Part shown: positions 1 through 64,000 of the stretch, piece after piece
Position numbering within the stretch: position 1 is the first letter of the stretch
How the letters are laid out: every line of letters begins with the position of its first letter
From: an uncultured Arcticibacterium sp.
Lineage (GTDB): Bacteria > Bacteroidota > Bacteroidia > Cytophagales > Spirosomataceae
NCBI RefSeq assembly: GCF_964021845.1
Contig: NZ_CAXHZC010000006.1
Span: 9,084 to 73,083 of the forward strand
DNA: 64,000 bases
Direction: 5' to 3'
The notes under the pieces: generated by a model
What the model was told of the DNA's origin: nothing
Seen by the model: the letters and a program-made list of their open reading frames with translations, nothing else
The model's database searches: none
Made by a program: the position numbers and the translations under genes

Positions 1-467
1 GCAAAAACTACTGCTCCCATTCTAGCCAAAGTGGCACAGCGTTGCTGTGTGTATTCTTTAAAACGTGGGTCTACTCCATGGCCATGTGGGCAAAGTATTC
101 CTGGAACCTTACCTTTGATATTAGTTGGTTTGTAGAGGTTTCCTGAGACATAAACACCTTTAAAGGCTTCAAAGAATACATTCTCGACAGTATAGCCGGC
201 AAAGGTCTTTTTAGAATGTATGGTAGCATTGACCTTCTGATTCCTTATCAAGTTGTCAATTTCCGCTCCGTCTAAAATCCCTTTTCTTATTTCTTCCGCT
301 CTTGATTGCCATTCCTCTTTATTTTGATACAAAGCAGCTAGTTTCGCATGCTCCGCTTTTCCTTCTTCTGGAGTGAAGTAGGCTCCTTGGCGAAGCTCAA
401 AATTGTTTTGAGCAAAGCACCAAGTTGTGATAAAAAGTAGTGTTAGAAATAATTTGATTGTTTTCAT
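1..467 (-). CDS. alpha/beta hydrolase, acetyl-xylan-esterase-like (N-terminal part only; gene runs off the window start)
   Basis: Absent from the ORF track because it is truncated. My reverse-strand translation from ATG at 467 gives MKTIKLFLTLLFITTWCFAQNNFELRQGAYFTPEEGKAEH...GKVPGILCPHGHGVDPRF. It has a signal peptide and a PHGH region like Bacteroidota acetyl-xylan-esterase-type hydrolases. Its start lies 1 nt after the stop of the GH51 gene. Confidence 0.55.
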   Translation of the reverse strand, partial: MKTIKLFLTLLFITTWCFAQNNFELRQGAYFTPEEGKAEHAKLAALYQNKEEWQSRAEEIRKGILDGAEIDNLIRNQKVNATIHSKKTFAGYTVENVFFEAFKGVYVSGNLYKPTNIKGKVPGILCPHGHGVDPRFKEYTQQRCATLARMGAVVF

Positions 468-468
468 G

Positions 469-2022
469 TTAATTTAATTCCAACACCAAAACAGAAAAAG
501 GCGGGACTACTACATCCATTTTATTATTGATAAGTTTAGCTCCGTTGAATTTCTTAGGTGTTATTTTATTAGGCTTGGCAAATGTATTATGGTCTTGAAT
601 GCTAGGTGAAGACAAAATTCTTCCAGAAACATCCTTAAAATTTTCGCCCCTCATATCAAGACTTATCTTGTGGCTTTTATTCATATCAATATTTACAACG
701 GAAACATGCACTTTCCCACTAGCATCTTTTGATGCAGAAGCAGAAATAGCAGGAAGCTTTTTATCACCAAAAACGTAATCCTCTGTTTTCAGGTAAACAG
801 GAATTTGTACAGCATCTTGATGAATTTTATACATTTCCATTACATGATAAGTTGGTGTTAAAATAATACGCTCTTCGTCTGTAAGAATTACTGCCTGAAG
901 CACATTAACCACCTGAGCAATGTTTGCCATTCTCACTCTATCAGCGTGATTATTAAAGATATTAAGCGTCATTCCGGCTATCATGGCATCACGCATAGTG
1001 TTTTGTTGATAAAGAAATCCACCATTAGTTCCGGGTTCTACATTATACCAGCCACCCCATTCGTCTACCATCATGGCTACTTTCTTTTCAGGGTCATACT
1101 TATCCATAATAGTGGAGTGTCCCTGTACTAATCTTTCCATATCCCATGCTCTAGACATGGTAGTGAAGTACATATTCTCATCAAACTCCGTGGCCGAGCC
1201 TTTATCTGCCCAGTCTATTACTGAATAATGATGTACTCCTATTCCCTCCAACATTTTGTGAGGAATGTCTCGCATCATTACTTCGGTCCAGTGATAATCA
1301 TCGTCAGATGCTCCAGAGGCTATTCTAAAAAGTTTCTCTTTTGAGTCCCAGCTAGTGTTTACGTAAGTGGCATATCTTTTATAAAGGTCTGCATAATATT
1401 CTGCAGTCATATTTCCACCACAACCCCATGTTTCGTTCCCTATTCCCCAGTATTTTACTTTGAAAGGTTCTTCATGACCATTTTCTGCACGCAAATCTGA
1501 CATTGGGCTTTTGCCAGAAAAATTCATGTACTGTACCCATTCAGACATTTCTTGAACACTTCCACTACCTACATTTGCAGAAAAATAAGGTTCAGTACCG
1601 AGCTGACGACAAAGCTCCATAAACTCGTGGGAGCCAAAGGAGTTATCTTCTGTAACATTTCCCCACCAGGTATTCACAATGGTTGGTCTGTCTTCTTTTG
1701 GACCAATCCCGTCTTTCCAATGATAGGTATCTGCAAAACATCCGCCAGGCCATCTCAAGTTTGGGATATTTAAGTTTTTTAGTGCCTCCACCACATCTGT
1801 TCGCATTCCATTAATATGTGGCACCAGTTTATTTTCTTCGCCAGCATAAAGTCCTCCATATATACAGCGACCCAAATGTTCTGAAAAATGCCCATAAATA
1901 TGTTTATTAATAATAGTCTCCCCTAAATCTGTATTCAGGACAATCTTGTTTTGAGCAGGAGAAAGAAGCGGTATGCACAGGAATATAAATAAACCAAATG
2001 CGTAATTTTTAATAGGATTCAA
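469..2022 (-). CDS. GH51 alpha-L-arabinofuranosidase
   Basis: 517 aa with a signal peptide. Has the GH51-type acid/base region WGIGNETWGCGG and the nucleophile region MMVDEWGGW. Length and motif order fit AbfA-type enzymes. Confidence 0.88.
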   Translation of the reverse strand: MNPIKNYAFGLFIFLCIPLLSPAQNKIVLNTDLGETIINKHIYGHFSEHLGRCIYGGLYAGEENKLVPHINGMRTDVVEALKNLNIPNLRWPGGCFADTYHWKDGIGPKEDRPTIVNTWWGNVTEDNSFGSHEFMELCRQLGTEPYFSANVGSGSVQEMSEWVQYMNFSGKSPMSDLRAENGHEEPFKVKYWGIGNETWGCGGNMTAEYYADLYKRYATYVNTSWDSKEKLFRIASGASDDDYHWTEVMMRDIPHKMLEGIGVHHYSVIDWADKGSATEFDENMYFTTMSRAWDMERLVQGHSTIMDKYDPEKKVAMMVDEWGGWYNVEPGTNGGFLYQQNTMRDAMIAGMTLNIFNNHADRVRMANIAQVVNVLQAVILTDEERIILTPTYHVMEMYKIHQDAVQIPVYLKTEDYVFGDKKLPAISASASKDASGKVHVSVVNIDMNKSHKISLDMRGENFKDVSGRILSSPSIQDHNTFAKPNKITPKKFNGAKLINNKMDVVVPPFSVLVLELN

Positions 2023-2147
2023 GGTTAAATTAATTGGGTTGAAGTCACAATTTATCTATTAAGTCTAGATATACCAAGATTTTCAATCGGTTGGCTTGAT
2101 AATAAATCCTATTTAGACCTTAAAAAAGCAGAGTCAAAGAAATGCCG

Positions 2148-2155
2148 TAATTTTG
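2148..2155 (+). promoter_or_regulatory. candidate Bacteroidota -7 box (TAATTTTG) upstream of tesB
   Basis: Exact match to the TAnnTTTG consensus, 65 nt upstream of the ATG at 2221. Confidence 0.3.
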
Positions 2156-2220
2156 AACTTCATTAACAAAATAAAATTCTACGACAGTAGAAACAAATAA
2201 AACATAACTTCAACAACGAA

Positions 2221-3093
2221 ATGAAGGACATCAATCAACTTATAGAATTAATTGAATTAAAGGAACTCTCACCAAATGTTTATGTGGGGCAAAATTATCA
2301 AGCTCCGTGGAATAGGGTTTTTGGTGGCCAAGTGCTTTCTCAAGCCGTAAGTGCCGCATATAAAACAGTACCAAAAGATAGATTTGCCCACTCGATGCAT
2401 GCCTACTTTTTATTGGCTGGTGACATATCTATTCCTATTCATTACGAAGTGGAAAGTGTAAGAGATGGAGGAAGTTTTAGCACTAGAAGAGTGGTAGCCA
2501 AACAAAATGATGTTCCCATTTTTATTACTTCCATATCTTTTCAATCTAAACAAGAGGGATTTGACCATCAAATTGATATGCCAAACGTGGTAGGTCCTGA
2601 AGGTTTAAAGTCTGATGAAGATTTGGTAAACAAATACAAACTTTTTGTTCCCCAAAATATTCTTCAATCTATCAAAACACGCCCTTTTGAATTCAGACCT
2701 GTTGAGAAATTGAATGTTTTTGACAGAAGTACCAAACCTCCTTACAAACACATTTGGTTTAAAGCGAAAGAAAAAGTAGAAGGCGGACTGGATGTACATC
2801 AGACACTATTAACATACGTTTCTGATTATAATCTTTTAACCACTGCCACCTTACCACATACTAAAGGTCCTATTCCTAAAGATTTGTTTATGGCCAGTCT
2901 TGATCATGCTATGTGGTTTCATCGTGATTTTAGAATTGATGAGTGGATGCTTTACGCCTTGGACAGCCCAAGTGCTTCTAATACGCGTGGATTTACTAGA
3001 GGAAATATCTTTACTCAAAAAGGTAAACTGATAGCTTCTGTTGTTCAAGAAGGTTTAATAAGAAAGGCTAAAAAAAAGGGGACTTTTAAATGA
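2221..3093 (+). CDS. tesB: acyl-CoA thioesterase II
   Basis: 290 aa with a double hot-dog TesB pattern: NRVFGGQVLSQAV, HSMHAYFLLAGD, VRDGGSFSTRRVVA, ASLDHAMWFH. Confidence 0.88.
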   Translation: MKDINQLIELIELKELSPNVYVGQNYQAPWNRVFGGQVLSQAVSAAYKTVPKDRFAHSMHAYFLLAGDISIPIHYEVESVRDGGSFSTRRVVAKQNDVPIFITSISFQSKQEGFDHQIDMPNVVGPEGLKSDEDLVNKYKLFVPQNILQSIKTRPFEFRPVEKLNVFDRSTKPPYKHIWFKAKEKVEGGLDVHQTLLTYVSDYNLLTTATLPHTKGPIPKDLFMASLDHAMWFHRDFRIDEWMLYALDSPSASNTRGFTRGNIFTQKGKLIASVVQEGLIRKAKKKGTFK

Positions 3094-3563
3094 AAAAGGT
3101 CACAAGTTTACTCTTTCTAGTTGTTCTTCTTACCTCCTGCAATAATCAAGCAAATACTGGTAAAGCCAAAGCTGAGTCTTTAACAGAACTTACCGAAGAA
3201 GTACAAAAAACGATCAATCTTTCAACGTTTCAAGAAAGTGAATTCCCTGATGCCATTGATGGCTGTGCTTGCTATTTTAAAGAAAAAGGGAAAGAAAGTG
3301 CAGGTTACGTTTACGTAGATGACTTTTCTCGAACTGGTTTTATCAAAATCGGTGACACTTTTGAAGAACTTGAAATTTATGAAGCCCACAATGAAAATGG
3401 CTTTGTAAAACATAAATGCCGAGCCGAACACTATGGAGTCGATATGGAATTAACAGAAATAGGCCATGAAGATGAAACATGGGAATATGAAGGCACCATG
3501 GAAATTAACAAAATAGACGGCAGCAAAATAACACTCCAGATAATTGGAGAATGCGGCTGTTAA
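3090..3563 (+). CDS. hypothetical lipoprotein
   Basis: 157 aa with a lipobox, LLTSC. ATGA start/stop overlap with tesB. No recognisable domain. Confidence 0.55.
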   Translation: MKKVTSLLFLVVLLTSCNNQANTGKAKAESLTELTEEVQKTINLSTFQESEFPDAIDGCACYFKEKGKESAGYVYVDDFSRTGFIKIGDTFEELEIYEAHNENGFVKHKCRAEHYGVDMELTEIGHEDETWEYEGTMEINKIDGSKITLQIIGECGC

Positions 3564-3574
3564 TAGTATTACGT

Positions 3575-4198
3575 TTAAGAAAAGGGTACGTAAATTACCT
3601 TTTTCGTTTCAAAAAATTCTTCTTCAAAAAAATCAACAAGCAAATGTTCTTGATAAGGACGTTTTGCTTCGTTGAGCTCTTCTTCCAAATCTCCCCCTTT
3701 TAAATAAAGGATTCCATTATCTAAAGAATTAATAGATCTAGTTTCAAACTTTTGATGAATCCACCCTATGAATGGTTTCATTCTGGTTACCGCACGACTT
3801 ACTATAAAATCATATTTTCCTTTGACATTTTCTGCACGTTCATGCTGAGCGGTAAGGTTTTTCAAACCTAGTGCTTCCGCTACTTCATTCACTACCTTTA
3901 TTTTCTTTCCAATAGAGTCTACCAAATGAAACTGAACTTCAGGAAACATTATAGCCAATGGAATACCAGGAAAACCACCGCCAGTACCTACATCTAAAAC
4001 CTTTGAGTTAGGTGCAAACTGATAAACCTTTGCTATTCCTAAGGAATGGAGCACATGCTTTTCGTACAAAGCTTCCACATCTTTTCTAGAAATAACATTG
4101 ATTTGAGCATTCCAAAGTGTGTAGAGGTCAAGCAACTGGCCAAATTCAGCTTTCTGCTTCTCTGTTAAATCTGGAAAATATTTTAATATAATGTCCAT
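3575..4198 (-). CDS. rsmG: 16S rRNA (guanine527-N7)-methyltransferase RsmG/GidB
   Basis: 207 aa. SAM-binding motif LDVGTGGGFPGIPLAI and a GidB-like overall pattern. Confidence 0.88.
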   Translation of the reverse strand: MDIILKYFPDLTEKQKAEFGQLLDLYTLWNAQINVISRKDVEALYEKHVLHSLGIAKVYQFAPNSKVLDVGTGGGFPGIPLAIMFPEVQFHLVDSIGKKIKVVNEVAEALGLKNLTAQHERAENVKGKYDFIVSRAVTRMKPFIGWIHQKFETRSINSLDNGILYLKGGDLEEELNEAKRPYQEHLLVDFFEEEFFETKKVIYVPFS

Positions 4199-4247
4199 GA
4201 ATACGGAATTACTGATTCAAAAATTGAACGTCAAATGACGTAGAAAC

Positions 4248-5459
4248 CTATCTCCACTTAATTTTCTTAGGATTCGAAAACAAAGACATTATTCCGAAAA
4301 CCACCAAATAGGTAAAGTACAAAAAGTCTAAAAGTAAAATCTTACCTGAACTTACAGTAAGGCCTAGTTTCTTATTTGTCAATGACAAAATTAACCAACG
4401 AAGCAGTAACCAAGAAATAAAAACTCCTGTAACTACTCTCATCCAATTGGTATAGGGTAAATACTGCTGCCAGCCTATTTCATCAAGCCACTGTTCAGAA
4501 ACTCTCATCCAATCTGGTAATACAAACCATGACGGTTCAGAAACAAATGCCGGAATAATAAAAAACCAACAAGCCAAGAAGCTTAACCAAAGCATAGCAA
4601 TACTAAATTTATCTCTTGCTTTATATTTTTTCCCTACTGAAAGGTGACGCCTTTTTTGGGTTACCCAAGAGTCAAAGGTGGTTTTAGGCTCTGAGCTCAC
4701 ATAGGAGTCATAGTTTAAAGCAATCTCCGTATTGCTGCCTTTAGAAACTTCATTAATAAAAAGGTCATCATCTCCACTTAAAAGTCCCATGTGCGTAGAG
4801 AAACCTTTATTCTGCCAAAAACACTCTCTTCTATACATCAGATTTCTTCCTACACCCATAAAAGGTATACCTACTTTTGCAAAAGACATGTATTGCAAAG
4901 CAGTTTGGAAAGTTTCGTATCTAATAAAGGCGTTTAAAATTCCTGGGTATTTGTTATAAGGAGAAAAACCGAGCACCACTTCTTTGCCATCAGAAAGTTT
5001 GGCAACCATTTCCTTAATCCAATTTTTACTTAATGGCCTGCAGTCGGCATCGGTTAGCAGAATCACTTCTTTAGTTGCCTTTTTTATACCCATAGTTACC
5101 GCATATTTCTTAGCAGTAAAGTGTTCGGGTAAGGCCTTTACATTAACAAAAGAAAGATTTTTATAAGCTCCTTCATTGGTTCTTAAATAATCATAGGTTC
5201 CATCAGAAGACCTATCATCTACCACCACTATCTCAAAGTTTGGATATTCTTGATTATCAAGAAGAGGCAGCAATTCTTTTAAATTATCAAGTTCATTCCA
5301 AGCTGCCACAATAATGGATACGCCTAAAGGCTTTGATTTTACTTCCGTTTCAGCACTGCCTTCTCTTTTTAGAATAGCAGTAAAAACAAAAAGCAGGAAA
5401 ATCAGCTGTATTAAAATAGCTGTTCCAAAAATTGCCGGAAAAATATAATCCCAGATCAC
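4248..5459 (-). CDS. membrane glycosyltransferase family 2
   Basis: 403 aa. N-terminal TM helix, GT-A core (VSIIVAAWNE, VVVDDRSSDGT, LLTDADC DxD motif) and C-terminal TM helices. Confidence 0.8.
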   Translation of the reverse strand: MIWDYIFPAIFGTAILIQLIFLLFVFTAILKREGSAETEVKSKPLGVSIIVAAWNELDNLKELLPLLDNQEYPNFEIVVVDDRSSDGTYDYLRTNEGAYKNLSFVNVKALPEHFTAKKYAVTMGIKKATKEVILLTDADCRPLSKNWIKEMVAKLSDGKEVVLGFSPYNKYPGILNAFIRYETFQTALQYMSFAKVGIPFMGVGRNLMYRRECFWQNKGFSTHMGLLSGDDDLFINEVSKGSNTEIALNYDSYVSSEPKTTFDSWVTQKRRHLSVGKKYKARDKFSIAMLWLSFLACWFFIIPAFVSEPSWFVLPDWMRVSEQWLDEIGWQQYLPYTNWMRVVTGVFISWLLLRWLILSLTNKKLGLTVSSGKILLLDFLYFTYLVVFGIMSLFSNPKKIKWR

Positions 5460-5659
5460 TTAATAATAGTGGTGTTTTTTACGCTCCTAGAATAGTCCCT
5501 TCAAAACTAATGAAGATGTCATTCTAAAAATTATAGTGTTAAATATCCTCAAAGATAATAACTATTCTGATGTATTAATGTGATAAAAAATCTTTCAATC
5601 AATTTCATTTCAAGTGGTTCCGCCTTTAAAATTATTTTCAGGCTACCATTAATTAGACT

Positions 5660-5667
5660 TAATTTTG
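5660..5667 (+). promoter_or_regulatory. candidate -7 box (TAATTTTG) immediately upstream of tgt
   Basis: TAnnTTTG match ending 4 nt before the ATG at 5672. This would imply a leaderless or near-leaderless mRNA. Confidence 0.25.
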
Positions 5668-5671
5668 CAGG

Positions 5672-6802
5672 ATGAAATTTGAGCTAAAAAAAACAGACTC
5701 TGGCAGTAAAGCAAGAGCAGGAAAAATCACAACAGACCACGGTGAGATATTAACACCCATATTTATGCCTGTAGGTACAGCAGGAACAGTTAAAGGTGTT
5801 CATCAACGCGAATTAAAAGAAGACATTCATGCTCAAATAATCTTAGGAAACACCTACCATCTATACCTAAGACCGGGTTTAGATGTGCTCCAAAAAGCTG
5901 GTGGATTACATGGCTTTAATGGCTGGGACAAACCAATTTTGACCGACAGTGGCGGTTACCAGGTTTTTTCTCTGAAAGAAATGAGAAAAATCACGGAAGA
6001 GGGAGCCAAGTTCAGTTCACATATTGACGGGTCAAAACATATGTTTTCTCCCGAATATGTTATGGATATTCAACGGATAATAGGTGCGGATATCATCATG
6101 GCTTTTGATGAATGTACGCCCTACCCCTGCGATTTTGCTTATGCAGAAAACTCTATGCATATGACTCACAGGTGGTTAAAAAGATGCATAAATCGCTTTG
6201 ATAAAACAGAACCAATTTATGGTCATTCTCAAACATTGTTCCCAATTGTACAGGGAAGTGTTTATCCTGATTTACGAAAGCAATCTGCTGAATTTATTGC
6301 GGAGCAAGACAGAGAAGGAAATGCAATCGGCGGCCTTTCTGTAGGAGAACCTGCCGAAGACATGTATGCCATGCTGGAAGTGGTCAATGATATCTTACCA
6401 AAAGAAAAACCACGCTACCTGATGGGTGTGGGTACTCCTGAGAATATTTTAGAAGGAATAGCTTTAGGTACCGATATGTTTGATTGTGTTATGCCAACCC
6501 GAAACGCAAGGAACGGGATGCTATTCACTACGGAAGGTATTATCAATATTAGAAACAAAAAATGGGAAGATGATTTTTCTCCAATTGACCCTAATTTAGA
6601 TTGTTATGCATCAAAGTTTTACACCAAAGCCTATTTAAAACACCTTATTAAATGTAAGGAAATGTTAGGTTCGCAAATAGCCAGTGTACATAATCTAGCT
6701 TTTTATATCTGGTTAGTGGAGCAAGCTCGAGAACATATTCTTGCTGGAGATTTTACTACTTGGAAGCCAAAAGCTATAAAGCAGTTTATGCGACGTCTAT
6801 AA
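5672..6802 (+). CDS. tgt: tRNA-guanine transglycosylase (queuine tRNA-ribosyltransferase)
   Basis: 376 aa. Tgt motifs ILTDSGGYQVFS, LFPIVQGS, GLSVGEP, YLMGVGTP. Confidence 0.95.
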   Translation: MKFELKKTDSGSKARAGKITTDHGEILTPIFMPVGTAGTVKGVHQRELKEDIHAQIILGNTYHLYLRPGLDVLQKAGGLHGFNGWDKPILTDSGGYQVFSLKEMRKITEEGAKFSSHIDGSKHMFSPEYVMDIQRIIGADIIMAFDECTPYPCDFAYAENSMHMTHRWLKRCINRFDKTEPIYGHSQTLFPIVQGSVYPDLRKQSAEFIAEQDREGNAIGGLSVGEPAEDMYAMLEVVNDILPKEKPRYLMGVGTPENILEGIALGTDMFDCVMPTRNARNGMLFTTEGIINIRNKKWEDDFSPIDPNLDCYASKFYTKAYLKHLIKCKEMLGSQIASVHNLAFYIWLVEQAREHILAGDFTTWKPKAIKQFMRRL

Positions 6803-6827
6803 TTCTAAAAGGCTTTAAAACGAGAAA

Positions 6828-6847
6828 AGCAGCTCAAATGAGCTGCT
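6828..6847. terminator. bidirectional hairpin terminator between convergent tgt and fusA
   Basis: Perfect 8-bp stem AGCAGCTC/GAGCTGCT with loop AAAT. Flanked by an A-run on the left (a U-run for the minus-strand transcript) and CTTCTT on the right. Confidence 0.6.
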
Positions 6848-6875
6848 CTTCTTATATCTAGAAGGTTCGTAAATC

Positions 6876-8987
6876 CTACTCTCCTTTTTCTTTCTTGATA
6901 ACATCTTCTGCAAGACTTTGCGGAACGAAATCGTAGTGAGAGAAAGTTAGGTTGGCTGTAGCACGACCTGAAGAAATAGTTCTAAGGTCAGTTACGTAAC
7001 CAAACAATTCAGAAAGAGGAACAGAAGCCTTGATTACTTGAGAACCTTGCTTAGTATCCATTCCTTTCATAATACCTCTTCTACGGTTCATATCACCAGT
7101 GATAGGACCTGTATACTCATCTGGAGTTAAAATCTCAACAGCCATAACTGGCTCCAATAATTTAGCACCAGCCTCTTTTCCTGAATTACGGAACGCTAAA
7201 CGAGCCGCCATTTCAAAAGAGAAAGAGTCAGAATCCACATCATGGAAAGAACCATGAACTAGAGATACTTTCATACTATCAACTGGGAAACCAGCTAAAG
7301 GACCATTTTTCATAGCCTCTCTAAATCCTTTTTCTACAGAAGGAATAAATTCACGTGGAATAGCACCACCTACAATTTTATTTTCAAACTGTAATCCTGG
7401 AAGAATTTCTTTTCCATCTTCTGGCTCATCTGCAGGTCCCATTGCATAAACAATGTCTGCAAACTTACCACGACCACCAGATTGTTTCTTATAAACTTCT
7501 CTTCCTTCGTAAGTTTTAGTTAAAGCCTCTTTGTATGCCACCTGAGGAGCACCTTGATTAATTTCTACTTTAAACTCACGACGCATTCTATCAATGATAA
7601 TGTCAAGGTGAAGCTCACCCATACCTCTCATGATAGTTTGACCTGTTTCTTCGTTGGTCTCTACTTGAAGTGTTGGATCTTCTTCAATCAACTTCGCAAT
7701 AGCATTACCAAATTTATCTTGATCAGCAGTTTTCTTAGGCTCAATAGCATATCCAATTACTGGATCTGGGAAGTTCATTGATTCAAAAACAATTGGATTA
7801 TCTACATCAGATAATGTATCTCCAGTTTTGATATCTTTAAATCCTACTACCGCAGCAATATCACCAGCTTGCAATTCATCAATTTGATTTTGCTTGTTAG
7901 CGTGCATTTGGAAGATTCTAGAGATACGCTCTTTCTTACCATTTCTGTTATTTAAGATATACGACCCAGAAGGTAATGTACCTGAATAAGAACGGATAAA
8001 GCAAAGACGACCTACGAAAGGATCCGTTGCAATTTTAAAAGCCAATGCAGAAAATGGCTGAGTGCTATCTGGAAGACGCTTAATTTTTGCTTCTGTTACT
8101 GGATCTGTACCAATGATACCATCTCTATCTAAAGGAGAAGGTAAAAGCTCCATAACATAGTCCAACATTGTTTGAACACCTTTGTTTTTAAAGGCAGAAC
8201 CACAAAGCATTGGAACGATGTCCATGCTAATTGTAGCAATTCTTAATGCGTTGATAATTTCTTCAGCAGAAATAGACTCAGGATCTTCAAAGAATTTCTC
8301 CATCAATGACTCGTCAGCAGATGCTACTGATTCCAATAGCTGCTCTCTCCAATGAGCTACATCGTCTACCATGTCAGCAGGAATCGGAACTTCGGTAAAA
8401 GTCATTCCTTTATCTTCCTCATTCCAGATAATACCTCTGTTATAAACAAGGTCAACAACACCTTCAAAGTTCTCTTCGTTTCCAATAGGTAACTGAAGAG
8501 GAACGGCGTTACTACCTAACATTTCTTTAACCTGTGCACACACGTTTAAGAAATCAGCACCTTGACGGTCCATTTTGTTTACGAAACCAAGACGAGCAAC
8601 ATTGTAGTTATTTGCTAATCTCCAGTTAGTTTCAGATTGTGGCTCAACACCATCAACCGCAGAAAACAAGAATACAAGACCATCTAAAACTCTCAATGAT
8701 CTATTCACCTCCACCGTAAAGTCTACGTGACCTGGTGTGTCAATGATGTTCATGTGATAGTTTTGGTCCTTGTACTTCCAGTCTAGCGTAGTAGCAGCAG
8801 AAGTAATAGTAATACCTCTTTCTTGCTCTTGCTCCATCCAGTCCATTGTGGCAGCACCATCATGAACCTCTCCAATCTTGTGACTAACCCCTCCGTAATA
8901 AAGGATACGTTCTGTAGTTGTAGTCTTACCTGCGTCAATATGAGCGGCAATACCAATGTTTCTTGTGTATTTTAAATCGCGAGCCAT
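6876..8987 (-). CDS. fusA: translation elongation factor G
   Basis: 703 aa. GTPase motifs [21 protein letters not shown], and full EF-G domain order through the C-terminus. Confidence 0.95.
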
Positions 8988-9082
8988 TATTAAATATTTT
9001 ACTTATTTTAGACCTAAATCGTTGACTGTCAACAGAATAGGACTTACAAAACTTTAAAAGTCACCTTTCTGTTTTCGGGGTG

Positions 9083-9090
9083 CAAAAGTA
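9083..9090 (-). promoter_or_regulatory. candidate -7 box (TACTTTTG on minus strand) for fusA
   Basis: The reverse complement of CAAAAGTA matches TAnnTTTG, about 95 nt upstream of the fusA ATG. Confidence 0.3.
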
Positions 9091-9207
9091 CGCATTTTTT
9101 TCTGACAAATAAACTATCCTTTTAAGTATAAGTTTAAGATTATCAAAATAACATTGCCTTTCAATAAAATTCCTTATGCCGAAACGGTGCAATCGAAAAC
9201 AATTAAT

Positions 9208-9215
9208 TAGTTTTG
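9208..9215 (+). promoter_or_regulatory. candidate -7 box (TAGTTTTG) for the DUF3467 gene
   Basis: TAnnTTTG match 26 nt upstream of the ATG at 9241. Confidence 0.3.
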
Positions 9216-9240
9216 ACAATAATTGCTAAACGCCGAAATA

Positions 9241-9561
9241 ATGACAAAAAACACAAAAGCTAACGACCAACAGATAAACATTGAACTATCTGAAGAAATG
9301 GCAGAAGGAGTATATGCTAACCTTGCCATGATTGCCCACTCTAATTCAGAATTTGTCATTGACTTTATAAGATTGATGCCTGGCGTTCCTAAGGCAAAGG
9401 TAAAATCAAGAATCATACTTACTCCTGAGCATGCTCAAAGGTTGCTTGTAGCCCTGCAAGATAATATCAGTAAATACGAAGACAACTTTGGGGACATAAG
9501 AGAAAGTAATGAGTCGGTTCCTTTTCCAATGAATTTTGGTGGGCCAATGGGGGAAGCTTAA
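9241..9561 (+). CDS. DUF3467-family small protein
   Basis: The track ORF starts at TTG 9223, but ATG 9241 (MTKNTKANDQQINIELSEE...) is more plausible. The pattern GVYANLAMIAHSNSEFVIDF...ILTPEHAQRLL matches my memory of DUF3467. Confidence 0.65.
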   Translation: MTKNTKANDQQINIELSEEMAEGVYANLAMIAHSNSEFVIDFIRLMPGVPKAKVKSRIILTPEHAQRLLVALQDNISKYEDNFGDIRESNESVPFPMNFGGPMGEA

Positions 9562-9672
9562 AAGCCTATTTATACCTTTATAATATAGCGGGGATTTTAC
9601 ACCCTAAAACCATTACCAAGATATTGATAGAAAACTTTTAATGTCATGGCATAGGAATAAAATAAATTTCTG

Positions 9673-9680
9673 TACCTTTG
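9673..9680 (+). promoter_or_regulatory. candidate -7 box (TACCTTTG) for rpsL-rpsG
   Basis: TAnnTTTG match 52 nt upstream of the rpsL ATG. Confidence 0.4.
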
Positions 9681-9681
9681 C

Positions 9682-9700
9682 ACTCCCTTTTTAAGGGAGT
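9682..9700 (+). promoter_or_regulatory. 5' leader hairpin of rpsL
   Basis: ACTCCCTT-TTT-AAGGGAGT, an 8-bp perfect stem, immediately downstream of the -7 box. Confidence 0.3.
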
Positions 9701-9731
9701 ATTTATTTTTTTAACATTTTTAATTTTTACA

Positions 9732-10115
9732 ATGCCTACTATACAACAGTTAGTAAGAAAAGGAAGAGAGCAGCTTAAGCATAAGTCGAAATCTCCTGCA
9801 TTGGATTCTTGCCCACAGCGTCGTGGCGTTTGTACTCGTGTTTACACTACTACTCCTAAGAAGCCAAACTCGGCCCTTAGAAAAGTAGCTCGTGTGAGAC
9901 TTACAAACCAAAAAGAAGTGAACGCATACATTCCGGGTGAAGGTCATAATCTACAAGAGCACTCTATCGTATTGATAAGAGGTGGTAGAATCAAAGATCT
10001 TCCTGGTGTACGTTATCACATCGTTCGTGGAGCATTGGATACAGCAGGTGTAGCGAGTAGAATGCAAGGTCGTTCTAAGTATGGTGCTAAGAGACCAAAA
10101 GCAGCCAAAAAGTAG
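9732..10115 (+). CDS. rpsL: 30S ribosomal protein S12
   Basis: The track ORF begins at TTG 9678. The conserved S12 N-terminus [12 protein letters not shown] starts at ATG 9732 (127 aa). [13 protein letters not shown] is present. Confidence 0.95.
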
Positions 10116-10239
10116 TCCCCATTGTTTTAAATTAGGGTAGCAATATCCAATGATATATAAAACAGGGAAGTAATGTTACTCATTACTGAGTAATGTGAAT
10201 TAGTTTTTTAAAACGAAACCTCATTAAAAAAACAAAGAA

Positions 10240-10710
10240 ATGAGAAAAAGAAAACCGCCAAAACGTTACGTATTGCCTGATCCTAAGTTCAGAGACACTA
10301 ACGTTACAAAATTTGTAAATAACTTGATGATTCAAGGTAAAAAAAGCTTGGCGTACAGCATTTTTTACGGAGCATTAGACTTAGTTGAAAAAAGAACTGA
10401 GGAAAATGGCCTTGAAACATGGAAAAAAGCATTGAACAATGTTTCTCCATCTGTTGAAGTAAAAAGCCGTCGTGTAGGTGGTGCTACTTTTCAGGTGCCT
10501 ATCGAGGTTCGTGTAGAAAGACGTCAGTCTTTAGGCATGAAGTGGCTTATTAGCTACGCTCGTAGAAGAGGAGAAAAAACCATTACAGAGCGTTTAGCTG
10601 GTGAGATTATCGCTGCTGCTAAAGGTGAAGGTGCAGCCGTTAAGAAAAAAGACGACACGCACAGAATGGCAGATGCAAACAAAGCATTCTCTCACTTCAG
10701 AATGAGATAA
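10240..10710 (+). CDS. rpsG: 30S ribosomal protein S7
   Basis: 156 aa. S7 pattern [17 protein letters not shown]...QVPIEVR...AFSHFR. Confidence 0.95.
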
Positions 10711-10734
10711 TAGCTTTTAGCAAATCTTTATTAA

Positions 10735-10766
10735 AACCTTCTCAAGAAATTGGGAAGGTTTTTTTG
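10735..10766 (+). terminator. rho-independent terminator after rpsG
   Basis: Stem AACCTTCTC/GGGAAGGTT (one G-U pair), 8-nt loop, followed by TTTTT. Confidence 0.6.
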
Positions 10767-10928
10767 TGCGTGAGTGTGTCATTTTACATACTCAACAACA
10801 ACTCTCCAAGGAACGCCACAGAGTCCACACTTGAGACTCTGCTAAAGCGAAAGGCAACGAAATCATACCACGACACGTAATAAAATAAAGAACAATTTTA
10901 TGGTTCAGACACTAAAATCGTATTAGAA

Positions 10929-11711
10929 ATGAAAAAAATGACTTTAAAACTGACCAAGTTAACTGTATTTATTGCATTAGGATTTTTATCTTGCGATAAG
11001 GATGACGACACAGTTACAATAACAGATGAATCTACAAACGGTACACCTTTATCAGCATTTGATGAGTTCAACCCCGATGCAGTAACGTTTTCGTTTAGTG
11101 ACAACGACGTTACCGTCGAATCGACAGGCTTGCCTAACCACACATCTCCGTATTGGCCAGAAACGAATCCCTTATATATTGCACAAACATATGGCGATCA
11201 TCTAACGCCGGGCTTTATAAATGAAGGCAGCTATACTGTCACACTTCCACTTAATCCAGAAAAGGCATCGGCAAGTACAGCTACGGGTTTAGGTGCTATT
11301 GGAATATCGGTCACTGGTGTACCTATTTTTAATGGCCAAGAAGGCCAAAATAGACCTTTTGACTTACCAACAGCTACGGGACTTGATTATGCAGGAGCTC
11401 ACAATGGTCCAGGAGGATACCATTATCACCTCGAAGCTGCTGACGTACCTGAAAACGATAATAAGGTATTGTCCCACGATGACGGGAAGTTGGTTGGTAT
11501 CATGTCTGATGGTTTTTTGTTATATGGTAGAAAAGAAATGGATGGTTCTTATCCTACTGACTTAGACGAATCAGGGGGACATAGTGGCGTCACTCAACAT
11601 AGTGACGGCGTAGAATTCTATCATTATCATGTTATTAATGAGTTTTACATTAACTCTTATATCCTTTTGTTTGGAGCTGACTTACAAGGGACGCCAAATA
11701 AGATTTTTTAA
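10929..11711 (+). CDS. YHYH-domain lipoprotein
   Basis: 260 aa with lipobox LGFLSC. Two HYH motifs, GPGGYHYHLE and VEFYHYHV, typical of the YHYH family. Confidence 0.65.
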   Translation: MKKMTLKLTKLTVFIALGFLSCDKDDDTVTITDESTNGTPLSAFDEFNPDAVTFSFSDNDVTVESTGLPNHTSPYWPETNPLYIAQTYGDHLTPGFINEGSYTVTLPLNPEKASASTATGLGAIGISVTGVPIFNGQEGQNRPFDLPTATGLDYAGAHNGPGGYHYHLEAADVPENDNKVLSHDDGKLVGIMSDGFLLYGRKEMDGSYPTDLDESGGHSGVTQHSDGVEFYHYHVINEFYINSYILLFGADLQGTPNKIF

Positions 11712-11794
11712 TGCAATAAGCTAACCGAAAGGAGCAAGTCGGAATTAACTGTATGTAATATGGAATGCCCCCTTTCTACATCCTTTTCAAAAAA

Positions 11795-12421
11795 ATGAAG
11801 CATATTTTTCAAATTGTATTTCCGTTAAGTGTTTTACTGTTAAGCTGTACAAAAAAGGAAGAGGGAAGAATCGAGGAAATCCCATATTCAACTGATATTG
11901 CATTAGAAATACCAAATATCACCGTTGATAAATCAGTACTGTACTACGATAATAAAACATCACTTTGGACATTAAATGACCAACCATATTCAGGCTATTC
12001 TGTCAGTTTTCACCAAGACAGTACCTTAAAGGGGAAAATAGGCATTGTGAATGGAAAAAGAGAAAATCGAGCCATTCATTGGTATCCTGATGGACATGTT
12101 AGTCATGTTGCAAATTATCGTAACGGAAAACTTCACGGTGAGAAAAAGGTGTGGTCGTCTGAACCAGGTCACGTCTTAATTTCTCACCTTAATTATAGCT
12201 TTGGAAAAGCCCATGGAGAACAAAAGAAATGGTATCCCACGGGAGAACTACACCAAAAAATAAACCTTGACATGGGGCAAGAAAAAGGCATTCAACAAGC
12301 ATTTAGAGAAAATGGCGATTTGTATGCCAACTATGAAGCAAAGAATGGTAGAGAATTTGGTCTAAAAAAAGCTTCGCTTTGTTATGGCTTGAAAGAAGAG
12401 AATATCCAATATCAAAAATAA
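11795..12421 (+). CDS. MORN-variant repeat (YwqK-like) lipoprotein
   Basis: Likely start is MKHIFQ at 11795; the track starts at 11765. Lipobox LLLSC. Repeated NGKxxGxxxxWYPxG units (NGKLHGEKKVW, GKAHGEQKKWYPTGE). Confidence 0.6.
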   Translation: MKHIFQIVFPLSVLLLSCTKKEEGRIEEIPYSTDIALEIPNITVDKSVLYYDNKTSLWTLNDQPYSGYSVSFHQDSTLKGKIGIVNGKRENRAIHWYPDGHVSHVANYRNGKLHGEKKVWSSEPGHVLISHLNYSFGKAHGEQKKWYPTGELHQKINLDMGQEKGIQQAFRENGDLYANYEAKNGREFGLKKASLCYGLKEENIQYQK

Positions 12422-12533
12422 AATGTATACTATCTATAAATCTGGGATATTCAAAAACCATTGATCCAGTACCCCTAAAAGCCTTATCTTCTAAAAATCC
12501 GCTAAGCGTAAGATTCAACAAGATTTACTTAAA

Positions 12534-12973
12534 TCATTTTTTAGTCTTTATGATGATGACTCCATTACTGCCTCTAGTGCCATATAAAGCTGTAGCCGAG
12601 CCGTCTTTGAGCACTGTCAAGTTTGCAATATCTCTAACTTGAACTAAACCTTGTACTTCTCCTAAGCCACCACAAAAAGAACTCCCGAAGCTCCAAACAA
12701 AGTCTTGACCCCTCTAACTGTAACTGTGGCATTATAGCCCGACCCGTTTACATTTAAACCTGGTACCTGTCGAAGATAATTTTCTAGGGTAATATTCTCA
12801 TCATCCATTTTTACCGACTGAGCCGAACTTGAGCTAGAACGTTTGCTCTTCTTAGTAAAGCCATTGTCAACTACACTATTTTTTTCATAGCTAGAATTAC
12901 CACTGGATGACGGTTTGTTTCTGCAAGAACTGAATAGCAAAGCAGAGAGCAATACAATTATTATCTTTTTCAT
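12534..12973 (-). pseudogene. small lipoprotein with a TonB-dependent-receptor plug-like domain, interrupted by an apparent frameshift near 12662-12670
   Basis: ORF 12662..12973 (MKKIIIVLLSALLFSSC...NYLRQVPGLNVNGSG...TVTVRGVKTLFGASGVLFVVA*) stops inside a plug-like motif. A shifted frame continues (S)FCGGLGEVQGLVQVRDIANLTVLKDGSATALYGTRGSNGVIIIKTKK* down to 12534. The junction is at a T5 run. Confidence 0.5.
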
Positions 12974-13245
12974 TTTTCTGAAATTAGATTTTTAAGATAA
13001 TACTTTTGTTTGACATATCTTAAGCATAATAAGGCAATATACTTTTAAAATACCCCACGCCCTTTGTATTTCATTGCTAAAACAACAGGTTGTCTTTTTT
13101 TATATTTGCCCTTTAGCAAAACAAAACTAGGAGACGTAAAACTAGTAGAAGGAATGGAAAACATGCCTAAGGTATTCCATTTCCGAAAACAGCGTTTTGC
13201 AAAAGTATATTTATAGACTTAAGACTACCCGCTACATAAGCAGCC

Positions 13246-13286
13246 TTATAAAACAAGAAAACCCTCTCCATTGCTGAAGAAGGTTT
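13246..13286 (-). terminator. rho-independent terminator after the 13322..13999 gene
   Basis: Minus-strand stem AAACCTTCT/AGAGGGTTT (one G-U pair), 10-nt loop, then UUCUUGUUUU. Confidence 0.5.
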
Positions 13287-13321
13287 CTAAAAGTCTATAA
13301 AATTTCGAAAGTAATTTACTA

Positions 13322-13999
13322 CTAGCCTGGTAATGGAGCACCTACCGCTACTCCACAATCATGACCTGGCTGACCATGTGCAGGATTTACTTTACCTACA
13401 TTAGCAGGCAAGCCGAAATTAGGAGTAGTAGCCGCTGGAGCTGAAATACTTGCAGGAGCTGCAGCTTTGGCCGCACCCTTTGCAGGTAATGGTGCACCTA
13501 CTGCTACTGCACAATCATGCCCTGGCTGACCATGAGCAGGATTTATATTTTTCAAATTCACATTTAAGTTTGGCGTACTTGCCACAGTTGGTTGTGCTGC
13601 CGTTAAAGCTGCAGGAACCGGAGCAGACTGAGCTACTGGCCCTGATGGCAATGGAGCACCTACCGCTACATCACAATTATGACCTGGCATACCATGAGCA
13701 GGATTTAAACCTGAACCAGAAGCACTAAAGTTAGCTGGTGCACCTAGGTTCATTAATTTACCAAGTTTAGTAGGCGGATGAACCACCGTTCCTGAAGATT
13801 GAGTACTTATTTGAGAAACACTCGCCTCTGGGCTTGTGTTAGCAGTAGCTGCCGCGGGAGCTTCTAATACACTGCTTGCTGCAGTTGCTGATGTACCACT
13901 CTGAGTCATTGCTGATTCACTTCCACTGTCAGAGTTACAGGCAAACATCCCTAAGGATATAAAAGCTGCTATAAAAAAAGTACTTTTTTGAATTGTCAT
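13322..13999 (-). CDS. Ala/Pro-rich lipoprotein with 3x NPAHGxPGHxCxVAVGAPLP motif
   Basis: Likely start is MTIQKSTFFIAAFISLGMFAC at 13999; the track starts at 14056. The 20-aa motif recurs at about 13646..13705, 13484..13543 and 13325..13387, and the repeats are also visible at nucleotide level. Confidence 0.7.
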   Translation of the reverse strand: MTIQKSTFFIAAFISLGMFACNSDSGSESAMTQSGTSATAASSVLEAPAAATANTSPEASVSQISTQSSGTVVHPPTKLGKLMNLGAPANFSASGSGLNPAHGMPGHNCDVAVGAPLPSGPVAQSAPVPAALTAAQPTVASTPNLNVNLKNINPAHGQPGHDCAVAVGAPLPAKGAAKAAAPASISAPAATTPNFGLPANVGKVNPAHGQPGHDCGVAVGAPLPG

Positions 14000-14281
14000 A
14001 ATATTAGGAAATTGATTTAAATCCATAAATACAATAATAAAGCCAAGTATCCACACTTAAAACTTTAAGTGGCACTAAATCGAGTAAAATACTCATTTCG
14101 TGGACGTTTGACCTATAAATTTTTCATTACTTTCCCATATCATCCTCCTCATAGGTTTCAAACCTAGGTGTTATAAACTGATTAAAATGGCTTATTTTAT
14201 TCCATAAAATTGGTTTTTAATTTTAGCTTAAACCGTACAAAAACCTCATTTTTGCAAACTAAAAGCATCCCAAAAGATAGC

Positions 14282-15076
14282 ATGACCATTCTTGATACCA
14301 TAGTAGCACAAAAGAGAATTGAAATAGAAAACGCCCAGAAGACGGTCTCGATAGCAAACCTTCAGGCAGCAGAGCATTTCAAAAGGAAAAGTTTGTCATT
14401 AAAGGCTTCTTTGACTAAAACTGGTTCTTCTGGAATTATAGCAGAATTCAAAAGGAAATCGCCCTCAAAAGGATTCATTAAAGCTGATGCTGATGTGGCT
14501 GAAATTACCTCAGGTTATTCTAATGCAGGTGCTGCTGGCATGAGTGTCTTGACAGATACTAAGTTTTTTGGTGGCAGCAAAGAAGATTTGCTAAAAGCAA
14601 GAGCCGCTAACCCAAACACTCCAATTTTACGAAAAGACTTTATGGTAGACAACTACCAAATATATGAGGCCAAAGCCTGGGGAGCTGATGTAATTTTACT
14701 AATAGCGGCCTGTCTTGATAGCCAGCAAATTGACACCTTAAGTACCAAAGCTCACGAGCTAGGATTAGAGGTTTTATTAGAAATCCATAATGAAGAAGAA
14801 CTTGATAAGAGTCCTTTAAAGCATATCGACGTGATTGGCGTAAATAATAGAAATTTAAAAAATTTCGCCGAAAGCAATGTAAACGCCTCATTGGAGCTTA
14901 TAAAGATTATACCAGCAGAGATGGTTAAAATATCAGAAAGCTGTATTAGCCAAACTAGCACCATCAAGCAATTGAAGAATGTAGGCTACCAAGGCTTTTT
15001 GATTGGTGAAAATTTTATGAAAACAGAGAACCCAGGAGCCGCACTTGATAGTTTTATAAAAGAAATAGAAGCCTAA
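14282..15076 (+). CDS. trpC: indole-3-glycerol-phosphate synthase
   Basis: Conserved N-terminus MTILDTIVAQKR at ATG 14282; the track starts at 14210. IIAEFKRKSPSKG and ILRKDF motifs. Confidence 0.9.
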   Translation: MTILDTIVAQKRIEIENAQKTVSIANLQAAEHFKRKSLSLKASLTKTGSSGIIAEFKRKSPSKGFIKADADVAEITSGYSNAGAAGMSVLTDTKFFGGSKEDLLKARAANPNTPILRKDFMVDNYQIYEAKAWGADVILLIAACLDSQQIDTLSTKAHELGLEVLLEIHNEEELDKSPLKHIDVIGVNNRNLKNFAESNVNASLELIKIIPAEMVKISESCISQTSTIKQLKNVGYQGFLIGENFMKTENPGAALDSFIKEIEA

Positions 15077-15720
15077 TGAATTTAAAACTTAAAGTCTGTG
15101 GCATGAGAGATAATCAAAACATCAAAGATGTTTTGACCGTCAATCCAGACTACATGGGTTTTATATTCTTTGAAAAATCGCCTCGAAATTTAGATATCGA
15201 CTGGAATCCAGAAATACTTCAAAGCTTCCCTGAAACAACTAAGAAAGTGGGCGTTTTTGTGAATGAAGCCTTAGAGATTGTCATAGAAAAAGTTAAAAAG
15301 TATCAACTAGACCTAGTTCAGCTACACGGTAGCGAGTCCACCAATTATTGTCAAAAGCTTGAAACGCTAAAGATTCCTGTGATGAAGGCTTTTTCTGTGG
15401 ATGAGGGTTTTGACTTTGAAAGCGTAATACCTTACCAAAAAGCATGTACTCAATTTCTTTTTGACACTAAGGCTAAAGGCGGATATGGTGGCCATGGGAA
15501 AACTTTTGATTGGACTTTGTTAGACCAATACACCTTAAATACGCCATTCTTATTGGCCGGAGGGATAGACCTCAGTAATATTGAGGAGTTAATAAACATT
15601 AATAATCCTGCCTTATTGGGAATTGATGTGAACAGCAAGTTTGAAATTGAACCTGCTTTAAAAGACATAGAAAAATTGCGTAAGCTGAGAGAAGCCCTAG
15701 ATAGATTGAACAAGAACTAA
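15076..15720 (+). CDS. trpF: phosphoribosylanthranilate isomerase
   Basis: 214 aa. LKVCGM, DYMGFIF, VQLHG motifs. TAATG overlap with trpC. Confidence 0.9.
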   Translation: MNLKLKVCGMRDNQNIKDVLTVNPDYMGFIFFEKSPRNLDIDWNPEILQSFPETTKKVGVFVNEALEIVIEKVKKYQLDLVQLHGSESTNYCQKLETLKIPVMKAFSVDEGFDFESVIPYQKACTQFLFDTKAKGGYGGHGKTFDWTLLDQYTLNTPFLLAGGIDLSNIEELININNPALLGIDVNSKFEIEPALKDIEKLRKLREALDRLNKN

Positions 15721-15777
15721 GGGCATTTAAAGATTCTTGGCTAATTTTACCACTCAGATATTGAGAAAAACCTATAC

Positions 15778-16971
15778 ATGTTGCAAATAGAGAATTCAGC
15801 TTTTGCTGTAAACGAAAGAGGATATTATGGAAACTTTGGCGGAGCGTGGATTCCTGAAATGCTTTATCCTAATGTGGAAGAGCTTCGCAAAAACTACCTA
15901 GACATTATTTATAAGGACGAATTTCAAGAGGAATTTAACGACCTTTTAAAGAATTATGTAGGCAGGCCTACCCCCTTATACTTTGCCAACAGGCTCTCGG
16001 AAAAGTATCAAACAAACATATACCTTAAAAGAGAAGACCTTTGCCATACCGGTGCTCACAAAGTTAATAACACCATAGGTCAAATATTACTAGCTAAAAG
16101 GCTTGGTAAAAATAAAATAGTAGCTGAAACTGGTGCAGGACAGCATGGTGTAGCCACGGCCACGGTGTGTGCTTTAATGGGAATAGAGTGCATAGTGTAC
16201 ATGGGAGAGGTGGACATAGAACGCCAAGCTCCAAACGTAGCTAGAATGAAAATGCTTGGTGCGGAAGTCAGGCCTGCCAAAAGCGGCTCTAGAACCTTGA
16301 AAGATGCTACCAACGAAGCCATGCGTCATTGGATTAATAATCCTACGGATACGCATTATATTATTGGCTCGGTGGTAGGTCCTCACCCCTACCCAGATAT
16401 GGTAGCCAGGTTTCAATCCGTTATTTCCGAAGAAATCAAAAAGCAGCTTCTAGAACAAACAGGAAAAGCAAATCCTGAATATTTGGTAGCTTGTGTAGGT
16501 GGTGGTTCAAATGCCGCTGGAACATATTTCCATTACTTAGATGAACCTTCTGTTAAGATTATTGCAGCGGAAGCAGCTGGACATGGTATCACCACAGATA
16601 AGTCTGCAGCTACCACTTTCTTAGGTAAAAAAGGGGTATTGCATGGCAGCAAAAGCCTTTTAATGCAAACGTCAGATGGACAGGTAGTAGAACCACATTC
16701 TATTTCTGCAGGTTTAGATTACCCAGGCATAGGGCCAATGCACGCTCACCTTTGGGAGTCTGGCAGAGCCAAATTCTATGATGCTACTGACGGCGAAGCA
16801 CTGGCTGCTGGTTTTGAACTGACTAAACTGGAAGGTATAATTCCTGCCATAGAATCTTCTCATGCACTAGCTGTTTTAGCAAAACTAAACGCAGGCAAAG
16901 ACGAAACTGTGGTGGTGAGTCTTTCTGGAAGAGGTGACAAAGACTTGAGTACTTACATGAAACACTTATAA
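15778..16971 (+). CDS. trpB: tryptophan synthase beta chain
   Basis: 397 aa. [19 protein letters not shown] (PLP lysine), GGGSNA motifs. Confidence 0.95.
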
Positions 16972-17010
16972 TCAACCCATTTGGCAGAGCCAAATACAAA
17001 CCCTTTAGCA

Positions 17011-17424
17011 ATGAAAAAAACACTTTTATTTTTATCAATCGCCGTATTAGGAATGGCTTGTCAGCCTGAAACAGAAACAAAAGAAGAAGAAGTAACAGAA
17101 ACCGTTATGACAGAAGAAACAGCAAAACTAAGACATGTAGTCATGTTTAAATTTAAAGATGATGTAGCCAAAGAAGATGTGGATGCAGTGGTAGCTTCTT
17201 TTAAAAATTTACCAAACGAAATTCCCGAAATCAAAGGATTTGAGTGGGGTGTAAATAACAGCCCTGAAGGATTGGATGAAGGATTCACACATATTTTCAC
17301 CCTTACTTTTGACTCAGAAGAAGGAAGAGCCGTTTATTTACCACACCCAGCTCACAAAGCGTTTGGAGAAGGTTTAGGGCCGGTTTTAGACAAAGTGTTG
17401 GTACTAGACTACTGGAAAAAGTAG
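17011..17424 (+). CDS. exported stress-responsive A/B-barrel (Dabb) domain lipoprotein
   Basis: Likely start is MKKTLLFLSIAVLGMAC at 17011; the track starts at 16981. Dabb pattern LRHVVMFKFKDD...GFEWG...THIFTLTF...YLPHPAH...VLDYW. Confidence 0.75.
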   Translation: MKKTLLFLSIAVLGMACQPETETKEEEVTETVMTEETAKLRHVVMFKFKDDVAKEDVDAVVASFKNLPNEIPEIKGFEWGVNNSPEGLDEGFTHIFTLTFDSEEGRAVYLPHPAHKAFGEGLGPVLDKVLVLDYWKK

Positions 17425-17462
17425 AAAAACCATAATCAAACAATTTTTATAAGCTCGTATTG

Positions 17463-18233
17463 ATGAATCGACTGGAGAAACTATTTATTGACAAACCTAA
17501 GGAGGTTTTAAACATCTACTTTACCGCAGGTTTCCCAAATTTAGATAGCACTATTCCGCTGTTAGAAGCAGCTCAAGAAGGTGGTGCTGATTTGGTGGAA
17601 ATAGGTATGCCTTTCTCTGACCCTGTGGTGGATGGTGAAACTATTCAAAAAGCCAACATTAAGGCACTAAATAATGGCATGTCTGTGGCATTGCTTTTTG
17701 AGCACTTAAAGGAAATGCGAAGCAAGGTGAATCTCCCAATCATTTTGATGGGAGATATTAATCCCGTTTTTCAGTTTGGTGTAGCCGAGTTTTGTCAAAA
17801 ATGTGAGGAAGTAGGTGTAGATGGTTTGATATTACCAAACCTACCCATGGCAGAATACTTGGAAGATTTCAAAGCACTTTTTGACAAGCATGGCCTGTTG
17901 AATATTTTCTTGATTACGCCACAAACCTCTGAAGAAAGAATTAGAGAGATTGACGAGTACTCATCTGGTTTTGTCTACATGGTTTCTTCCGCTTCTACCA
18001 CAGGTTCTACTACTGGAATTACGGAAGAAATGAAAGGCTATTTTGACCGTGTCAATAAAATGAACCTAAAGATTCCACGTCTTATAGGCTTTGGAATAAA
18101 GGATAAAGAAACGTTTAAAGAGGCTAGTCAATATGCCAATGGAGCCATTATAGGCAGTGCTTTTATTAGGGCTATTGACTGTGAAAAGCCTACGGAAGGT
18201 GCTAAGGCATTTTTGAACGAAGTTTTAAATTAG
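17463..18233 (+). CDS. trpA: tryptophan synthase alpha chain
   Basis: ATG at 17463; the track uses TTG 17460. YFTAGFP, VEIGMPFSDPVVDG, GFGI motifs. Confidence 0.9.
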   Translation: MNRLEKLFIDKPKEVLNIYFTAGFPNLDSTIPLLEAAQEGGADLVEIGMPFSDPVVDGETIQKANIKALNNGMSVALLFEHLKEMRSKVNLPIILMGDINPVFQFGVAEFCQKCEEVGVDGLILPNLPMAEYLEDFKALFDKHGLLNIFLITPQTSEERIREIDEYSSGFVYMVSSASTTGSTTGITEEMKGYFDRVNKMNLKIPRLIGFGIKDKETFKEASQYANGAIIGSAFIRAIDCEKPTEGAKAFLNEVLN

Positions 18234-18280
18234 AAACAGATTCTAACAAGAATCAACAGAAAATAAAATCATTTAATATT

Positions 18281-19165
18281 ATGACAGCATACGTATTTCC
18301 AGGTCAGGGAGCCCAGTTTAGTGGTATGGGCAAAGAGCTCTACGAAGAGTCTGCCAAGGCCAAAGAGCTTTTTGATAAAGCCAATGAAATTTTAGGTTTT
18401 GAGATTACAAAAATCATGTTTGAAGGTAGTGCCGAAGACCTGAAGGAAACTAAGGTAACGCAACCAGCCGTATACCTTCACTCTGTAATTAAGGCCCTAT
18501 GTGCAGATGAATTTAAGGCAGACATGGTAGCAGGACACTCTTTAGGAGAATTTTCTTCACTGGTAGTGGCGGGGGTCTTGTCTTTTGAAGATGGTTTAAA
18601 GCTAGTAGCCCAACGTGCCGATGCCATGCAAAAGGCTTGTGAAATTAATCCGTCAACCATGGCGGCTGTTTTAAGGCTAGATGACGCCAAAGTAGAGGAA
18701 ATATGTGCAGCTGTGGCTGAAGAGACTGGAGAAGTGGTAGTAGCCGCTAATTATAACTGCCCAGGGCAGCTTGTAATTTCAGGTACTATTAAAGGTATAG
18801 AGATAGCCTGCGAGAGAATGAAAGAGGCGGGAGCCAAAAGAGCTTTGGTTTTACCTGTAGGAGGAGCATTTCACTCACCGCTAATGGAGCCGGCAAGAGA
18901 GCAACTAGCTGCAGCCATAGAAAACACGACGTTTAACGAGCCTACATGCCCGATATATCAAAACGTGACTGCGAAGCCATCAACTGACGTAGCAGCTATA
19001 AAAACAAACCTTATAGCACAGCTTACTGCTCCTGTAAGATGGACACAATCTGTACAAAATATGGTGGCTGATGGTGCTACTAGTTTTGTGGAGTGCGGAC
19101 CAGGAAAAGTACTGCAAGGCTTAGTAAGCAAAATTTCTTCGGAAGTAGAGGCTTCTGGAATTTAG
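18281..19165 (+). CDS. fabD: malonyl-CoA:ACP transacylase
   Basis: 294 aa. FPGQGAQ, active-site GHSLGE, and GAFHSPLM motifs. Confidence 0.95.
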   Translation: MTAYVFPGQGAQFSGMGKELYEESAKAKELFDKANEILGFEITKIMFEGSAEDLKETKVTQPAVYLHSVIKALCADEFKADMVAGHSLGEFSSLVVAGVLSFEDGLKLVAQRADAMQKACEINPSTMAAVLRLDDAKVEEICAAVAEETGEVVVAANYNCPGQLVISGTIKGIEIACERMKEAGAKRALVLPVGGAFHSPLMEPAREQLAAAIENTTFNEPTCPIYQNVTAKPSTDVAAIKTNLIAQLTAPVRWTQSVQNMVADGATSFVECGPGKVLQGLVSKISSEVEASGI

Positions 19166-19271
19166 CCTTTAGTGACTGTATAATAGAGGCTTACCTCCTC
19201 GGAGCCATTTAGACTGAAAAATATTATTATTTTTTTTCAGAGAATGACTTGACAGGAAAGAAATTTGCCCC

Positions 19272-19279
19272 TATTTTTG
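19272..19279 (+). promoter_or_regulatory. candidate promoter of tRNA-Gln (-7 TATTTTTG; -33 TTG at 19249..19251)
   Basis: TAnnTTTG match 18 nt upstream of the tRNA 5' end, with a TTG 20 nt further upstream. Confidence 0.4.
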
Positions 19280-19296
19280 CAGCCTAATTACACGAT

Positions 19297-19367
19297 TGAC
19301 CCGTGGTGTAATGGTAACACAGGGGCTTTTGGTGCCCTTATTGAGGGTTCGAGTCCTTCCGGGTTAA
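19297..19367 (+). tRNA. tRNA-Gln (anticodon UUG)
   Basis: Folded by hand: acceptor TGACCCG/CGGGTTA, D stem GTGT/ACAC, anticodon stem GGGGC/GCCCT with loop TTTTGGT (UUG), T arm GAGGG-TTCGAGT-CCTTC. 71 nt, no encoded CCA. Confidence 0.85.
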
Positions 19368-19370
19368 CAC

Positions 19371-19410
19371 AAATCGCAGCTGATGAAAATCGGTTGCGAT
19401 TTTTTCTTTT
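19371..19410 (+). terminator. hairpin plus T-run after tRNA-Gln
   Basis: AAATCGCA ... TGCGATTT 8-bp stem followed by TTTTCTTTT. Confidence 0.45.
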
Positions 19411-19501
19411 AGTGCGTCTGCAAAATCCCATATTCTTCGAAAAAATATAGTCTTTATAATGGCAAAATGCGTTTATAAAGAATTACTACTTTGAATAAAA
19501 A

Positions 19502-20284
19502 ATGAACAGAATAAAGCATATAGAGCAGTCAATCGCAGGTTTAAGAAATCAGCTACAAAATCACGCACTGTATAAGAATCTAAATAATATAGAAGACATT
19601 AAAACCTTCATGGAGCAGCATGTATTTGCCGTTTGGGATTTTATGTCTTTACTTAAAGCTCTTCAGTTAAAACTCACCACGGTTCAGATACCCTGGGTAC
19701 CCTCTAGCAATGCTACGCTTTCAAGGTTTATAAACGAGATAGTACATGGAGAAGAAAGTGATATAAATGAGCTTGGAGAACCCAAAAGCCATTATGAGAT
19801 GTATCTGGATGCCATGGAGCAAGTAAACGCCAATACCAAACCTGTAAAGGCTTTAATTGAATTAGTAGAATCAGGAAAATCAATAAACCATGCACTAGAC
19901 GAAATTGATGTACATGATGGAGTTAAAGATTTCGTGAACTTTTCTTTTGAAGTGATAGCTACCGATAAGCCACATCTTATAGCATCTGCCTTTACTTTTG
20001 GCAGAGAAGATTTAATTCCTGATATGTTTATAGAAATCTTAGAAAGTGCTGACGCCGAAAACAAAGTTTATAATAAGCTAAACTACTATTTGGCACGCCA
20101 CATAGAACTTGACGGCGATGAGCACGGCCCACTTTCTCTCCAAATGATTACAGAACTTTGTGGTTCTGATAATAAAAAATGGGAAGAAGCATTAGATATA
20201 GCCAAAAAAGCTTTAGAAAAACGCATAGGCCTTTGGGACACCATAAATGACCTACTAAAAAAGAAAGAAGCTACATTGATTTAG
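19502..20284 (+). CDS. DUF3050-family (heme-oxygenase-like fold) protein
   Basis: 260 aa. The pattern [16 protein letters not shown]...[12 protein letters not shown] matches my memory of DUF3050. Confidence 0.65.
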
Positions 20285-22230
20285 TCTTCCTTCACCGCCA
20301 CAGATTTTAATAGCATTTCTTTGAGCTCTTTGAAATCACTTTTTAGCGAAGTATGTTCTTCTAATTTTGCCTCTAGTTTTTCTATTCTTGACGCGTATGC
20401 ACCAATGTCTTTTCTTAAATCATCTGTCACAGCTTTCAACGAAGCCGAGAACCTCTTTTCAGTAGCCAATTCCTCTTGAAGCTCCCTAGTCCTTGCTTCC
20501 AAGGCTTTTATGGCCGCAAAACTTACGCCATCAAAATCAGCTGTGGCTATGGTGCTGTCGTTTCCTATGGTACCATAGGCATCGTTACCAAAATGATGAT
20601 GGAAGTCTTGAGCCATTACGCCCCAGTGGCGGTGTTTGTTTACGTTTTGACCTTTATAATTCCATGTGCCTATTCGCATAGCAGCGACGCTTTTTAATAC
20701 GTCTTCACCATTAGAAGCTATGAAGTTTTCTTTCTTAGTACTGTCAGAAATACTTGACCAAGAGTTGGCATTATTCAGAGCCATTAAGCCAATGCTACTT
20801 GCCGACAAATCATTATTGGTGTATAATTTATATCCATTATGGAATCGGGCCAAGAACCTGTTTGATGCATCTGCTTTTAAGGAATCTCCTGTACTAACGA
20901 CATAATCACTTATGACCATTGCCCCTCTAAAACCATTGGTAGTTGCTCTTGTCCCACTTGCCGTGCTGTAATCTCCAGAAGCCTTGGTACGATAACCTAT
21001 AGCTGTAGAAGAATTACCAGAGGCTTCGGTAAACAGCCCCATCGATGTAGAATTTGAACCTAGAGCTTTGGTTTGATTACCCATAGCTGTGGAATAATCT
21101 CCTGAAGCATCTGTATCACTTCCCATAGCCGTGGATAAACCACCACTTGCTTCCGTAGAATAACCTATAGCGATAGAATAATCTCCATTAGCCATCGATT
21201 CATAACCCATAGCTGTTGAAGTATTTCCTAACGCAACTGTATTGTAACCTAGAGCTGTGGAATTGTAGCTGACCGCTTTTGTTTTATACCCTATGGCCGT
21301 AGAATAATCTCCTGCGGCTAAATTACTAGTACCCAACACTACAGAATAATCCCCCTGAGCTTCAGAAAAATTACCAATACCAATAGAACTATTACCAGAC
21401 ACGGTTGCATGAGTTCCCATAGCGAGGGAATACGCACCAGTGGAAATTGAATTATAACCAATTGCAGTAGAATTATCAGCTGAAGAAATTGACCTCGCAC
21501 CTAGAGCTGTAGAATAATTACCAGTAGCCTCATTATCTAAACCCAAAGCTGTAGAATAAAGCCCTTTTTTATCGAAGACCCAAGGATTATGCCTTCCAGA
21601 CCATAAAGACCTTGACATTGCATCATAAACTAAACCCTCTCCAAAATAATTCTGAATATCAGTAGCTACCTCATCTTGAAGTATTGCTTTCCACTTTAAC
21701 ACAAAACCACTACCAGTGTTATGGTCACTATCAGTCTTAAATTTAATTTTAACCGTTTTATCACTGATGACCAACCTTTCTGGCAGAGTACTGCCAGAAT
21801 AGGCTTCAATAATTTCAGAGGTATAATAATTCAAAACAAATAGAGTATCACCTTCAGCTTCAGTCCCAAAGGATTCAAAATCTAATTGATAAGCAAGAAA
21901 AAAAATATTATCAGTTTTGAAATCAAACTCACAATCATAAGCGAAACCACCAAAATAATTTAAATCTCCACCAGGGTCTTTTAATGTTCCAGCAAGAGAT
22001 ACATCTGGCACTCCTGTAGCACAACTCATGGTATGCACATTACTAGCTGGGTCATCTTCGGTAAATTCAACTTTTGGTCCCACGAGCAGCCCCTTACCGA
22101 AAACGTTTAATTGGTCTTGGTTCGTACTATCTCCATTTATGCTTTGTGCACCTGGGCTAATTAAAACAGACTGTGCTTTAATAAAAAATGGAACTAAAAC
22201 TAAGACTATAACAGGTAATATTTTATTCAT
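20281..22230 (-). CDS. secreted tail-fibre-like protein: CUB-like domain + YadA-head-like (Hep/Hag-type) repeats + C-terminal Peptidase_S74 intramolecular-chaperone domain
   Basis: Likely start is [21 protein letters not shown] at 22230. CUB-like segment C..DPGG..Y...C.F.F...GDTL.V......GS.LP..L.S....IKF.TD....GSGF.LKW (about 21688..22023). About 15 (N/D)YSTA(I/M/L)GY-type 14-aa repeats. C-terminus SDSTKKENF...WGVMAQDF...[20 protein letters not shown]. Confidence 0.7.
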
Positions 22231-22570
22231 TCTTTTTTGGTTTTTTAAACTTAAAGTTAGCACAGAACGCTCTGATTATACCTTCCTAAGGGGAGGGTTT
22301 TATTTTGCGGTGAAAAATATATTAGCAGCCCTATGAAACTACCAAATCATTCTTATGTGGATAAATATTTCATTAGGAACTAACTACATACAAATACCAT
22401 AATTAAAATGCACAAACCGCATGTTCGTATACACGAAACGGTTATTGACAAATATCAAGCTAAACTCCTATTCCTTTTTGATTTATCAGTCTCTCTATCT
22501 TCTAAAATTTTGGACTGAATATTGGAGTATGAATAATTGAATATTTCTTAGCACTATAACAAAACTCTAT

Positions 22571-25500
22571 ATGAGACCAGTTAATAACACATCAATTAAT
22601 TGGAGTTTGCAATTTTGGCTTTTTACATTTTTAGGAATGCTTTTAATTCCTTTAAAAAGTACATGTCAACAAGACTATCTTCGATTTGAGAATTTTGGTA
22701 TTTCCGAAGGGCTCTCGCATAGTTATGTAACAAGTATCTGTCAAGACCAACTAGGCTTTCTTTGGTTCGGTTCAGGAAATGGTTTGAATAGGTATGATGG
22801 CTATTCGTTCAAAACATATAAAAACAAGGCCACAGACTCCACAAGCATAAGTAGTAATCAGATAACAGACATTCATCAAAGTAAAAACGGAAACTTATGG
22901 ATTACCACTACCGGAGGGGGGCTAAACCTATACGACATTAATAAAGACCATTTCATTAGCTTTAAGCACCAAAAAAAGAACATAAATTCAATTTCCTCCA
23001 ACTCCCTAAATGCGGTAATTGAAGACCATAAAGGGGATGTTTGGATAGGTACTGACGGTAAAGGACTAGATGTCTTTTCACCAAAAAATGGTACATTTTT
23101 TCATTATACTACTGACAAGGCTTCTGGTTTGAAAAGTAACTTTATCGAAACCATATATGAGGATAGTCAAAACAAAATTTGGATAGGAACACATACTGGA
23201 CTTTATGCTTTTGATGACAAAAAAAAGTCATTTATCTCCTTTAACTTGAGCCAAAATACTTCTACCAAAATAAGGATTAGCTCCATCTTGGAAGATAACA
23301 AAAAACAATTATGGATAGGTACCAATGGAAATGGCCTATTTATATATAATCCACATAATAATTCCATTAAACATCACCTTTCTCAAGTAAACAAATCAAA
23401 TGGTTTAGGAAGTAATGTCATATACTCCCTAGAAGAAGGTCCAAAAGGAAACATATGGATTGGTACAGAAAATGGCGGGCTGTCTATCTATAATCAAAAG
23501 GAGCAATCTTTTGAAACATTTAAAAACGATGAGTTAGACTCTTATAGCCTGAGTAGTAATTCAGTTCACTCATTACTAAAAGACCAAAAAGGAAATATGT
23601 GGATAGGCACCTTTAACGCAGGTGTAAGTCAAGTAAATATTGATGCTGAAAAGTTTATTCACTATCGCCGTATGTCTAAAGCTAATAGCCTTAATAACGA
23701 CAAGATTCTTACTATTTACGAAGATAAGAGAAACCAAATATGGATTGGGACAGATGGTGGTGGCTTAAACATCATGAACCCCAAAAATGGAAGTTTCAAA
23801 CATTTGACACATACTAATAACGATAGTCAGTCAATCACAGGAAACCACGTACTAAGTATTCTAGAAACGGGAAACAACGAAATATGGGTGGGTACCTGGG
23901 CCAATGGAATTACAGTTTTTAATACTGCTGGTAAAGTCCTCAGGCATTACAAAAACAACCCTTTAAAAAAGGGCTCTCTGAGTAATAATAACGTTTGGGT
24001 AATGCATCAAGACAGCAAAAGAAACATTTGGATTGGCACCTATGGCGGAGGAATTAACCTTTACAATCCTTTAAACAATTCTTTCATACATTATACCTCA
24101 AATCCAAGCAGCGGAAAAGGCACCAACAATAACAAAATACTTTCTATCACAGAAGACTCTAAAGGTTATATGTGGTTTGGAACTGATGGCGGTGGCCTAA
24201 ATAGAATGAAAAAAGCAGACAGCTCTTTTACCTATTTCATGCATCACGATAAAGACAATAGTATCAGCAGCAATAGTGTTGGAAATGTTTTTGAAGATCA
24301 GAAGGGCAACCTTTGGATTAGCACAAAAAACGGTTTGGACTTATACAAACCAAAAGAAAAGCTATTTACTAAGTTTTCAGAAGAAAATGGTTTAGAAGGA
24401 AATATAATTCAAGGTGTTTTAGAAGACAACAGTAAGAACCTTTGGATTAGTACTGATAAAGGCATTAGCCGCTATAATCCTAGAAGCAAAACTTTTCATA
24501 ATTATTCTGAAGCTGACGGACTACAGGAAGGTCAATTTAAAGAATTGGCTTTTTGCAAAACAAGGAGCGGAAAGATGTATTTCGGCGGAAATAATGGAAT
24601 TAACGCTTTCTGGCCTGACAGCGTAAAGCAAGTTAGCTTTGAACCTCCATTACTAATAACTGGTTTTAAAATTTTTAATAAAAATATAGCTGTAGCAAAG
24701 AATAAAGAAGACAGTTCACCTTTAAAAAACAACATTTCCCTTGTTGACAAACTTGTACTTTCTTACAGTGATGAAGTTATTTCTTTCGATTTTTCCTCCT
24801 TAAATTTTGTATCAGAAAAAAAGAAAAAATACCAATACAGAATGCTTGGCTTTGACCAAGAATGGCAGCAAGTAGGAAACGAACATACTGCTACCTATAC
24901 TAATCTTGACCCTGGCAACTACATTTTCCAAATAAACGGCTTAAATAATGACGGTACTTGGTCTCAAAACCCTAAAGAGTTAAATCTAACTATCACACCT
25001 CCATTTTGGAAAACGTGGTGGTTTAGGCTACTAATGCTTATCGTCTTTTTGGGAAGCCTTTTTGCTCTTTACCGATATAGAACAAGAACTATAAGGTCAA
25101 AAAAAGCATCTTTAGAAAGGAAAATAAGCAGACGTACTAAAGAGTTACAAATATCTACTGAGCAAGAAATTAAAGCTCGTGAAGAAGCCGAAAAAGCTAA
25201 AACCGATGCTGAACTTGCCAACAAAGCCAAAAGCGTTTTTCTGGCTACCATGAGTCATGAAATAAGAACCCCCATGAATGGTGTCATAGGAATGAGTAAC
25301 CTCTTACTGGAAACAGAACTAAACAAAGAGCAAAGGAGCTATGCAGAAACCATTGGGGTTTCGGCCGACAACCTTCTAACGGTGATAAACGATATTCTTG
25401 ACTTTTCTAAAATAGAGTCTGGAAAAATGGAACTTGAAGATAAAGACTTTAAACTTAGAACTTGTATTGAAGAGGTTATTGACCTATTTGCAAAAAAAGC

Positions 25501-26785
25501 AGTTGAAAAGAATTTAGACCTTGTTTATCACATAGACCCAAAGGTTTCACCACATATCTATGGTGACCCTACAAGACTTAGACAAATTCTTATTAACCTT
25601 ATTGGGAATGCCATAAAGTTTACCCACGAGGGCGAAATATTCTTAAACGTAAAATTAGCTAACACACATATTCCGGATAAAATCAACCTCACTTTTGAAG
25701 TGCGTGATACCGGAATTGGAATACCCAAAAAGAAAAGAGATAAATTATTTCAGGCATTTTCACAAGTGGACTCCTCCGTTACAAGAAAATATGGAGGAAC
25801 CGGCTTAGGTTTAATTATAAGCAAAAGATTAGTCAATTTAATGGGCGGCGAAATTGGCATAGAAAGTCAGGAAGGCACGGGCACTACTTTCTATTTTAAC
25901 ATCATAACCATGCCTGGGGAAGAATCTGAACCCATTCACAAAGCTGTCACCGAATTAGATGCCTTAAAAGGGAAACGAATTTTGGTAATAGACGATAACG
26001 AAACCAATAGACAAATTTTAGAAGCACAGCTTAACTTTTGGGAATTCAAACCGACTATTGCGTCTTCTGGCTTGGACGCTCTCAAATTGATTAAAAAATC
26101 GGAAAACTTCGATATCATCTTAACTGACATGGAAATGCCAGACATGGATGGTTTAGAATTAGCTCATGAAATACGTAAAAACGATTCAAATACACCAATT
26201 ATTCTACTTAGTTCTCTGGGTGATATATCTTATAAAAACCATTCAGAGCTAATTTCAGCAAGCCTGACTAAGCCTGTAAAACAAGATCTACTTTACAAGG
26301 AAATCCTGAATCAGCTCAAAACCTCTACTACCCTTCAAAATGCTGATATTAAAGTAGATAAGAAAAACACTGAAGAGTGTTTTGCACAAAATTATCCTGC
26401 CAATATCATGGTGGCTGAAGACAACATAATTAACCAAATGGTCATAAGTAAGGTTTTAAAAAGTCTTGGATTTCAGCCAACATTAGCTGTTAATGGAATT
26501 CAAGTAGTTGAAAAGTTTAACCAAGATGATTTCAATATAATATTAATGGATATCCAAATGCCTGAAATGGACGGTCTAGAGGCAACCCAACAAATAAGAA
26601 AACTACAAAAAAAACAGCCTGTAATAATAGCAATGACAGCTAATGCAATGGCAGGTGATAAAGAAATATGCTTAGAAGCTGGAATGGATGATTATATCAG
26701 CAAACCAATAAATAAGCAGGACTTGATGCACAAAATAAAAAGTGGGTTTTCAAAACTAAAGATGGAAGAAAGCACCTCCAAATAA
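22571..26785 (+). CDS. hybrid sensor histidine kinase with Reg_prop beta-propellers/Y_Y_Y sensor and two receiver domains (no DNA-binding domain)
   Basis: 1404 aa. Many G..W.GT..GGL..Y propeller repeats and one TM helix ([19 protein letters not shown]). HisKA ([12 protein letters not shown]), HATPase ([12 protein letters not shown]), REC1 (VIDDNETNR...[10 protein letters not shown]) and REC2 (VAEDNIINQ...[10 protein letters not shown]). The exact start is uncertain. Confidence 0.85.
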
Positions 26786-26926
26786 GCTGAAATATCAAAC
26801 TGCTTAATGCAAATAAAATCCAGTCATAAGTCAACTCCTTTCTAAAAATCATCTAGCATAAAAAAACAAAGCATTACGCTACTTTCCGCATGTTTCATAT
26901 AAACTGACTATTTTGCATTTTTACTA

Positions 26927-27475
26927 ATGCTTCTTTACATGAAATACTTTTTTGTTTTACTCCTAAGTGTATCTTTTACATTAAAAGCACAAACGGCAAC
27001 TGAAAAAATTGACACACTAGCGGCCGCGGACCCACTTCTGATTGACATGCCCACCTACAGCATTGAATTACCAAATACTTGGACTATAAAAACAGGCTGT
27101 GTAGAAGCACAGTGCACAGCTCATTCGCCCACAGATACTTTACGAGGGTATGACACTTATATAGAAAGTGTTAACCTTACGGTCAATAAACTTTCGTCGG
27201 CCAGTTATACGGCAGAGAAGTATGCTAATTTCTCTATTGGCTATTTGCCCAAAGTGGTCAAGGAGTTCAAGGTTTTAGAGAAAAAGAAACTCAACTCAAA
27301 AAGCTATGTCATCTCTTATAAAGGCAACAAAAATAATATCTGGCAAACCTGGATACAGTATTATCATGTAAGAAACAGCAAGGTGTATATTGTAACTTTT
27401 TCAGGTGAAACGCTGAAGTATTACCACTATAAAGACTTTATAACTCCATATTTAGATAGTTATAAGTTCAAATAA
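26927..27475 (+). CDS. hypothetical secreted protein
   Basis: 182 aa with a signal peptide ending TLKAQ. The start may be MKYFF at 26939. No recognisable domain. Confidence 0.5.
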   Translation: MLLYMKYFFVLLLSVSFTLKAQTATEKIDTLAAADPLLIDMPTYSIELPNTWTIKTGCVEAQCTAHSPTDTLRGYDTYIESVNLTVNKLSSASYTAEKYANFSIGYLPKVVKEFKVLEKKKLNSKSYVISYKGNKNNIWQTWIQYYHVRNSKVYIVTFSGETLKYYHYKDFITPYLDSYKFK

Positions 27476-27701
27476 CTTAAACCCACCGCTTATCCGCCAC
27501 TGAACTACCAAATCTCTCCCTTAGAAGTAGCTTCAATTTCCCCATATGGCTTATTTTAGATAGAATTGCACTATTGTGATTCTTTACTAAATCATTATTT
27601 CTACAAGAACAAACCGTTAAGAACCTCCTCCTTTTTCAGCCCTGATTGTTAAGCAATCTTTAAATTCCTAACAAGCGGAATTTCGCTATTACTAATAGAT
27701 A

Positions 27702-27709
27702 TACGTTTG
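27702..27709 (+). promoter_or_regulatory. candidate -7 box (TACGTTTG) for susC-like gene
   Basis: TAnnTTTG match 39 nt upstream of the ATG at 27748. Confidence 0.3.
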
Positions 27710-27747
27710 CGTCTCAAATCATTTATTAGTTCAATCAAACAAGTTTT

Positions 27748-30700
27748 ATGAGACAAAATTTACCTAAAGTCTCCTTGCGACATTTCTATTTGTCGTTAAT
27801 GGGATTTTTAATTATTTGTGGAAGTTCTTGGGCTAGCGAGCCTACCAGAACAGTGAGAGGGATTGTGAGCGATGCTCAAACAAACGAGACACTAACAGGG
27901 TGTACAGTTACCGTAAAGGGAACTAATGTAGGTGTCATTACTGATGTAAACGGTGAGTATAGCCTAAACGTAGAAAACGAGAACGCCGTTTTAGTTTTTG
28001 GCTTTATTGGATATACTACACAAGAGGTGATAGTAGGAAACCAGACCACCATAAGTGTGGCTTTAAGCCCTAACATGAATGACCTAAAAGAGGTGGTTGT
28101 GATTGGTTACGGAACGGCAAAAAAAGGAGACCTTTCTTCTGCCGTGGTAAGCGTAGAAAATGTAGAAAAAATAAAAGACAGACCCGTTCTTGATGTTGCC
28201 AATTTGATTCAAGGAAGAGTACCTGGCGTAACCGCTATAAGCAATGGTGGCCACCCAAACTCGACACCAAAAATCACAATTAGAGGTACTGGTTCTAGAG
28301 GAACTGAAAACGTACTTTACGTGGTTAACGGGGTACCAAATGCTCCTTATAACCCAGCAGACATTGAGTCTATCACGGTGCTTAAAGATGCCGCTTCCGC
28401 CGCTATTTATGGAGCATTTTCTGGGTCTGCAGGTGTAATATTAATTACTACTCGTCAGGCTTCCTCAGGAAAACCAAGTATAGAGTACAATGGCTTTATG
28501 GGAGCTAAACAAGCTTGGAAGACACCAAATGCCCTAACTGCCGACAAAGAAGCAGAGGTATCAAATTTAGCTATGCAAAACGCTGGCCTTAACCCTTTAG
28601 ACGGTTGGGATGCCACTAAGAATCCTTACGCTGCCGTTACCAGAACAAACTGGATAGACGAAATTTTCAGAATAGGAACCATTCAACGTCATAATTTCTC
28701 AATTAATGCTGGAACGGATAAATTCTCAACGCTCTTCCAAGGAAGGTATGAAAACAACGAGGGTACTTTATTAAACACGTACAGTGAAAACATCTCTTTA
28801 AGGTTTAATAGTCAATACAGTTTTGACGACCACCTTAAATTCCGTCAAGAAGTATTTTGGAACAATAGCGACAGCCGCGGCACATCTACAGAAAGTGGCT
28901 ATAGCGGAACTATACTTTCTGCTATTTATATGCCTAGCTCTGCTGTTCCTTACTATGAAGATGGAAGTTTTGGTGGCGTAGGCCCAAGAGATTCTGATTA
29001 TTTAGGAATTCATGGTGATGCCATTAACCCGGTAGGAACACTTTTAAGAAATCAACCTTACAATAAAGGCAGCGATTTACAGTCGGTATCTGAGTTATCA
29101 TACTCTGACATTATTCCTGGCTTAAATTTCTTGACAAGATATTCTTACCGCTCTCAAGCCTCACTTTATAAGAAATTCAACCCTAAAGTAACAGAGCCAG
29201 GTAAACCTAACAATCAAAACTCTTTAAACTACAGCACCAATAAAGGTTATAACTGGATTTGGGAAAACACCTTAAACTATACACGTACCCTTGGTAACCA
29301 TAACCTTGGAGCTATGGTGTCAACTACAGCACAAGAAAATGGTGCAAAAGGCTTTTCAGCTGCAGCAAGAGACTTCCCAGATGAAGAAGATTGGGCTCAA
29401 TTTTTCTTAAATGCTCAAACTTTTAGTTCTGACAGGCCTGGCGACTATGACTGGAAAGACAGAAACTTATCTTACGTTGGAAGGCTTTCTTATAGCTGGT
29501 CAAACAGATATTTCTTAACAGGGAGTTACCGTTATGACATCGCCGGAAGATTAGCAGAAGGTTATAGAGGAAAAGGTTTTCCAGCAGCCACCGCTGCATG
29601 GAAAATAAGTTCTGAGCCATTTTTCAATATCCCATTAATAAACTCATTAAAACTAAGAGCTAGCTGGGGAGAAATAGGAAACATTGGTTCTATAGGCAGA
29701 TACTACGGTTATGCTACACTTAGCACTAATAATACATTCCAAATTGGTAGCGATGCTCCTTACTCTCCTGCTCTTTATGTTGGTAGTTTGAACAATCCCG
29801 CTTTATCATGGGAAACTTCTAAACAAACAGACATCGGTTTAGATCTAACTATGCTTAACGAACACCTATCTCTTTCTGTAGATTATTTTGACAAGCTTAC
29901 TTATGACCTAATCAAACAACAAGATACAGACTGGACTAACACTTACGGTTTTGGTGCTCCATTGATTAATCAGGGTAAAATTAGAAATACAGGTCTTGAA
30001 GTTATGGCTTCTTACAGCGGAAACTCAGGCGAGCTAGCTTATGAGTTTAGTGGGAATATTGCTACGCTAAAAAACAGCGTAGAAGAAATTGACAACAACC
30101 CTGACTCTTTCTGGGCTCACGGAAATGCATGGAGAGGAACCATTAGACCGTACAGGTCTACCGTAGGTCAACCTTACTATTCTTACTGGATGATTAAAAC
30201 AGATGGCATTTTCCAATCAGATGAGGAAGCTGCCAGCTATACTTTCAATGGAGAAAGAATTCAGCCAAATGCCCAAGCGGGAGATTTGAAATTTGTTGAC
30301 CTAAACGAAGACGGAAAAATTGATGACAATGACCGTTCTTACATGGGTTCGGCTGCTCCTAAGTTAACCTACGGTTTCAATACTAACCTTACTTACAAAA
30401 ACTTCGACTTAAGTGTATTCTTCCAAGGTGTAGCTGGAGTTAAATTATTCCACGCTTTCAAAGAGTCTACTCTTAACGCTTCTGAGCAAGGTTATAACAG
30501 ATGGGACAAAATTTTGGACGCTTGGTCTCCTACAAATAGCGATTCAGACATTCCTAGAATATCTGCAAACGACCCAAACAATAACTTCCAGACTGCCTCT
30601 GACTGGTACCTAGAAAGTGGTGACTACCTAAGATTGAAAAACTTAGTGCTTGGCTATACTTTCCCTACGCTTGGGCCAGTATCTGGTTTGAGAGTTTACG

Positions 30701-30831
30701 TTAGTGGTGACAACCTGCTAACCTTCACTAAGTATTCAGGAATGGACCCAGAGGTTGGTGGTATTGGTTTTGACGGAGGTCAGTTCCCTGTATCGCGTGT
30801 TTATGCTGCAGGTTTAAAGTTTAAATTCTAA
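27748..30831 (+). CDS. SusC/RagA-family TonB-linked outer membrane protein
   Basis: 1027 aa. Signal peptide, carboxypeptidase-regulatory-like N-domain (VRGIVSD...VTVKGTNVG..TD.NGEYSL), plug (VVIGYGTAKKGDL, ITVLKDAASAAIYG) and a barrel ending AGLKFKF. Confidence 0.9.
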   Translation: MRQNLPKVSLRHFYLSLMGFLIICGSSWASEPTRTVRGIVSDAQTNETLTGCTVTVKGTNVGVITDVNGEYSLNVENENAVLVFGFIGYTTQEVIVGNQTTISVALSPNMNDLKEVVVIGYGTAKKGDLSSAVVSVENVEKIKDRPVLDVANLIQGRVPGVTAISNGGHPNSTPKITIRGTGSRGTENVLYVVNGVPNAPYNPADIESITVLKDAASAAIYGAFSGSAGVILITTRQASSGKPSIEYNGFMGAKQAWKTPNALTADKEAEVSNLAMQNAGLNPLDGWDATKNPYAAVTRTNWIDEIFRIGTIQRHNFSINAGTDKFSTLFQGRYENNEGTLLNTYSENISLRFNSQYSFDDHLKFRQEVFWNNSDSRGTSTESGYSGTILSAIYMPSSAVPYYEDGSFGGVGPRDSDYLGIHGDAINPVGTLLRNQPYNKGSDLQSVSELSYSDIIPGLNFLTRYSYRSQASLYKKFNPKVTEPGKPNNQNSLNYSTNKGYNWIWENTLNYTRTLGNHNLGAMVSTTAQENGAKGFSAAARDFPDEEDWAQFFLNAQTFSSDRPGDYDWKDRNLSYVGRLSYSWSNRYFLTGSYRYDIAGRLAEGYRGKGFPAATAAWKISSEPFFNIPLINSLKLRASWGEIGNIGSIGRYYGYATLSTNNTFQIGSDAPYSPALYVGSLNNPALSWETSKQTDIGLDLTMLNEHLSLSVDYFDKLTYDLIKQQDTDWTNTYGFGAPLINQGKIRNTGLEVMASYSGNSGELAYEFSGNIATLKNSVEEIDNNPDSFWAHGNAWRGTIRPYRSTVGQPYYSYWMIKTDGIFQSDEEAASYTFNGERIQPNAQAGDLKFVDLNEDGKIDDNDRSYMGSAAPKLTYGFNTNLTYKNFDLSVFFQGVAGVKLFHAFKESTLNASEQGYNRWDKILDAWSPTNSDSDIPRISANDPNNNFQTASDWYLESGDYLRLKNLVLGYTFPTLGPVSGLRVYVSGDNLLTFTKYSGMDPEVGGIGFDGGQFPVSRVYAAGLKFKF

Positions 30832-30842
30832 TTATTACGACA

Positions 30843-32444
30843 ATGAAATTTCAAATAAAATATACAATTCTACTAGGCCTATGCTTTATGTTTAGCATAA
30901 GCTCTTGTGACAAGGAATGGGTAGACACTAAGCCTAACGGAGCATCTACCACAGCCTACTTTTGGGATAGCGAAGATGACGTTATCAAAGGCATAGCCTC
31001 CATTTATGTACCATTCAGATGGGAATCTACATGGGGTAGAGATTTGTTTTGGATGCAAAATGCAAGTGATGATTTAGTGGTAGGCCGCTCAAAAGCTGAT
31101 GCCGAAAACATCAAAAATTTTATTCCAACAGGAAACGAAGGTTATATGGCTACGGCTTTTGAAGATATGTACTGGATGATGAACAAGGCAAATCAAGCCA
31201 TAGAAGGTGTTCAAGGTGCCACAAACATTTCAGAAGAGTTAAGACAACGTTCTTTAGGCGAAGCATATTTCGTAAGAGCATTTGCTCACTTTTGGGCTGC
31301 CTACCTATGGGGTCATGAAGACCAAGGTGTGCCTTATGATGGTGTAGAAAATGAGGAGTTTGGAGATAGAATACCTCCACAGCTAGCTTCTGTAACAGAT
31401 AACTACGCTCAGATTATTTCTGACTTAGAAAAAGCAGCTGAGTTATTACCATTGTTCCAAACCTACGGTGCCGAAGACCAAGGCCGTGCTCACAAATCAG
31501 CAGCATGGGCATACATGGTAAAAACCTACGCTTACTGGGCACAATATGACAGCTCAAAATGGGAAAACGTACCAGACCTTGCCGACAAAATCAAAAACGA
31601 AGGTCAAAGAGCATTGGTAACTGGTCAAGAAAGTAACGAGGCTAATTATAGAGCGGTATTTACCGACAGTCAAAACTGGGGTCCAGAATATATCTGGTCA
31701 GTAACTTCAGGAATTCAGGGTGGTTCTGAATTCCCTGGTGTTATACTAGAAAACAAAGGATGGGGTATTTTCAATGGCTGGGGCTATTTCCAACCAACCG
31801 AAGAGCTTTACCAAGAATATGAAGAAAATGACCCACGACGTGAGGTTACTATCTTAAAATTTGGTGACAAGTTTACTTATTTTGGTGTGGAGCGTGAATA
31901 CTACTCCACCAATAGCCTTTCAGGTTTCCAGATTAACAAATACATGGACCCTTACAGCTACGGAACAGATGAGGATGCAGGTACCAATTCAAAAATCAAT
32001 CAAAACGGTAACTACCCTACCACTGCTCTGAATTTATCTTTAATTAGGTATGCAGAGATTTTACTTTTCAAGGCAGAAGCTTTAATCCAGATGGGCCAAG
32101 CTGCTCAAGCAGCAGAGCCTTTAAACGAGGTTCGTGCTAGAGTTGGCTTAAGCCCTATTGCTACTCCAACTATGGATGACTTAAAGCATGAAAGACGCGT
32201 GGAGCTTGCTTGTGAGTGGACAGATAGATTAGCCGATTTAAAAAGATGGGGTGATGTAGATGTTATCAATGCTCCGCTTCACGGCAGAATCCATGAAAAC
32301 AAAACTGACCCTAGTTCTTCTTACACGGTAGAGGAAGTTTGGCCAGCAAGAAGTTTCGACCCAGCTAGACACATGGCATGGCCACTTAGCTCAAACGAAA
32401 TCTCAAGAAGTAATGGCATATACAAACAGACTCCAGGCTGGTAG
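30843..32444 (+). CDS. SusD/RagB-family nutrient-binding lipoprotein
   Basis: 533 aa with lipobox SISSCD. Starts 11 nt after susC. SusD-like helical pattern (RAFAHFWAAYLWG, IRYAEILLFKAEA). Confidence 0.9.
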   Translation: MKFQIKYTILLGLCFMFSISSCDKEWVDTKPNGASTTAYFWDSEDDVIKGIASIYVPFRWESTWGRDLFWMQNASDDLVVGRSKADAENIKNFIPTGNEGYMATAFEDMYWMMNKANQAIEGVQGATNISEELRQRSLGEAYFVRAFAHFWAAYLWGHEDQGVPYDGVENEEFGDRIPPQLASVTDNYAQIISDLEKAAELLPLFQTYGAEDQGRAHKSAAWAYMVKTYAYWAQYDSSKWENVPDLADKIKNEGQRALVTGQESNEANYRAVFTDSQNWGPEYIWSVTSGIQGGSEFPGVILENKGWGIFNGWGYFQPTEELYQEYEENDPRREVTILKFGDKFTYFGVEREYYSTNSLSGFQINKYMDPYSYGTDEDAGTNSKINQNGNYPTTALNLSLIRYAEILLFKAEALIQMGQAAQAAEPLNEVRARVGLSPIATPTMDDLKHERRVELACEWTDRLADLKRWGDVDVINAPLHGRIHENKTDPSSSYTVEEVWPARSFDPARHMAWPLSSNEISRSNGIYKQTPGW

Positions 32445-32464
32445 CTTCCCATAATTATTGTCAG

Positions 32465-32500
32465 AAAAAAGCAGTCTGCATTTTAGTAGACTGCTTTTTT
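32465..32500 (+). terminator. rho-independent terminator after susD-like gene
   Basis: AAAAAA-GCAGTCT-(10 nt)-AGACTGC-TTTTTT. Confidence 0.7.
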
Positions 32501-32576
32501 GATATAAAATACTTCCTGTCGTTTTATAAATACTATTTTCGCCTATAAACGCCCTCTTCTATACTTTACCCAATAT

Positions 32577-33374
32577 ATGAAACTAAAAACATACATTACT
32601 TTTCTTTGCTTACTCTTTAGTTTAAATTCTTTGTCTCAATCCATTGATGAGCATCCAAGAATCATTAGAGTTCTCACGTTCAATATTCTTCATGGTGCTA
32701 CCACCAATAATGATTTTGACTTAGACCATATTGCCAAAGTTATTTCAGATGCCAATCCTGATTTTGTAGCCTTACAGGAGGTAGATTATAAAACCAACAG
32801 AGCTAAAAAATATGATTTAGTAACGGAATTGGGCTATAGAACCAAGCTCTCCCCTCTTTTTGGAAAAGCCATGAAATATGATGGTGGCGAATATGGCGAG
32901 GGAATTTTGGCAAACTACACTTTCTTAAATAGCAGAAACATCATCCTGCCTTATACTGCAGGCAGAGAACCCAGAGCAGCTTTAGAGGTAACCTCTGTTT
33001 TAGCCTCTGGTGATACCGTTTCTTTTATTGGAACTCATTTAGACCATTTAAAAGACGGAAAAGACAGACTGGCTCAGGTGCAAAGCATCAATGAAAATTT
33101 CACTTCAAACCAATACCCTAGCATTTTAGCAGGTGACTTAAATGATACGCCAGGCAGCATAGCCATTAATACTTTAGAAAAACATTGGCTTTCTTCTTAC
33201 AATAAAGAAAACCCAAAGCCTACCTACCCTTCTGATAAGCCCGAAGTTAAAATAGATTATGTCATGTTTTACCCTAAAAACAGATGGCGAGTATTGACCA
33301 CCGAAGTGATTCAAGATGCTGTAGCCTCTGACCACTGTGCGTATTTAGTTACGGTAGAGTTACTCGAAGAATAG
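32577..33374 (+). CDS. secreted endonuclease/exonuclease/phosphatase (EEP) family protein
   Basis: 265 aa with a signal peptide. EEP motifs RVLTFNILHG, VALQEVD, GTHLDH, GDLND, SDHCAY. Confidence 0.85.
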   Translation: MKLKTYITFLCLLFSLNSLSQSIDEHPRIIRVLTFNILHGATTNNDFDLDHIAKVISDANPDFVALQEVDYKTNRAKKYDLVTELGYRTKLSPLFGKAMKYDGGEYGEGILANYTFLNSRNIILPYTAGREPRAALEVTSVLASGDTVSFIGTHLDHLKDGKDRLAQVQSINENFTSNQYPSILAGDLNDTPGSIAINTLEKHWLSSYNKENPKPTYPSDKPEVKIDYVMFYPKNRWRVLTTEVIQDAVASDHCAYLVTVELLEE

Positions 33375-33436
33375 AAATAAGCCTTTGGCAATTCATTAGG
33401 TCTATAAATTGCCTTAGCTTTGTCAAAATTTATATT

Positions 33437-34804
33437 ATGCACTGGGAAACACTTTTTTCGAACAAAAGATACGGCTCTAGAAACCTTCAAAACACAGACG
33501 AAACTCGTGGAGAATATCTGAGAGATTACGACCGTCTTATTTTCTCTTCCCAGTTTAGAAGACTTCAAGATAAAACCCAAGTTTTCCCTTTGCCAGGCTC
33601 CATATTTGTACATAACAGACTTACGCACAGCTTAGAAGTAGCCTCAGTAGGCCGTTCTTTAGGGAGATTAGTAGGCGAAAAAATAGCCAAGAAAAACAGC
33701 GAAAACTTAAGCCCCCATGCTTCTGAGTTTTACAAATTTGCTCTAGCAGATGTAATCCAAACAGGCTGCATAGCTCACGATATTGGCAATCCTCCTTTCG
33801 GACATTCAGGAGAAGACGCCATAAGAACCTTTTTCGAAGAGCTTTCTGGCAGTCAAAAAGAAACCTTAGAAAAAGAGCTAACGCCAAACCAACTAGCCGA
33901 TTTAAAAAATTTTGAAGGAAATGCCAATGCATTCCGAGTCTTAAGTACACTGTTTTTAAAAGCAGGCTTAAAACTGACTTATACTACTTTGGCTTCTATT
34001 GTCAAATATCCAATTGATAGTTTAAACGGTTTTGACAAGTCTACGGGCTTAATCTCTACTAAAAAATCTGGGTATTTTGATGCAGAGCTTTCTGTCATGA
34101 AAGAGATGGCTGCCGACCTTAAAATGAAGACTTTGAACGAAAGTAAAAGTCATTTGGCCAGGCATCCATTCGTATTCTTAGTGGAAGCTGCTGATGATAT
34201 TTGTTATAGAATCATAGACTTAGAAGATGCTTTCAGGCTTCATATTCTTGGTTTTAAAGAGGTGGAAGAGTTACTTCTTCCATTCTTTGAGGGAAAAAAA
34301 AATGAAGCTTATATAAAAGAGCAAATGCTGAGCATGAAAGACGAGAAGCAAAAGCTTTCCCTGCTGAGAGCTATGTTAATTGGCCTTTTGACCAGAAAAT
34401 GCTCTGATGCCTTTATGGCAAATGAAGTGGCTCTTTTAAACGGTGACGTAAACAAATCGTTGATTGAGCTTATAGATGAAAAGTCTATCCAACTCATTGA
34501 TAAAATTGACGCTATTTCTGTCAGTAAAATCTACAATCACAAGTCTGTAGTAGAAATCGAAATTGCAGGCTTTCATGTTATTGGCGGCCTTTTAAAGGAA
34601 TTTCTTGGTGCTATTTTAGAGCCTAAGTCGGCCAAGTCTAAAAAGATGAAAAAGCTAATTCCAGAGCAATTTGAAATAAGTAATGACCTGCCACTGTATC
34701 AAAACATCTTATCTGTTTTAGATTTTATTTCGGGCATGACAGACATTTACGCCGTAGACCTTTATAGAAAAATTACCGGAATTCAGATTCCTAGTTTGGG
34801 TTAA
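33437..34804 (+). CDS. dgt: dGTPase-family deoxynucleoside triphosphate triphosphohydrolase
   Basis: 455 aa. HD-superfamily dNTPase motifs RLTHSLEV, HDIGNPPFGHSGE, ADDICYRIIDLEDA. Confidence 0.85.
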   Translation: MHWETLFSNKRYGSRNLQNTDETRGEYLRDYDRLIFSSQFRRLQDKTQVFPLPGSIFVHNRLTHSLEVASVGRSLGRLVGEKIAKKNSENLSPHASEFYKFALADVIQTGCIAHDIGNPPFGHSGEDAIRTFFEELSGSQKETLEKELTPNQLADLKNFEGNANAFRVLSTLFLKAGLKLTYTTLASIVKYPIDSLNGFDKSTGLISTKKSGYFDAELSVMKEMAADLKMKTLNESKSHLARHPFVFLVEAADDICYRIIDLEDAFRLHILGFKEVEELLLPFFEGKKNEAYIKEQMLSMKDEKQKLSLLRAMLIGLLTRKCSDAFMANEVALLNGDVNKSLIELIDEKSIQLIDKIDAISVSKIYNHKSVVEIEIAGFHVIGGLLKEFLGAILEPKSAKSKKMKKLIPEQFEISNDLPLYQNILSVLDFISGMTDIYAVDLYRKITGIQIPSLG

Positions 34805-36264
34805 ACCACGTACGCCGGCAAATTAAAACTAAAACGGGTGCCTTGATTTAGCTTACTGCTTACATCTATACTGCTGTTATGTAGCTCAATAATCTTATTG
34901 GCTATTGCCAATCCTAAGCCTGTTCCTTTTACCCTGGTTTCGTCTTTGGTATTGGTATGATATCTTTCAAAAATCACCGAAAGGTCTTTTTCTGCTATTC
35001 CAGAACCCGTATCACTGATACTGAATAAAATATTCTGTGTATCGCTTGAACCTATTTCTAGTTTTATCTTGCCTCCCTTTGGTGTGAACTTTAAAGCATT
35101 GTCTACTAAATTTTGAATCACCCTTTCTACCAATGAAATATCGCCAAAAACAAAAGGCGTCTCTGGGTTTCTAACAAACTCCAGTTCTATATTCTTTTCT
35201 TTAAACAAAACTTCATACCTAGCCATCAAATCATAGGCAAGTTCATCTAATGGGAATGGCTCTTTTTGCAGCTGAATTTGATTATTTTCTAGCTTTGAAA
35301 GCTCAAAAAGCTGATTTACCAGACCTTTCAATTTTTTAGTACTCTCGTTTATATTCTCCAAATACTGACTTTCTTCTGCAGCACTAAGTTGGTTTTTCTT
35401 TAATTGGAGCGTTTCTGTAAAACCCTGAATGATAGAAAGTGGCGTTCTTAAATCATGTGAGATATTCGCCACCAGCTCTCTTCTAAAATTATCTATCGAC
35501 TTAATCTTGTCAAACTGTAGCTGAATTTGATTCGCCATATCATTAAACGTTTCAGAAATTCCGCTAAACATACTCCGCTCATCTGTTTCTATTCGCCTAC
35601 TAAAATCACCGGAATGAAATTGACTCATTCCATCGGTAATGGCTTGTAAATGCTTTGTTTGATACCATAAAATAAAAAAACCAAGAAGCAAAGCCAGCAC
35701 AGCAGCCAAAGCAATTAGCTTCAAAAAGGTGTCCATGGTATAGGTTCCTAAAAGTCCTGCAAAAACAGATTCTCGCTCTTCCGAAACCAAGATGATATAA
35801 TAATACCCCTTAAGCACATCATTTTGTATAATGGGTGCTGCCGAAAATATCTTTGATTTTAAAAAGTCTCTTGGGTCGTCTCCTTTGATAAAGTTTTGTC
35901 CTTTATCCGCTATAAAACTTAACACTGGCTCTAAACTTACAGCTTCTCTCACCACCTCCTTATAAGGTGCTACATGGGCCATAATTCCTCCTGCCGTATC
36001 TAGCAGGTAGACTTCTACATCAGGGTTTATAATCATCATCGACTCCATTACTTTTTGAATAGCCATGGTGTCTAGCTTCCCCTCTTCATTAAAAGTCTCT
36101 AAATGGTCAATAGTAAACTGAGCCAAATGTGCGTGCAATTTCTGATTAGCCTCTTCTTGATAATTTCTGGTAGTCACAAAACTTATGTAGGTCATGGCGG
36201 AGCCAAAAAGCAGCAGCACCAATAGCATAGAAAGCGACAGACGTATGAAAAATTTATTATTCAT
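34801..36264 (-). CDS. sensor histidine kinase
   Basis: 487 aa. Two TM segments, a HAMP-like linker, HisKA (ISHDLRTPLS) and HATPase (GTGLGLAIANKI). Confidence 0.88.
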   Translation of the reverse strand: MNNKFFIRLSLSMLLVLLLFGSAMTYISFVTTRNYQEEANQKLHAHLAQFTIDHLETFNEEGKLDTMAIQKVMESMMIINPDVEVYLLDTAGGIMAHVAPYKEVVREAVSLEPVLSFIADKGQNFIKGDDPRDFLKSKIFSAAPIIQNDVLKGYYYIILVSEERESVFAGLLGTYTMDTFLKLIALAAVLALLLGFFILWYQTKHLQAITDGMSQFHSGDFSRRIETDERSMFSGISETFNDMANQIQLQFDKIKSIDNFRRELVANISHDLRTPLSIIQGFTETLQLKKNQLSAAEESQYLENINESTKKLKGLVNQLFELSKLENNQIQLQKEPFPLDELAYDLMARYEVLFKEKNIELEFVRNPETPFVFGDISLVERVIQNLVDNALKFTPKGGKIKLEIGSSDTQNILFSISDTGSGIAEKDLSVIFERYHTNTKDETRVKGTGLGLAIANKIIELHNSSIDVSSKLNQGTRFSFNLPAYVV

Positions 36265-36267
36265 TCT

Positions 36268-36969
36268 TTAAAGGTTTTCATTGAAACGATACCCATAACC
36301 CCAGCTAGTCAAAATATAACTGGGCTTGTTCATATCCTCTTCTATTTTGGCACGAACTCTATTTATATGGGAATTGACCGTATGTTCATAGCCTTCAAAA
36401 TCATAGCCCCAAACTAAATTGAGCAAACTTTGACGATTAAAGCTTTTCCCTGGGCTAGCCGCCAAAAGCGAAAGTAAATCAAACTCTTTTGGTGTCAATT
36501 CTATTCTTGACCCTGCTTTTTGAACGGAACGTTTATCCAAATCAATAGTTAAACCATCAGCCTCAATAAGCTGGGTATTTGTAGAAGAAGGATTGTCAAA
36601 CTTCCCTAAAGACCTCCGCAGTACAGCTTTTACCCTTGCCTGAAATTCTCTCACACCAAAAGGTTTCACGATATAATCATCTGCCCCTGTTTCTAAACCT
36701 AGCACCCGGTCTATTTCTTCAGACTTTGCAGTTACCATGATTATTGGCGAAGCAATATCATTTGCCCTAATTTTTCTACAAACCTCCATTCCATCCATAG
36801 ATGGAAGCATTAGATCTAGAATTATTAGGCAGTAATTTGTCTTTTTTGCCATTTCATAACCTTCTAAACCATCCAGTGTATGGTCTATTTCATAATGCAA
36901 ATCCTTCAAATGGATTTTTATCAATTCGGCTATCTTATGGTCGTCTTCTATTACTAGAGCTCTAGGCAT
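36268..36969 (-). CDS. OmpR/PhoB-family response regulator
   Basis: 233 aa. Receiver (VIEDD, ILDLMLPSMDG, KP) plus a winged-helix output (LTPKEFDLL...GYGYRF). 3 nt upstream of the kinase gene. Confidence 0.92.
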   Translation of the reverse strand: MPRALVIEDDHKIAELIKIHLKDLHYEIDHTLDGLEGYEMAKKTNYCLIILDLMLPSMDGMEVCRKIRANDIASPIIMVTAKSEEIDRVLGLETGADDYIVKPFGVREFQARVKAVLRRSLGKFDNPSSTNTQLIEADGLTIDLDKRSVQKAGSRIELTPKEFDLLSLLAASPGKSFNRQSLLNLVWGYDFEGYEHTVNSHINRVRAKIEEDMNKPSYILTSWGYGYRFNENL

Positions 36970-37223
36970 GTTTTTAGGTTAATTTTAAAAGTATGTCCTC
37001 GGAGAATTCAAAGTAAACTTTTAAGTATCACAGAATTATCACAAAGAAGTTTTCTACTAAAAGATGAGTTTAGACTTACGGAATTTCGTTTGGCAAGGTT
37101 CTATAAAATAAGCCATAAGCACTCAAAAATGCTCTGTGATAGTTTTGTTATAATTCTGACACTTTCACGTAATACCTAGGCTGTTCCTTTGTGTCAAGTT
37201 TAACATTAAAACAAAACAAGGAT

Positions 37224-38102
37224 ATGAAAAAAGGACACTTAAAGACTTTAGCACTAGCATTTATGGCATTGGCTTTTACCGCCTGCGACGATGATGATGA
37301 GCCTACGGCACAAAGCGGAGCATTGACATTAAACATTCAAGGATTAGAAGACTTGGGCTCGGAAGCCGTTTATGAAGGATGGTTAATTACGCCATCTGGC
37401 CCTATATCTACGGGCGTATTTACAGTCAATGGTTCGGGAGCCCTCTCTCAATCTCAATTTAACCTAGACCAAGATGTCTTAGACGCGGGTAGCACATTTG
37501 TTTTAACTATAGAGCCAGCAAATGACACCGACCCTGCACCTTCTAAAGTTCATATTTTAGCTGGAGATTTTTCTTCCAATTCTGCAGACCTCAATGTAGG
37601 TCATACAGCCGCTTTAGGAAGCGATTTTTCATCAGTGGCTGGCCAGTTTATACTAGCCACACCATCTACAGAAACTATGGATGACGAAACAAGCGGAATC
37701 TGGTGGCTAGACCCATCTGGACCTACAGCTACCCTTACTTTACCTACACTTCCTGAGGGATGGGTGTATGAAGGCTGGGCAGTAATAAACGGCACACCAG
37801 TAAGCAGCGGTACATTTACTAGCATTTCTGGTCCTGATAGCGGCGAGCCGTTTAAAGGAAGCGGCGGAACACCTCCTTTCCCAGGAGAAGATTTTGTGGC
37901 TAATCCTCCATCAGGAATGACATTTCCTACCAACCTTCAAGGTGGTGCGGGTGTAATAAGTATAGAGCCTTACCCAGATAATAGCCCTGCTCCTTTTACA
38001 TTAAAGCCATTAGTTGGTCAAATAGCAGCAGATGCTCCGGTACATACTTTATTAGATATGGGTCAAAATCTAAGTTTCCCTACGGGCACAGTAAGCAAAT
38101 AA
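37224..38102 (+). CDS. lipoprotein with a duplicated RskA-like (anti-sigma-K C-terminal-type) module
   Basis: Likely start is MKKGHLKTLALAFMALAFTAC at 37224. Two copies of the VYEGW(L/A)(I/V)..G.P.S.G.FT pattern, each followed by (V)(L/I)(T/S)IEP(A/Y)(N/P)D(T/N).PAP. The family assignment is tentative. Confidence 0.55.
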   Translation: MKKGHLKTLALAFMALAFTACDDDDEPTAQSGALTLNIQGLEDLGSEAVYEGWLITPSGPISTGVFTVNGSGALSQSQFNLDQDVLDAGSTFVLTIEPANDTDPAPSKVHILAGDFSSNSADLNVGHTAALGSDFSSVAGQFILATPSTETMDDETSGIWWLDPSGPTATLTLPTLPEGWVYEGWAVINGTPVSSGTFTSISGPDSGEPFKGSGGTPPFPGEDFVANPPSGMTFPTNLQGGAGVISIEPYPDNSPAPFTLKPLVGQIAADAPVHTLLDMGQNLSFPTGTVSK

Positions 38103-38126
38103 GTTTAACAATTTTCTAATATTAAG

Positions 38127-38154
38127 AGCAGCTCCATCTGGGGCTGCTTTTTTG
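38127..38154 (+). terminator. rho-independent terminator
   Basis: AGCAGCTCC-ATC-TGGGGCTGCT hairpin followed by TTTTTT. Confidence 0.65.
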
Positions 38155-38398
38155 TTTGAACGCTTTACATTTCAATTTAAAAACTAAGCCGAACCAAATA
38201 GACCTTCATAAATGTTACTAAAACCTATAACAGTAAACGTTTTCGCAAATGTAAACCTGTAGGTCATCAGTCAGCAATGTGGTTTATCACTATTTAAGTC
38301 CTTCTAAATAAACTAGCTTCTCTCTCCTTACCTTCAGGCGTACTTTTACTCATCTAGAAACCTAAATTTATCTCTATAGCAAGACTACTACCTTACTG

Positions 38399-40762
38399 AT
38401 GAAAAGCATATTACTTGACGTTTCAAAGGATTCACATAGTGGATTCAAGGATTTGGAAACCCATATTTCTATAGCCCCTTTAATTTCGTTTGTTAAAGAC
38501 AGAATGGAAAATGTACGTTCCGTCAATAAAAAATATTTTGAAAACCTTCTTTATAAACTAGAGAACGTTTTTGACCTGAAAGGTAATATACCACTTACCG
38601 ATACTTCTAATTACGAAAATCTCTTTGAAGAAATATACAATTTCTTAGTACCACCTGCTAGTGACGAATCGCAGGTGTATCTAGCCCTTAGTACTCCTAT
38701 AAAGCCTACTTTTTTTTATGGAACAGACGCCTTCTACAATTTACTTATAAACGAAGGAAATGGCTGTGTAAATCATGAATCCATAGAAGAATATGATCCT
38801 TCGCCAAAAAAGGAAATAATTCAGATATACTCTTTAATTTTAGAGAAGCTATATGGTTTTCCACCCCACCCTGCTAGGAGTATTATCATCAGTGTTAAAG
38901 AGACTGATTCTATCCTTAAGAAATACTATAAATTAGATATTGACAATACTTATGTAAGCGTAAGTCCTAAGGGAGAACTTCCAGAATTTGACTTAAGTCA
39001 AGTGAGAGAGTTATGGCAAAAAGATTTTGATATACACTCTATTTTAGAGCTTTTACCCTTATCAAACTTCAAGTTTAAAGGGTTTTCTGTCATTAAGCTA
39101 GAAGATATAACCACTACCCAGACAGTGGAACACATGAAAAGCTTAATCATAGAAAGGGCCTCTTTTAAAGACAATACCTATCATGTAGAAATTGTCAATT
39201 CTTTAAAAAACTTAACAAGAGACCCAAATCTATACTTTGACCTAGTTCCGCTACTTAAGGTAAATGATGAAGTAGTATTAAACCCAGACACACTGTGCAA
39301 CAGCCAGTTATTCAGACATACTTTTAATGGCGATACAGAGCAAAACACTTATATAAACTTCTGTAAAGAATTTTTTAAAAATCCCACCATGATTTTCAAG
39401 CCATCTCTGGAAATGGCTTCTTGTACCGAAAATGCATTTGACTCTAAAATGGTCAAAAATGAATTTAGGTCTTTAGCCATAGTACCAGTGGTTTGCAAAA
39501 AAAAGGTAATTGGAATACTGATATGCTATTCAAGAACTGAAAACGCTGTCAATGAGATTGTTTTAGGACAACTTCACACCGCCATCTCAGTTATAAGTCA
39601 AAGCTTAGAGCATGATATAGAAGAGTTTAATCACAAAATTGAGAGCATTATTAGAGAGAAATATACTTTCTTACAAGAAGCAGTAGAATGGAAATTTAAA
39701 GAAGCCGCACTTCATTACATGGATGAGCGACTAAACAGCTCTTTAATTAAGAAAGTAGAAACAGTGGCTTTTAAAAATGTTTATCCTTTATATGGTGCTA
39801 TAGACGTCAGAAATTCTACTATTGAAAGAAACACGGCTCAGCATTTAGATTTCATTTTTCAGATAAACTCACTTTTGCGTACGCTAAAAGCTATTCAGCC
39901 TCATATAGAACATGATTTAGCTGAAAAGTTAATTCCCAGAACTGAAAGGTTTTTAGACCGAATAAATAAAAACGAATATGCAGGTGATGAACTAAGAATT
40001 AAAAGCTTTTTAGATGCTGATATTTATTCCTTTTTATACGAAGTAAAGAATACTGTTACTAATACTGAAGCTTTAAAACTTATTAATGCATACCTAAACC
40101 TAAGCAAAGAATCTGGTGAAGGGCACTTACACAGAAGAGGTTTTGAAAACGACATGCAAACCATAAACTCTACGGTAAACAGATACCTAGAAAACAGTAA
40201 AGAAAAACTACAAGAGGACTTCCCTACCTATTTTGAAAAGTTCAGGACAGATGGTGTAGAGTATGACATATATATTGGTCAATCAATAGAGCCCAAAAAG
40301 CCTTTTCAAAAGAAATATTTAAATAAAATAAGGAAATGGCAACTAAGCTCCATGGCAGAAATAGCTCGGTTAAACGAAGCATTAATTCCTAAGCTATCTT
40401 TGCCCTTAAGAACTACACAACTCATTTTTATAAACCCAAACGCCATAGACATTAGTTTTAGAGAAGACGAAAGAAGGTTTGACGTAGAGGGGGCTTATAA
40501 TATTAGATATGAAGTTATCAAAAAACGAATAGATAAGGTTAAACTAAAAGGGAAAGATGAAAGGCTAACTCAGCCTGGCAAAATAGCCTTGGTATACTTT
40601 GACAGCCAAACTGCTAAAGAATATATTCCGTACATTGAAGATTTACAGGCACAAGGTTTGCTCTTAGATGACCTAGAACTTTTAGAACTAGAGCATCTCC
40701 AAGGCGTTAACGGTCTAAAGGCACTACGCGTTGGCATAAATTTAAATTCTGAAACAAACTAG
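38399..40762 (+). CDS. large cytoplasmic protein with central GAF-like domain (function unknown)
   Basis: 787 aa with no signal peptide or TM helix. The segment ending FRSLAIVPVVCKKKVIGILICYSRTENAVNEIVLGQLHTAISVISQSLEH looks like the end of a GAF domain. The long C-terminal helical/beta region (RFDVEGAYNIRYEVIKKRIDKV...PGKIALVYF) is not assignable by eye. Confidence 0.6.
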   Translation: MKSILLDVSKDSHSGFKDLETHISIAPLISFVKDRMENVRSVNKKYFENLLYKLENVFDLKGNIPLTDTSNYENLFEEIYNFLVPPASDESQVYLALSTPIKPTFFYGTDAFYNLLINEGNGCVNHESIEEYDPSPKKEIIQIYSLILEKLYGFPPHPARSIIISVKETDSILKKYYKLDIDNTYVSVSPKGELPEFDLSQVRELWQKDFDIHSILELLPLSNFKFKGFSVIKLEDITTTQTVEHMKSLIIERASFKDNTYHVEIVNSLKNLTRDPNLYFDLVPLLKVNDEVVLNPDTLCNSQLFRHTFNGDTEQNTYINFCKEFFKNPTMIFKPSLEMASCTENAFDSKMVKNEFRSLAIVPVVCKKKVIGILICYSRTENAVNEIVLGQLHTAISVISQSLEHDIEEFNHKIESIIREKYTFLQEAVEWKFKEAALHYMDERLNSSLIKKVETVAFKNVYPLYGAIDVRNSTIERNTAQHLDFIFQINSLLRTLKAIQPHIEHDLAEKLIPRTERFLDRINKNEYAGDELRIKSFLDADIYSFLYEVKNTVTNTEALKLINAYLNLSKESGEGHLHRRGFENDMQTINSTVNRYLENSKEKLQEDFPTYFEKFRTDGVEYDIYIGQSIEPKKPFQKKYLNKIRKWQLSSMAEIARLNEALIPKLSLPLRTTQLIFINPNAIDISFREDERRFDVEGAYNIRYEVIKKRIDKVKLKGKDERLTQPGKIALVYFDSQTAKEYIPYIEDLQAQGLLLDDLELLELEHLQGVNGLKALRVGINLNSETN

Positions 40763-40766
40763 TTCA

Positions 40767-41930
40767 ATGAATTACCAGGAAATACTAGACGATATAGAAA
40801 ACTATGTGAGCGAATTAATAAAAACTCACGCCGACGATCATTTAATTTATCATGGCCTGAAACACACGCAAATTGTGGTTTCTAATGCAAAATTCCTTGC
40901 GGGCTACTATACATTAAATGAAAGAGACACTTTCATAGTTTTAGCTTCTTCCTGGTTTCATGACACCGGTTATTGTAACGGTTCCAAAGTAGAGCATGAA
41001 AAAAGAGGTGTAGACTTTACCGTCCATTTTTTAAATAAATATGAAATTGAAAAGGAAACTTTAGAAGAAATATCGGCATGTATTAAAGCCACTACTCTTC
41101 CCCAAAATCCTCAAAACCTTCTTCAAGAAATTATTTGTGATGCCGACCTTTTTCATTTTGGAACAGACGATTTTGAGCAATTTAATGAAAGCATGAAACT
41201 CGAAACAGAGCATTGCTCAGGAGAAAAGATACCAAATAAAAAGTGGAAGAATAGTAGCATTGAGCTCTTAGAAAAACACTCCTTTCATACATCCTACGGA
41301 AAAACTGTTTTGGCTAAACAAAAAAAGAAGAACATTTCAAAGCTCAAGAAAAAATCAAAAAAGAAAGAAGTGCCTGCTCAGAAAAGACCCGATAGAGGAA
41401 TAGAGACCATGTTTAGAATAAGCTCAAACAATCACCAAAGGCTGAGCGACATGGCAGACAATAAGGCACACATCATGATTACCACCACTTCCATTATTCT
41501 GTCCGTAGTACTTACCATTCTCTTTAGAGAAATGGATGCAAATCAATACCTGCTTATACCAAACTTCATACTAACCTCCGTATGTGTAGTTACCATGGTT
41601 TTCTCTATTTTAGCTACCAGACCAACTATTCCAAACGGTATCTTTTCTAAAGAAGACTTATCAGAAAAGAGAGTCAATCTTCTGTTTTTTGGAAATTTTT
41701 ACAAAATGCCTTACGAAGACTACTCTAGAGGTATGTTAAACCTCATGGACGATAGAGACTACTTATACGGCTCGCTCACGAAAGACATTTACTCTCAAGG
41801 AGTAGTTTTAGGACGAAAATATAGGCTTCTCAGAATAGCGTATAACATCTTTATGTTTGGCGTGGTGGTTTCAGTTTTGGCTTTTATCACCATGGCTATT
41901 ATTCAAGAAAAATCTCTAGGACAGATATGA
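40767..41930 (+). CDS. HD-domain phosphohydrolase fused to a 3-TM Pycsar-effector-like (DUF5706-type) membrane module
   Basis: 387 aa. HD motifs YHGLKHT, WFHDTGY, CDADLFHFG. Lys-rich linker. The C-terminal RGIETMFRISSNNHQRLSDMADNKAHIMITTTSIILSVVL plus two further TM helices matches my memory of the DUF5706/Pycsar effector TM family. Confidence 0.6.
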   Translation: MNYQEILDDIENYVSELIKTHADDHLIYHGLKHTQIVVSNAKFLAGYYTLNERDTFIVLASSWFHDTGYCNGSKVEHEKRGVDFTVHFLNKYEIEKETLEEISACIKATTLPQNPQNLLQEIICDADLFHFGTDDFEQFNESMKLETEHCSGEKIPNKKWKNSSIELLEKHSFHTSYGKTVLAKQKKKNISKLKKKSKKKEVPAQKRPDRGIETMFRISSNNHQRLSDMADNKAHIMITTTSIILSVVLTILFREMDANQYLLIPNFILTSVCVVTMVFSILATRPTIPNGIFSKEDLSEKRVNLLFFGNFYKMPYEDYSRGMLNLMDDRDYLYGSLTKDIYSQGVVLGRKYRLLRIAYNIFMFGVVVSVLAFITMAIIQEKSLGQI

Positions 41931-42769
41931 ACAAACTTCTTGCTTTGAATAATTTACTTTCAGCTTTTGGACTCTTTATGTTAGTTCAAGCTTGTTCGCC
42001 ATCATCATCATCCGCCACACTTAGCAGCTCAGATTTTCCTTATAATCTTGACAAACCTGAAGTTTTCCCTTTGCCTTTAAGTCTACTAGAAATATCGGGA
42101 ATAGCATTCAATAAAGGTAATGCCAAAATCACCTACGCTATACAAGACGAAAAAGGAGCCATTTACCAACTTAATAAAGATGAAATAACTCAGAAAACTC
42201 AGTTTATCAAAAATGGGGATTACGAAGATTTGAGTATTCTGAATAATCAAATTTATGTTTTACAAAGCAGCGGGAAAGTGTTTACCACAGCTCTAAGCGA
42301 AATGGTAAACAAAGAAACCACCGCCACCAGCGAGATAGACATTAAACTCCCAAAAGGCGAATATGAGTCCCTTTATGCTGACCCAGAAACCCAGTCGTTG
42401 TTTATACTTTGTAAAAAGTGTGACAAAAAGAATAGTATTCTGGGCTTCCAATATGACCTAAAACGTCAAAAAAAGAAGCCTGAAACATTTGAAATAAAAA
42501 CTAAGAATTTTTCAAAAAAAGGCTTTGCGGCCTCGGCCTTAGCCAGAAACCCAATCGATAAAGACTGGTACGTAATTTCTGCCATTAATGCGAGTCTTCT
42601 TGTTTTTGATACCGACTGGAATTTCAAAGAAAGCATAGAGCTAAAAAAAGACAATTTCAGACAACCTGAAGGTATAGCCTTTGACCAAGCGGGGCACCTT
42701 TACATCTCTAGTGAGGGAGATGATTTTACCAAAGGGAAAATACTGAAGTTCTCGCGAATCACAGACTAG
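41927..42769 (+). CDS. SdiA-regulated/phytase-like beta-propeller lipoprotein
   Basis: 280 aa with lipobox LVQAC. LLEISGIAF...AIQDEKGAIYQL...DYEDLSI...PEGIAFDQAGHLYISSEGD resembles the SdiA-regulated family. 4-nt overlap with the upstream gene. Confidence 0.55.
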   Translation: MNKLLALNNLLSAFGLFMLVQACSPSSSSATLSSSDFPYNLDKPEVFPLPLSLLEISGIAFNKGNAKITYAIQDEKGAIYQLNKDEITQKTQFIKNGDYEDLSILNNQIYVLQSSGKVFTTALSEMVNKETTATSEIDIKLPKGEYESLYADPETQSLFILCKKCDKKNSILGFQYDLKRQKKKPETFEIKTKNFSKKGFAASALARNPIDKDWYVISAINASLLVFDTDWNFKESIELKKDNFRQPEGIAFDQAGHLYISSEGDDFTKGKILKFSRITD

Positions 42770-42780
42770 CAAGCCCATTT

Positions 42781-45700
42781 ATGAAACTAAGCATAAACAA
42801 AATAGCTCTTCTTTTTCTATTATTTTTTTGCTATTCCTGTGCAACCTACAAGACACAGTACGCTGCCGAAACAGAGAAATGGCAAGAAGTAAAACCTGCA
42901 GACTCTCTTAGCATTACACACACCATGTATCTGATTGGCGATGCAGGAAACTCTACCCCTTCTCATAGGTCGCCTGTTATCAACTACCTCGAAGAAGCCT
43001 TAAAAAAGGAATCAGCAAACAGCTCTATCATCTTTTTGGGAGATAACATTTACCAAGATGGTATGCCATCAAAAGAAGATGTGGACGCCAGAGCAGATGC
43101 TCAATACAGATTAGAGGAACAATTGAAAATGCTTGACAATTTTAAAGGCAGGCCTATTATTCTTCCTGGGAATCATGATTGGCGAATTGACGGAGTAAAG
43201 GGCTTAAAAAGACAAAGCAAGTATGTTCAAAAATACCTCAACAGAGACAAAGAAAAGGACGATTACGAAGACTATTTTTTACCACTAGATGGTTGCTCTG
43301 GCCCAGAAGTGGTAGAGCTAAATGAAAATATAGTAGTGGTAGTGGTAGACTCTCAGTGGTGGCTAGCAGACTGGGATAATGACCCAGAGATTAACGACGA
43401 CTGTTCCATAAAAAATAGAGAGAATTTTGAGTTCGTTTTCGAAAACGTCATCAGAAAATATAGGAATAAAAATATAGTAATAGCCATGCACCACCCCCTT
43501 TATACGTATGGGCCTCATGGAGGTAGGTTTACCGCAAAACAGCATTTGTTTCCATTAACAGAAATGAAACCTAAGCTCTTTGTGCCTATTCCTATACTTG
43601 GTAGTTTAAGTGCTATAGTACGGGGTACAATAGGCTCAAGACAAGACGTTGCAAACAAGAATTATAAAGACCTCCGCTCGGCACTTTTGGCAGGTGTAAG
43701 TAAAAACGGAAATTTTATATTTGTGAGTGGGCATGAGCATACTTTACAGCATATTGAAAACAATGGTCAAAAATTTATAGTAAGTGGTAGCGGCTCTAAA
43801 AGCAGCCCTGTGGCTATGGGAAAAGGCTCTGAATTTGCCACAACTGATATGGGCTATAGCAAATTAGACTTTTACGAAGGTGGAGAAACTTGGGTCAATT
43901 ATTACACAGTAAATGACAAAGGAACGGCAGCAAAATTGGTTTACCGCAAAAAAGTAAAAGACACCAAAACACAAGAAAACGAAAACATTTTAGCGGATTT
44001 TTCTGAGCATGAAAGTCTACTAGACTCTGCCAATCATAAACTGACCAAAAATAAAATAGTACCCGTAGGCAAAGCACATGATTTCTTACTGGGAAAACAT
44101 AACAGAGACCTATATCTAGAAAGCTACAATTTCCCCGTTTTAGACCTATCGACTATTCAGGGTGGACTAACTCCTGTAAAGTTAGGAGGGGGCAATCAAA
44201 CCAACTCCCTACGTTTTGACGCCCCTAGCGAAAGACAATATGTTCTTCGGAATTTGACAAAAGACGTTACCCGCTTTTTGCCATTCCCTTTCAATAAAAT
44301 GAGTGTTGCAAAGTTTATTGTTGAAGATAATTTTCTATCCACAAATCCCTTCGCACCGCTGTCTATGCCAGCATTAGCTGACGCTATAAACGTATACCAC
44401 ACTAATCCTATACTTTATTATGTACCCAAGCAGCCCAACTTAGATGCTTATAATGACATCTTTGGAGAGTCGATGAACCTCTTTGAAGAAAGACCTAAAG
44501 GTAAACACTGGAAAGACGCAGGTTTCTTCGGAAATCCTGACAAAATCATCAATACACCTGATTTAATGGAGGCCATTCTGGAAAACAATAAAGATAGAGT
44601 AGATGAAAAGTGGATGCTCAGAACCAGGCTTTTTGACTTTTTAATAGGCGACTGGGATAGACATGACGACCAGTGGGCATGGGCTGCCATAAAACAGGGC
44701 AAAGGAGAAACCATTTACAGACCTATACCAAAAGACAGAGACCAAGCTTTCTCACTATATGATGGAGCTGCCGCAAATTTAGCAAGACTCACTGCTCCTT
44801 TTTTAAGACAGCTACAAAGTTTTGACCCAGAAATAAAAAGCATGAAATGGACTACCTGGAGTGCCCGATTGGTAGATAGAACATTTCTAAATGGGTTAAG
44901 TTGGGAAGACTGGGAAGAACAAGTTCTTTTTATTCAGCAACACTTAACAGACGAGGCTATTGAAAGGTCTTTTGACAACTGGCCTCCTAAAGCCAAAGAA
45001 ATCTCTTTTGAAAGAATTTCTAACAGCATAAAAACTAGAAGAGCCGATTTAATGAAAATTGCAAGAGCACATTACGAGTTTGTCAGCAAATCTGTCAACG
45101 TGATCGGTTCTGAAAAAGAAGAACGTTTTGAGGTAAAGAAACTAGATAAAAACAATACAGAAATAACAGTATTTGACCTTGACAAGGATGGTGAAAAAAG
45201 AAAAATAATTTATCACCGAGTTTTTGACAGTAGCATTACTAATTATGTAAATCTTTATGGAAACGGCGATAAAGACGAGTTTATTTTTAAAGGTGAGGCC
45301 AATAACAAATTAAAAATTAGATTTATAGGTGGTGATGGCAAAGACACTTTTAAAGACTTATCTACTTCATCTACTGGCAAAAAGAGAATCACTATCTATG
45401 ATGATTTAAAAAAGGACAAACTAAAGAGTGCCTCCACATTTAAGGATAAAAGAACCAATATCTTTAGATATAATGTGTACGACCGAAGAAACAATGACAG
45501 CAACTATGATATAGCTATGGTACTGCCCGTGATAGGTTTCAACCCTGATGATGGTCTGTTACTTGGGGGCAGTGTTAATTATACCAAATATGGTTTTAAA
45601 AAAGAGCCGTTTTCTTCTGTTCAGGATTTTAGACTTAAGTATGCTTTTCAGACAAAGTCATTAAGCATAAACTACGAAGGAGATTTTGTCGATACTTTCG

Positions 45701-46554
45701 GCGAATGGGATTTTTACCTCAAATCATTTTTACATGGCCCTAGTTATGCCTTTAATTTTGCGGGTGTTGGAAATAATACAATAAGACCCGATGACGACGA
45801 GAACTATTATAGAGTAAGACAAGCTGCCCTCCACATTTACCCAGCCATAAAGAAGAGGTTTGCTCATAACAGTGCTTATTTCAGTATTGGGCCATTTGCC
45901 GAACGCCTAAATTTACAAGCGACACCAGGAAGGTTTTTGGTGGAGAATACCATCAAAAATCAAGTTTTCGATAGTAAAAACTTTGTTGGCTCTAAGTTCT
46001 TATTCAGTTTTAATAGCGTTGATAATTTCATAGCTCCACATAATGGAATCATCTTTAATTCTGAATTCAAATGGTCTCATCAAACCAATAATTCTCAAAA
46101 CTTTGGTTCTATAAACGCCAGTCTTAGTTTTTTTAGGGCTTTAGATAGTAAAGAGAAATTAGTTTTAGCCTCCCAGTTTGGCACAGGAATTAATATTGGA
46201 GACGGATTTGAGTTTTATCAAATGCCCTATATTGGCGGCAAACAGGGTTTACGAGGATACAGGTCTGAAAGGTTTTATGGAAAGTATAGTTTCTGGCAAT
46301 CCACTGATTTAAGATATAAACTCAAGAGTAATTATAACCCATTAGTCCCTATCACTTATGGCGTTTTTGGGAGTTTTGACCATGGCAGAGTTTGGCTACC
46401 ATCAGAAAACTCCGACAGTTGGCACTATAGCTACGGCGGAGGCCTTTGGCTAGCTCCTGTAGACGCACTAACCTTTACGCTCGGACTATATTTGCCAAAG
46501 GAAAAAGAAGAAGAAAAACCCCGACTTGCGGTGAAGGCGGGGTTCTCTTTCTAA
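42781..46554 (+). CDS. calcineurin-like metallophosphoesterase fused to a C-terminal Omp85/Bac_surface_Ag-type beta-barrel
   Basis: 1257 aa with lipobox/signal FFCYSC. Metallophos motifs LIGDAGN, FLGDNIY, LPGNHDW, VSGHEHTLQH. The C-terminus (GGKQGLRGYRSERFYG...YGGGLWLAP...AVKAGFSF*) is typical of a surface-antigen barrel ending in Phe. Confidence 0.75.
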   Translation: MKLSINKIALLFLLFFCYSCATYKTQYAAETEKWQEVKPADSLSITHTMYLIGDAGNSTPSHRSPVINYLEEALKKESANSSIIFLGDNIYQDGMPSKEDVDARADAQYRLEEQLKMLDNFKGRPIILPGNHDWRIDGVKGLKRQSKYVQKYLNRDKEKDDYEDYFLPLDGCSGPEVVELNENIVVVVVDSQWWLADWDNDPEINDDCSIKNRENFEFVFENVIRKYRNKNIVIAMHHPLYTYGPHGGRFTAKQHLFPLTEMKPKLFVPIPILGSLSAIVRGTIGSRQDVANKNYKDLRSALLAGVSKNGNFIFVSGHEHTLQHIENNGQKFIVSGSGSKSSPVAMGKGSEFATTDMGYSKLDFYEGGETWVNYYTVNDKGTAAKLVYRKKVKDTKTQENENILADFSEHESLLDSANHKLTKNKIVPVGKAHDFLLGKHNRDLYLESYNFPVLDLSTIQGGLTPVKLGGGNQTNSLRFDAPSERQYVLRNLTKDVTRFLPFPFNKMSVAKFIVEDNFLSTNPFAPLSMPALADAINVYHTNPILYYVPKQPNLDAYNDIFGESMNLFEERPKGKHWKDAGFFGNPDKIINTPDLMEAILENNKDRVDEKWMLRTRLFDFLIGDWDRHDDQWAWAAIKQGKGETIYRPIPKDRDQAFSLYDGAAANLARLTAPFLRQLQSFDPEIKSMKWTTWSARLVDRTFLNGLSWEDWEEQVLFIQQHLTDEAIERSFDNWPPKAKEISFERISNSIKTRRADLMKIARAHYEFVSKSVNVIGSEKEERFEVKKLDKNNTEITVFDLDKDGEKRKIIYHRVFDSSITNYVNLYGNGDKDEFIFKGEANNKLKIRFIGGDGKDTFKDLSTSSTGKKRITIYDDLKKDKLKSASTFKDKRTNIFRYNVYDRRNNDSNYDIAMVLPVIGFNPDDGLLLGGSVNYTKYGFKKEPFSSVQDFRLKYAFQTKSLSINYEGDFVDTFGEWDFYLKSFLHGPSYAFNFAGVGNNTIRPDDDENYYRVRQAALHIYPAIKKRFAHNSAYFSIGPFAERLNLQATPGRFLVENTIKNQVFDSKNFVGSKFLFSFNSVDNFIAPHNGIIFNSEFKWSHQTNNSQNFGSINASLSFFRALDSKEKLVLASQFGTGINIGDGFEFYQMPYIGGKQGLRGYRSERFYGKYSFWQSTDLRYKLKSNYNPLVPITYGVFGSFDHGRVWLPSENSDSWHYSYGGGLWLAPVDALTFTLGLYLPKEKEEEKPRLAVKAGFSF

Positions 46555-46581
46555 ATTTGGGAAGGCTTATTATTTTTAAAA

Positions 46582-47559
46582 TTATTCTTCTTTTCTGGTG
46601 GCCGTCATGCTAAACATTTCCATTAGAGAACCTTTGGCTTGATTGGCATCTTCTGCTTTTAAATAGAAGTTTAAATCATAGCCCATCATTGTAAAACTGG
46701 CAGTAATAGTACTATCCTTAACCATCACATCGCTCATAACTATCTCACTCCCATCCTCTGGATTAGTAGAGTATCCGTTTAAACCATCATCTCCTGCTTC
46801 AAATCGCATGGGTATCGTTACGTCACCGTTCGGCGTGCCTACTACCAAAACATCCCAAGAGCCTAAATAATAGTCTTCAGGTGATGCTGTCTCTTCCACC
46901 ACTCTTATCGCCTCTGCCTCAAACATATCCATTAAAGAACCCGTCATAATATCCTCAGACTCCTTTTTTAAGCTTATGGTAACATCATAGCCTACAATGT
47001 GAAAAGCCATATTCAAGGTTTCGTCTTCTATTTCAGCCGAATCCATTTCTTCTTCTCCACTGTCAGGATTTGTAAAATAACCAGTAACCACATCGCCATT
47101 TTTCTCAAACCTCACTGGTATTTGAACATCACCTTCAGGCGTACCTTCAACAAAAACATTCCAAGATCCTATAAAATATGCATCAGCGTCAACCACTCTA
47201 GTAGCCTCCGCCTCAAACATTTCCATCAAAGAACCTTTCATGCTGTTCTCCGTTTCCTTTTTTAAATTCATGGTCACATCATATCCAGCTATATAAAAAG
47301 CCACTGAAAGTGTCCCATCTTTTATTTCAGCAGAATCCATTTCTTCCTCTTCTCCACTCTCTGGATTAATAAAATAACCCGAAACCACATCGTCTGTCAT
47401 TTCAAACCTCATAGGTAATTCAGCGTCGCCTTCGGGTGTTCCTTTTACTAAAACATTCCACGAATCAAGAAAGTAGCTATTGTCTTCTTGGGCCTGTACA
47501 TTTACAACTGAAGTCAATAAGAAGGCTGTGAGGGTTAAAAAGTTTTTCAATTTTCTCAT
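46582..47559 (-). CDS. secreted protein made of three tandem ~100-aa acidic modules
   Basis: Likely start is MRKLKNFLTLTAFLLTSVVNVQAQ at 47559. Three copies of Y(F/Y)(L/I)(D/G)SW(N/D)V(L/F)V.GTP.GD...P(M/V)RFE...D.(V/L).GY(F/S)(I/T)NP(E/D)(S/D)G(E/S)E...(D/S).....(D/E)(G/E/S)T(L/I)...F...GYD(V/L)...LK.E......GSLM(E/D)MF...A.R. Confidence 0.65.
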   Translation of the reverse strand: MRKLKNFLTLTAFLLTSVVNVQAQEDNSYFLDSWNVLVKGTPEGDAELPMRFEMTDDVVSGYFINPESGEEEEMDSAEIKDGTLSVAFYIAGYDVTMNLKKETENSMKGSLMEMFEAEATRVVDADAYFIGSWNVFVEGTPEGDVQIPVRFEKNGDVVTGYFTNPDSGEEEMDSAEIEDETLNMAFHIVGYDVTISLKKESEDIMTGSLMDMFEAEAIRVVEETASPEDYYLGSWDVLVVGTPNGDVTIPMRFEAGDDGLNGYSTNPEDGSEIVMSDVMVKDSTITASFTMMGYDLNFYLKAEDANQAKGSLMEMFSMTATRKEE

Positions 47560-47760
47560 TTCAATAAGTATAAGTTCGTTTAATAAATGTAATTGCAAGT
47601 TTCTCCATAGAATCTACAACCAGACCTAACACTTTAGCAAAATGATAAAAAAACAAGCAACCTCCTAATAGGAACTCACCTTCTCAATTTCATTACTGTC
47701 AAAAGCAAGTGCATCTTTAGTACAAAAAAAGAGGTCACCAAAACAGGTAACCTCTCTAAG

Positions 47761-47835
47761 TCGGGGTGACAGGATTTGAACCTGCGACCCCACGCCCCCC
47801 AGACGTGTACTCTAACCGGACTGAGCCACACCCCG
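47761..47835 (-). tRNA. tRNA-Pro (anticodon GGG)
   Basis: The reverse complement folds by hand: acceptor CGGGGTG/CACCCCG, D stem GCTC/GAGT, anticodon stem CACGT/GCGTG with loop CTGGGGG (GGG, G37), T arm GCAGG-TTCAAAT-CCTGT. 75 nt, no encoded CCA. Confidence 0.85.
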
Positions 47836-47890
47836 AAATTTGGGCACAAAAATATATTTCTGAATAATTATTTCAAACTATTTTTAACTC

Positions 47891-48970
47891 TTACTTATAT
47901 GGGTCAATGGTTTTAATAGAACCATCTTCATTATAATGAAGCTCAGTCACTTTTACATTTCTCAAGTGATTCTGACCTGAAATTTGAGTATCATGATAAA
48001 ACAAATACCACTTTCCTTTAAACTCAACTATCGAGTGATGGTTTGTCCACCCCTGTACAGGGTTTAAAACCACACCTTGATAAGTGAATGGTCCATAAGG
48101 ATTATCGCCAGTGGCATACACTATCTTGTGCGTATCACCTGTAGAATAACTCAAATAGTATTTGTCGTTATACTTGTGAACCCATGCTGCTTCAAAAAAC
48201 CTTTCGTCTGTTTCACCAGATTTGAAAAGTTCGCCATCTGCATTTAAGATTTTAATATCTCTAGGCTCTTCTGCTAATGTTTTCATATCAGCACCAAGTT
48301 TAGCCATTTTAGGCAATAAAGCTGGCTCATCAGCAGCCGGCTGCTCTTCAGACTTCTCAAATTTACCATTTTTATAATATTGCAATTGGCCTCCCCAAAT
48401 TCCGCCATAATACAAGTAGTAAGAACCATCAGTATCTTCAAAAACTGCTGGATCCATACTTATGGTACCTTCAATAGGCGTAGGCTCGGCTGTAAAAGGT
48501 CCCGTAGGAGAATCACTTTCAGCCACTCCTATATGGAATATATCTTCTTTGTCTTTTACCGGGAAGTATAGATAATACTTCCCGTCTTTTTTGGCTGCAT
48601 CGGGTGCCCACATTTGCCTTCCCGCCCATGGCACATCTTCTATATCAAGAGCTACACCGTGGTCAGTTACCGGCCCGCCAACTTCATCCATTGATAAAAC
48701 TCTGTAATCTCTCATAGCGTACTGCGTACCCAAATCATCGTTAGGAATACCAGCATCTATATCATGTGATGGATAAACATAAATTTTACCATCAAAAACA
48801 TGGGCAGAAGGATCTGCTGTAAAAATATCTGAAACTAAGGGCTCAGATATAGGCTGTAGTTCCGTAGACTCATCCACACTAGCATCCTCTTTATCAGAGG
48901 TCTCAGAAGCACAGGCAGTCATTAGCAAAGCCAGTGTCACTAAACGTAAATCCATTTTCATAAAATTCAT
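47891..48970 (-). CDS. GH43 glycoside hydrolase (beta-xylosidase/alpha-L-arabinofuranosidase type) lipoprotein
   Basis: 359 aa with lipobox LLMTAC. GH43 propeller motifs FTADPSAHVFDGKIYVYPSHD, MWAPDAAKKDGKYYLYF, FEAAWVHKYNDKYYLSYS. Confidence 0.85.
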   Translation of the reverse strand: MNFMKMDLRLVTLALLMTACASETSDKEDASVDESTELQPISEPLVSDIFTADPSAHVFDGKIYVYPSHDIDAGIPNDDLGTQYAMRDYRVLSMDEVGGPVTDHGVALDIEDVPWAGRQMWAPDAAKKDGKYYLYFPVKDKEDIFHIGVAESDSPTGPFTAEPTPIEGTISMDPAVFEDTDGSYYLYYGGIWGGQLQYYKNGKFEKSEEQPAADEPALLPKMAKLGADMKTLAEEPRDIKILNADGELFKSGETDERFFEAAWVHKYNDKYYLSYSTGDTHKIVYATGDNPYGPFTYQGVVLNPVQGWTNHHSIVEFKGKWYLFYHDTQISGQNHLRNVKVTELHYNEDGSIKTIDPYK

Positions 48971-49062
48971 TTGATAAAATTTAGGGTTTATGCAATCGGT
49001 TCCAAAAATAAATGAATTTCCGCACTTCCAAAGTATTCGGAAAAGAATTGGACAGAAAGAGA

Positions 49063-49070
49063 TACCTTTG
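49063..49070 (+). promoter_or_regulatory. candidate -7 box (TACCTTTG) for the RRM gene
   Basis: TAnnTTTG match 19 nt upstream of the ATG at 49089. Confidence 0.35.
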
Positions 49071-49088
49071 TGTCAAAGAAAATAATAT

Positions 49089-49472
49089 ATGGACATACAC
49101 GTAAGTAATCTACCTTTCAAATTAACCGAAGACGAACTAAAAGCATTGTTTGAAAAACATGGCAAGGTAGAGTCTGTCCAAATAATTCTGAATCACAAAA
49201 CTAGACAAAATAAAGGCTTCGGTTTTGTCAAAATGCCAAACAAAGCAGAAGCTGGAACTGCCATCTATCGCCTTAATGGATTTGAAATAATGGATAGGAA
49301 ACTAAAAGTTTCAGAGTCAAAGCCCAAAGAAGAAGAGGTTAAGAAAGCCTATAATTGGAAAGCCAACATCAAAAAAAAGGGAAGTGTTGTAAGTTTTGAT
49401 GGGCAACCCAAAAAACCTGTCAAAGGAAAACATAAGAAAAGGAGAGGCCACGGAAGAGGAACAACCTATTGA
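49089..49472 (+). CDS. RRM-type RNA-binding protein with basic C-terminal tail
   Basis: 127 aa. RNP2 IHVSNL, RNP1 KGFGFVKM. Lys/Arg/Gly-rich tail. Confidence 0.9.
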   Translation: MDIHVSNLPFKLTEDELKALFEKHGKVESVQIILNHKTRQNKGFGFVKMPNKAEAGTAIYRLNGFEIMDRKLKVSESKPKEEEVKKAYNWKANIKKKGSVVSFDGQPKKPVKGKHKKRRGHGRGTTY

Positions 49473-49528
49473 TACCTCTCTTTTAACCTTAATTGGTTAA
49501 ATTGGGTCAAATTATAAGACCCTCATCA

Positions 49529-51916
49529 ATGAAAAAAATTCTTTTAGGACTATGCCTCATAGTGCTCCTTGCCCTTGCGGCATCTTATTTCTATCTAAAT
49601 CATCTCAAACCTTCTTATGCCGGCACCCTAAACTTACCCGAACTCAATGCTGAGGTCGAGGTACTTTATGATGATTACGCCGTACCGCATATCTACGCCG
49701 AAAACGAAGAAGACCTTTTTTATACTTTTGGCTATGTACATGCCCAAGATAGGCTATTCCAAATGGAACTACTTAAAAGAGTTTCTTCAGGAAGGCTGGC
49801 TGAAGTATTTGGCCCAGAAGCCTTAGAAACCGATGTATTCTTTAGAACGCTAAGTTTTGAAAAGCATGCCAAGTGGGCTTTAGAAGAAAGAGACCCGAAC
49901 GCTCCCTTCATGAAGGCCGCCAGAGCTTATGTCAAAGGGATAAATCAGTACATTCACGAAGGTAAAACACCTATAGAGTTTACATTATCGGGCATTCCGA
50001 AAGAGGACTTCACTTTAGAAGACATGGAAAAGATAGTAGGCTTTTTAGGCTACACTTTTGAAGCTGCCTTTCAAACAGAGGCGGTCATGACTTATATAAA
50101 TGGAAAATATGGTGAGGAATACACAAAAGACTTTGACCAAAGCTGGCCAGACCAAGACTACAAAATACCTGTCGATAAAAACGTAATTGCTGTTGCAAAA
50201 AACTTAGCTCTGATAGAGCAAAAGCTCTCTAAAATTGACTCAAAATTAGATTTCAAACCATTTCATGGTTCAAATGGCTGGGTGATTTCCGGTAGCAAAA
50301 CCAAGTCAGGTAAACCCATTTTATCAAACGACACCCACATGGCTTTCTCTCAGCCAAGTGTATGGTATGAAGCACATTTAGAGTGCCCCACTTTCAAGGT
50401 ATATGGTAATTTCATAGCAGGAACGCCAGTACCCGCCTTAGGTCATACTTATGCAGGCGGATGGGGTTTAACCATGTTTGAAAACGATGAAGCCGACTTT
50501 TATGCCGAAAGCCTGAATCCAGAAAACGAAAATCAGGTACGTTACAAAGACTCTTGGGTTGATTTAGAGACCAGAGAGGAAAAAATAAACATCAAAGGCG
50601 GCACAGATACTACTATCTATGTCAAAGAATCGCCACATGGCTATATCCTAAACGGGGCTTTTAAAGATTTAGATGACACCGCAGAACCTATTGCTCTACA
50701 ATGGGTTTATCACAAATTCCCTTCTAAGCACATGGAGGTTTTCTATAACCTTTGCAAGGCAAAAGATGCTACCGACGCCAGAGCAGCCGTGGAACCACTC
50801 ACTGCTCCTGGGCTAAATTTTATGTGGGCAGATACTAGCGGAAATATAGCTTGGTGGGCTGCAGGAAAGTTACCAATTAGACCCACTCACGTAAATCCTT
50901 ACTATATTTTAGATGGTAGCTCTGGAAATGACGATTGGCAAGGCTACGCTAGTTTTGACCTAAATCCTCAAATCTTAAACCCAGAGCGTGGCTTTCTTTA
51001 TACCGCAAATAATCAGCCAGATGACATGGGCAATGGCCTGGTACCTGGCTATTATGTTCCGTCAAATCGTGCTAAAAGGATTGAAGAACTTTTAGATACC
51101 GACAAAACGGATTGGACAGAGGAGTCTATGCGAGATGTGATAAATGATATCACCTCCCCTACATATTCTGAAATTATTGATTCTTTAATAAAAAGCCTTG
51201 ACCATACTCTCTTAAACCCTAAAGCCAAAAAACTTCTTATTATGCTAGGCAATTGGGATGGAAAACACGCTCTTGAAAACACTGAACCTACTATTTTTTA
51301 TCGCTGGGTTTTTGAACTATACCAAGTGGCTATGCGAGACGAGCTAGGCGAGCGTTTCTACCCTTCTTTTGAACGCAGTCATGTATTTAAAAAGAGCATG
51401 AAAACCTTCTTTGAAAACGAGAATTCACCTTGGTGGGATAACATAAACACACCAGAAAAAGAATCACGAGGTGCGTTAATCAGCAAAGCTTTGAATAAAA
51501 CGGTTGTCTTTCTAGAAAATCAATTAGGCGAAAACCCAGAGGAATGGAAATGGGAGAAAGTCCATTCTATAGAACATCCTCATGCCATGGGAAAAGTAGA
51601 AGCACTGAGACAATATTTTAATGTAGGCCCTTTTCCTGCTCCTGGTGGTAGGGAAACTATTAATAATATGGCTTTCGGTATGGATAGCACTGGCCTATAT
51701 AAAGTAACTGCTGGACCAGCACTAAGAAGAATTATAGATTTTAGTACCCCAGAAAAAGGCTATAGCGTTTTACCTACCGGTCAAAGTGGCTACTTCATGA
51801 GCAAACATTATGATGACCAAGCACAGCTTTTTGTAAAAGGTGGCAAACGAGCCGAACTTATGGAAAGAACAGCAATTGAAAATGTAATGATAGGCAAGAC
51901 TGTTTTTAAGCCTTAA
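49529..51916 (+). CDS. penicillin-acylase-family Ntn hydrolase (possible acyl-homoserine-lactone/penicillin acylase)
   Basis: Likely start is MKKILLGLCLIVLL at 49529; the track starts at 49493. YDDYAVPHIYAE, HAQDRLFQME, and the self-processing site HGSNGWVISG are typical of the family. Confidence 0.85.
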   Translation: MKKILLGLCLIVLLALAASYFYLNHLKPSYAGTLNLPELNAEVEVLYDDYAVPHIYAENEEDLFYTFGYVHAQDRLFQMELLKRVSSGRLAEVFGPEALETDVFFRTLSFEKHAKWALEERDPNAPFMKAARAYVKGINQYIHEGKTPIEFTLSGIPKEDFTLEDMEKIVGFLGYTFEAAFQTEAVMTYINGKYGEEYTKDFDQSWPDQDYKIPVDKNVIAVAKNLALIEQKLSKIDSKLDFKPFHGSNGWVISGSKTKSGKPILSNDTHMAFSQPSVWYEAHLECPTFKVYGNFIAGTPVPALGHTYAGGWGLTMFENDEADFYAESLNPENENQVRYKDSWVDLETREEKINIKGGTDTTIYVKESPHGYILNGAFKDLDDTAEPIALQWVYHKFPSKHMEVFYNLCKAKDATDARAAVEPLTAPGLNFMWADTSGNIAWWAAGKLPIRPTHVNPYYILDGSSGNDDWQGYASFDLNPQILNPERGFLYTANNQPDDMGNGLVPGYYVPSNRAKRIEELLDTDKTDWTEESMRDVINDITSPTYSEIIDSLIKSLDHTLLNPKAKKLLIMLGNWDGKHALENTEPTIFYRWVFELYQVAMRDELGERFYPSFERSHVFKKSMKTFFENENSPWWDNINTPEKESRGALISKALNKTVVFLENQLGENPEEWKWEKVHSIEHPHAMGKVEALRQYFNVGPFPAPGGRETINNMAFGMDSTGLYKVTAGPALRRIIDFSTPEKGYSVLPTGQSGYFMSKHYDDQAQLFVKGGKRAELMERTAIENVMIGKTVFKP

Positions 51917-52650
51917 CCCTTCATTCTAACATAAATAAGTTTAAATCGTCCTTTTTGGGTATCTCTGTTTTCTACCTCGAACCCTTTGATAGATTTTATC
52001 ATTGGTGTGAGCTTTTGAAAACCGAAGTTTCTAGAGTCAAAGTTTGGCATCTTTTTCTGAAGCAAACTTCCAACATCTCCTAAGAAAGCCCAGCCATCAT
52101 CATCAGCTAAATCTGATATGGTGGCGGCTATCAAACTTATGACTTTAGGGGTAATCTTGTCAACCTCATTTTTCTTGACAGTTTTCTTTTCTGGTGAATC
52201 TGGAGAATCTTCTTCTGCCTCTTTCTTAAGAATTTCAAGGTAGATAAACTTATCACAAGCTACTATAAACGGATTTGGCGTCTTTTTCTCCCCTATTCCA
52301 TACACCTGCATTCCGGCTTCTCTGAGCCTGGTGGCTAGTCTTGTAAAATCACTATCACTTGACACCAAACAAAAGCCATTGACCTTTTCAGAATATAAAA
52401 TGTCCATGGCGTCAATAATCATGGCAGAATCTGTGGCGTTTTTCCCGGTGGTGTAGCCGTACTGTTGGATAGGCGTAATGGCATTTTCTAAAAGCAAGTT
52501 TTTCCATTTCGACAAATGGGGTTTAGTCCAATCACCATAAATTCTCTTGATGGTTGGGTTGCCATATTTGGCTATTTCTTCCATCATTTCTTTAATATAG
52601 GCCGATGGAATGTTGTCTCCATCTATAAGCACTGCTAATTTTAAATCCAT
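51913..52650 (-). CDS. NYN (LabA-like) domain protein with C-terminal OST-HTH/LOTUS domain
   Basis: 245 aa. LAVLIDGDN...RIYGDW...LVSSDSDFT NYN pattern. The C-terminal WAFLGDVGSLLQKKMPNFDSRNFGFQKL is LOTUS-like. Confidence 0.78.
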   Translation of the reverse strand: MDLKLAVLIDGDNIPSAYIKEMMEEIAKYGNPTIKRIYGDWTKPHLSKWKNLLLENAITPIQQYGYTTGKNATDSAMIIDAMDILYSEKVNGFCLVSSDSDFTRLATRLREAGMQVYGIGEKKTPNPFIVACDKFIYLEILKKEAEEDSPDSPEKKTVKKNEVDKITPKVISLIAATISDLADDDGWAFLGDVGSLLQKKMPNFDSRNFGFQKLTPMIKSIKGFEVENRDTQKGRFKLIYVRMKG

Positions 52651-52795
52651 TATATATTGGTGATTCTTTTTATGAAGGTAATCTTTTCTTAGCCGAATCT
52701 AAGACTTATCTCTAAATCCATGTTCAATTAAGTTTTGCATATAAGATTTGCCTCCTAATTTTCTTTAAATTGCTAATAATTCAACCCAATATAAA

Positions 52796-54007
52796 ATGTC
52801 AATCTCTAAAAACACTTTCAAAACAGAAGTCAAAGAGGAATTCTTTTCCATTCTTGATTTCTGGGCTACTCACTCCGTCGATAATAAAAATGGTGGTTTC
52901 TATGGCACCATTGATGGTAATAACGAGCCAAAAGAAACCTATAAATCTGTAGTAGCTACGGCTCGGATTCTTTGGAGCTTCAGTGCAGGTATTAATTTCA
53001 TCAAGAATACACCAGAGTTTATTCAACATCAGCACCTCATTAAAGATTATGAAGTGCTTTGCAAAAGAGCTTATGATAGCCTCAAAAATAATTTTTGGGA
53101 TGAAAAGCATCAAGGAGTTTATTGGGCAGTGAACGCCAAAGGAGAAAAAGAAAACGGCAAAAAACTCATGTACGGGCACAGCTTCTATGTTTATGGCATG
53201 AGCGAATATTACAGAGCTACAGGCTATAAACCCGCTTTAGAAATGGCTCAAAAGTGCTTTAATACCATCATTAATCATTCTTATGATGGTAAAGAAGGTG
53301 GTTATATAGAAGCTTATAATGAAGATTGGTCAGAAACTGACGACTATATTCTTTCTAAAGGTATTTCTAGAAAATCGATGAATACCCACCTTCATTTATT
53401 AGAGTGCTTTGCAAACCTTTACCGAATTGACAAATCAGAAAAAGTACACTTTCACCTTAAGCACTGTTTAGAGATAATGCTAGATAGAATCATAGGCGAA
53501 GGAAATACCAGAATGACCTTGTTTTTCTCAGAAGACTGGACGCCACAAACGAAAGTTATTTCTTACGGGCACGACATAGAAGCTAGCTGGCTAGTTTTAG
53601 AAGCTGCTGAAATATTGGGCGACGAGGATCTTATAGAAAGATGTAAAAAAGTATGTCTTCCTATAGCACGAGATTCTGCCGAGGGCATTCAGGCAGATAA
53701 GGGAATGATATATGAATTTGACCCTGAAACGGGGCATGGAAATTTTTCACGAGACTGGTGGGTAATGGCTGAAGCTATGGTAGGTTTTTATAATGCCTAT
53801 CAAATGAGCGGGAAATCCCATTATCTGGAGAAATCAGAGAATTGCTGGACATTTATAAATGAGCATTTGATTGACCATGAAAACGGCGAATGGTATGGAG
53901 GTGTTAACGCAAAACATGAAATCACTAACTCCAGCAAAGGAAATCCATGGAAAGCACCCTATCACAATGCACGAGCTTGCATGGAAATTTACAAGCGGAT
54001 TTCTTAG
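52796..54007 (+). CDS. N-acylglucosamine 2-epimerase (AGE) family protein, cellobiose/mannobiose 2-epimerase-like
   Basis: 403 aa. (alpha/alpha)6 AGE-like pattern: GGFYGTID, ARILWSFS, MYGHSFYVYGMSEYY, NTHLHLLE, YGHDIEASWL, PYHNARACME. Confidence 0.82.
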   Translation: MSISKNTFKTEVKEEFFSILDFWATHSVDNKNGGFYGTIDGNNEPKETYKSVVATARILWSFSAGINFIKNTPEFIQHQHLIKDYEVLCKRAYDSLKNNFWDEKHQGVYWAVNAKGEKENGKKLMYGHSFYVYGMSEYYRATGYKPALEMAQKCFNTIINHSYDGKEGGYIEAYNEDWSETDDYILSKGISRKSMNTHLHLLECFANLYRIDKSEKVHFHLKHCLEIMLDRIIGEGNTRMTLFFSEDWTPQTKVISYGHDIEASWLVLEAAEILGDEDLIERCKKVCLPIARDSAEGIQADKGMIYEFDPETGHGNFSRDWWVMAEAMVGFYNAYQMSGKSHYLEKSENCWTFINEHLIDHENGEWYGGVNAKHEITNSSKGNPWKAPYHNARACMEIYKRIS

Positions 54008-54031
54008 CTTTGGGAATACCAATACCTAGCC

Positions 54032-57000
54032 TTGAAAAAACTCCTTATCCTTTTTGCTTCATTTATTCTTTGCTCCTGTTCAGAGGAGCAGAGCGAACTC
54101 TTTGTGCAAGTTCCTGCCGAACAGAGTAACATTCACTTTTCAAATAATATTATTGAGAATGAAAAGTATAACGTTTACGACTATCATAACCTCTATAATG
54201 GTGGCGGAATAGCGGCTTTTGATGTAAACAATGATGGATTAATTGACCTTTACTTTACGGGTAACCAAGTCAACGATAAACTCTATTTAAACAAAGGAAA
54301 TTTCGAGTTTGAAGATATCACAGAAAAAGCTGGCATTATTCAAAAAGGCTGGTCAACAGGCGTAACCGTTAGCGATATAAATAATGACGGCTTCTTAGAT
54401 ATATACGTATGCAAGGCAGGGAATGAATCAAGCGATAAATTAGAAAATTTACTCTTTGTCAATCAAGGAAATTTAACCTTCAAAGAAGAGGCTCAAGAAA
54501 GAGGAATAGCAGACAGTTCGCTATCAACGCAATCTGCTTTTTTTGATTTTGACAAAGACGGGGATTTAGACCTTTATATCTTAACCACTTCCAATAAAAT
54601 CCGAAACCCAAATCTTCTTCATAAAAAAGATTCGTATGGCCAATATGCACTTGACAAACTTTATGAAAACGATGGAACAGGTCACTTTAAGGAAGTTGGG
54701 CAGCAAAACGGAATAACGGGAAACACGCATGGTCTTGGTTTAGCTATTGCCGACATTAATGGAGATGGCTGGGAAGACATACTAGCGTCCAGTGATTTCT
54801 TGCCAAACGACGCTCTTTATATCAATAACCAAGACGGCACTTTTTCAAATAGAGCGTCTGACTATATGCCTTATCAGAGTCGCTTTTCTATGGGAAATGA
54901 CATTGCCGACATTAACAATGATGGCTTGCCTGAGATGGTAACCGTAGATATGCTACCTCCCGACAACGAGCAGCAAAAGAAAATGTTGATGACTTCCTAT
55001 CATGTTTTTGAAACAGAGCAGACCTTAGGTTTTCAAAATGAATTTACCAGAAACATGCTTTTTCAGAATGCGGGAAATGATACCGAAGGAGAAACATATT
55101 TTAATGAAATAGGTCAATATAGTGGCATTCACGCTACGGACTGGTCATGGGCTCCGCTAATTCTTGACTTTGATAATGATGGAGAAAAAGACCTTTTCAT
55201 TTCCAATGGCTATTTACGTGATGTAACCAATTCTGATAATATAGCCTATAACATGAGCTTCGCTCAAAAAACTGAATCTACTGAAGAGATGAGGGATTTT
55301 ATGAATTCCAATGCCCTTAACTCGCCTAAGCTTCAAAGAAAAAATCAATTCTTTAAAAATGAGGGAGGTTTTAAGTATTCCAATCAAACCGAAGGATGGC
55401 TATCAGAAAATGAAACCTTTTCAAACGGTGCAATTTTTGCGGATTTGGATAATGATGGAGATTTAGATTATGTGGTTAATAATATAAATGAGGCGGCTCA
55501 TTTATTTAGAAATGATACCGAAAACAAGTATCTAAAAGTAGAATTAAACCCATACCATAATGCCCAAGGTGTCAAAATAGAGGTTTATCAAAATGGAATA
55601 TGTCAAACTTATGCAAACTCCATAAGCAGAGGATACCTCTCGGCAATGCATGCCCCTACGGTAATTGGTTTAGGTCAATCTGAAAAGGTTGACTCCTTAA
55701 AAGTGGTATGGCCAAATGGTTTGTCGCAAACCTTTAAGGATATTGATGCCAATCAAACTATAAAAGTAGAGCAAAGCAATGCTATCAAAGGAGCTAAAAC
55801 AGCAGCCAGTTCAAGACCATTATTTACTGAAATAGACTTTGACTATAAACATACGGAGAGTAGATATATTGATTTTTATAGAGAAAATCTCCTCTTAAAA
55901 AAATACTCGCAGCCAGGTCCTGTAATGATTACAGGCGACTTAAATAATGATGGTTTGGAAGATGTTTTCTTTGGTGGAAACACCGAGCAGCCTTCACTTA
56001 TTTACTTTCAAAAAGCCAACAATAGATTTGATAAAAAAGAACTAGTGAAAAATCAAAATTGGGAAGATGCCGACGCTCTTTTCTTAGATTTTAACCAAGA
56101 CGGATTTACAGACATTTATACGCTAAGCGGAAGCAATGAATTTCCGATTTATTCAGGTCAATATCAAGACCACCTTTATCAAAATAATGGCTTAGGAGAG
56201 TTTACAGAGGTTAGCCATCTATTACCTAAAAATAATCAACCAGGTAGCGTAGCATGCCTAATTGACATAGACAAAGATGGCATAAAAGACATCTTTAGGG
56301 CTGGTTCAGTACAGCCAGGTGACTTTCCTAATGTAAGTGATAGTTATGTCCATAAAATTGACAAAAACGGCATAAAACAAATTTCACTAGGTAACTTAGG
56401 TTTAGTTTCCGATGCAAGAGTGACTGACTTTAATAAAGATGGCTGGGAAGATATAGTCTTGATTGGCGAATATATGAGGCCAACTGTACTAGTGAATGAG
56501 AAAGGTGCTTTCACTCCAATGGAAATAAGCAATAAAAAAGGGTTTTGGAAAAGTGTCTCAATTGCCGACTTAGATAATGATGGCTTTGACGATTTAATTT
56601 TAGGAAATTGTGGTGAAAACTACCGCTATAAATTTGACGAGAAGCGTCCAATTGAGTTATATAATTTATCGCTAAGTAAAAATGAAAAAGTGCACACCTA
56701 TTTTGAGGGAGAAAAACGCCATTTAATTCCTGCCCGGGATGAAATTATCAGACAGTACCCGTACCTCCGTTCGCTATTCCCAGACTATAATTCATACGCT
56801 GTTTTTGACCTAGAACCTGCTTTAAGTAAATCCTCTTCCCTTTTGACAGCAAATTACATGAAAAGCGTAATACTTTGGAATAAAGCCGGAAAGTCATTTG
56901 AGTTAGAAGAGCTCCCAAAAGAAGCTCAATTATTTTCTATCAATTCTACTTTGATAGAAGATGTTAACAATGACGGCAAAAAGGATATTTTGTTAGCCGG

Positions 57001-57226
57001 AAATGACCAAGATTCAGAACCAATAAATGCTGGTTATACGGAAGGCTCTAAAAGCTGCTTATTAATAAATGATAAATCTGGCTTTACATATCTCCCGAAT
57101 TCAGAATCTGGCATTTGGCTAAATGGTGCAGTAAAGCAACTAAGCTCTATAAAATTAAAAAAGGGCAACCTAATATTGGCTGCCCTTCAAAATCAAAAAG
57201 TAAAAGTTTATCAGTCTGCCGAGTAG
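54032..57226 (+). CDS. FG-GAP/VCBS-repeat ASPIC/UnbV (CRTAC1-like) lipoprotein
   Basis: 1064 aa. TTG start with lipobox FILCSC. About ten D.N.DG..D(L/I)(Y/F) calcium-binding repeat motifs, plus a central segment resembling ASPIC/UnbV (YLKVEL...GVKIEVYQNG..Q...). Confidence 0.78.
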   Translation: MKKLLILFASFILCSCSEEQSELFVQVPAEQSNIHFSNNIIENEKYNVYDYHNLYNGGGIAAFDVNNDGLIDLYFTGNQVNDKLYLNKGNFEFEDITEKAGIIQKGWSTGVTVSDINNDGFLDIYVCKAGNESSDKLENLLFVNQGNLTFKEEAQERGIADSSLSTQSAFFDFDKDGDLDLYILTTSNKIRNPNLLHKKDSYGQYALDKLYENDGTGHFKEVGQQNGITGNTHGLGLAIADINGDGWEDILASSDFLPNDALYINNQDGTFSNRASDYMPYQSRFSMGNDIADINNDGLPEMVTVDMLPPDNEQQKKMLMTSYHVFETEQTLGFQNEFTRNMLFQNAGNDTEGETYFNEIGQYSGIHATDWSWAPLILDFDNDGEKDLFISNGYLRDVTNSDNIAYNMSFAQKTESTEEMRDFMNSNALNSPKLQRKNQFFKNEGGFKYSNQTEGWLSENETFSNGAIFADLDNDGDLDYVVNNINEAAHLFRNDTENKYLKVELNPYHNAQGVKIEVYQNGICQTYANSISRGYLSAMHAPTVIGLGQSEKVDSLKVVWPNGLSQTFKDIDANQTIKVEQSNAIKGAKTAASSRPLFTEIDFDYKHTESRYIDFYRENLLLKKYSQPGPVMITGDLNNDGLEDVFFGGNTEQPSLIYFQKANNRFDKKELVKNQNWEDADALFLDFNQDGFTDIYTLSGSNEFPIYSGQYQDHLYQNNGLGEFTEVSHLLPKNNQPGSVACLIDIDKDGIKDIFRAGSVQPGDFPNVSDSYVHKIDKNGIKQISLGNLGLVSDARVTDFNKDGWEDIVLIGEYMRPTVLVNEKGAFTPMEISNKKGFWKSVSIADLDNDGFDDLILGNCGENYRYKFDEKRPIELYNLSLSKNEKVHTYFEGEKRHLIPARDEIIRQYPYLRSLFPDYNSYAVFDLEPALSKSSSLLTANYMKSVILWNKAGKSFELEELPKEAQLFSINSTLIEDVNNDGKKDILLAGNDQDSEPINAGYTEGSKSCLLINDKSGFTYLPNSESGIWLNGAVKQLSSIKLKKGNLILAALQNQKVKVYQSAE

Positions 57227-57603
57227 AAAGACTGGCTTTTTATAAAAGTATTATCAGTTAAATATAAGCCAGCATTAAAGCCTGAAAAACCTATTTCTTT
57301 TATATCCACTGTTACGCTTCCGTGATTACCGCTAATTGCTATAGTCTTTAATTCTTCATCCTTTTTAGGGTGAAACAGAACCAGTTTACCACCTGACTTA
57401 CCAAAAGGCAAAGAGTACTCTATTAAGACAGTAGCCGAAGAGCTCTTCTCTTTACTCTGTCTTAGATAAATGTCTGAGTCTTCAGAGGATACCACCACTG
57501 CTGGCTTTGCTCCAATTGGGCGTCCGTTTTCGTCTTCTGTAGCTTGCTGAGCAAAAGAAACCATGCCCACCAAACAAAATACTAGTGTAAATATATATTT
57601 CAT
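57211..57603 (-). CDS. hypothetical small secreted protein
   Basis: 130 aa with signal peptide MKYIFTLVFCLVGMVSFAQQ. Starts 4 nt downstream of the tail-fibre-like gene stop, so probably co-transcribed. Confidence 0.5.
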   Translation of the reverse strand: MKYIFTLVFCLVGMVSFAQQATEDENGRPIGAKPAVVVSSEDSDIYLRQSKEKSSSATVLIEYSLPFGKSGGKLVLFHPKKDEELKTIAISGNHGSVTVDIKEIGFSGFNAGLYLTDNTFIKSQSFYSAD

Positions 57604-57607
57604 GATA

Positions 57608-59212
57608 TTATCTTTTTGCGTTTTTGTTTTTTGCGTTCAACTGAGCTTCCATTGCTCTCAATCTATTGTCCAAAGAGGCGTAATTAGATACTTCATTTTC
57701 TAATTCATCTATTCTTACTTTTTGCTCTTTTAAGGCTTGAACCAATACTGGTATTAAGGCATTGTAATTAACACTCTTAAAACTTTTACCTGATTTAGTT
57801 TCAAATTCCTTAACAAGTTCTGGAAGAGATTTTTCTACTTCCTGAGCTATAAGTCCAAACTGCTTAGTCTCTGGCAAACCCAGCTCCTCCGTAAACTCTT
57901 TCTTGTAAAAGAAAGTCTTTGGATAAAGATTCATTACAACTGAAGTGGCATCAGAAAGTGGGCTAATATCATTCTTAATTCTAGCATCAGACGGCCCATA
58001 AATAGAACCTGGCATTACTGAACCCTTTACGTAGATATCTTTACTGAAGTAACTAACATCATCAAAATTGCTATTTCCATTAACATAAAGCTGTGGGAAT
58101 GGAGTTTCTTCAGAACCTAGAACTTTTCCTGAGCCGTCCCCAACAGAGTTTACCCCACCTACTGTAGCTGTAACTGTTCCTGTTACCACAAGATTACCTT
58201 CTATCCTGGTATTGCCAATTACTTGTAACTTGTTTGAAGCATTTGGAATACCTATTCCTACATTACCTGAAGAGTTAATGCTTAAGAAAGGTGTGCCTGA
58301 AAAACTTCTAAAATTATGAAAAGCTGCATCATAGTAATTATATCCTAACTCGTTATAATCTACTATTAGTTGAGCTTTGTTCCCACTTGCTCTTAAGTTT
58401 GTTCCACCCGCCGTATTTCCTTTTATTTCTAACCTGGCCGTAGGTGTGGATGTTGCTATACCTACGCTTGTATCTGATTTGACTACTAACCTTTTGTTAA
58501 CATCTAACAGGCCACCTGGACTTTGAATCCCCAAACCAATATCTCCATCAGAGGCAATTACTAAACTATTAGTAGGAGCACCACCAGACATAATCCTAAA
58601 AGGCAATTTACTTCCATTAGTCGCATCACGAATAAAAAAGTTAGTTTCGTTACTAGCAATATCCCATGTTTGGGGCGTAAAGCCAGATGAACCATCTTGC
58701 TCCAATCTCAAAGTAGGTGTATCACCATCTTTTGAATGAATCTCAGCGACCGGAGTACTAGTACCCAAACCTATTCTACCCCCATCATCAACATATAAAG
58801 AATGTGAAGGTGCACTAGCCTCTATAGTAAATGGAGTTCTTCCACCATCTATATCATCAATGGAGAATTTATTCTGACCACCATTACTAGTATCGTTAAA
58901 AGTAATCTGCCAATCATTGGAAGGGAAACTTGCAGAACTACTTGTATCCTGTGCCTTAATTCTCAAATTATTTTCTTTCAATCTTATGGTATCAAAACCA
59001 AAGCTTTCACCGTTTACACAGTCAAAACCTACGCAGGCACTACTAGTAACAATTAAGTCATCATTTATGACCTGATCTGTAACCGACTTTGCTTCGGTTA
59101 CCATACTATTTATCTGTTTGAGTTCAACATCATCTCTTTTTTCGCTAATTTGAGCCTGCATAAAGAAGCTCGCAAAGAGCAATGAGAAGAGAATTCTTAT
59201 TCTTGTTTTCAT
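57608..59212 (-). CDS. secreted tail-fibre-like protein with C-terminal Peptidase_S74 intramolecular-chaperone domain
   Basis: 534 aa with a signal peptide. The beta-helix-like N-region has repeated (I/L)G(L/I)G(T/I)..P motifs. The C-terminal 127 aa begin with the canonical SDARIKNDISPL, then FGLIAQEVEKSLPELV, NYNALIPVLVQALKEQ and a coiled coil (57611..57991). Confidence 0.72.
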   Translation of the reverse strand: MKTRIRILFSLLFASFFMQAQISEKRDDVELKQINSMVTEAKSVTDQVINDDLIVTSSACVGFDCVNGESFGFDTIRLKENNLRIKAQDTSSSASFPSNDWQITFNDTSNGGQNKFSIDDIDGGRTPFTIEASAPSHSLYVDDGGRIGLGTSTPVAEIHSKDGDTPTLRLEQDGSSGFTPQTWDIASNETNFFIRDATNGSKLPFRIMSGGAPTNSLVIASDGDIGLGIQSPGGLLDVNKRLVVKSDTSVGIATSTPTARLEIKGNTAGGTNLRASGNKAQLIVDYNELGYNYYDAAFHNFRSFSGTPFLSINSSGNVGIGIPNASNKLQVIGNTRIEGNLVVTGTVTATVGGVNSVGDGSGKVLGSEETPFPQLYVNGNSNFDDVSYFSKDIYVKGSVMPGSIYGPSDARIKNDISPLSDATSVVMNLYPKTFFYKKEFTEELGLPETKQFGLIAQEVEKSLPELVKEFETKSGKSFKSVNYNALIPVLVQALKEQKVRIDELENEVSNYASLDNRLRAMEAQLNAKNKNAKR

Positions 59213-59268
59213 GTCTTTATTGATTTATGTTAAAAGTGTTTAAATTATTAATTATTGAACGTCTAAAT

Positions 59269-59745
59269 ATGTTTTCAAAACTATTGAGCCTAAGCTCCAT
59301 TGCCCTAATTTTAATTTCTTGTAATTCGGATATTACAAATGAACAAATTGGTCTTTTTGTAAAAACCTCAGGCTTAAAACCAACAACTATCAATGCGTAT
59401 GAGAACCAAACCATGAAGTTAAACAAAAACATTAACTTCGGTAGCGAGCTCACCATTGAAATATTAGGCATTGATGACTTCAAAAAAGGAGATACTGGCC
59501 AAGTTTTCATCGGCGGTGAAAATACATTAATTGATAAAGATGAAAAGGTCATTTATTATATTGAAGATTATTTTAAAAAATATGATCTTACAGGTGTTCG
59601 CCCAGCTGATGCAGAAAAACTAAAGTTTAACATTCGAGTTGGCAAGCCAATGGTCAAAGGTGAAACATATCGTTTTCTGTTTAAACTTTGGGATAAAAAA
59701 AGTGATAAAGAACTTAAAGGAAACATAGAATTAATCGTTATTTAA
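59269..59745 (+). CDS. hypothetical lipoprotein
   Basis: Likely start is MFSKLLSLSSIALILISC at 59269; the track starts at 59227. No recognisable domain. Confidence 0.5.
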   Translation: MFSKLLSLSSIALILISCNSDITNEQIGLFVKTSGLKPTTINAYENQTMKLNKNINFGSELTIEILGIDDFKKGDTGQVFIGGENTLIDKDEKVIYYIEDYFKKYDLTGVRPADAEKLKFNIRVGKPMVKGETYRFLFKLWDKKSDKELKGNIELIVI

Positions 59746-62700
59746 TTTGGACATAATGATTTAAGTTCTGCCTTAAATACGGAACCAGCGTCGGCTTTAA
59801 AACCTGGTTCCAATTCTATTTTTCTACTTGAGTTTAGTGTTGCATTTCCGCCTGCTTCTATTTTATTTCCAGCCTTAATATTATTTATGGCCTTATAAGT
59901 TTTTACTCCAGCGGCCACGTCATCCATTGGCGAAGACAAGACTAAATCCGCACCAATAATGCTCAAGGTTCCTGCTGAAATCGCAGAAGAAACTATTGGA
60001 GCTGTGGTTACCACCATTATCTTATATTTAGTCCCTCCTTTAATAAAGTTAGGTATAGTACAGGTTATCTGACTTGGGTTTGTAGAACTACCTATTAAGG
60101 TTCGAGACGAGAAAAGTCCATCAGCATTAGAGAGATATACTTGATATAAGTTCCCAACTATAAACGAACCCGTAGAGGAAGTGCTTACATTAAAACTATT
60201 CCCTATACAAATATCGGTGTTAGAAGAAGTTGGCTCCGCAACTGCCCTTGGAGTACCTGTGCTCGGTATTGGAGGAACAATGTCAAATTGAAGGACGTCG
60301 TCGCCAACTAAAAGTTGTCCTTCAGCATTGTCTTCAGAGTACCCTCTACCAATGAAAGTGTATCCATTATTCGGCAAAATATCTCCATTAGAAACATTCC
60401 CTAACTCATGCAGATTAAACGGCATCTCATTGTCAATATAATACTGTAAATTACTTGTCCCTGATAATTGTAATTTGACTGATTCAATTTTGGGTACAGT
60501 ACAAGTAGAGTAGGCTATAACGGTCATTCGCCTTGTTGACTGCTGAACTTCCATGCCATCGATAAGAGGAGAAATTAATTCTGGGTTAGAACCAGCATAA
60601 GCTAAATAATAAGACATACTTGGGGTAGAACAAGCAACATCCACCTGAGTCGTAACTTCTACAGAGCAATTGTTTTCTCCTAAAACAGTTACAGAATATA
60701 TTCCAGCATCAGAAATAGTTACATTCGAAATACTTGGACTTTGCAAAGAACTTGTAAATCCGTTGGGACCAGACCAATCAAAGGAAACGCCATTTGAGGC
60801 AAATAATTCAACAACACCTCCTTCTTCATAAGGTCCTAAATTAGAAGCCGATACCGAATATGTTGGGTCACTTAATGTTTTTGAACTTGCATCACTTCCT
60901 GTACAGGCTAAATGCGTTACTGAAAAACCACTATAACTTCCTGCCGTTAATCCTCTTAAAGAAAAGGTATCATTCGCAACTGATACATTCTTTGGACTCC
61001 CTGCTCCTGTGAAGCTTAAAGAATAAGTGCCTGCAGGTAAATTAGTGCTTGTAAATGGTATACTGCCATCTACACCTAAACAAGTACTTGGGTTTACTGC
61101 TGTGCCGGCTGTAATAGTTGGAGTTGGCGGGTCGCTTAATGTTTTTGAACTTGCATCACTTCCCGTACAGGCTAAATGCGTTACTGAAAAACCACTATAA
61201 GTTCCTGCCGCTAATTCTCTTAAAGAAAAGGTATCATTCGCAACTGATACATTCTTTGGACTCCCCACTCCTGTGAAGCTTAAAGAATAAGTGCCTGCAG
61301 GTAAATTAGTGCTTGTAAATGGTATACTGCCATCTACACCTAAACAAGTACTTGGGTTTACTGCTGTGCCGGCTGTAATAGTTGGAGTTGGCGGGTCGCT
61401 TAATGTTTTTGAACTTGCATCACTTCCTGTACAGGCTAAATGCGTTACTGAAAAACCACTATAACTTCCTGCCGTTAATCCTCTTAAAGAAAAGGTATCA
61501 TTCGCAACTTCCACATTCTTTGGACTGCCTGCTCCTGTGAAGCTTAAAGAATAAGTGCCTGCAGGTAAATTAGTGCTGGTAAATGGTATACTGCCATCTA
61601 CACCTAAACAAGTACTTGGGTTTACTGCTGTGCCGGCTGTAATAGTTGGAGTTGGCGGGTCGCTTAATGTTTTTGAACTTGCATCACTTCCCGTACAGGC
61701 TAAATGCGTTACTGAAAAACTACTATAAGTTCCTGCCGCTAATCCTCTTAAAGAAAAGGTATCATTCGCAACTGATACATTCTTTGGACTCCCCGCTCCT
61801 GTGAAGCTTAAAGAATAAGTGCCTGCAGGTAAATTAGTGCTGGTAAATGGTATACTGCCATCTACACCTAAACAAGTACTTGGGTTTACTGCTGTGCCGG
61901 CTGTAATAGTTGGAGTAAGCGGGTCACTTAATGTTTTTGAACTTGCATCACTTCCTGTACAGGCTAAATGCGTTACTGAAAAACCACTATAGTTCCCTGC
62001 CGTTAATCCTCTTAAAGAAAAGGTATCATTCGCAACTGCTACATTCTTTGGACTCCCCGCTCCTGTGAAGCTTAAAGAATAAGTGCCTGCAGGTAAATTA
62101 GTGCTGGTAAATGGTATACTGCCATCTACACCTAAACAAGTACTTGGGTTTACTGCTGTGCCGGCTGTAATAGTTGGAGTAGGCGGGTCACTTAATGTTT
62201 TTGAACTTGCATCACTTCCCGTACAGGCTAAATGCGTTACTGAAAAACCACTATAAGTCCCTGCCGTTAATCCTCTTAAAGAAAAAGTATCATTCGCAAC
62301 TTCCACATTCTTTGGACTGCCTGCCCCCGTGAAGCTTAATGAATACGTACCAGCTGGTAAATTAGTGCACGTAAATGGTATACTGCCATCTGTTCCTAAA
62401 CAAGTACTTGGGTTTACTGCTGTTCCTGCTAAAATAGTTGGAGTTGGCGGGTCACTTAATGTTTTTGAACTTGCATCACTTCCCGTACAGGCTAAATGCG
62501 TTACTGAAAAACCACTATAAGTCCCTGCCGTTAATCCTCTTAAAGAAAAAGTATCATTCGCAACTTCCACATTCTTTGGACTGCCTGCCCCCGTGAAGCT
62601 TAATGAATACGTACCAGCTGGTAAATTAGTGCACGTAAATGGTATACTGCCATCTGTTCCTAAACAAGTACTTGGGTTTACTGCTGTTCCTGCTAAAATA

Positions 62701-64000
62701 GTTGGAGTTGGCGGGTCACTTAATGTTTTTGAACTTGCATCACTTCCCGTACAGGCTAAATGCGTTACTGAAAAACCACTATAAGTTCCTGCGGCTAAAC
62801 CTCGAAGAGAAAATGTATCATTCGCAACTTCCACATTCTTTGGACTGCCCGCTCCTGTGAAGCTTAAAGAATAAATGCCAGCTGGTAAATTAGTGCTTGT
62901 AAATGGTATACTGCCATCTACCCCTAAACAAGTACTTGGGTTTACTGCTGTTCCTGCTAAAATAGTTGGAGTTGGCGGGTCACTTAATGTTTTTGAACTT
63001 GCATCACTTCCTGTACAGGCTAAATGCGTTACTGAAAAACCACTATAGTTCCCTGCCGTTAATCCTCTTAAAGAAAAGGTATCATTCGCAACTGCTACAT
63101 TCTTTGGACTGCCTGCTCCTGTGAAGCTTAAAGAATAAGTTCCTGCTGGTAAATTGGTGCTCGTAAAAGGTATACTGCCGTCTACACCTAAACAAGTACT
63201 TGGGTTTACTGCTGTGCCCGCAGTAATAGTAGGAATTAGTGGGGCTCTTAAAAGAGCCGAATCAGAAATAGATACACCACAAGTCCCCGTAATAACACAC
63301 CTATAGAATGTACTATCTTCAGAAAAAGGAACTGCATTTAATGTCAATGTATCGTCATCTGCAGAAGCTACATCCACAAATGCTGAAGTTCCAACTCTCT
63401 TTTGCCATTGATATGTCAAATTAGGACCTGTTGCAGCCACATAAAACTTAAAATCGCTTCCTGCACAATTACTTGAGTCCTTTGGGTTTAAGGTAATCAC
63501 GGGATTACCAAAAACCGCTAAATTATATTCACTCGTTGTATCTGTATCACATTTACTTGAAATAATACAGCGGTAAGTGTTACTATTTTCCGCAAGCGAA
63601 ACTGAACTAATTAACAAAGTTGAAGAGTCTTCTTTAGAATATAAGGAAGATGGGCTAATGTTAGAAAATGTTCCATTCTGTGGTTTTACCTGCCAAGTAT
63701 AAGATACATTCTCTAGAACTGGTGCCGCGGTTAATTTAAGATTACTTCCTACACATACTGTTGATTCAGATGGCACAATAGTAAAGAGCTGAGCGGTGTC
63801 AATACAAGTAGTATCATGGCCGGTCAAACCAATATCAGAATATAAGTCATAACCCAAAGACCATACTTTGTAAAAGAAAACTGTTGCTTGATCTAAACCT
63901 GTATGGTTTGGTAAATTAGCCGCCAAACCCTTAAAAAGCACTTCACCACCTCCACTAATAGAAGCACCTGAACTCAAAAAACCAGTTGGAACTCCAAAAA
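59742..64000 (-). CDS. giant cell-surface repeat protein (Ig-like/SprB-like repeats), C-terminal part; 5' end lies beyond the window
   Basis: The reading frame stays open from the stop at 59742 up to position 64000, so the track's TTG start at 63977 is not the real start. Contains Ig-like modules (YQWQ...TFYRC.I.G.CG), nine 88-aa tandem repeats, a W.GPNGF...G.Y.V module, and a C-terminal ...KIELEPGFKADAGSVFKAEL tail that I recall as the '3-coathanger stack' type C-terminus of Bacteroidota surface proteins. Confidence 0.85.
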   Translation of the reverse strand, partial: FGVPTGFLSSGASISGGGEVLFKGLAANLPNHTGLDQATVFFYKVWSLGYDLYSDIGLTGHDTTCIDTAQLFTIVPSESTVCVGSNLKLTAAPVLENVSYTWQVKPQNGTFSNISPSSLYSKEDSSTLLISSVSLAENSNTYRCIISSKCDTDTTSEYNLAVFGNPVITLNPKDSSNCAGSDFKFYVAATGPNLTYQWQKRVGTSAFVDVASADDDTLTLNAVPFSEDSTFYRCVITGTCGVSISDSALLRAPLIPTITAGTAVNPSTCLGVDGSIPFTSTNLPAGTYSLSFTGAGSPKNVAVANDTFSLRGLTAGNYSGFSVTHLACTGSDASSKTLSDPPTPTILAGTAVNPSTCLGVDGSIPFTSTNLPAGIYSLSFTGAGSPKNVEVANDTFSLRGLAAGTYSGFSVTHLACTGSDASSKTLSDPPTPTILAGTAVNPSTCLGTDGSIPFTCTNLPAGTYSLSFTGAGSPKNVEVANDTFSLRGLTAGTYSGFSVTHLACTGSDASSKTLSDPPTPTILAGTAVNPSTCLGTDGSIPFTCTNLPAGTYSLSFTGAGSPKNVEVANDTFSLRGLTAGTYSGFSVTHLACTGSDASSKTLSDPPTPTITAGTAVNPSTCLGVDGSIPFTSTNLPAGTYSLSFTGAGSPKNVAVANDTFSLRGLTAGNYSGFSVTHLACTGSDASSKTLSDPLTPTITAGTAVNPSTCLGVDGSIPFTSTNLPAGTYSLSFTGAGSPKNVSVANDTFSLRGLAAGTYSSFSVTHLACTGSDASSKTLSDPPTPTITAGTAVNPSTCLGVDGSIPFTSTNLPAGTYSLSFTGAGSPKNVEVANDTFSLRGLTAGSYSGFSVTHLACTGSDASSKTLSDPPTPTITAGTAVNPSTCLGVDGSIPFTSTNLPAGTYSLSFTGVGSPKNVSVANDTFSLRELAAGTYSGFSVTHLACTGSDASSKTLSDPPTPTITAGTAVNPSTCLGVDGSIPFTSTNLPAGTYSLSFTGAGSPKNVSVANDTFSLRGLTAGSYSGFSVTHLACTGSDASSKTLSDPTYSVSASNLGPYEEGGVVELFASNGVSFDWSGPNGFTSSLQSPSISNVTISDAGIYSVTVLGENNCSVEVTTQVDVACSTPSMSYYLAYAGSNPELISPLIDGMEVQQSTRRMTVIAYSTCTVPKIESVKLQLSGTSNLQYYIDNEMPFNLHELGNVSNGDILPNNGYTFIGRGYSEDNAEGQLLVGDDVLQFDIVPPIPSTGTPRAVAEPTSSNTDICIGNSFNVSTSSTGSFIVGNLYQVYLSNADGLFSSRTLIGSSTNPSQITCTIPNFIKGGTKYKIMVVTTAPIVSSAISAGTLSIIGADLVLSSPMDDVAAGVKTYKAINNIKAGNKIEAGGNATLNSSRKIELEPGFKADAGSVFKAELKSLCPN
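60864..63239 (-). repeat. 9 x 264-bp near-identical in-frame tandem repeats inside the adhesin gene
   Basis: Unit PTPTITAGTAVNPSTCLGVDGSIPFTSTNLPAGTYSLSFTGAGSPKNV(A/E/S)VANDTFSLRGL(T/A)AG(N/T/S)YSGFSVTHLACTGSDASSKTLSDP. Units 3 and 4 are identical. The identical antisense ORFs 62329..62520 and 62593..62784 sit exactly 264 nt apart. Confidence 0.95.

Follow-up and report, generated by a model that had tools for sequence, protein, structure and literature searches.

To judge from its sequence, a stretch of four same-strand genes (g1 to g4) constitutes one genuine operon within the window, the whole 64,000-nt piece of DNA analysed here. Our tentative reading, plausible but short of probable, is that the four genes make up one co-transcribed, vertically inherited, Bacteroidota-specific and envelope-spanning housekeeping module that handles phosphate or phosphoesters under the control of a nucleotide signal. 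The ORF listing and a terminator scan bore out the reading frames, junctions, upstream terminator and convergent closing gene of the original prediction, except that the terminator lies at 38124-38151 and not at 38127..38154 (Table 1). Gaps of 4 nt (g1/g2) and 11 nt (g3/g4) separate adjacent genes, g2 and g3 overlap by 4 nt, and the scan revealed no convincing terminator between any of the four genes. On its 5' side the operon is bounded by the terminator of the RskA-like gene, and 296 bp lie between the upstream ORF end (38102) and g1. An Rfam scan of the intergenic region 5' of g1 found no riboswitch or known RNA family, the only matches being sub-threshold and on the terminator hairpin. Sigma-70-like promoter matches were not enriched (36, compared to 29 ± 6.4 expected in shuffled sequence), and a Pho-type regulatory signal was not found. 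The neighbours of the operon encode a two-component system, an anti-sigma-like protein, a GH43 glycosidase and a penicillin amidase, and its GC content shows no deviation.

Table 1. Features of the four-gene operon and its borders (positions in the window)
Feature	Residues	Position	Strand	Details	Basis
Upstream RskA-like gene (RskA_C)		37191-38102			ORF and domain match
Intrinsic terminator of RskA-like gene		38124..38151	+	12-bp stem, 6 GC pairs, then T-run	
Promoter-bearing intergenic region 5' of g1		38152..38398	+		Sequence
g1		38399..40762	+	787 aa, ATG start	ORF listing
g1 N-terminal alpha/beta sensor-like domain (PAS/GAF-like)	1-225	38399..39073	+		Model secondary structure
g1 GAF domain	~226-395	39074..39583	+		Profile, Pfam and fold matches
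g1 long helix	396-443			Precedes cyclase-fold domain	
g1 predicted class III nucleotidyl-cyclase-fold (palm) domain	~456-787	39764..40759	+		Domain model and Foldseek
g1 helical-bundle insertion	~473-607	39815..40219	+	~135 aa, between b1 and b2 of cyclase-fold domain	
g2		40767..41930	+	387 aa, ATG start; inner-membrane protein	ORF listing
g2 HD phosphohydrolase	~25-195			N-terminal	
g2 PycTM / CBASS-2TM-type module	~215-385			C-terminal	
g3		41927..42769	+	280 aa, ATG start; lipoprotein, six-bladed NHL / SdiA-regulated (YjiK-like) beta-propeller	ORF listing; PF06977 and PDB chains
g4		42781..46554	+	1257 aa, ATG start; outer-membrane protein with signal peptide, phosphoesterase, middle domain and Omp85-type beta-barrel	ORF listing
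g4 purple-acid-phosphatase-type metallophosphoesterase	~45-400	42913-43980	+		PF00149 and motifs
g4 conserved middle domain	~415-900	44023-45480	+	~480 aa	
g4 Omp85-type beta-barrel	~905-1257	45493-46551	+		NCBIfam and homologues
Convergent ORF, cluster end		46582..47598	-		ORF listing

The product of g1 matched nothing in Pfam, NCBIfam or PADLOC, and its model suggests a cytoplasmic sensor-enzyme built of a GAF-like domain, a GAF domain, a long helix and a class III cyclase-fold domain. In a fold search, the full-length AF2 model (pLDDT 82.9) matched PAS/GAF-cyclase sensor proteins and tandem PAS-GAF-PHY modules. The N-terminal stretch (residues 1-225) is the most variable of the protein and shares only 55% identity with its counterpart on the sister contig L102, against 89-99% for the genes on either side. 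The predicted GAF core is weak by sequence and clear by fold: residues 261-395 matched 3o5y in a PDB profile search (E 0.004), Pfam GAF and GAF_2 were touched in 15/22 and 13/22 family members, respectively (best E 9e-5), and the GAF structures 3p01 and 3ci6 matched by fold with target-normalised TM-scores of 0.56-0.60. The family comprised 403 matches in one search and 944 representative clusters in another, the latter all of ~780-810 aa and of one architecture.

The original prediction had named the GAF-like core, which stands, and had recognised no cyclase, which must be amended. Identified by fold alone, from the AF2 model, the C-terminal 330 aa form a predicted class III nucleotidyl-cyclase catalytic fold. 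The domain model (pLDDT 86.6, pTM 0.81) was searched against the PDB with Foldseek, and ranks 1-34 were all adenylyl or guanylyl cyclase catalytic domains (the best match at a modest E of 3e-4, with prob 1.00; target-normalised TM-scores reached 0.59); the PEP-utilising fold proposed as another candidate for this protein was not found. Its elements run b1-a1-b2-b3-a3-b4-b5-b6-a4-b7-a5-b8, the canonical cyclase order, and the insertion (helices H42-176 of the domain model) is less conserved, with indels where the family is aligned. Among the residues that never vary are D469, R471, N472, D618, G619, E621, D623, D690, E691, R692, N701, R703, K708, K709, R710 and K728. Judged by motif position on the predicted secondary structure and not by superposition, the invariant acids D469 (end of b1) and D618 (b2-b3 hairpin) occupy the sites expected for cyclase metal ligands, while N701 and R703 stand at the start of helix a4, where cyclases keep Asn/Arg. 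Canonical cyclases space this pair as N-x-x-x-R, from which the N701-x-R703 of g1 departs. The overall plan, with N-terminal GAF-type sensors, a long helix and a cyclase-fold domain, is that of GAF-regulated class III cyclases (cyanobacterial CyaB1/CyaB2, Cya2 and CyaC; soluble guanylate cyclase), and the best structural matches were 2w01, 3uvj and 1wc0. Unlike these enzymes, g1 has a large helical insert after b1, its conserved motifs (YGAIDIRNST, FRTDGxEYD and DERRFDVEGxYNIRY) differ, and it showed no sequence similarity to PF00211 or any PDB cyclase, even with the insert taken out.

The original call of an HD domain joined to a DUF5706/Pycsar-effector-type module in g2 was confirmed. The module is complete, with three hydrophobic helices, and matched PF18967 PycTM in Pfam (E 4.4e-34) and PycTM in PADLOC (E 1.4e-14, positions 15-156 of the 160-position model), as well as the PADLOC models of CBASS '2TM effector' proteins. 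The HD and HD-CE models matched 22/25 (best E 2e-10) and 23/25 g2 orthologues, respectively, and the YedJ-type HD structure 3gw7 matched at E 6e-6. H29, H33, H65-D66, D125, D127 and V303-NLLFFGNFY312 are invariant in the family, and the HD phosphohydrolase looks catalytically intact. PycTM-type modules of Pycsar and CBASS effectors respond to a nucleotide made by a cyclase. We infer that the two GAF-type domains of g1 would bind ligands and act through the long helix on a catalytic domain that is probably dimeric, as such domains are, and that would convert NTP into a (cyclic) nucleotide signal. The PycTM-type module of g2, with conserved cytoplasmic segments around its three TM helices, would receive this signal at the inner membrane, and the fused HD phosphohydrolase would degrade it or act on a related phosphorylated substrate.

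The envelope proteins g3 and g4 also proved to be what had been predicted, a propeller lipoprotein and a calcineurin-like phosphoesterase with an outer-membrane barrel. g3 scored 47.9 bits against PF06977 (cut-off 21) and matched NHL-propeller PDB chains down to E 4e-9; by inspection, its signal peptide ends at LVQA-C23, and C23 is the sole invariant residue of this region across 72 sequences. In g4, NCBIfam Omp85_fam matched residues 1077-1224 (E 2.4e-19), PF01103 and PF03865 were found on homologues, and the middle domain matched no Pfam model or PDB sequence. Purple acid phosphatases carry a signature of five blocks (GDxG / GDxxY / GNH(D/E) / xxxH / GHxH). All five occur in g4: GDAG, GDNIY, GNHD and GHEH are invariant in 63 homologues and MHHP is largely conserved. 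In contrast to those enzymes, the phosphoesterase of g4 is joined to a barrel in the outer membrane and matched only the generic phosphoesterase model PF00149 (E 9e-7). An N-terminal hydrolase followed by a C-terminal Omp85-family barrel recalls the PlpD-type (type Vd) fusions, and a passage of one report places the patatin domain of PlpD in the periplasm, where it remains (PMC11116518). However, the passenger of g4 is the metallophosphoesterase plus the ~480-aa domain instead of a patatin, no POTRA domain was detected, and g4 is partnered by a propeller lipoprotein of its own. Together, g3, as a periplasmic lipoprotein, and g4 would form an outer-membrane arm that hydrolyses phosphoesters.

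The operon is conserved among Bacteroidota from soil and water. We compared 80 g1-centred genome loci from Cytophagales, Sphingobacteriales and Chitinophagales; the loci were selected on g1, and the counts refer to genomes that encode it. The predicted synteny was present and goes beyond a chance arrangement, g2, g3 and g4 being kept beside g1 on the same strand in 72-78 of the 80 genomes (tblastn: g4 78, g2 74, g3 74; ORF clustering: g4 74, g2 72, g3 73). ORF clustering further revealed the polyphosphate kinase PPK1 within the cluster at 57/80 loci, always between g2 and g3, while the next commonest neighbour family reached only 18/80. PPK1 is absent from the cluster at the other 23 loci and from the window, so this clue escaped the original prediction. 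Median intergenic gaps were 1-39 nt, with 132 nt at the g4>g1 junction, and the five genes (g1-g4 and PPK1) co-diverge over 1607 locus pairs. The PPK1 linkage is the strongest functional clue: since PPK1 lies between g2 and g3 in most genomes, phosphate/polyphosphate coupling is the most likely theme, in which external phosphate release would be coupled to internal polyphosphate storage or use.

Some genomes carry split or partial versions. In Arcticibacterium luteifluviistationis, the closest named relative, g1-g2 occupy the same site and the g3-g4 pair, directly adjoined by a patatin-Omp85 gene, lies ~4 Mb away; elsewhere g4 occurs alone or with g3 only, and its family (>4077 matches) is far larger than that of g1. 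These observations would fit two independent pairs that merely sit near each other, g1-g2 for signalling and g3-g4 as a phosphatase in a separate pathway. We consider this rather improbable, given that adjacency survives at least six gene orders, some of them interleaved (such as g2-g1-g3-g4 and g2-ppk-g3-g1-g4), that the genes co-diverge, and that in the window the junctions on both sides of g3 are so tight. Moreover, three loci (L057, L064 and L074) keep g4-g1 adjacent without g2 and g3, and a paralogous cluster has separate HD and PycTM genes directly 5' of g3-g4. A physical or functional coupling of the inner-membrane and outer-membrane arms is proposed.

Clusters of PycTM(+/-HD)-g3-g4 without g1 (L085, L086, L099 and L101) indicate that g2 is not strictly dependent on an adjacent cyclase. 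They are also consistent with a trans-envelope phosphate/polyphosphate machine that lacks cyclic-nucleotide signalling, as is the PPK1 gene embedded in most clusters. The g1 palm would then be either a pseudo-enzyme that binds a ligand or an enzyme other than a cyclase, for instance a nucleotidyl- or phosphoryl-transferase with polyP or some other phosphorylated polymer as its substrate, and the PycTM-like part of g2 a structural anchor or channel in the inner membrane for an outer-membrane complex of g3 and g4. The 135-aa insert of g1, its dissimilarity in sequence to cyclases and its invariant charged motifs without a canonical cyclase counterpart (DERRF, TTQLIF, KKRIDK and ERLTQPxK) point the same way. 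Nevertheless, this account is unlikely: the closest structures of the palm are exclusively adenylyl/guanylyl cyclases, GAF, long helix and cyclase domain compose the classic regulated-cyclase architecture, both expected metal-ligand positions hold invariant acids, and the module in g2 aligns along its whole length with families of nucleotide-activated effectors. In the operon under nucleotide control, cyclase activity would lie with g1 and the receptor role with g2.

A literature search turned up no system of matching composition, in agreement with the original prediction. One of the nearest known systems, Pycsar, pairs a class III-like cyclase with a PycTM or TIR receptor (PMC11224242). Here, likewise, a putative signal generator with a class III-type cyclase fold shares an operon with a putative membrane receptor that carries the PF18967 PycTM module. 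This defining pairing would allow an anti-phage abortive-infection system, as the original prediction had hinted, in which g1 senses infection and makes a cyclic nucleotide, g2 permeabilises the membrane, and g3, g4 and PPK1 are accessory. That reading is poorly supported and very improbable. g1 (787 aa, with GAF sensors and the insert) matched no Pycsar cyclase model of PADLOC and no Pfam cyclase model, g2 carries an added HD hydrolase, and an outer-membrane phosphatase, a propeller and PPK1 have no place in Pycsar. The context is one of housekeeping genes, with neither a defence island nor mobile or defence genes among the flanking genes, and HD/PycTM occur with g3-g4 where no cyclase adjoins. 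The genes form a vertically conserved module of 4-5 genes that, among loci selected on g1, occurs and co-diverges in most of the species sampled from several genera across three orders. In the lineage of the window, an allele that diverged anciently has replaced g1 in situ (pS 0.81, compared to 0.14-0.47 in flanking genes), a pattern common at conflict loci, whereas elsewhere g1 and its neighbours diverge equally fast.

An ORF listing of the window returned the four genes of the original prediction at identical positions and with the same junctions, namely a 4-nt gap between g1 and g2, a 4-nt overlap between g2 and g3, and an 11-nt gap between g3 and g4. The 296-bp spacer 5' of g1, which opens with a strong hairpin and T-run, and the convergent ORF that terminates the cluster were likewise recovered, and no convincing terminator was detected inside the four-gene cluster. 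The GC content of the window was unremarkable, and the flanking genes were ordinary chromosomal ones, encoding a two-component system, an RskA-like protein, a GH43 glycosidase, an RRM protein, a penicillin amidase and a NYN-domain protein. A search for Rfam-type riboswitch or leader RNAs 5' of g1 gave nothing above noise, and a common upstream motif or Pho box, sought across 75 clusters, yielded AT-rich k-mers only.

Features of the module in the window (window coordinates) and of the related loci discussed in the text (locus coordinates)
Feature	Position	Strand	Size	Remark
g1, GAF/cyclase-fold protein	38399-40762	+	787 aa	
g2, HD-PycTM inner-membrane protein	40767-41930	+	387 aa	
g3, propeller lipoprotein	41927-42769	+	280 aa	
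g4, metallophosphoesterase-Omp85 protein	42781-46554	+	1257 aa	
g4 phosphoesterase domain	42913-43980		residues ~45-400	generic 'metallophosphoesterase' in databases
g4 middle domain	44023-45480		residues ~415-900, ~480 aa	invariant GGGxQxxSLR, LxEER, DxDRHxDQWxW, PxDRDQ
Hairpin and T-run	38124-38151			start of spacer 5' of g1
Convergent ORF	46582-47598	-	338 aa	TTG start
Exo_endo_phos gene and dGTPase-like HD/HD_assoc gene	32577-34804			5' of two-component system
Counterparts of these two genes, Arcticibacterium	L081:13576-15803			immediately 3' of g2
Sister-contig comparison	38399-42769			against L102:10001-14381
Minimal cyclase, Dyadobacter sp. CY343	L006:414-1058	-	214 aa	
Shortened g4 locus	L057:7432-12382		g4 of 845 aa	
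Detached g3-g4, Arcticibacterium luteifluviistationis	L082:9183-16087			
Second locus, Dyadobacter psychrotolerans	L085:6817-12789			

We analyzed 80 loci carrying a g1 relative with their 10-kb flanks, out of at least 533 genome matches, from Dyadobacter, Pedobacter, Mucilaginibacter, Niastella, Puia and other Chitinophagales. A tblastn search located g4 in 78 of these loci and g2 and g3 in 74 each, without exception on the strand of g1. Unsupervised ORF clustering returned just five widely shared families: g1 (80/80), g4 (74/80), g3 (73/80), g2 (72/80) and a ~675-aa ORF that is a canonical PPK1 polyphosphate kinase (57/80); the sixth most frequent family occurred in 18/80. Co-occurrence and adjacency across Bacteroidota, proposed earlier as a check on the operon, thus held in 72-78 of the 80 g1-bearing loci. 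PPK1 always lay between g2 and g3 (median gaps of 8 and 1 nt), and none was present in the 64-kb window. The gene order was g2-ppk-g3-g4-g1 in 40 loci, g1-g2-g3-g4 in 7, g1-g2-ppk-g3-g4 in 6, g2-ppk-g3-g1-g4 in 5 and g2-g1-g3-g4 in 4; additional orders exist, and neighborhood and strand were constant throughout. The five proteins co-diverged over 1607 locus pairs, so that, for example, 93% identity in g4 was accompanied by 92.5% in g1, 91% in g2 and 88.5% in PPK1. Synteny and co-divergence of this sort characterize a functional unit passed on by vertical descent, not a mobile defense cassette.

Partial forms of the module were also found. In Arcticibacterium luteifluviistationis, whose g1 is 75% identical to that of the window, this site was occupied by g1-g2 only, and the g3-g4 pair lay ~4 Mb away beside a patatin-Omp85 gene. 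Among g4-centered loci, g4 stood alone in L083, L084, L090 and L095, g3-g4 occurred in L082 and L097, PycTM-g3-g4 without g1 in L085, L086, L099 and L101, and the full set in L088, L094 and L102. Such partial sets would suit two independent pairs that are merely co-localized, a reading that we consider improbable given the retention and co-divergence observed over the 80 loci. The sets lacking g1 tie a PycTM-type inner-membrane protein to the outer-membrane pair independently of g1, and g1 and PPK1 are an extra layer on a hierarchical module; all PPK1-bearing clusters of this sample also contained g1. In Dyadobacter psychrotolerans, whose genome also carries a full cluster, the second, paralogous locus carried HD (209 aa) and PycTM (177 aa) as separate neighboring genes ahead of a g3-like and a g4-like gene, and had neither g1 nor PPK1.

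The g1 protein matched no model in Pfam, NCBIfam or PADLOC (the last including its Pycsar models, E <= 0.1). Its family is uniform in size (~780-810 aa) and comprises 403 matches, 944 clusters (50% identity) and no fewer than 533 genome stretches; the N-terminal half is variable, whereas conservation is very strong in the C-terminal half, which is rich in invariant D/E/R/K residues. Residues ~226-395 form a GAF domain according to the PDB profile 3o5y (E 0.004) and fold matches to 3p01 and 3ci6; Pfam PF01590 and PF13185 were touched by 15 and 13 of 22 family members, respectively, with weak matches, and NCBI labels the orthologues 'GAF domain-containing protein'. We modeled residues 432-787 with AF2 (pLDDT 86.6, pTM 0.81) and searched the model against the PDB with Foldseek. 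Ranks 1-34 were exclusively class III adenylyl/guanylyl cyclase catalytic domains (best E 3e-4, probability up to 1.00, target-normalized TM-score up to 0.59), including Cya2 (2w01), soluble guanylate cyclase (3uvj), CyaC (1wc0), GC-A, Rv1900c and mammalian adenylyl cyclases. The order of elements in the predicted structure, b1-a1-b2-b3-a3-b4-b5-b6-a4-b7-a5-b8, is the cyclase-homology topology, interrupted after b1 by a ~135-aa helical bundle. The structure search suggested earlier for a hidden cyclase in the 787-aa protein therefore did find a class III cyclase fold, and the cyclase missing from the original prediction probably resides within g1 itself.

Class III cyclases have two metal-binding Asp residues, on strand b1 and in the b2-b3 hairpin, and an Asn/Arg pair on helix a4. 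Three sets of invariant residues in g1 were placed by eye, from their motifs and the predicted secondary structure: D469 (YGAIDIRNST) closes b1, D618 (FRTDG) lies in the turn between b2 and b3, and N701 and R703 (FDVEGAYNIRY) open a4. By this placement, they would sit where cyclases keep catalytic residues, with an Asn-Arg spacing that differs from the canonical one. No cyclase match was obtained when 22 family members were scanned with Pfam including PF00211 (E <= 10), six constructs lacking the helical insert had no Pfam match, and the insert-deleted alignment, used as a profile against all PDB sequences, retrieved nothing. Comparison by hmmsearch and hhalign with the bona fide minimal cyclase of the L006 locus was likewise negative. 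Because all sequence-level tests were negative, the cyclase assignment of g1 is at the level of the fold only. These negative tests leave a modest chance that the same machine operates without a cyclic nucleotide, with g1 being another palm-domain enzyme; on the other side stands the exclusive occupation of the top ranks by cyclases. A PEP-utilizing or other known enzyme fold was absent from Pfam, NCBIfam, PDB sequence and fold searches. A GGDEF-like diguanylate cyclase was also rejected, as GGDEF proteins were matched only by the full-length model, via its sensor parts, and the domain-only search was dominated by adenylyl and guanylyl cyclases. The full-length model matched PAS/GAF-coiled-coil-cyclase sensor proteins, which would fit a ligand-regulated enzyme; g1 is similar in architecture to GAF-regulated class III cyclases but falls outside their sequence profile (PF00211). 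With ~940 clusters at 50% identity, the cyclase-fold family escapes Pfam, NCBIfam and PADLOC, and cyclic-nucleotide signaling in Bacteroidota may therefore be under-counted. The 214-aa protein of L006, a minimal class III/Pycsar-like cyclase (FDLEGFS...KFMGDG...INLASR) encoded ~3.4 kb 5' of that genome's cluster, is probably an unrelated stand-alone cyclase.

For g2, the predicted combination of an HD domain with a PycTM-type module was borne out by profile matches. The PycTM domain was complete (PF18967, E 4.4e-34), and g2, which starts 4 nt 3' of g1, matched the PADLOC PycTM model over nearly its full length (E 1.4e-14); the ~160-residue PADLOC PycTM and CBASS '2TM effector' models aligned over almost their whole length with residues 220-380. 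The HD match was weak in the g2 of the window and clear in the family (PF01966 in 22 of 25 orthologues, best E 2e-10), and the YedJ-type HD structure 3gw7 also matched (E 6e-6). The metal-binding motif H...HD...D was present, with H29, H33, H65-D66, D125 and D127 invariant in sets of 25 and 71 orthologues. By inspection, g2 has three hydrophobic helices, with a lysine-rich linker and a highly conserved 284-358 loop (invariant VNLLFFGNFY) on the cytoplasmic side. A literature search on 'HD-CE' returned only unrelated clinical papers.

Pycsar systems consist of a class III-like cyclase and a PycTM or TIR receptor (PMC11224242), and the g1-g2 pair resembles this logic: g2 carries the PycTM effector, and g1 corresponds to the cyclase, the pyrimidine cyclase PycC, at the fold level only, its nearest fold neighbors being canonical adenylyl and guanylyl cyclases. 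However, Pycsar is compact, patchy and typically found in defense or mobile contexts, whereas this module is kept in 72-78 of 80 loci, co-diverges and has housekeeping flanks. Pycsar acts against phages by membrane damage that cCMP or cUMP triggers. With distribution and context at odds and the cyclase matched only by fold, we did not file the module as Pycsar, and a Pycsar-like anti-phage system appears very unlikely. PycTM is annotated and interpreted as a phage-defense effector, and here it lies within a conserved, co-diverging chromosomal module; this setting bears on the origin of immune effectors from, or their recruitment into, ordinary physiology, and cautions that single domains are insufficient for calling defense systems. 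No description of this gene combination was found in the searchable literature, and the module appears, on the modeled fold of g1, to be an undescribed variant of cyclase-plus-effector signaling within an envelope-spanning module.

The remaining domain calls, a propeller lipoprotein (g3) and a phosphoesterase joined to an Omp85 barrel (g4), agreed with the profile matches. The g3 signal peptide ends LVQA-C, and the protein scored 47.9 bits against the SdiA-regulated profile PF06977 (curated cut-off 21) and matched NHL six-bladed propeller chains in the PDB (down to E 4e-9). In g4, a signal peptide is followed by the metallophosphoesterase domain (PF00149, E 9e-7) with the metal-ligand blocks GDAG, GDNIY, GNHD, MHHP and GHEH; across 63 homologues MHHP was largely conserved and the other four were invariant. 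These five blocks, including the GDxxY tyrosine, make up the purple-acid-phosphatase signature. The middle domain had no Pfam match in five diverse members and no PDB sequence match. By eye, its motif GDWDRHxDQW...DRDQ resembles the catalytic loop of a PI3/4-kinase or HipA-type protein, and if the domain were kinase-like, the envelope would house a kinase-like domain next to a phosphatase. Omp85 proteins are marked by a C-terminal barrel of 16 strands and by POTRA domains. The barrel of g4 is probably of the Omp85 type (NCBIfam NF047779, 70 bits against a cut-off of 200, E 2.4e-19), many homologues carry PF01103 or PF03865, and no POTRA profile matched. The g4 family is ~10 times larger than that of g1 (>4077 vs 403 matches).

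The g4 protein is like the PlpD-type enzyme-Omp85 fusions but has a different enzyme and the additional ~480-aa domain; the enzyme domain of PlpD is reported to be periplasmic (PMC11116518). In the detached g3-g4 locus of Arcticibacterium luteifluviistationis, the pair was directly followed by a PlpD-like patatin-Omp85_2 gene, so that two enzyme-Omp85 fusion genes lie side by side. The g4 of locus L057 aligned only from query residue ~429 on and therefore seems to be without an N-terminal phosphatase domain; this g4 lay directly 5' of g1, with neither g2 nor g3 within 10 kb.

The signaling or abortive-infection-type role suggested earlier fared unevenly. Because its conserved partners are PPK1 and a purple-acid-type phosphatase of the outer membrane, the module more likely serves phosphate/polyphosphate physiology than immunity, and the signaling part is retained as a proposal. 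In the mechanism that we tentatively favor, and that may quite possibly apply, the GAF domains of g1 would sense a small ligand and g1 would make a nucleotide signal; the PycTM-type module of g2 would receive it, with the HD domain ending the signal or acting on a related phosphorylated substrate, and g2 would also relay to the envelope, where g3 and g4 would hydrolyze phosphoesters at the outer membrane and PPK1 would link the module to polyphosphate. Layout, folds, residue invariance, synteny, co-divergence and the link to PPK1 are observed, whereas catalysis, product, receptor role, coupling of the inner to the outer membrane and the phosphate theme are inferred. A bolder version, which we hold to be speculative and rather unlikely, is a second-messenger pathway with a housekeeping role in Bacteroidota, of a type otherwise known only in phage defense: a cryptic class III cyclase gated by GAF domains would produce a nucleotide, possibly non-canonical, that acts on a PycTM/CBASS-2TM-type membrane module fused to an HD hydrolase, and this inner-membrane device would couple cytoplasmic polyphosphate metabolism (PPK1) to an outer-membrane phosphatase and propeller complex, the module being an ancestor or domesticated derivative of Pycsar-type effectors. 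Were it true, it would constitute a new trans-envelope signaling route. The module's tie to PPK1 and to the outer-membrane phosphatase, in genera of soil and rhizosphere (Pedobacter, Mucilaginibacter, Dyadobacter and Chitinophagaceae) that matter for phosphorus cycling, suggests a regulatory route between external organic-phosphate mineralization and internal polyphosphate storage.

Finally, we compared the window with L102, a sister contig of the same gene order and flanks. Flanking genes showed 89-99% protein identity (pS 0.14-0.47), whereas identity was 67% for g1 (pS 0.81, saturated), 84% for g2 (pS 0.68), 79% for g3 (pS 0.61) and 91.5% for g4 (pS 0.54), a divergence gradient that declines from g1 via g2 and g3 to g4. 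The g1 of the window shared more identity with the Arcticibacterium allele (75%) than with that of L102, whereas its flanks were nearer to L102. These results suggest in-situ replacement by, or recombination with, an anciently diverged allele, centered on g1. The excess divergence of g1 was specific to this lineage, and diversifying selection as a general property of g1 was rejected because g1 diverges in step with its neighbors in other genera. The convergent ORF, which had no Pfam match, also diverged rapidly among close relatives (69-74% identity, pS 0.67) and was not present in the clusters of other genera. The Exo_endo_phos and HD/HD_assoc genes have their Arcticibacterium counterparts in the place held by g3-g4 in the window, so that two more phosphoesterase genes have been rearranged locally.
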